30,355 nt of DNA from an uncultured Erysipelotrichaceae bacterium. GTDB lineage: Bacteria > Bacillota_I > Bacilli_A > RF39 > UBA660. Shown here piece after piece: positions 1-30,355 of this stretch. How positions within the stretch are numbered: position 1 is the stretch's first letter; every line of letters begins with the position of its first letter. The DNA lies in contig CADBMU010000082.1 of NCBI GenBank assembly GCA_902795845.1, forward strand, positions 1 to 30,355, read 5' to 3'. The position numbers were made by a program, and so were the translations under genes. The notes beneath the pieces are model-generated. The model made no database searches. It had not been told where the DNA came from and saw nothing but the letters and a program-made list of their open reading frames with translations.

Positions 1-16
1 AAAAGTAAAAAAATGC

Positions 17-45
17 TTTAAAAATACGTATTTTTTTGATATAAT
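17..45 (+). promoter_or_regulatory. putative sigma-A promoter of recF-gyrB-gyrA
   Basis: Extended -10 TGaTATAAT at 37-45; TTTAAA at 17-22 with a 17-bp spacer. Confidence 0.55.
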
Positions 46-46
46 T

Positions 47-84
47 AATAGTAGGTATAGGAGTACATGAATACCTACTATTTT
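47..84 (+). terminator. 12-bp inverted repeat (terminator or attenuator-like hairpin) upstream of recF
   Basis: AATAGTAGGTAT (47-58) and ATACCTACTATT (71-82), 12-nt loop, then TT. Confidence 0.45.
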
Positions 85-112
85 AATATATGACCTTAAA
101 AGAGTGATAAAA

Positions 113-3119
<3,007 letters not shown>

Positions 3120-3129
3120 GAGGTTAAAT

Positions 3130-5574
3130 ATGGATAGAATAAATCAAAAGAATATAGTTGAAGAAGTACAAGATTCATTCCTTGATTATTCAATGAGTGT
3201 TATTGTTGCTCGTGCTTTACCAGATTTAAGAGATGGTTTAAAACCAGTTCATCGTAGAATTTTATATTCAATGTTTGATAGTGGTTATACTCCTGATAAA
3301 CAATATCGTAAATGTGCAAGAGTTGTTGGGGATGTAATGGGAAAATATCATCCACATGGTGATTCTTCAATTTACGAAGCTTTAGTACGTATGGCCCAAG
3401 ATTTTAGTTATAGACATATGTTAATAGATGGTCATGGTAACTTTGGTAACATGGACGGTGATGGAGCCGCTGCTATGCGTTATACCGAATCAAGACTTTC
3501 TAAAATATCTCTAGAATTATTAAGAGATATCAAGAAAGATACTGTTGATTTTATACCAAATTTTGATGAAACTGAAAAAGAACCATCAGTTTTACCAAGT
3601 AGATTTCCAAATATCTTAGTAAATGGTACTATGGGTATAGCAGTTGGTATGGCAACAAACATACCACCTCATAATTTAGGTGAAACAATTGATGCTTGTG
3701 TAGCATACATAGATAATCATGATATAACAATTTCAGAAATGATGGAATATATTAAAGGTCCAGATTTCCCTACTGGAGGTATAATTTTAGGAAATAGCGG
3801 TATTAAAAAGGCTTATGAAACTGGTAGAGGTACAATAACTATTAGATGTAAAGCCACTATTGAAGAAGGCAATGGACGTAGTAAAATTGTTATTTCAGAA
3901 CTTCCTTATGGTATTAATACACTAGATTTAAAAACAAAAATAGGTGAATTAGTAAGAGATAAAGTTTTAGAAGGAATAGCTGATTATCATGATGCAACTA
4001 GTATTGAAAAAGGTGTTAATATAATTATTACCTTAAAAAAAGAAGCTAATGCTAATGTTGTATTAAATAATTTGTATAAACATACTGCTTTACAATCAAC
4101 TTTTGGTATTATTTTCTTGATGCTTGATAATGGAACACCTAAAACTTTAAATATTAAAGAAATAATTTCAAAATATATTGATTATCAAAAAGAAATTATT
4201 ATTAGAAGAACAAAATTTGATCTTAATAAAGCTGAAGAAAGAGTTCATATTTTAGAAGGTTATAAAATAGCACTTGATAATATCGATGAAGTTATTAAGA
4301 TTATTAAAACAGCTGAATCAGACGTTATTGCTCGTGAAAATTTACAAAAACGTTTTGGTTTATCTGAAATTCAAGCCAATGCTATTTTGGAATTAAAACT
4401 ACGTAGATTAACAGGTTTAGAAAGAGAAAAAATAGAAAGTGAACTTGCTGAGTTGTTAAAAACTATTGAAGAATTAAGAAGTATCTTAGCAAGTGAAGAA
4501 AAAGTACTTGAAATAATTAAAAATGAATTGTTAGATATTAAGAATAAATATGCAGATCCTAGAAGAACAACAATTGATATGTCTGCAATTGAATATATTG
4601 AGGATGAATCTTTAATTCCTGAACAAGATATAATGATTGCTTTAACAAATAAAGGATATATTAAGAGAACTACTTCTGATACATTTAAGTCTCAGAAACG
4701 TGGTGGTGTAGGTGTTAAAGGTATGAATACTAATGAAGAAGACTTTGTTGAACAAATTATCAACACTTCTACACACGATTACATCTTATTCTTTACTAAT
4801 AAAGGTAAAGTTTATAGAATTAAAGGTTATGAAATACCTGAATTTAGTAGACAATCTAAAGGTATTCCTATTATTAACATATTGCAAATAGAAAAAGATG
4901 AAAAAATCAATTCTATGATAAATGTTAAGAAAGACGATGAATATAAATACATCTTATTTGCTACTAAAAAAGGTATTGTTAAGAAAACTAATATAAGCGA
5001 ATTTGAAAATATAAGAACTTCAGGTAAGATAGCAATTAGTCTTAAAGAAACTGATGAATTAATATCTGTTAAAAAGACAACAGGTGATGATATGATTCTT
5101 ATGGGTTCAAATGACGGCCGTATGGTTAAGTTTAATGAAAAAGAGATAAGAGTCATGGGAAGAACTGCAAGTGGCGTTAGAGGTATTAATTTAGGTGATT
5201 CTGAGTGTATCGGAGCAGAAGTAACAACTGAAGACGATAAAATCTTAATTGTATCAAAGAAAGGTTACGGAAAACAAACAAATGTATGTGAATATAGAAC
5301 TACTAAGCGTGGTAGCAAAGGTGTAAAAGCTTTAAATATCACAGATAAAAATGGTAAACTTGCTACATTTAAAATTGTAACTGAAGATAAAGATGTAATT
5401 ATTGTTACTGATACAGGAATGATTATTAGAATGCCACTTGATCAAATTTCAACTCTAGGTAGAGTTACTCAAGGTGTTAAGTTAATTAATCTAAAAGATA
5501 ATCAACAAGTTTCTACAATGAGTTTAATTGATAAAAATGAAGAAACAATTGAAGAAGAAACTACAAATGAATAA
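3130..5574 (+). CDS. gyrA: DNA gyrase subunit A
   Basis: [22 protein letters not shown], catalytic AAMRY and GyrA-box QKRGGVG. SD AGGAGG at 3118-3123 supports ATG 3130. Confidence 0.98.
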
Positions 5575-5577
5575 TAA

Positions 5578-5593
5578 TGTTTCACGTGAAACA
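5578..5593. promoter_or_regulatory. parS: parS site 1 (perfect palindrome 5576-5595)
   Basis: aaTGTTTCACGTGAAACAtt; starts 3 bp after the gyrA stop codon. Confidence 0.93.
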
Positions 5594-5602
5594 TTGTTTA
5601 AG

Positions 5603-5639
5603 AGAATAGAATTTTAATTATAGATTCTATTCTTTTTTT
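5603..5639 (+). terminator. intrinsic terminator of gyrA
   Basis: AGAATAGAAT (5603-5612) pairs with ATTCTATTCT (5624-5633), followed by a T run. Confidence 0.8.
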
Positions 5640-5679
5640 GAATTAATATTTTTTAAATATTTCAAATATAATATATCTA

Positions 5680-5695
5680 TGTTTCACGTGAAACA
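5680..5695. promoter_or_regulatory. parS: parS site 2 (palindrome 5675-5700)
   Basis: atctaTGTTTCACGTGAAACAtagat. Confidence 0.93.
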
Positions 5696-5842
5696 TAGAT
5701 TTTTTAAGTAAAATAGTAAATATTTCTACACATTTGATATATTAAATTATTTAAATATGAAAAATATTAGTTTATTTAAAATACAAATTATTTAATACAT
5801 GATTAAGATTTAATTATTACCAATGATATCAATTATTTTATA

Positions 5843-5858
5843 TGTTTCACGTGAAACA
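5843..5858. promoter_or_regulatory. parS: parS site 3 (palindrome 5838-5863)
   Basis: ttataTGTTTCACGTGAAACAtataa. Confidence 0.93.
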
Positions 5859-5948
5859 TATAATTAATTTTAAAATGATAATTAAATATATATGTTAAGA
5901 ATTAATATTTTTTTATAAATTATTAATAAAAAATAATAGAAAAAACAA

Positions 5949-5964
5949 TGTTTCACGTGAAACA
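5949..5964. promoter_or_regulatory. parS: parS site 4 (palindrome 5946-5967)
   Basis: caaTGTTTCACGTGAAACAttg. Confidence 0.93.
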
Positions 5965-6065
5965 TTGCATAAATTAAAAATATAATATAAAAAAAATCAA
6001 AATAATAGTACATAAACTACTTTAGTAAATAAAATATTAAATTATTTAATTTAAGGTGAGATTAA

Positions 6066-6081
6066 TGTTTCACGTGAAACA
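6066..6081. promoter_or_regulatory. parS: parS site 5 (palindrome 6060-6087)
   Basis: gattaaTGTTTCACGTGAAACAttaatc. Confidence 0.93.
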
Positions 6082-6177
6082 TTAATCAAAAAAATATATT
6101 TTATAAAATATCAATTTAAAAAATAATAAATAATTACAATATGAATATTAATGTTAATATGATATATGAAATAACAA

Positions 6178-6193
6178 TGTTTCACGTGAAACA
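6178..6193. promoter_or_regulatory. parS: parS site 6 (palindrome 6175-6196)
   Basis: caaTGTTTCACGTGAAACAttg. Confidence 0.93.
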
Positions 6194-6204
6194 TTGAATA
6201 TTAC

Positions 6205-6233
6205 TTGAAAAAAAAATAATAATTTGATAATCT
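6205..6233 (+). promoter_or_regulatory. sigma-A promoter of the SRP RNA gene
   Basis: TTGAAA (6205-6210), 17 bp, TAATCT (6228-6233) preceded by TG at 6225-6226. Predicted TSS ~6240 matches the 5' end of the RNA stem. Confidence 0.7.
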
Positions 6234-6239
6234 AATAAC

Positions 6240-6310
6240 GTGCAACAAATATATTGTAAATTGGTCAGGATTGGAAAATAGCAGCCACATCAATCTCTAT
6301 TTGTGTGCAC
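6240..6310 (+). ncRNA. ffs: small-type signal recognition particle RNA (4.5S-like)
   Basis: Helix-8 signature GGTCAGG-ATT-GGAA-AAT-AGCAGCC; closing stems GTGCA/TGCAC, ACAAATA/TATTTGT and ATTG/CAAT; T7 tract follows; lies next to tadA-dnaX like Bacillota scr/ffs. Confidence 0.85.
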
Positions 6311-6329
6311 TTTTTTTATGGTGATGAAT

Positions 6330-6746
6330 ATGGAAGATAAAATAATAAAAGAACTAATAAAACTTTCTAATAAAGCATTAAAAAAGAAAGAAGTTCCTGT
6401 ATCAGCAATTATTACTTGTAATGATAAAATAATTGTCAAAGCTTATAATAAGAGAGAAAGAAAGAACGATGTACTTGGACATGCAGAAATTTTATGTATA
6501 AGAAAAGCTTCAAAAAAACTTAAAAATTGGAAGTTAACAAAATGCAACCTGTATGTAAGTTTAAAACCCTGCAGTATGTGTCAAGAGATAATAAAACAAG
6601 CAAGAATTGAAAATGTTTTTTATTTATTAGAAAAGCCAGAATCAAAAAAAGAATATAATAATACTAATTTTATAAAAGTAGAAAATATTAAAAATAAAGA
6701 ATTTAAACAAATGCTTTCATTATTGTTTATAAGTAAAAGAAAATAA
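6330..6746 (+). CDS. tadA: tRNA adenosine deaminase TadA-like nucleoside deaminase
   Basis: EVPV, HAE and PCSMC zinc motifs; upstream of dnaX. Start moved to ATG 6330 (SD GGTGA at 6320) because the GTG at 6303 lies inside the SRP RNA. Confidence 0.85.
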   Translation: MEDKIIKELIKLSNKALKKKEVPVSAIITCNDKIIVKAYNKRERKNDVLGHAEILCIRKASKKLKNWKLTKCNLYVSLKPCSMCQEIIKQARIENVFYLLEKPESKKEYNNTNFIKVENIKNKEFKQMLSLLFISKRK

Positions 6747-6769
6747 AACAAATGTTTGCATTAAAAATA

Positions 6770-6798
6770 TTTAAAATCATTGTGAAATATGTTATAAT
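6770..6798 (+). promoter_or_regulatory. putative sigma-A promoter of dnaX-ybaB-recR
   Basis: TTTAAA, 17 bp, then TGtTATAAT (-10 at 6793-6798). Confidence 0.55.
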
Positions 6799-6818
6799 TA
6801 ATTAACAGGGTGATTAAT

Positions 6819-8411
6819 ATGGAATACAAAGTTTTATATAGAAAATATAGACCTGATAATTTTAATAATATAGTCGGTCAGGATTATACAATAACAATAT
6901 TAAAAAATGCTATAATTAATAAAAAAATAGCTCATGCATACATATTTAATGGCCCAAGAGGAACGGGAAAAACAAGTACAGCTAAAGTATTTGCTAAAAC
7001 AATTAACTGTGAAAATCCCCAAAATGGTGAAGCTTGTGGTAAGTGTAATTCTTGCTTAAATATTAAAAATAATCCAGATATAATTGAAATTGATGCTGCT
7101 TCAAATAACGGTGTTGATGAAATAAGAGAATTAATCAATAATATCAAAATAGCGCCATCATACAGTAAATATAAAGTGTATATTATTGATGAAGTTCATA
7201 TGATGACACAAAGTGCTTTTAATGCTTTATTATTAACTCTTGAGGAACCACCAGAACATGTAGTGTTTATATTAGCAACAACTAATATAGAAAGTGTTCC
7301 AATAACTATATTATCAAGATGCCAAAAATTTGATTTTAAAAAAATTAGTAATGAAGTAATAAAAGATAGAATTAATTATATATGTAAAGAAGAAAAAATT
7401 AATATAACTCCAGAAGCTGTTGATGAAATAACATATTTATCTGAAGGTGGAATGCGAGATGCCTTAAGTATTTTGGATCAATTATCTTCTGATACAAATA
7501 ATATTGATATAGATTTAATAATAAATAATTTTGGATCTGTCCCAAATATAGTTATTGATAATATAATTAGTGCAGTTGAAGATAATGATTTAAATATCAT
7601 TAAAGATAATATTAATAAAATGAAAAATAGTAATGTTGATTATAAAGTGTTTATAAAAAAAATGATTGATAAGTTATCTTTAAAAGCTTTTAGTAATGAT
7701 AATAAAATTTCGCTAGATAAAATAAAAAATTTAGTGTTTGATTTAGTAAAAATTATTAATAATTATAATATAAATATAAATCCATTTATTCTTATAGAAT
7801 TAACTCTTTTAGAATACTTAGATAATGAAAATATTGTAACTGATAAGAAAGAGGAAAATACAAAAATTATTTCCCGGGAAATAATTTTGGATGAAAATAA
7901 ATCTCAAGAAAAAGAAAAAAATGAAGAAAATAAAACTAATATTTCTAAAAATAATAACGAATTTGTTAAAATAAGAATGAATAATTGTTTTGTAAATGCA
8001 AAAAAAGAATCTTTAAAATTTGCTAAAGAAAATTTAAAAAAGATAATTGAAAATAATTTAGATAATACTTTTTTAAATTCTATGTTAATTGATTCTTCTG
8101 TAGTAGTAGCATCTGATGATATTTATATATTATCTTGTAAATTAGATAGTACTGTAAATTTGATAAATTTAAATAAAACAATGATAGAAGAAAAATTAAA
8201 TAATGTTAAAATTGCAGCAATTACTGATGATGAATGGCTTTCAGAAAAACAAATATATATAAATAATATAAAAAATGGTTATAATTATGAAATAAAACCA
8301 GAAATAGAAGAAAATAATAAAACAATTAAGAAAGAAGAAAAAATAATAGAAGATTCAATTGAAGATATAGCAGAGAAAATATTTTCAAATGATAAAATAG
8401 AAATAGAATAA
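6819..8411 (+). CDS. dnaX: DNA polymerase III subunit gamma/tau
   Basis: LYRKYRP, Walker A GPRGTGKT, zinc Cys cluster, EIDAASNNGVD, IIDEVHM, SRC; SD GGGTGA before ATG 6819. Confidence 0.96.
   Translation: MEYKVLYRKYRPDNFNNIVGQDYTITILKNAIINKKIAHAYIFNGPRGTGKTSTAKVFAKTINCENPQNGEACGKCNSCLNIKNNPDIIEIDAASNNGVDEIRELINNIKIAPSYSKYKVYIIDEVHMMTQSAFNALLLTLEEPPEHVVFILATTNIESVPITILSRCQKFDFKKISNEVIKDRINYICKEEKINITPEAVDEITYLSEGGMRDALSILDQLSSDTNNIDIDLIINNFGSVPNIVIDNIISAVEDNDLNIIKDNINKMKNSNVDYKVFIKKMIDKLSLKAFSNDNKISLDKIKNLVFDLVKIINNYNININPFILIELTLLEYLDNENIVTDKKEENTKIISREIILDENKSQEKEKNEENKTNISKNNNEFVKIRMNNCFVNAKKESLKFAKENLKKIIENNLDNTFLNSMLIDSSVVVASDDIYILSCKLDSTVNLINLNKTMIEEKLNNVKIAAITDDEWLSEKQIYINNIKNGYNYEIKPEIEENNKTIKKEEKIIEDSIEDIAEKIFSNDKIEIE
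7868..7883. promoter_or_regulatory. Noc-binding site (NBS), perfect, inside dnaX
   Basis: TATTTCCCGGGAAATA matches the Bacillus Noc consensus; palindrome extends to 26 bp (7863-7888). Confidence 0.8.
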
Positions 8412-8429
8412 GAAAGAAGGAATAGAAAT

Positions 8430-8726
8430 ATGAATATGCAAAAATTAATGGCAGAAGCTCAAAAAATGCAAAGAGATATAACTAAAAAACAAGAGGAGTT
8501 AGAAAATACTATGTTTGAAGGGAAATCTGAATGGATTGAATTATCAATGAACGGTAAATATGAACTTAAATCATTTAAAATAACATATGATGAAGATATA
8601 AAAAATGATGATAAAGAAATGCTAGAAGATATGATAAATATTGCATTAAATGATTGCCTTAAAAAAATAAATACTAAAAAGAATGATATAATGGGATCTT
8701 ATGGATCTATGGGTGGATTATTCTAA
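8430..8726 (+). CDS. ybaB: YbaB/EbfC family nucleoid-associated protein
   Basis: 'MNMQKLMAEAQKMQ...DKEMLEDMINIALND'; dnaX-ybaB-recR synteny. Confidence 0.92.
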   Translation: MNMQKLMAEAQKMQRDITKKQEELENTMFEGKSEWIELSMNGKYELKSFKITYDEDIKNDDKEMLEDMINIALNDCLKKINTKKNDIMGSYGSMGGLF

Positions 8727-9325
8727 TGATATATCCTAAAAAATTAGAAGATTTAATTGAATCTTTTAAAAAGTTACCAACAATAGGTGAAAAAAGTGCA
8801 GAACGATTAGCACTGGCTACTTTAGAAATGTCAACAGAAGATGTTGATAATTTTTCAAATAGTTTAATTAAAGCAAAAGAATTAGTTAAATGTAAAATAT
8901 GTGGTAATTTATCTGATAATGATATATGTAGTATTTGCAGTGATGAAAATAGAGATAAGAATATAATATGTGTAATTGAAGATCCAAAAAGTGTTTTTAC
9001 ATTTGAAAAAGTTGGAAATTTCAAAGGTACTTATCACGTATTAAACGGCTTAATTTCTCCCAAAGACGATATTGGAGTTGATGATATAAATTTAGCATCT
9101 TTGTTAAGTAGAATAGAAAATTTGGATAATCCAGAGTTGATTTTAGCGTTAAAATCTTCTATGGAAGGAGAAACTACTATTTTGTACATAAAAAAAATAT
9201 TAAGTAATAAGAATGTAAAAATTTCTAGACTTTCTTATGGAATACCTATGGGAGCAGAATTAGATTATTTAGATGTAATAACATTAGATAAAGCATTAGA
9301 AGATAGAAAAATAATATCTGAATAA
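8726..9325 (+). CDS. recR: recombination protein RecR
   Basis: HhH 'LPTIGEKSAERLA', C4 zinc finger, 'ICVIED', 'YHVLNG', 'SRLSYGIPMG'. Confidence 0.96.
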   Translation: MIYPKKLEDLIESFKKLPTIGEKSAERLALATLEMSTEDVDNFSNSLIKAKELVKCKICGNLSDNDICSICSDENRDKNIICVIEDPKSVFTFEKVGNFKGTYHVLNGLISPKDDIGVDDINLASLLSRIENLDNPELILALKSSMEGETTILYIKKILSNKNVKISRLSYGIPMGAELDYLDVITLDKALEDRKIISE

Positions 9326-9347
9326 ATAATAATAAATAACATATAAT
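9320..9347 (+). promoter_or_regulatory. possible mother-cell (sigma-E-type) promoter of bofA
   Basis: CATATAAT at 9340-9347 fits the CATAnnnT -10; GAATA at 9320-9324 as -35. The spacing is about 1 bp shorter than the B. subtilis norm, and the TATAAT could equally be a sigma-A -10. Confidence 0.35.
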
Positions 9348-9364
9348 TTATTGAGGATGATTAT

Positions 9365-9553
9365 ATGTTTAAAATACTAAAAAAGGTAGTAAAAAAAGTT
9401 GTATTTGCTTTTGTTTTATTATATGGATTAAATGTGATAGTATCATCAATTAATATCTTTATACCAATAAATATATTTACAATATCTATTGTATCTATAC
9501 TAGGTGTTCCGGGATTACTATCACTTATATCAATATTTTTCATAATAAATTGA
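9365..9553 (+). CDS. bofA: pro-sigmaK processing inhibitor BofA family protein (short form)
   Basis: Hydrophobic 62 aa with 'IPINIFTISIVSILGVPG' BofA motif; follows recR as in Bacillota. Confidence 0.85.
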   Translation: MFKILKKVVKKVVFAFVLLYGLNVIVSSINIFIPINIFTISIVSILGVPGLLSLISIFFIIN

Positions 9554-9563
9554 GGTGGTTTAA

Positions 9564-10391
9564 TTGGAAGCAGTAAATGGTATTAAACATATTGAAAAAT
9601 CATATAATGAGAATAAACTTTCTCATGCTTTTTTAGTTGAAACAAATAATTGTGAAAAATGTTTAGAAGATATAAAAAAAATTATTAAACTAATAAATTG
9701 TAAAGAAAAATATGTTGATAACTGTGAAAAATGTAATTTATGTTATCAAATAGAAAAAGAAACACTTCCTAATTTTCAAATTATAAGACCTGATGGTACT
9801 ACAATAAAAAAAGAACAAATAATAAATTTGAAAGAGAAAATGTTAACTAAACCTGTGTATTCAAAATATAACACATATGTAATTTTAAATTCTGAAAAAT
9901 TAAATAACTCTTCTTCTAATACAATGCTTAAATTTATTGAGGAACCAGAAGACTATTTAATTGGGTTCTTTGTTGTAAATAATAAGGAAAATGTAATAGA
10001 AACTATAAAAAGTAGATGTCAATTAATCCATCAATATTATAACGAAGAAGAAATAAAGATTGATGATGAGAAAATTGAAACTGTAAAAGATTATATAAAA
10101 AATATTGAACTAGATAATAAACATATAATGTTGTATAATAAAAATATCTTAATGGAAAAAAATTATACAAGAGAAGAACTAATAATAATATTTCAACAAA
10201 TATTTAAAGTTTATGAAAATGTATATATAAATGATGAATATGAGAATTTTGAATTTTTAAAAGATATGAATTCAGTTCAATTATTAAATAAAATGAAAAT
10301 TATTAATAAATATTTAGATAATTTACAAAAAAATGGAAATATTAATTTGCTTCTAGATTCTTTTGTTATTGAAATGGGGCATGTTAAATGA
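9564..10391 (+). CDS. holB: DNA polymerase III delta-prime subunit
   Basis: 'SHAFL', zinc Cys cluster, 'IKKEQI', 'NTMLKFIEEP', 'TIKSRCQ'; upstream of yaaT; TTG start with SD GAGGTGG. Confidence 0.88.
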   Translation: MEAVNGIKHIEKSYNENKLSHAFLVETNNCEKCLEDIKKIIKLINCKEKYVDNCEKCNLCYQIEKETLPNFQIIRPDGTTIKKEQIINLKEKMLTKPVYSKYNTYVILNSEKLNNSSSNTMLKFIEEPEDYLIGFFVVNNKENVIETIKSRCQLIHQYYNEEEIKIDDEKIETVKDYIKNIELDNKHIMLYNKNILMEKNYTREELIIIFQQIFKVYENVYINDEYENFEFLKDMNSVQLLNKMKIINKYLDNLQKNGNINLLLDSFVIEMGHVK

Positions 10392-11176
10392 AAGTATATG
10401 GTATTAAGTTTAACGATAAAGGAAAAATATATAATTTTAAATCAGAAAGTATTGAATGTCCAATCAATGTGACAGTTATTGTAGAGACAGAAAAAGGCTT
10501 GCAATTTGGTAAAGTTGTTTCTGAAATTCAAAATATTAATAACTATGAAAATTTAAAAGATATTGTAAGAATATCTACAAAAGAAGATTATAAAAAATAT
10601 CTTGATAATTTAAAAGAGGCATCAAAGGCTTTGAAAAAAGCAAAAGAACTTGTCAAAGAGATGGATTTAAAAATGAATATTATTGATGCGAGTTATACTT
10701 TTGATAGAAAACAATTATTATTTAATTTTTATGCTGAAGAAAGAATAGATTTTAGAGAATTAGCTAAAAAATTAGCTTTTGCTTATAGAACTAGAATAGA
10801 ACTTCGTCAAATAGGAGCACGTGATAAAGCGGAAGAAGTTGGTGGAATTGGTGTTTGTGGAAGAGTATTATGTTGTACAAGCTTTCTAAAACAAAAAGAA
10901 TCAGTAACAATGAATATGGCAAAAAATCAAAATATAGCCCTAAATCCATCTAAAATTAATGGACTTTGTGGAAGACTTTTGTGTTGTCTTAGTTATGAGG
11001 ATGAAGAATATACATGTTGTAGAAAAAAATTACCTGAAATAGGTCAAACAGTAAATACCAAATATGGAAAAGGTACTGTTAAAAATTTAGATATTTTAGA
11101 TCAACAATATGATGTAGATGTTAATGGTGAAATACATAAAATCAAAACGGATGATAACAATGAAAGTGATAAATGA
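10388..11176 (+). CDS. yaaT: PSP1-domain protein YaaT/RicT
   Basis: 'RIDFRELAKKLA', 'RIELRQIGARD', 'GVCGRVLCC', 'KINGLCGRLLCCLSYE'. Confidence 0.93.
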   Translation: MKVYGIKFNDKGKIYNFKSESIECPINVTVIVETEKGLQFGKVVSEIQNINNYENLKDIVRISTKEDYKKYLDNLKEASKALKKAKELVKEMDLKMNIIDASYTFDRKQLLFNFYAEERIDFRELAKKLAFAYRTRIELRQIGARDKAEEVGGIGVCGRVLCCTSFLKQKESVTMNMAKNQNIALNPSKINGLCGRLLCCLSYEDEEYTCCRKKLPEIGQTVNTKYGKGTVKNLDILDQQYDVDVNGEIHKIKTDDNNESDK

Positions 11177-11885
11177 TTTATTTGACTATGAAAATTTAAA
11201 AATTGTTCAAGATAATGATTATTTTAAATTTTCAATAGATTCAATATTACTTGGTGAGTATGTTAATTTAAAAAATGATGATAATAAAATTGTCGATTTA
11301 TGCACAGGTAATTTACCAGTTCCGTTAATTCTTAATTATAAATATAAAAATCTTAAAATTGATGCGATTGAAATTCAAAAAGAAATATATGAACTGGGAA
11401 GTGAAACCTTAAAAATAAATAAAATTAATAATATCAACTACATAAATGATGATGTAAATAATATTCTTAATTATTTACAAAAATCAACATATGATGCTGT
11501 TATTTGTAATCCACCATATTTTAAAAATAGTATAAAAAATAACAATTCTATAAAAACTATTGCTCGTCATGAAATAAAAATTACTTTAGAGGATATAATA
11601 AAAATATCTTCAAATTTACTAAAAAATAATAAAACATTTTATATGGTGCATATTCCAAATAGGTTGGATGAGATAATACTATATTGTAATAAATATAATA
11701 TGAATGTTAAAGAGATTTATTTTGTTAATAATACAAATAATGAACCAATATTAGTTTTGATTAAAGCAATAAAAAATTCTAAATTTGGATTGAAAATTAA
11801 ATATTTAAATAATGCAAATATTTTAAAAACATATAAAAATGTATTTGAAGGTGATATAAATGAAATTAATAGTAGGGTTAGGTAA
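11160..11885 (+). CDS. yabB: tRNA1(Val) (adenine37-N6)-methyltransferase, YabB/TrmN6 family
   Basis: 'FSIDSILL', SAM motif 'VDLCTGN', NPPY, 'ARHE'; ATG 11160 preferred (SD GGATGA). Confidence 0.88.
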   Translation: MKVINDLFDYENLKIVQDNDYFKFSIDSILLGEYVNLKNDDNKIVDLCTGNLPVPLILNYKYKNLKIDAIEIQKEIYELGSETLKINKINNINYINDDVNNILNYLQKSTYDAVICNPPYFKNSIKNNNSIKTIARHEIKITLEDIIKISSNLLKNNKTFYMVHIPNRLDEIILYCNKYNMNVKEIYFVNNTNNEPILVLIKAIKNSKFGLKIKYLNNANILKTYKNVFEGDINEINSRVR

Positions 11886-12402
11886 TCCTGGTAATGAATA
11901 TGAAAATACAAGACATAATATTGGATTTATGGTTTTAAATAGTCTTTTACAACAAGAAAATTGGAAAGCTAAATTTGATAGTTTATATGTAAAAATTGAT
12001 GATGTAATTTATTTAAAACCTCAGACTTACATGAATAATTCAGGTTTTGCAGTAAAAAAAGTTGTTGATTTTTATAAAATAAAACCAGAAGATATTTTAG
12101 TTATTCAAGATGATCTTGATTTACCTTTTTCTAATTTTAAACTAAAAAAGAATTCTTCTTCTGGAGGACATAATGGTATTAAATCAATAATTGAACTGTT
12201 AAATAATAATAGTTTTTGTAGATTAAAGATTGGAATAGCACATGATAGAAGTATTGATACCAAAAATTATGTTTTAGCCAAATTTAGTTATCAAAATATT
12301 TTAGAAATAAATAATAAAATGTCTTTATATCATGAGATAATTAATTATTTTATTGATAATGGCGCTGATAAAACTATTAGTAAATATAACTCAATGAGGT
12401 AA
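11860..12402 (+). CDS. pth: peptidyl-tRNA hydrolase
   Basis: 'LIVGLGNPG', 'TRHNIGF', 'KPQTYMNNSG', 'GGHNGIKSI'. Confidence 0.97.
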   Translation: MKLIVGLGNPGNEYENTRHNIGFMVLNSLLQQENWKAKFDSLYVKIDDVIYLKPQTYMNNSGFAVKKVVDFYKIKPEDILVIQDDLDLPFSNFKLKKNSSSGGHNGIKSIIELLNNNSFCRLKIGIAHDRSIDTKNYVLAKFSYQNILEINNKMSLYHEIINYFIDNGADKTISKYNSMR

Positions 12403-12405
12403 AAA

Positions 12406-15400
12406 ATGGATATTTTTAATGATTTTAAATACGATAATAATATTATAATACAGGGTTTAACAAAAGAGTTAAACACTTTTTACGTGCAAAATTTATATAA
12501 TAATACTCAAAAAAATATTTTGATTGTAACAAGTACCCTTTTTGAAGCCAACCAAATTTTTAAAAATTTAAAAACATATCTAGATAATGTTTATTTATTT
12601 CCAATGGATGATTTTTTAACCAGTGTTGCACTTGCAGTTTCACCTGAATTTAAAGTAAAAAGACTTGAAACATTAGATAAAATAAAAGAAAATAAAAGCA
12701 TTGTAATAACAAATTTAACTGGATACTTAAGATATTTACCAGATATAAATGTAAAAGATAAACTTAATTTAGAAATAACTAAATCAACTAAGATTAATAG
12801 AGAAAAGTTAGAGGAAATCTTAGATAAATATGGATATAATAAAGAAACTTTAGTAACTACTACTGGAGAATATGCCGTAAGAGGATATGTTATAGATATA
12901 TTTTTAATAAACGAAGAACATCCGATTAGAATTGAATTTTTTGGATCAAATATAGACTCAATACGATATTTTAATGAATCTACACAATTATCAATAAAAC
13001 AATTAGATAGCATTAATATTACTCCAAATAAAGAAGTAATTACTTCAAAAAATAGCAGTATTTATGACTATTTAAAAGAACCTATTACAATTTTTTATAA
13101 TAAAAGTCAAATAGAAAATAGTTATAAAAAAATGTTAGAAGATATTATAAATTATAATAAAGAAATTAATTCAAATGAAAAATATATGTTTGATTTTGAA
13201 GAAATAAATCCTGATTATCAAATTTTTATAAATACCTTTGAAAATGAAAATAGCAAAAATGCATTAACTTTTACAAGTAAAGAAATTGAAAATTTTAATT
13301 CTAATTATGACAAATTAAAAGATTTTGTTAATAGTAAGATTATTAAGAAAAAAACAGTTATTTTTTGCTTATCTAAAGATTCACAAATTAAAATAATTAA
13401 GGAATTGTTTCCAGATGCTGTTATAACTAAAAATATTATTAATAACAGTATAAATATTATAAATAATCAAATTAATAATGGATTTGAATACAAAGATTGT
13501 GTAGTAATTGGTGAATTCGATATAGAAAAAGTTCATAGTACTTCTATAAAATATAAAAATAATTATCATATTGGAAAGAAAATAAAAGATATTGATTCCT
13601 TATCATTAGGGGATTATGTAGTTCATAGACAACACGGAATAGGAATTTATAATGGGATAATTACTTTAAATACTAGTGGTATAAAAAAAGATTATCTTCA
13701 AATTAACTATAAAGATACTGATAAAGTTTATATACCAGTAGAAAAAATATCATCTATTTATAAGTACAGTGATAAAGATGGTACAAAGCCTAAGATTAAT
13801 AAATTAAATTCTACTTCATGGGCAAAGACAAAACAAACTTTACAGAAAAAAATTAAAGATATTTCGGAAGAACTTATTAAATTATATTCTATTAGAAATA
13901 GTATAAAGGGAGAAGCTTATGTTCCAAATGAACTTGAAAGTCAATTTGATAGCGAATTTGAATATGAATTAACTAGAGATCAAGAAAAAGTAATAAATGA
14001 AATTTATAGAGATTTAGATAGTGTTGTTCCTATGGATCGACTTTTATGTGGAGATGTAGGTTTTGGTAAAACAGAAGTAGCATTTAGAGCAATTTTTAGA
14101 ACTGTTTTAAATAATAAACAAGTTTGTTATTTATGTCCTACCACAATATTATCTAAGCAACAATATGAATCTGCTTTAAATAGATTCAAAAATTATCCTG
14201 TTGAAATAGCATTATTAAATAGATTTACTACTCCTAAAGAAGTAAAACGAATAAAAGAAGGATTAAAAACTGGTGTTATTGATATCGTATTTGGAACACA
14301 TAGATTACTTAGTGATGATATTGAATACAAAAAATTAGGACTTTTAATAGTTGATGAAGAACAACGTTTTGGTGTTACTCATAAAGAAAAAATTAAAAAA
14401 TATAAAAATGATGTTAATGTATTAACATTATCTGCAACTCCAATACCAAGAACATTAAAAATGGCTATGTCAGGACTAAGAGATTTATCAGTTATAGATA
14501 CACCACCTGTTAATAGATATCCAGTTCAAACCTATGTTTTACAAGAAAATGATGTAATAATAAGAGATGCTATTTATAAAGAATTAAGCCGAAATGGTCA
14601 AGTATTTATTCTATATAATAAAGTTGAAACAATTGAAAATGAAGTTGAAAAAATAAAAAAATTAGTACCAGAAGCTCGTATAAAATATGCTCATGGGCAA
14701 ATGAGTAAAACTGAGCTTGATGATATAATGACTGAATTTACTGAATATGAATTTGATATATTAGTTTGTACAACAATTATTGAAACTGGTATAGATATTC
14801 AAAATGCAAATACTTTAATCATTATTGATGCTGATTATTTTGGACTTGCTCAGTTATATCAAATAAGAGGAAGAGTTGGAAGAAGTGACAAAATAGCTTA
14901 TGCATATTTGTTATATAATAAATCGAAAGTTCTGAATGAAACTTCTGTAAAAAGATTACAAGCAATTAAAGAATTTACTGAATTAGGTAGTGGTTATCGT
15001 ATTGCAATGAGAGATTTATCCATAAGAGGAGCCGGAGATATTATAGGTAGTGAACAAGCTGGATTTGTGGATACAGTAGGAATTTCCTTATATATGAAGA
15101 TGGTAGAAGAAGAAATAAAAAGATTAAACGGTGAAAAAGTAGAAGAAGAGGATGACAAACCAGCATTGGTTAATGTTGAAACTGCAATTGATGATAATTA
15201 CGTTAAAGATGAAGAATTAAAAATAGAAATACATCAAAAAATTAATGAAATTGATAGTTATGAAAAATTACTTGATACTAAAAAAGAACTTGAAGATAGA
15301 TTTGGTAAAGTAAGTAATGAATTGGAAGTTTATATGTATGAAGAATGGTTTGAAAAAATTTCAGAAGATTTAAAAATTACTAAGGTAACTCAAAACGAAA

Positions 15401-15612
15401 GATTTGTTGAAATAGAATTACCAAAAGAAATATCTTCTCAAACTAAAGGAGATAAATTATTCCTAGAATCTTATAATATAAATCCTAATTTTAAATTTAG
15501 ATATTTTAATAAACGTATTATTATATCTTTACCACTTAAAGGCTTAGAAAAGCACTTTTTATACTACTTTGTTCCTTTATTAAATATCATAAAAAATGAT
15601 TTACAGTTATAG
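12406..15612 (+). CDS. mfd: transcription-repair coupling factor
   Basis: CarD-like RID 'GDYVVHRQHGIG', 'MDRLLCGDVGFGKTEVA', 'VDEEQRFGV', 'QIRGRVGRS', 'RDLSIRGAG'. Confidence 0.97.
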   Translation: MDIFNDFKYDNNIIIQGLTKELNTFYVQNLYNNTQKNILIVTSTLFEANQIFKNLKTYLDNVYLFPMDDFLTSVALAVSPEFKVKRLETLDKIKENKSIVITNLTGYLRYLPDINVKDKLNLEITKSTKINREKLEEILDKYGYNKETLVTTTGEYAVRGYVIDIFLINEEHPIRIEFFGSNIDSIRYFNESTQLSIKQLDSINITPNKEVITSKNSSIYDYLKEPITIFYNKSQIENSYKKMLEDIINYNKEINSNEKYMFDFEEINPDYQIFINTFENENSKNALTFTSKEIENFNSNYDKLKDFVNSKIIKKKTVIFCLSKDSQIKIIKELFPDAVITKNIINNSINIINNQINNGFEYKDCVVIGEFDIEKVHSTSIKYKNNYHIGKKIKDIDSLSLGDYVVHRQHGIGIYNGIITLNTSGIKKDYLQINYKDTDKVYIPVEKISSIYKYSDKDGTKPKINKLNSTSWAKTKQTLQKKIKDISEELIKLYSIRNSIKGEAYVPNELESQFDSEFEYELTRDQEKVINEIYRDLDSVVPMDRLLCGDVGFGKTEVAFRAIFRTVLNNKQVCYLCPTTILSKQQYESALNRFKNYPVEIALLNRFTTPKEVKRIKEGLKTGVIDIVFGTHRLLSDDIEYKKLGLLIVDEEQRFGVTHKEKIKKYKNDVNVLTLSATPIPRTLKMAMSGLRDLSVIDTPPVNRYPVQTYVLQENDVIIRDAIYKELSRNGQVFILYNKVETIENEVEKIKKLVPEARIKYAHGQMSKTELDDIMTEFTEYEFDILVCTTIIETGIDIQNANTLIIIDADYFGLAQLYQIRGRVGRSDKIAYAYLLYNKSKVLNETSVKRLQAIKEFTELGSGYRIAMRDLSIRGAGDIIGSEQAGFVDTVGISLYMKMVEEEIKRLNGEKVEEEDDKPALVNVETAIDDNYVKDEELKIEIHQKINEIDSYEKLLDTKKELEDRFGKVSNELEVYMYEEWFEKISEDLKITKVTQNERFVEIELPKEISSQTKGDKLFLESYNINPNFKFRYFNKRIIISLPLKGLEKHFLYYFVPLLNIIKNDLQL

Positions 15613-15660
15613 AAAATAATATCCTGTGTACAATAATACTATGAATGGAGGAAACTCTAA

Positions 15661-16146
15661 ATGAAGTCCACAGGAGTAATAAGAAGAATTGATGAATTAG
15701 GAAGAATCGTAATACCTAAAGAAATAAGAAAAAATTTAGGTATTAGAGAAGGCGATAATTTAGAAATATTAATAGAAAATGATAAATTAACTCTTCAAAA
15801 ATTTTCAAAAATAACTAATTATCAGGAAGATATTGAAAATATTATATATAATATAGCGAGATCTTTTAATATAAAAATAAATTTTTATGATCGAGAAAAA
15901 CTTATATATGCTACTGATAATTATTTTAAAAATATAAATGTTCAAAAAATTATAAATGATATAATTAATAATCGAAAAGAAGAAACTATTGAATTAGAAA
16001 ACCATAAACTTTTTTGTAAACCAATTATTATACTTTCTGATGTAACTGGAATTTTAGTTTTTGAAGTTAATAATAACATGAATGAAATTAATAAAATTGC
16101 TAATTTTTTAACAAATGTAATAACAAATAAAATAGATATTTCTTGA
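15661..16146 (+). CDS. spoVT: stage V sporulation protein T (AbrB-like N-domain plus GAF-like C-domain)
   Basis: 'TGVIRRIDELGRIVIPKEIR..LGIREGD'; 161 aa with a C-terminal extension ('DRE', 'KPII..SDVTG'); directly after mfd as in B. subtilis. Confidence 0.8.
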   Translation: MKSTGVIRRIDELGRIVIPKEIRKNLGIREGDNLEILIENDKLTLQKFSKITNYQEDIENIIYNIARSFNIKINFYDREKLIYATDNYFKNINVQKIINDIINNRKEETIELENHKLFCKPIIILSDVTGILVFEVNNNMNEINKIANFLTNVITNKIDIS

Positions 16147-16171
16147 AATAAATATTAATACATGTTACAAT
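16143..16171 (+). promoter_or_regulatory. sigma-A promoter of the metG leader
   Basis: TTGAAA (16143-16148), 17 bp, TGtTACAAT (-10 at 16166-16171). Confidence 0.8.
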
Positions 16172-16177
16172 ACCTTT

Positions 16178-16375
16178 GAATTTAGCAATGAAGGAAAGAG
16201 TAGATAACGTAGTTTTGTAGAGAGTTAATGGTTGGTGAAAATTAACAAATGAAATTATTGAACATGGTTCTGGAGTTAAAACGTTTAATTCGCGTTAAGA
16301 ATAAAGTGTATGAATAATTCATAAACTAAGGTGGTACCGCGGAAAATTTCCGTCCTTAGATTTATGAATTTTTTT
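16178..16375 (+). ncRNA. T-box riboswitch, Met (AUG) specifier
   Basis: Stem I elements GGAAAGAGTAG, AGAGAG and GGTTGGTGAAA; specifier GAAC-ATG-G (ATG at 16264-16266); T-box AAGGTGGTACCGCG (16328-16341); terminator arms 16316-16331 and 16354-16370 plus T run; upstream of metG. Confidence 0.93.
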
Positions 16376-16394
16376 ATTAGAAAGAAGGAATATT

Positions 16395-17933
16395 ATGGAA
16401 AGTAAAGGAAAATATTATATAAGTACAGCTATAGCTTATACATCTGGTAAACCACATATTGGAAATACATATGAAATTGTATTAGCTGATGCAATTGCAA
16501 GATTTAAAAGATTACAAGGATATGATGTTTATTTTCAAACTGGTACTGATGAACATGGTGAAAAAATAGAATTAAAAGCTAAAGAAAAAGGTATTGAACC
16601 AAAACAATTTGTTGATGAAGTTTCTACAGAAATTAAAAGAATTTGGGATATAATGAATACAAGTTATGATAAATTTGTAAGAACTACTGATACAAATCAT
16701 GAAAAAGTTGTTCAACATATATTTAAAATAATGTATGAACAAGGAGATATTTATAAAAGTGAATATAAAGGATTATATTGTACTCCTTGTGAATCTTTTT
16801 GGACAGAATCTCAATTAGTAGATGGAAAATGTCCTGATTGTGGAAGAAATGTAGAAACTAAAAGTGAAGAAGCATATTTCTTTAAATTATCTAAATATCA
16901 AAAAAGATTAGAAGATTATATAGAATCTCATCCAGATTTCATCCAACCAGTGGCTAGAAAAAATGAAATGTTAAATAATTTTATTAAACCTGGTCTTCAA
17001 GATTTATGTGTTTCAAGAACATCATTTAAATGGGGTATACCTGTAGATTTTGATTCAAAACACGTAGTATATGTATGGCTTGATGCTTTAACAAATTACA
17101 TTACTAATATTGGTTATGATGTTGATAATGAATCAGAAGAATTTAAAACAAAATGGCCAGCTGATTTGCATTTAATAGGAAAAGATATAATAAGATTTCA
17201 TACTATTTATTGGCCATGTTTTCTAATGAGTTTAGGTCTAGAGATGCCTAAACAAGTTTTTGGTCATCCTTGGTTAATTATGGCTGATGGAAAAATGAGC
17301 AAATCAAAAGGTAATGTAGTATATGCTGATGATTTAGTAGAAGAATTTGGTGTTGATGCTGTAAGATATTATTTCTTACATGAAATTCCATTTGCATCTG
17401 ATGGGGTATTTACTAAAGATTTATTAATTGAAAGAATTAATGGTGATTTAGTTAATATTTTAGGAAATTTAATAAATAGAACAGTAAGTATGAACTTTAA
17501 ATATTTTGATGGTGTAATAGAAAATCCAAATATTGAAGAAGAATTAGATAAAGACTTAAAAAATAATGTTCTTTCATTAAAATCTAAAGTAGAAAATAGA
17601 ATGAATGAATTAAAAGTTGGTGAAGCAATTGAAGAAATCTTCGAAGTTCTAAGAAAATGTAATAAGTATATTGATGAAACAATGCCATGGAGTTTAGCAA
17701 AAGACGAAGATAAAAAGGATAGATTAAAAACAGTTTTATACAATTTATTAGAAAGTATTCGTATTTGTGCAGTATTATTACAACCATTTATGCCTGAAAC
17801 AAGTGAAAAAATATTTAAACAATTGAATACATCTATTTCAGATTATGATTCAATAAATGAATTTGGTGCTTTAGAACAAGGAAAAACTTTAAATGAACCT
17901 ACTCATTTATTTGATAGAATCGATACAAAATAA
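16395..17933 (+). CDS. metG: methionine--tRNA ligase (short MetG1 type, no C-terminal tRNA-binding domain)
   Basis: HIGN, CTPC/CPDC knuckle, 'YVWLDAL', 'GKDIIRFH', KMSKS. Confidence 0.97.
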   Translation: MESKGKYYISTAIAYTSGKPHIGNTYEIVLADAIARFKRLQGYDVYFQTGTDEHGEKIELKAKEKGIEPKQFVDEVSTEIKRIWDIMNTSYDKFVRTTDTNHEKVVQHIFKIMYEQGDIYKSEYKGLYCTPCESFWTESQLVDGKCPDCGRNVETKSEEAYFFKLSKYQKRLEDYIESHPDFIQPVARKNEMLNNFIKPGLQDLCVSRTSFKWGIPVDFDSKHVVYVWLDALTNYITNIGYDVDNESEEFKTKWPADLHLIGKDIIRFHTIYWPCFLMSLGLEMPKQVFGHPWLIMADGKMSKSKGNVVYADDLVEEFGVDAVRYYFLHEIPFASDGVFTKDLLIERINGDLVNILGNLINRTVSMNFKYFDGVIENPNIEEELDKDLKNNVLSLKSKVENRMNELKVGEAIEEIFEVLRKCNKYIDETMPWSLAKDEDKKDRLKTVLYNLLESIRICAVLLQPFMPETSEKIFKQLNTSISDYDSINEFGALEQGKTLNEPTHLFDRIDTK

Positions 17934-17934
17934 A

Positions 17935-17950
17935 TATTTCCCAGGAAATA
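17935..17950. promoter_or_regulatory. Noc-binding site variant, also terminator-like hairpin
   Basis: TATTTCCCAGGAAATA (one mismatch to the NBS), extended AAA/TTT (17932-17953), followed by a T run. Confidence 0.65.
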
Positions 17951-17956
17951 TTTTTT

Positions 17957-17965
17957 TGTTATAAT
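17957..17965 (+). promoter_or_regulatory. extended -10 promoter of tatD
   Basis: TGtTATAAT just upstream of SD GAGGTGA. Confidence 0.5.
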
Positions 17966-17981
17966 TTAAGAGGTGATTATA

Positions 17982-18728
17982 ATGTTTACAGATACACATT
18001 GTCATATTTATAAAGAATATTATGATAATATTCAAGACATAATTAATGAAAGTAAAACTAATGGTGTAAATAGATGGATTAATGCTGGATGTAATATGAA
18101 ATCTAATGAAGAAGTAATAAATTTATTGGAATTTCCAAATATGTATGGAGTAATTGGAATTCATCCTGAAGATGTTTTAAATTATTGTGATAAAGATATA
18201 GAGTTTATTGAAAAAAATATAAATAAAGCAAAAATTCTTGGAATTGGCGAAATTGGACTTGATTATTACTACACTAAAGAAAATAAAAAAGAACAAATAG
18301 AATTATTTAATAAGCAACTGGCTATTGCTGAAAAATACAATAAGCCAGTAGTTATTCATAGTAGAGAAGCTACTCTAGATACTATAGATAATTTAAAAAA
18401 ATACAAATTAAAAGGAGTAATTCATTCTTTTAATGGCAGTTTAGAAACAGCTAAAATATATATTAAAATGGGATTTTTATTAGGGGTTAATGGTGTTATA
18501 ACTTTTAAAAATTGTAATATTAAAGATATTATCAAAGAAGTAGGACTTGAAAATATAATTTTAGAAACTGATAGTCCTTATTTAACACCTCATCCATATA
18601 GAGGAAAACAAAATTCTCCAAAACATATTATAGATATTGCTAATTTTGTAGCAGATTTGTATAACGTGTCTTTAAAAGAATTAGAAAATATTACCAATAA
18701 TAATATTAAGCGTATTTTTGACATTTAA
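17982..18728 (+). CDS. tatD: TatD family hydrolase (YabD)
   Basis: 'DTHCH', 'GIHP', 'GEIGLDY', 'IHSRE', 'HSF', 'LETDSPY'; follows metG. Confidence 0.95.
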   Translation: MFTDTHCHIYKEYYDNIQDIINESKTNGVNRWINAGCNMKSNEEVINLLEFPNMYGVIGIHPEDVLNYCDKDIEFIEKNINKAKILGIGEIGLDYYYTKENKKEQIELFNKQLAIAEKYNKPVVIHSREATLDTIDNLKKYKLKGVIHSFNGSLETAKIYIKMGFLLGVNGVITFKNCNIKDIIKEVGLENIILETDSPYLTPHPYRGKQNSPKHIIDIANFVADLYNVSLKELENITNNNIKRIFDI

Positions 18729-18746
18729 ATATACATGTGTTAAAAT
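18718..18746 (+). promoter_or_regulatory. strong sigma-A promoter of the 3D-domain gene
   Basis: TTGACA (18718-18723), 17 bp, TGtTAAAAT (-10 at 18741-18746). Confidence 0.8.
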
Positions 18747-18773
18747 ATTTTTACTATATAAAGAGGTGATAAG

Positions 18774-19313
18774 ATGAATAGTAAATTGCTTAAAAAAGCT
18801 TTTAAAATAATTCGTCTTTCTATAATAGTTGTTGTTTTATTAATAGCAGAAACATCTTCAAAAAAGTATGAAAATAAAATAGAAAGTGTTAATGAAAATA
18901 GAACTATTAATTTGACAACAATGGCACTTAAATTAGAAGAAGAAATATCAAATGATTTATATGCTACAAAAGATACATATACTGGAGATTTAACAGGTTA
19001 TACAGCTGATTGTCCATTATGTTCTGGAAGACTTGCTTGTACTCCAAACTATAATGTATTAAATGGAACAGAAACATATCCAGATGCTTCTTATGGAAAT
19101 GTAAGAATTGTTGCTTCAAGTAAAAACTTACCTTGTGGAACAGTAATTAGATTTAATAAAGCCAATGTTTCTAATAATCCAATTATAGCAATTGTACTTG
19201 ACCGTGGTGTCATTGGTAATGATATAGATTTATTATCTAATAGTAATGATTATGCAGTTAAAACAATTGGAAGATCTTCTATAAGTTATGATATACTAAG
19301 AACTGGGTGGTAA
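18774..19313 (+). CDS. membrane-anchored 3D-domain (MltA-like) cell-wall protein at the yabE position
   Basis: N-terminal basic plus hydrophobic segment; 'TGYTADCPLCSG', 'LPCGTVI', 'VLDRG', 'DIDLL'; lies between tatD and rsmA. Confidence 0.7.
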   Translation: MNSKLLKKAFKIIRLSIIVVVLLIAETSSKKYENKIESVNENRTINLTTMALKLEEEISNDLYATKDTYTGDLTGYTADCPLCSGRLACTPNYNVLNGTETYPDASYGNVRIVASSKNLPCGTVIRFNKANVSNNPIIAIVLDRGVIGNDIDLLSNSNDYAVKTIGRSSISYDILRTGW

Positions 19314-19326
19314 ACCTAGTTCTTTT
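19299..19326 (+). terminator. intrinsic terminator after the 3D-domain gene
   Basis: AGAACTGGGT pairs with ACCTAGTTCT (one G-U pair), then TTT. Confidence 0.6.
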
Positions 19327-19342
19327 AAAGAGGTGAATATAT

Positions 19343-20125
19343 ATGAAAGAATTACAAGCAAAAAAAAGTCTTGGTCAAAATTTTTTGAAAGACGAAAATG
19401 TTTTAAATAAAATAGCTAATTCTATTGATACTGATAATGATTTAATTATTGAAATTGGGCCAGGAATGGGTGCTTTAACAAAAAAATTAAAAAACAAGAA
19501 TTCATATTTGATTGCATATGAAATTGATGAAAGAACAAAAGAATATTTACTTCCTTTAGAGGATGAAAAAACTAAAATAATTTATAAAGATTTTTTAAAA
19601 ACTGATATTAAAGAAGATATAAAAAATTTAAACTTTAAATATAACAATATTTATATAATTGCAAATATACCATACTATATAACAACACCAATTATTGAAC
19701 ATATCATTGATGAAAAAATAGATGTAAAAGCAATGTCATTACTTGTTCAAAATGAAGTAGCAAATAGATTTAGTGCTAAAAGTAAAACTAAAGACTATGG
19801 AGCTATCACAGTATATTTAAATAATTATTTTGATATTGAAAAATTATTTGTTGTTAAAAATACCTGTTTTAATCCAGTACCAAAAGTTGATAGCGCTGTT
19901 GTTAAATTTACAAGAAAAGATACAGTTTTAGAAGATAAAGAATTTTATAAATTTTTAAATACATGTTTTGCTCAAAAAAGAAAAACTTTAAAAAATAATT
20001 TAAAAAAATATGATTGGAATCGCGTTAAAACTATCTTAAATAAATACAATATTTTAGAAAATTGTCGTGCCGAAGAGCTAGATTTAGAAATATTTAAAGA
20101 TTTATATAAAGAATTAGGTAAATAA
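19343..20125 (+). CDS. rsmA: 16S rRNA m6(2)A dimethyltransferase RsmA/KsgA
   Basis: 'KKSLGQNFL', 'IEIGPGMGALT', 'ANIPYYITTPI', 'FNPVPKVDSAVV', 'QKRKTLKNNL'. Confidence 0.97.
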   Translation: MKELQAKKSLGQNFLKDENVLNKIANSIDTDNDLIIEIGPGMGALTKKLKNKNSYLIAYEIDERTKEYLLPLEDEKTKIIYKDFLKTDIKEDIKNLNFKYNNIYIIANIPYYITTPIIEHIIDEKIDVKAMSLLVQNEVANRFSAKSKTKDYGAITVYLNNYFDIEKLFVVKNTCFNPVPKVDSAVVKFTRKDTVLEDKEFYKFLNTCFAQKRKTLKNNLKKYDWNRVKTILNKYNILENCRAEELDLEIFKDLYKELGK

Positions 20126-20161
20126 TTGACCTTTTAGGCATATAATATAGTGGTGATATAA

Positions 20162-20935
20162 GTGGATATCAAAAAAGGAGATTATGTTTCAAGAAAAAGT
20201 TATAACAACGACATAATTTTTAAAGTTATAAACATTAAAAACGACATATATTATTTAAAAGGTGCCGATGTTAGATTATATGCTGATAGTTTTTTAGAAG
20301 ATTTGATTAAAGAAGAGATTAAAGAAAAAAAAGAAGAAATTTCCACAGAATTACAAGATAATAATTCAGATAGAGGAGATTTTTTTTATTTGCCAGCTAA
20401 AATATTACATATAGATGGAGACAGTGAATATTTAGATAGATGTCTAAAATATTATAAAAATTTAAATGTCTATGCTGTTGGAAAAAAAATAAGAGAAGAT
20501 AAAATTTATGAAGAAATTTATGATTTATTAGAAGAATATAAGCCAGATATAGTCATTATTACAGGACATGATGCATTTTATAAAAAGAAAAAAGATACTA
20601 CTGATATAAGAAATTATAAAAATTCATTAAATTTTGTTAATGCTGTTAAAATGGCAAGAAAATATGAAAAATCTCATGATAAATTAGTTATAATAGCAGG
20701 AGCTTGTCAAAGTGATTATGAAGAATTAATAAAAGCGGGTGCTAATTTTGCTTCAAGTCCCAAAAGAATAAATATTCATGCTCTAGATCCAGCAATAATT
20801 GCATCATCACTTGCTTTAACTGAACGAAATAAGGAAATTGATCTTTTAGAATTATTAGAAAAGACCAAATACGGTAAAGATGGTATTGGTGGCCTTAAAA
20901 GTAATGGATTAATGTTTGTTGGATATCCAAGATAA
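20162..20935 (+). CDS. yabG: sporulation peptidase YabG
   Basis: 'GDYVSRKSYNNDIIF', 'RLYAD', 'ILHIDGD', 'ITGHD', 'AGACQS', 'NFASSP'; rsmA-yabG-veg synteny. Confidence 0.94.
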   Translation: MDIKKGDYVSRKSYNNDIIFKVINIKNDIYYLKGADVRLYADSFLEDLIKEEIKEKKEEISTELQDNNSDRGDFFYLPAKILHIDGDSEYLDRCLKYYKNLNVYAVGKKIREDKIYEEIYDLLEEYKPDIVIITGHDAFYKKKKDTTDIRNYKNSLNFVNAVKMARKYEKSHDKLVIIAGACQSDYEELIKAGANFASSPKRINIHALDPAIIASSLALTERNKEIDLLELLEKTKYGKDGIGGLKSNGLMFVGYPR

Positions 20936-20947
20936 GAAAGGAAAATT

Positions 20948-21160
20948 ATGAATATTGATGATGTGAAAACTCAAATCAAAAATAATTTATATAGTAATAT
21001 AGAAATAAAAGTATATGGTATGAGAAATAAAAACTCTACTTATGTTGGATATATTTCCAATGTATATCCTGCAATATTTACAGTAAGAATTAATGGTGTT
21101 GATAAAAGTTTTAATTATGTTGACGTCTTAACCGGAGAAGTTAAAATAAAATATTATTAA
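20948..21160 (+). CDS. veg: Veg family protein
   Basis: 'VYPAIFTV', 'SFNYVDVLTGEV'; follows yabG. Confidence 0.9.
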   Translation: MNIDDVKTQIKNNLYSNIEIKVYGMRNKNSTYVGYISNVYPAIFTVRINGVDKSFNYVDVLTGEVKIKYY

Positions 21161-21164
21161 TTAC

Positions 21165-21192
21165 TTGCAAAAATTTACACATATGATAAAAT
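21165..21192 (+). promoter_or_regulatory. sigma-A-like promoter of spoVG
   Basis: TTGCAA, 16 bp, TGaTAAAAT. Confidence 0.6.
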
Positions 21193-21229
21193 AATATTAA
21201 GTTAAAATAACTTTAGGAGGAGTGGTGTT

Positions 21230-21496
21230 ATGGAAATTACATCAGTAAATGTACACAAAATTGAAAAAGAAGGAAAAAGAATTAAAGGTTTAGCTACAGT
21301 TGTTATCGATAATTCATTTGCAATTCATGATATTAGGATAATTGAAGGAGATAATGGCTTATTTATAGCAATGCCAAGTAGAAAAACTCCAACTGGAGAT
21401 TATAGAGATATTGCTCATCCAATTAATCCAGACGTTAGAAAAATGTTTGAAGATGCAATTTTTGAAGAATATAACAAAGAAGATGCAGAAAATTAA
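21230..21496 (+). CDS. spoVG: septation regulator SpoVG
   Basis: 'MEITSV', 'FAIHDIRII', 'GLFIAMPSRK', 'RDIAHPI'. Confidence 0.97.
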   Translation: MEITSVNVHKIEKEGKRIKGLATVVIDNSFAIHDIRIIEGDNGLFIAMPSRKTPTGDYRDIAHPINPDVRKMFEDAIFEEYNKEDAEN

Positions 21497-21518
21497 ACTC
21501 ATATTTATGAGTTTTTTT
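21495..21518 (+). terminator. intrinsic terminator after spoVG
   Basis: AAACTCAT pairs with ATGAGTTT, then a T run. Confidence 0.7.
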
Positions 21519-21526
21519 AATACAAT
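21499..21526 (+). promoter_or_regulatory. possible sigma-E promoter of yabP-yabQ
   Basis: TCATATT (21499-21505), 13 bp, AATACAAT (21519-21526); close to the sigma-E consensus but one base short; overlaps the spoVG terminator. Confidence 0.45.
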
Positions 21527-21542
21527 TTACTAGGGTGATAAT

Positions 21543-21827
21543 ATGCAAAATGATAATGTATTAATTGGTAACCATGAAGTAAAAATGACTGATAGGAAAA
21601 CTATTTATCTGACAGGTATAAAAAAAATAGTAAGTTTTGATAATGAAGAATTTTTAATGGAAAGTAACATGGGAGTAATACTACTTAAAGGTGAAAGCTT
21701 AGAACTAAATAAATTAGATACTTCCGATGGGAATGTTAAAATTAAAGGAAAAATAAATAGTTTGTCTTATGTTGATGGAAAAACTAAAAATAAAGATGAA
21801 GGATTATTTACCAAATTATTTAAATAA
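21543..21827 (+). CDS. yabP: sporulation protein YabP
   Basis: 'HEVKMTDRK', 'LTGIKKIVSFDNEEF', 'GVILLKGESL', 'KGKINSLSY'. Confidence 0.92.
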   Translation: MQNDNVLIGNHEVKMTDRKTIYLTGIKKIVSFDNEEFLMESNMGVILLKGESLELNKLDTSDGNVKIKGKINSLSYVDGKTKNKDEGLFTKLFK

Positions 21828-22129
21828 TGGATAATAAATTACAAATAATAACTTTTATATTTTCTTTTATTTATGGCTTTTCTTTTTTTTACTTAGAAGA
21901 ATTAAATTATCTAATAAATAAGAAAACTAAATGTTTTATTAAATATTTAAACAATACATTATTTATTTTAAATATGGTACTTATTTATGTTATTATAAAT
22001 TATAAAATTAATAATGGTTATTTTCATATTTATTTTATAATAACAATAGTACTAGGATATTTTCTTTCAAATTATACACAAAATAATGTAAAGAATTTAA
22101 TTAATAAGTACAAAAGAAAAAATAAGTGA
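21827..22129 (+). CDS. yabQ: spore cortex biosynthesis protein YabQ (short form)
   Basis: Hydrophobic 100 aa ('SFIYG', 'NNGYFHIY..LG') coupled between yabP and divIC. Confidence 0.75.
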   Translation: MDNKLQIITFIFSFIYGFSFFYLEELNYLINKKTKCFIKYLNNTLFILNMVLIYVIINYKINNGYFHIYFIITIVLGYFLSNYTQNNVKNLINKYKRKNK

Positions 22130-22157
22130 TATAATTATCTTAAGAATGGATGATTAT

Positions 22158-22451
22158 ATGAAAGGTAAAATAACAAAAAAAGTAAAAAGAAGATTATTTT
22201 TTCAAACAGTATTTTTATTTATTTTAGTTTTTGCATTAATTTTCTCTGTATTTAATGATTGGTCAAAAATATTACAAAATAAAAGAAAAATAAATTCACT
22301 TAATAGTGAATATACTTCTCTTTTAGAAAAAGAAGAATCATTAAATTCAGAAGTAACAAAATTACAAGATCCAGATTATGTTGCAAGATATGCTAGAGAA
22401 AAGTACATGTATTCATTACCTGATGAAGTAATTATTCGTATACCAGAATAA
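22158..22451 (+). CDS. divIC: septum formation initiator DivIC/FtsB family
   Basis: Single TM helix, coiled coil and 'KLQDPDYVARYAREKY'. The start may alternatively be ATG 22146. Confidence 0.88.
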   Translation: MKGKITKKVKRRLFFQTVFLFILVFALIFSVFNDWSKILQNKRKINSLNSEYTSLLEKEESLNSEVTKLQDPDYVARYAREKYMYSLPDEVIIRIPE

Positions 22452-22478
22452 GATAAACACTTTGTGTTTGTCTTTTTT
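22451..22478 (+). terminator. intrinsic terminator after divIC
   Basis: AGATAAACAC-TTT-GTGTTTGTCT plus a T run. Confidence 0.7.
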
Positions 22479-22495
22479 CAAAAAAATGGTATAAT
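22468..22495 (+). promoter_or_regulatory. sigma-A promoter of the ecfA-like-truA unit
   Basis: TTGTCT, 16 bp, TGgTATAAT. Confidence 0.65.
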
Positions 22496-22518
22496 ATCAA
22501 AGCATTTTGGAGGATAAT

Positions 22519-23202
22519 ATGGAAATAGTTTTACAAAATTATAATAAAAATATTAATGGTGTAGATATTTTAAAAAATATAAATTTTAATTTTAATTGCA
22601 ATATTTCTTTAATTGGAACTTCTAATAGTGGAAAAACATCATTATTAAAATTTTTAGAAAATGATTATAATGTTCCTAGAATATATAAAAATTTTATGTT
22701 TTTTCATTCAACAGTTGAAGACGAAATAAAATATATCTTATTAAATACAAAACAAAAAAAGATGGTAAATGATTTACTTAAAGATATTAATTTAAGTATA
22801 AATCCTAATATGTTAAAAAATAATGATAAAATTAAATTGTGTATTTTAAAAGGTATTTTAAACAATAATAATTATGTTTCATTTGATAATATTTTAACTT
22901 ATCTTCCATTAAAAGATAAAGAATATATATTAAAATATTTAAAACAAGAACATATAAACTATATAATTGTAAGTAATGATTTAAATGATTTGTTTAATAC
23001 TGATATTACATATATTTTAAATGAAGGTTCAATAATCGCTAGTGGTGCTTCACAAAAAATACTTTTAGAAGAAAAGCTTTTAAAAAGACTTGGTTTTACT
23101 TTACCATTCATGATTGATTTATCACTAAAATTAAAAGATTATAACTTAATAAAAGATATTTATTTAGATAAAGAATTGTTGGTGAATAAACTATGGAAAT
23201 AA
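22519..23202 (+). CDS. degenerate ECF-transporter ATPase A1-like protein
   Basis: Walker A GTSNSGKT intact; 'STVEDEI'; signature eroded (LKNND); Walker B 'VSFDN'; 'SNDL'; C-terminal 'LGFTLPFMIDL'; at the ecfA position before truA. SD GGAGG supports ATG 22519. Confidence 0.65.
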   Translation: MEIVLQNYNKNINGVDILKNINFNFNCNISLIGTSNSGKTSLLKFLENDYNVPRIYKNFMFFHSTVEDEIKYILLNTKQKKMVNDLLKDINLSINPNMLKNNDKIKLCILKGILNNNNYVSFDNILTYLPLKDKEYILKYLKQEHINYIIVSNDLNDLFNTDITYILNEGSIIASGASQKILLEEKLLKRLGFTLPFMIDLSLKLKDYNLIKDIYLDKELLVNKLWK

Positions 23203-23807
23203 AGAAAAATAAAATAACCGCAATATTAGGTATAGATACAGATTTAAATATTGATGAAGAAAAATTAGAATTAGATTTTTTGAAAAGTATAAAAATGATA
23301 GATTATTTAAAAAATAAATTTAATAATTTAAATGAAGAAAAGATTAATGAAGCTTTAAAAATATGTTTATTAACTGATATTGATAAACAAAAACCTCTTA
23401 ATGTATTATCTTCAAATGAAATAGAAAAGTTAGAATTAGCAATAAAATTATTAGAAAATAGAGAAATGATAATATTAAGCGATTTTGAAATAAATTTTTT
23501 AAATAGAGAATTTAATTACTTTAAGAATTTATTTAAAAAAATGGTTACTAAATATAACAAAACAGTAGTTTTTATAACTAATAATTTAACAAGAATTATG
23601 GATATAATTGATTTTATATTGGTTGTTGAAAATAAAACAGTGGTTTTAGAACTTAATGCTAAAAATATTTATTATGATAAAATTTATGATTATGTAGATA
23701 TGCCTGAAATAATTAATTTTGTTAAACTTGCGAGAAAGAATCATGCTAAATTAGAAGATTATACAGATATAAATGAACTTATTAAAGGTATTTTCAGGAG
23801 TGTATAA
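23193..23807 (+). CDS. degenerate ECF-transporter ATPase A2-like protein (no Walker A)
   Basis: 'KNKITAILG' without GxxGxGK; 'LSSNE'; 'IILSD'; 'ITNNL'; C-terminal 'DMPEII...TDINEL'; overlaps both neighbours. Confidence 0.55.
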   Translation: MEIKKNKITAILGIDTDLNIDEEKLELDFLKSIKMIDYLKNKFNNLNEEKINEALKICLLTDIDKQKPLNVLSSNEIEKLELAIKLLENREMIILSDFEINFLNREFNYFKNLFKKMVTKYNKTVVFITNNLTRIMDIIDFILVVENKTVVLELNAKNIYYDKIYDYVDMPEIINFVKLARKNHAKLEDYTDINELIKGIFRSV

Positions 23808-24529
23808 TGAGATATTTAATTAGTATAAGTTATGATGGTTCAAAGTTTCAAGGCTTTCAAAGATTAAAGGAAAATGCAAGTGTTCAAAAAGTTATAGAGG
23901 ATGCCTTAACTAAAATAAATAAAGATAAAGTTGTTATAAAAGGGGCTGGAAGAACAGATAGAGGTGTTCATGCTTTAGATCAAAAAGCTCATTTTGATTT
24001 AGATATTAATATAACTCCTGAAGGGCTAAAAAAAGCCCTAAATAGTTTAGTAAAACCTTATATCTATATAAATGATTGTAAAATAGTTGATGAAAATTTT
24101 CATGCTAGGTTTTGTGTAAAAGAAAAAGTTTATGTTTATAAAATTAATTTAGGAGAATATAATCCAATTTTAAAAGACTATGTTAATCAAAATGTTAACA
24201 ATCTTGATATCAAAGCAATGAAGAAAGCTAGTAAAGTATTTTTGGGTGTTCATAATTTTAAAAACTTTGTTAGTGGTGAAAGAGATAATTACGATTGTAT
24301 AATTTATAAAATTAAATTTAAAGTAGTAGATAATATTTTAGAGATTGAATTTACTGGAAAAAGTTTTTATAGATATATGGTTAGAAATTTAGTAGGGGCA
24401 TTAATAGAAGTTGGAAAGCATAAAATTAATAGTGAATATTTAGAAAATATGTTAGAAAATTATGATACGGTTATCAACTTACCAACCTCTGATGCTTGTG
24501 GATTATATTTAAAACAGATAAAATATTAG
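23807..24529 (+). CDS. truA: tRNA pseudouridine(38-40) synthase
   Basis: 'SYDGSKFQGFQ', 'GAGRTDRGVHA', 'FHARF', 'FYRYMVRNLVG', 'GLYL'. Confidence 0.96.
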   Translation: MRYLISISYDGSKFQGFQRLKENASVQKVIEDALTKINKDKVVIKGAGRTDRGVHALDQKAHFDLDINITPEGLKKALNSLVKPYIYINDCKIVDENFHARFCVKEKVYVYKINLGEYNPILKDYVNQNVNNLDIKAMKKASKVFLGVHNFKNFVSGERDNYDCIIYKIKFKVVDNILEIEFTGKSFYRYMVRNLVGALIEVGKHKINSEYLENMLENYDTVINLPTSDACGLYLKQIKY

Positions 24530-24547
24530 TGTTTCATTAGATTTTGT

Positions 24548-24576
24548 TTGACTTTTAAGTAATTATCTAATATAAT
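24548..24576 (+). promoter_or_regulatory. sigma-A promoter of rplM-rpsI
   Basis: TTGACT, 17 bp, TATAAT. Confidence 0.85.
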
Positions 24577-24582
24577 TTTAAA

Positions 24583-24650
24583 TGGTACATTTTATTTTCG
24601 AAGTCTTTTAGACCCTGGGAAAGTTGAAAAAGAAATCGATTATGGAAGGA
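24583..24650 (+). promoter_or_regulatory. possible L13 leader (autoregulatory 5' UTR)
   Basis: ~75-nt UTR containing a GC-rich GACCCTGGG core; the call rests mainly on position before rplM. Confidence 0.3.
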
Positions 24651-24658
24651 AAAAAAAT

Positions 24659-25090
24659 ATGAGTACATTTATGCAAAAAAAAGAAAATATTGAACGTAAG
24701 TGGTATGTTATTGATGCAGCTGGTCTTAATTTAGGTCGTGTTGCAACAAAAGCTGCACACATTTTGAGAGGAAAACACAAACCTACATATACTCCTCATG
24801 TTGATTGTGGAGATTATGTAATCGTTATTAATGCAGATAAAGTTAATTTAACTGGTAATAAGTTAAATGACAAAATGTATTATAACCATAGTGGATTTCC
24901 AGGAGGCTTAAGAGAAAGAAATGCTAAAACTATGATTGAAAGCTATCCAGAAGAAATGATGGAAAGAGCTATTAAAGGAATGCTTCCTCATAATAGACTT
25001 GGTAGACAAATGGGTAAAAAACTATTTGTTTATAGAGGCGCAGATCATAAACATGCAGCTCAAAAGCCAATAGAAATGAAAGTTGATTAG
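24659..25090 (+). CDS. rplM: 50S ribosomal protein L13
   Basis: 'RKWYVIDA', '[15 protein letters not shown]', '[10 protein letters not shown]'. Confidence 0.98.
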
Positions 25091-25100
25091 GAGGGTATTC

Positions 25101-25520
25101 ATGAGTAAGAAACAAGTTTGGACAGCAACAGGACGTAGAAAACGTTCTCAAGCTCAAGTTAGATTAACTACAGGAACTGGTAAAATTACAGTTAATGGTG
25201 TTGATGTTAACGAATATATGCCATATGCTACATTAGTTATGGATTTAAAACAACCATTAGTTTTAACTGGTAATGACAAAAATTTAGATATTGATGTTAC
25301 AGTTAAAGGTGGAGGTTTCTCAGGTCAAACTGGAGCTATTAGATTAGGAATCACAAGAGCTTTAATAGCTTATGATGCTAATACTGATCAATCTAGTGAA
25401 GATTCTTATAGAAAAGTATTAAAAACAGCTGGTTTTGTTACAAGAGATCCTAGAGTTAAAGAACGTAAAAAACCAGGTCTTAAAAAAGCTCGTAGAGCAC
25501 CACAATTCTCAAAACGTTAG
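25101..25520 (+). CDS. rpsI: 30S ribosomal protein S9
   Basis: 'TGRRK', '[15 protein letters not shown]', '[26 protein letters not shown]'; SD AGGAGG before ATG 25101. Confidence 0.98.
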
Positions 25521-25532
25521 AAATATTTTTTT

Positions 25533-25555
25533 CCTCGTATTATACGAGGTTTTTT
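25533..25555 (+). terminator. intrinsic terminator after rpsI
   Basis: CCTCGTA-TTA-TACGAGG plus a T run. Confidence 0.75.
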
Positions 25556-25623
25556 CTTGCTTTTTTATAATTTTAAGATATAATATAAACACGTAATAAA
25601 TATATTTAAAGTGGGTGACTGTT

Positions 25624-26172
25624 ATGGATATTATAAAAACTATATATAAATTATCTTTTTTTGTATTAGGGTGTGTAATGTTAGTTATAGCACTTTTAGT
25701 CATACCAGTAGGTTTTAACAGTTTTATATGGTTTTTTGGGTTCTCATTTTTGTTCTATTTACTTAGTTTTCAATATACTTTAGCAGTTATAAAATGGTTA
25801 TTTCAAAAGATTATTAATATATCTAAACCTAGAAAAGCTAGTGGTTGGAAAAATTTAACTATAGAAAATATTAGTTATGATAAATCTTTAGGTTTAATTA
25901 AATTAAATTCTAAAACTTTAAATTTTGATCAAATAGTGTCAGTTGATATAATAGCTAATTCAAAAAAAGTTAAAGCAAGTGAATTAAGTAAAATTAGTGA
26001 TGTAAAAAAATTAGAAATAAAAATAGGAACACAAGTTAAAAAAGTAATTTATCGTCATTTTAAATATATAACAGGTAAAATATCTGAAAAAAATAAAAAA
26101 ATAGTTATCAAATCTTGTTTAAAAGATTATAAAAAATTAAAAAAAGTCTTAAAAAATGTCAAATTTGACTAA
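25624..26172 (+). CDS. hypothetical membrane protein (two N-terminal TM helices, basic soluble domain)
   Basis: Intact 182-aa ORF with SD GGGTGA and its own promoter (TTGCTT 25557, 16 bp, TATAAT 25579); no recognised family. Confidence 0.7.
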   Translation: MDIIKTIYKLSFFVLGCVMLVIALLVIPVGFNSFIWFFGFSFLFYLLSFQYTLAVIKWLFQKIINISKPRKASGWKNLTIENISYDKSLGLIKLNSKTLNFDQIVSVDIIANSKKVKASELSKISDVKKLEIKIGTQVKKVIYRHFKYITGKISEKNKKIVIKSCLKDYKKLKKVLKNVKFD

Positions 26173-26178
26173 TTTTAG

Positions 26179-26206
26179 TTGCTAAAATAATTTGATATGA
26201 TATAAT
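26179..26206 (+). promoter_or_regulatory. sigma-A promoter of rpmE
   Basis: TTGCTA, 16 bp, TGaTATAAT. Confidence 0.65.
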
Positions 26207-26265
26207 ACATAAGATGAAAGAAAAATACTATACTATGAATTTAGTATGGCGAAAGGAGAATATTA

Positions 26266-26484
26266 ATGAGAAAGAACATTCATCCAGAAATGAAAGAAGT
26301 TACAGTTAAATGTGCATGTGGTGCTACATTCAAAACTAAATCAACAAAAGATCATATAGATGTTGAAGTTTGTAGTGAATGTCATCCATTCTATACAGGA
26401 GCTCAAGGTAGAGTTAAAAAAACTGGTAACATTGAAAAATTCAACAAAAGATATGGAATTAATAAAGACGAAAAAGCTGCTTAA
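26266..26484 (+). CDS. rpmE: 50S ribosomal protein L31, zinc-binding (C+) type
   Basis: 'IHPE', CxC 'CACG', CxxC 'CSECHPFYTG'. Confidence 0.97.
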   Translation: MRKNIHPEMKEVTVKCACGATFKTKSTKDHIDVEVCSECHPFYTGAQGRVKKTGNIEKFNKRYGINKDEKAA

Positions 26485-26504
26485 TAAAGTGGCTTTTATT
26501 TTTT
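26472..26504 (+). terminator. intrinsic terminator after rpmE
   Basis: AAAAGCTGCTT pairs with AAGTGGCTTTT (two G-U pairs), then a T-rich tail. Confidence 0.65.
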
Positions 26505-26545
26505 GAAAATGTGTTATAATAGTTTATATAAAGGAGCTTTTGATA

Positions 26546-27547
26546 ATGAAGAAAATTAAATATTTAATTAAAAGAATATGCAACATGAATTTTAATAATT
26601 TTTTTAATACATTAAATGATGTTCATAAAAAGACTGGTAAAAATAAAGTATATATTTTTTTCGATATGATAATTTGTGGCTTTAAGTATCAAGCCGGTTA
26701 TATTGATTACAATTTATTTGAAATGTATAACATGAATAGATATGAAAGATCAACAGTAATTACTAGAGGAATAAATAATGAAATAATAAAAAAATATAAT
26801 GATCCAGAATATATGAAAATATTTAATGATAAGATTAAATTTAATGAAAGATTTAATAAATATTTAAAAAGAGATTGGTTAGAACTTACTGGAAATAATA
26901 AAAAAGAGTTTGCTAAATTTTGTGAAAAACATCCTAAATTTGTTGCTAAACCAACAAAAGAATCTTGTGGAAAAGGTGTTGAAATAATAGATAGCACAGA
27001 TAAAAAGATCTATGATTTATACAATGAACTTTATAATAATAAACAAATATTAGTTGAAGAAATAGCAGTACAATGTAAAAAAATAAGCGATTTACATCCT
27101 GATTCTATTAATACATTAAGAGTTGTGACGTTAAAAGGTATGGTAGTAACGGCTCTTCTTAGAATAGGAAATAATCATAATAATGTTGATAATTTTAATC
27201 ATGAAGGATTATGTGTTCCGATTGATATAGAAGATGGTATTGTGAAATATCAAGCTATTGATAAAAAGGGTAATTTATATGACAAACACCCTATCACAAA
27301 AAAAGAGATAGTTGGATTTAAAGTACCAAAATGGAATGAAGTAAAAAAAATATGTGAACAAGCAGCACTTGAAATTCCTCAAGTTGGTTATATAGGATGG
27401 GATGTATGTGTAACAAAGGATGATATTTGTTTTATTGAAGCAAATGAATTCCCAGGCCATGATTTATATGGACTACCACCACATCGTACAAATAATATCG
27501 GTTTATTACCAAAATTTCAAGAAGCAATGAAAAAGGAGATTAAATAA
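26546..27547 (+). CDS. sugar-transfer-associated ATP-grasp domain protein
   Basis: 'FNDKIKF', 'FVAKP..ESCGKGV', 'LVEE', 'SINTLRVVT', 'NVDNF', 'GYIGWDV', 'FIEANEFP' are typical of ATPgrasp_ST-like ligases; SD AAGGAG favours ATG 26546. Confidence 0.75.
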   Translation: MKKIKYLIKRICNMNFNNFFNTLNDVHKKTGKNKVYIFFDMIICGFKYQAGYIDYNLFEMYNMNRYERSTVITRGINNEIIKKYNDPEYMKIFNDKIKFNERFNKYLKRDWLELTGNNKKEFAKFCEKHPKFVAKPTKESCGKGVEIIDSTDKKIYDLYNELYNNKQILVEEIAVQCKKISDLHPDSINTLRVVTLKGMVVTALLRIGNNHNNVDNFNHEGLCVPIDIEDGIVKYQAIDKKGNLYDKHPITKKEIVGFKVPKWNEVKKICEQAALEIPQVGYIGWDVCVTKDDICFIEANEFPGHDLYGLPPHRTNNIGLLPKFQEAMKKEIK

Positions 27548-27996
27548 TGAGAATAATAATAGGTTGTGACCATAGAGGGGTAGAATTAAAAAATCAAATA
27601 ATAGCGAATTTAAAAAATGATGGCTTTGAAGTTGTTGAATCATCAGTTAAAAACAATGAAAATGATGACTATCCAGATTTTGCTTTTGATGTAGCTAATA
27701 AAGTTAAAAATGATGATTTAGGAATTCTTATTTGTGGAAATGGAATTGGAATTAGTATAGCAGCTAATAAAGTAAAAGGAATAAGATGTGCTAGAGTTGT
27801 AGATGTTGATGATGTGTTTAAAGCTAAGACACATAATGGTGCTAATATCATTGCCTTTGGTGCTACTAATGATATTGATAAAGCAATGGAAATGGTAAAT
27901 GTATTCATTGCAACAAAATATCCTACTGAAGAAAGACACTTAAAAAGAATAGAAAAAATAATAAAATACGAAAATGGAGAATATAATGAACTATAA
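27547..27996 (+). CDS. rpiB: ribose-5-phosphate isomerase B (RpiB/LacA/LacB family)
   Basis: 'GCDHRG', 'DDYPD', 'GILICGNGIGISIAANKVKGIR', 'RHLKRIEKI'. Confidence 0.9.
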   Translation: MRIIIGCDHRGVELKNQIIANLKNDGFEVVESSVKNNENDDYPDFAFDVANKVKNDDLGILICGNGIGISIAANKVKGIRCARVVDVDDVFKAKTHNGANIIAFGATNDIDKAMEMVNVFIATKYPTEERHLKRIEKIIKYENGEYNEL

Positions 27997-28183
27997 AGTA
28001 TATTTATATGTTATATTTACTTTCTTATCAATATATTCATTTAGTGCCTTAGATTTTACTAAAATTTTAAGACCAAATAAGAATATTGAAGCAAGAATTA
28101 TTATTTTTATTTTAAGTTTTGCATTTAGTTATTTAGTTAGTAATTTTATTTATGATTTTATTGAATGTAGTAAATTATTTTAA
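27986..28183 (+). CDS. DUF1146 family small membrane protein (YwzB-like)
   Basis: 'FSALDFTKILRPNK..EARIIIFILSFAFSYLVSNFIYDF'; precedes spoIID; SD GGAG favours ATG 27986. Confidence 0.75.
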   Translation: MNYKVYLYVIFTFLSIYSFSALDFTKILRPNKNIEARIIIFILSFAFSYLVSNFIYDFIECSKLF

Positions 28184-28192
28184 GGAGAAAAA

Positions 28193-29107
28193 ATGAAAAA
28201 TAAACTATTATTGATGGTAGTAGTAGTTTTAACAATGGTTTTACTTATAGAGATAAAAACACCAAAAAAAGAAATTCAAAATAATAAAAATGACAATAAT
28301 CAAGAAGAAATTAAAGTTAAAAATATAGCAACTGGTGCAATAGAGACAAAAGATTTAGAAAATTATGTAATGGGAGTGGTAGCTGCAGAAATGCCTGCCT
28401 CTTTTTCTATTGAAGCATTAAAAGCTCAAGCAATAGCATCAAGATCTTATGCATACTATAAAATGAAGCAAAATAATGGTAATTACGACATTATTGCAGA
28501 TGTTTCAAATCAAGCTTATATAAATGATGATGAAATGCATGAAAAATGGCAAGAAGATTATGATATTTATTATAAAAAAGTAAAAGAAGCTGTTGATAGT
28601 ACAAAAAATGAAATAATGACTTATGATGGGCAAGTTATTGAAGCATTTTATTTTGCTATGAGTAATGGTTATACGGAAGATGTAGTTTCAGTTTTTGGTG
28701 AAAGTTTACCTTATTTAAAAAGTGTAGAATCAAAGTGGGATAACAATAGTTTAAATAATTATGAAGTAAATACACAGTTATCAAAAGAAGAATTTTTAAA
28801 AAAATTAAATTTAAACAGTAATACCATAGTTATCAACAATCAAATTTATGATGAAACAGGTAGAACAAAAGAAATCACCATAAATTCTACAACATTTAAG
28901 GGAACAGAGTTTAGAAAATTACTAAATTTAAGGTCAACTGATTTTAAAATCGAATTAGATAATAATATAGTTAATATAACAACAAAAGGATATGGTCATG
29001 GTGTTGGGATGAGCCAATATGGGGCTAATGGAATGGCAAAAGATGGTTTTGATTGTTATACAATTTTAAAATATTATTATAAAGATATTGAATTTCAAAA
29101 ATTATAG
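28193..29107 (+). CDS. spoIID: stage II sporulation protein D (SpoIID/LytB lytic transglycosylase)
   Basis: 'YVMGVVAAEMPASF..EALKAQAIASRSY', 'PYLKSVES', 'LRST', 'GYGHGVGMSQYGANGMA'. Confidence 0.94.
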   Translation: MKNKLLLMVVVVLTMVLLIEIKTPKKEIQNNKNDNNQEEIKVKNIATGAIETKDLENYVMGVVAAEMPASFSIEALKAQAIASRSYAYYKMKQNNGNYDIIADVSNQAYINDDEMHEKWQEDYDIYYKKVKEAVDSTKNEIMTYDGQVIEAFYFAMSNGYTEDVVSVFGESLPYLKSVESKWDNNSLNNYEVNTQLSKEEFLKKLNLNSNTIVINNQIYDETGRTKEITINSTTFKGTEFRKLLNLRSTDFKIELDNNIVNITTKGYGHGVGMSQYGANGMAKDGFDCYTILKYYYKDIEFQKL

Positions 29108-29135
29108 TATATATTTCCAATAATTGGTCAAACTT
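29107..29135 (+). promoter_or_regulatory. sigma-F-type promoter of spoIIQ
   Basis: GTATA (29107-29111), 14 bp, GGTCAAACTT (29126-29135) fits GYATA...GGnnAnAnT; spoIIQ is sigma-F-dependent in B. subtilis. Confidence 0.6.
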
Positions 29136-29155
29136 ATTAGTAGGAAGGTGAGACC

Positions 29156-29788
29156 ATGAAAAAGAGAAAATTAAAAGGATTTGTATTACCCACAGCTTAT
29201 GTTATTGGAGTTACATTTTTATTTTTAGGCATCATGTATGTTGGAAGTAAAGGAGTAGATAGTACTTTAGGAAATTATAAATTTGTAACAGGGCTTTTCA
29301 ATGAAAATTTGACTTCTGTTGTAAGTACTGAAGAACCAAAAGTTTCAAAACCATTTAATAGTGATAAAGTAGAAATAAGTAAATATTTCTATAATAAAGA
29401 TGCTGATGATGCTAATAAAGAAGCTTCTATAATTTACTATGAAAATACTTACATGCAAAACACTGGAGTTTTATATTCTTCTGATGAACAATTTGATGTT
29501 TTAGCAACATTACCTGGAACAGTAACTAATATTAAAGATGATAATATACTTGGAAAAGTTGTATATGTTGAATATAACACAAAATTAACAGTAGTTTATT
29601 ACTCTTTAGAAAGTACTGATCTAAAAATAGGCGACCAAATAGATCAAGATACAGTTATTGGTAAGAGTGGTTCAAATAAATTAGAAAGCCAAAAGAAATA
29701 TAATTTATTAATTGAAGTATATAAAGATGGTAACTTAATTAATCCTTTAGATTTTTATGAAATGAATGTAAACGAATTAAATAATTAA
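29156..29788 (+). CDS. spoIIQ: stage II sporulation protein Q-like (degenerate M23/LytM domain)
   Basis: N-terminal 'FVLPTAY' plus TM; 'FDVLATLPGTV', 'LGKVVYVE', 'IGKSG', 'KDGNLINPLDF'; follows spoIID. Confidence 0.82.
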   Translation: MKKRKLKGFVLPTAYVIGVTFLFLGIMYVGSKGVDSTLGNYKFVTGLFNENLTSVVSTEEPKVSKPFNSDKVEISKYFYNKDADDANKEASIIYYENTYMQNTGVLYSSDEQFDVLATLPGTVTNIKDDNILGKVVYVEYNTKLTVVYYSLESTDLKIGDQIDQDTVIGKSGSNKLESQKKYNLLIEVYKDGNLINPLDFYEMNVNELNN

Positions 29789-29790
29789 TA

Positions 29791-30355
29791 ATGAAAAAAC
29801 AAGTTGATTGTATATTTTACTTAGTTGATAGTTACTTATATTTATATAATTTAAAAAAAGAAGAAATAAAAAAATATAAGTTTTCAAATTATATATATTA
29901 TGGAAGAATAGTAAAAGTAAGTCAGTTTTTAAAAAAATTAAATGAAATAATTAAACAAGAAAAAATTTCAAAACTATTTACTGGTCTAAAAGCAATAGTT
30001 ATTTATGAACCATATTTACAATATAATGATAAAAAAATTATTATTGATGCTTTTGACCAGTGTGGTTTTAAAGATTTAAAATTAATAAGTACAAAACAAA
30101 TTTTATCTAAAAGTAAAACTTTTATAGAAATAAATGAAAAATATTTAATTTTATACAATGAAAATAAGTATTTTTTATTTAATATTAATGAATATTTTAG
30201 TATAAAAGATATAATTAACAAGATATTAAAAAATATTTCTAAAGATATATATTTAATTGGGATAAATGAAAAAATTACAGAGATAGCAGAAATAAGTAAA
30301 AAACTGTTTTACTTTGAAAACAGTAGTGTATACTATTTAAATAATGTAAAAAAAT
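29791..30355 (+). CDS. hypothetical protein, 3'-truncated by the window edge; possible degenerate MreB/Mbl-like fold
   Basis: ATG 2 bp after the spoIIQ stop; open for 188 codons to the window end (MKKQVDCIFYLVDSYLYLY...GRIVKVSQFLKKLNEII...AIVIYEP...DKKIIIDAFDQCGFKDLKLI...KTFIEINEKYLILY...KDIYLIG...). Absent from the ORF track because it has no stop. Confidence 0.75.
   Translation, partial: MKKQVDCIFYLVDSYLYLYNLKKEEIKKYKFSNYIYYGRIVKVSQFLKKLNEIIKQEKISKLFTGLKAIVIYEPYLQYNDKKIIIDAFDQCGFKDLKLISTKQILSKSKTFIEINEKYLILYNENKYFLFNINEYFSIKDIINKILKNISKDIYLIGINEKITEIAEISKKLFYFENSSVYYLNNVKK

Follow-up and report, generated by a model that had tools for sequence, protein, structure and literature searches.

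Six identical parS sites in a compact array between gyrA and the SRP RNA gene: a predicted single chromosomal centromere

In most bacteria, parS sites are clustered within 5–40 kb, and scattered sites are peculiar to a few lineages, including some Bacilli; clustering limits collisions of SMC (PMC8357415). The Spo0J-parS system of Bacillus subtilis comprises 10 sites, 8 of them near oriC, over ~0.75 Mb (PMC7022226, PMC8357415), the four strongest being 5, 13, and 39 kb apart, and the five strongest sites of Caulobacter crescentus lie within 5 kb, at ~8 kb from ori (PMC5815017). In Myxococcus xanthus, 22 parS repeats occupy ~3 kb of DNA, 4 kb upstream of parA (PMC3899335). Reviews treat as open both why the number of parS sites varies and what drives their clustering (PMC7333895, PMC5815017).

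Here, we analyze a stretch of 30,355 nucleotides, hereafter called the window, which is an entire contig (C82) of a metagenome-assembled genome (MAG). It carries six perfect parS sites with a total footprint of 616 bp between gyrA and the small SRP RNA gene, ffs. The six sites are the sole parS locus that we found in this incomplete assembly, and we put the probability at roughly 85% that they constitute a single chromosomal centromere, the predicted loading point for ParB and SMC, a reading that derives from sequence comparison. Dense parS clusters are already known. What is unusual here is the class in which the array occurs, its position between gyrA and ffs and far from parAB, the perfect identity of its sites, and the dynamics of its copy number. 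The original prediction, made from the window alone, had likewise held that clustered parS is not without precedent, for which the M. xanthus array (PMC3899335) is the example, and had set the array apart from the dispersed sites of B. subtilis, a contrast that agrees with the literature (PMC8357415).

The M. xanthus array resembles the present one in being a dense, origin-proximal chromosomal array with a mean spacing of ~100–140 bp that accounts for nearly every site in its genome. However, it belongs to another phylum and a 9.1-Mb genome, lies beside parAB and 35 kb from oriC, and consists of sites with a variant consensus, not all of them perfect, whereas the six sites described here are identical and perfect and lie between gyrA and ffs, ~78 kb from soj-spo0J (as measured in the nearest relative), in a genome of ~1.2 Mb. 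C. crescentus shares the single tight cluster near the origin, at a similar distance (~7–8 kb), where it serves both ParABS segregation and SMC loading, but the present array is ~8 times denser, wholly intergenic, and made up only of perfect consensus sites. B. subtilis is of the same class, uses the same 16-bp consensus, and has the closest ParB homologue, and its Soj, SMC-ScpAB, and Noc paralogue all have counterparts here. Its parS sites, in contrast, are scattered, often intragenic, and often imperfect, whereas here all sites fall in one intergenic array.

The sopC centromere of plasmid F is built from tandem 43-bp repeats, each with an inverted repeat that is bound by SopB. Its head-to-tail iteron architecture is shared by the arrays of two relatives of the window (L041, with a 40-bp unit, and L086, with a 53-bp unit). 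Unlike sopC (mentioned in PMC3597684), the locus described here lies on the chromosome and is built on the universal chromosomal parS, and the array in the window lacks homology outside the site cores. Our literature searches on parS arrays in RF39, Mollicutes, and Erysipelotrichales returned nothing relevant.

The family to which the window belongs offers a natural series for both questions raised in the reviews, with one fixed locus bearing 0–14 sites in dozens of species, and with arrays that at one extreme are fresh tandem repeats and at the other are so old that the cores alone survive. A lineage inside the Bacilli, a class known for scattered parS, with a predicted single-point centromere would fit the idea that clustering avoids SMC collisions (PMC8357415). 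In practical terms, the array marks the origin region in gut MAGs and explains the frequent contig breaks just after gyrA.

The parS array and its boundaries

The window contains exactly six perfect copies of TGTTTCACGTGAAACA, at start-to-start distances of 102, 163, 106, 117, and 112 bp (Table 1). The number expected by chance in the window is 0.14, and none of 100 shuffled sequences reached six. The 16-bp palindromic consensus of chromosomal parS, TGTTNCACGTGAAACA, is matched exactly by 6/6 sites, and the rest of the window holds no additional match to TGTTTCACGTGAAACA, even with three mismatches allowed. Six exact copies at these coordinates and distances in the gap between gyrA and the SRP RNA gene, and no further parS in the 30 kb, is just what had been proposed.

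Table 1. Coordinates of the parS sites, the genes and signals that bound the array, and a nearby Noc-binding site (NBS) in the window.
Feature	Position	Strand	Remarks
gyrA, upstream boundary of the array	3112..5574	+	NCBIfam NF004043, 1173 bits
parS 1	5578..5593	.	In gyrA 3' UTR, before the terminator; starts 4 nt past the gyrA stop codon
gyrA intrinsic terminator	5600..5639	+	15-pair AT-rich hairpin followed by a U-run; conserved in the nearest relative (L028)
parS 2	5680..5695	.	Within a 26-bp perfect palindrome (atcta...tagat)
parS 3	5843..5858	.	Within a 26-bp perfect palindrome (ttata...tataa)
parS 4	5949..5964	.	Within a 22-bp palindrome (caa...ttg); G5950T in one independent strain (run X5)
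parS 5	6066..6081	.	Within a 28-bp perfect palindrome (gattaa...ttaatc)
parS 6 (anchor site)	6178..6193	.	11 nt upstream of the inferred ffs -35
Inferred ffs promoter	6205..6233	+	-35 TTGAAA 6205-6210, 17-nt spacer, TG-extended -10 TAATCT 6228-6233
Small SRP RNA gene (ffs), downstream boundary of the array	6229..6327	+	Rfam RF00169, 57.4 bits
Perfect NBS TATTTCCCGGGAAATA	7868..7883	.	Inside dnaX; outside the parS array

The ffs promoter was placed from an alignment of 36 relatives, and an alternative pair of hexamers (TTGAAT at 6194, with an AATAAT whose last base is 6223) is present as well. At the other boundary, the hairpins of parS 1 and of the gyrA terminator (5573–5639) have a joint MFE of -23.6 kcal/mol, with a z of -6.3.

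Several other identities of the locus were considered and rejected. Its anatomy alone, with 16-bp palindromic repeats and AT-only spacers of ~100 bp, speaks against a CRISPR. None of the six sites (0/6) is an NBS, which excludes a set of Noc sites, and no DnaA box (TTATCCACA, up to one mismatch) occurs within 5575–6300, which excludes a cluster of the oriC type. Nor do the hairpins form a set of terminators, as a T-tail follows 31% of the palindromes compared to 27% of control positions, so that such tails are not enriched; the separate hairpin at 5600–5639 is the only one with the look of a terminator, that of gyrA. A constant head-to-tail unit, as in a sopC-like plasmid iteron, is likewise lacking: TRF reports no repeat on the scale of the array in the window, and the copies have nothing but their cores in common.

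The nearest relative in our set (locus L028, contig C1 of the human gut MAG G004) has a GyrA that is 99% identical and gyrA DNA that is ~97% identical to those of the window, and it too carries six perfect sites, spaced by 111, 168, 105, 99, and 108 bp. This bears on whether the array might have arisen in assembly, as an artefact or through collapse or expansion of a repeat, the failure for which the original prediction had allowed. De Bruijn assemblies often break at these sites; pig-gut contigs (X7) that tile the stretch stop at parS sites, and the contigs of several relatives break off within the array. However, one contig assembled in an independent study (run X5) bridges 5300–6500 in one piece, with the single substitution listed for site 4, the contig from the source study is identical, and the same six sites recur in the nearest relative. 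Collapse or expansion is further unlikely because the spacers are unique. Between the X5 contig, the X7 tiling, and the nearest relative, we consider an artefact excluded for all practical purposes. In the part of the raw reads of run X24 that was read, the only matches were to parS cores of other organisms, the present one being absent there. Near-identical DNA is present in bovine, pig, and other gut metagenomes. Among the MAGs of relatives, the array is a frequent contig end, with the break inside it or just after it (L031, L043, L044, L056, L062, L064, L080, and L105).

Genomic context and ParB paralogues

The MAG comprises 844 kb in 112 contigs, is 69% complete, has a GC content of 24.6%, and uses the standard bacterial code. 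The relatives of the window are uncultured gut Bacilli, with names that include "Tenericutes", CAG:582, Candidatus Ventrenecus, Onthocola, and Coprovivens. Candidatus Coprovivens, assigned to family CAG-1000 of order RF39 (PMC8035907), has a GyrA with 72–73% identity to that of the window. The host is probably a member of a low-GC, uncultured lineage of gut Bacilli with reduced genomes, close to order RF39.

The gene order recF-gyrB-gyrA-[array]-ffs-tadA-dnaX-ybaB-recR-holB-ricT is that of the right flank of the Bacillota origin region. In the nearest relative, whose genome is 92% complete, dnaA lies at 220999–222324 and the array at 229682–230288, such that the array starts 7.4 kb past the end of dnaA. 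Judged from the recF-gyrB-gyrA context together with this distance, the array is origin-proximal. The remainder of the 844-kb, 69%-complete assembly holds no other parS with up to two mismatches, and only ten poor, scattered matches appear at three mismatches. All six sites with at most one mismatch in the nearest relative fall in its array, and one site with two mismatches lies elsewhere. The uniqueness of the array in the present species thus rests partly on relatives.

On contig C53, a gene for a 267-aa ParA/Soj stands directly upstream of one for a 300-aa ParB (P0002), giving adjacent Soj and Spo0J. P0002 matches B. subtilis Spo0J (PDB 6SDK) with an E-value of 4e-61 and has a GERR CTP motif of the GxxR type at residue 98 and an N-terminal KRKALGRGL peptide. 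In ParB proteins that bind parS, R173 and G201 (Caulobacter numbering) are invariant, and K or R is found at position 184 in 28% (PMC7383237). At the equivalents of positions 173, 179, 184, and 201, P0002 reads R-M-K-G, with R170 and G198 at the outer two positions, and so conforms to the RxxG pattern of the parS type. SMC, ScpA, and ScpB are all encoded in the genome as well. The genome-wide scan for parS, parB, soj, and smc that the original prediction had proposed therefore finds the array to be the only parS locus in the assembly and the protein kit to be present. The assignment of the sites to canonical ParB/Spo0J parS is upheld by the exact consensus along with the cognate Soj, RxxG-type Spo0J, and SMC-ScpAB. 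No parS lies inside the spo0J gene. In the nearest relative, soj-spo0J is found at 142344–142874 of contig C1, ~78 kb from both dnaA and the array; the usual origin-adjacent noc-soj-spo0J block is not kept there, and the Noc-like gene alone stays by dnaA.

This second ParB paralogue, P0001, is a Noc-like protein of 487 aa, encoded on contig C20 of the MAG (G000; L006:97–1560, minus strand). Its gene follows rsmG and, in the nearest relative, lies 2 kb upstream of dnaA. The specificity residues, Q-K-N-R, are of the Noc type, the profile score of 290 bits is just below the Noc cut-off of 315, and the C-terminal extension of ~280 aa is of low complexity and rich in N, E, and D. The perfect NBS inside dnaX and a one-mismatch NBS at 17935–17950 are the only two NBS in the 844-kb assembly, and they are the likely targets of P0001. 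Loci of the same genus (L028, L029, L030, L032, and L090) retain the dnaX site. A T-box leader at 16179–16360 (RF00230, 116.8 bits) lies upstream of a 512-aa ORF at 16395–17933.

Variation of the locus among relatives

Comparison with the nearest relative separates the site cores from the DNA between them. None of the 96 core bases has changed (0/96), whereas 93 of 494 aligned spacer bases differ (~19%; 8–33% for individual spacers), in addition to indels. Third codon positions of gyrA differ by 7.9%, so spacer divergence equals or exceeds that at synonymous sites. With the cores unchanged and the spacers changing fast, selection (or, with lower probability, conversion) appears to maintain the cores, and the spacers appear to evolve freely. 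Gene conversion could account for core identity in place of selection on each copy.

The original prediction had described the spacers as non-coding, with ~12% GC in the longest; the value for that spacer is 11.6%, and only AT-rich junk ORFs of up to 43 aa were found. Overall, spacer GC is 10% (5.6–11.9%). For crude intergenic segments of the genome, the 5th percentile is 14%, so the spacers fall lower still, which might argue that the low-melting spacers are themselves functional, be it as an unwinding element, bent DNA, or an entry site for gyrase or SMC. Four-fold degenerate sites in the genes of the window, however, have a GC content of 6%, so that unconstrained DNA is expected to be about as AT-rich here as the spacers are, which fits mutational equilibrium. 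Other intergenic regions look GC-richer, presumably owing to promoters, ribosome-binding sites, terminators, and RNA genes. The rapid divergence and indels seen against the nearest relative, the family-wide range of site spacing from 40 to 600 bp (with spacers of 24 to >500 bp in relatives), and the lack of DnaA boxes noted above also speak against a structural role. A Rayleigh-type test of family spacings for helical phasing at periods of 9–12 bp gave a best p of ~0.05 at 10.5 bp, which is uncorrected and in the wrong phase. We therefore consider functional spacers highly improbable, and this part of the original prediction is not borne out. Within the window, the spacers share no array-scale homology with one another.

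To place the array in its family, we searched species-representative genomes with GyrA and obtained 80 loci with 72–99% identity. In most of these related species, parS follows gyrA directly; two of the 80 loci show no parS even at two mismatches, and both of these contigs end at or just past gyrA. Upstream of gyrA, 626 kb of sequence from the family loci contains no parS at all. We scored 65 loci as complete, that is, reaching 1 kb or more past the last site, and allowed one mismatch in the counts. At least two sites are present in 51/65, at least three in 39/65, and at least five in 20/65, with a maximum of 14 and with every one of these arrays placed directly after gyrA, while eight of the complete loci have a single site. 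The comparison across related MAGs, another step that had been proposed, thus reveals copy-number variation from 0 to 14 sites in the loci scored. Eight genomes (G015, G006, G016, G018, G010, G012, G013, and G024) have every parS listed for them in one cluster per genome, and two further family members that lack a strict match (G008 and G023) contain clustered GTTCCACGTGGAAC variants and both ParB paralogues. The proposal that this lineage has consolidated its centromere at one locus gains support from this family-wide arrangement and from the uniqueness of the locus in the assembly.

The spacing of sites in the family is bimodal, with modes of 40–59 bp and 90–130 bp, the window belonging to the second. 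The 40-bp unit of L041 is repeated 13.5 times at 95% identity, and in L086 the 53-bp unit recurs 10.8 times. Since such tandem repeats are seen in these two arrays and none in the window, we infer that arrays arise by tandem duplication and age until the cores alone remain. In other families of the class, one or two parS sites occupy the corresponding position, either following gyrA or preceding tadA-dnaX, which indicates that the position is older than the amplification.

Both in the window (5566–6205) and in L029–L107, every parS lies in a longer perfect palindrome of its own, with flanking letters that are specific to each site. The palindromes extend beyond the 16-mer by 2, 5, 5, 3, 6, and 3 bp for sites 1–6 of the window. 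The extension averages 3.13 bp over 186 sites whose flanks are distinct, compared to 1.75 ± 0.07 bp after random re-pairing of flanks. When flanks were re-paired only within arrays, using those with at least three sites, the extension beyond the near-invariant A..T pair was 2.38 bp compared to 0.72 ± 0.06 bp, and 0/5000 permutations reached the observed value. Such covariation within arrays is not what a ParB dimer with a symmetric preference for flanking bases would produce. The pattern instead suggests hairpin-templated (template-switch) mutation or selection for extrusion. Calculated DNA hairpin energies are -5.5 to -9.5 kcal/mol.

A model for the array and alternative readings

We propose that dimers of the 300-aa ParB/Spo0J bind each 16-bp palindrome, close into CTP clamps, and slide onto the flanking DNA, which would give rise to a single partition complex ~7–8 kb to the right of oriC. 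Soj would act on this complex, and the complex would in turn load SMC-ScpAB. Six nucleation sites in 616 bp would multiply the rate of ParB loading while still presenting one loading point, and a single point would avoid the SMC collisions that scattered sites cause. The locus probably dates back to the ancestor of the family, with the ffs promoter as its anchor point, and grows and shrinks by tandem duplication. The duplications in the window would be old, their spacers having drifted to neutral AT-rich sequence with selection holding only the cores.

The ~78-kb distance between soj-spo0J and the array in the nearest relative counts against this model. A single parS is enough in model organisms (PMC7022226), so that any gain from six copies is presumptive. 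The same finding lends some weight to a different account, in which only the promoter-proximal anchor site is needed and the other five are neutral, minisatellite-like duplicates kept identical by gene conversion. The range of 0 to 14 copies among related species, the eight complete loci with one site, and the active duplication evident in the young tandem arrays would all sit well with it. Nevertheless, the spacers of the window have lost every trace of repeat homology and yet the six cores are perfect, with the 0/96 to ~19% disparity described above, and conversion tracts confined to 16–26 bp would be unusual. Retention of three or more sites in 39/65 species points the same way, and we judge it unlikely that a single site is all that is needed. 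The position of the anchor site raises another possibility. In 45/67 loci, the last parS ends 30–43 nt before the 5' end of ffs, that is, 2–13 nt upstream of the -35, whatever the size of the array, and ffs is present after the array in 10/10 loci scanned with Rfam. That this placement persists despite a fast turnover of spacer indels, and that parS 1 begins just beyond the gyrA stop codon, could mean that the array mainly serves transcription, with ParB at the last parS and at parS 1 regulating or insulating ffs or gyrA. B. subtilis Spo0J, though, has no effect on the genes beside its parS sites (PMC7022226), regulation would not require up to 14 copies, and the adjacency may mean no more than that an old anchor site lies next to a constrained promoter. 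Together with the lack of T-tail enrichment, these points render a mainly transcriptional role decidedly unlikely, and a centromere with one loading point is the reading that we prefer.

A wider reading, which we offer tentatively and consider rather doubtful as a whole, would join the centromere model to the evolutionary data. The centromere would resemble a plasmid iteron array, with a quickly evolving copy number that tunes the loading of ParB and SMC through tandem duplication and contraction. Its anchoring at the SRP RNA promoter would be functional, and the palindrome extensions would reflect parS hairpins or cruciforms in vivo, arising through template-switch growth or selection for extrusion. 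If true, such hairpins or cruciforms in vivo would be a property not described before for parS. At the ffs promoter of some sister clades, an NBS stands in the place of the last parS.
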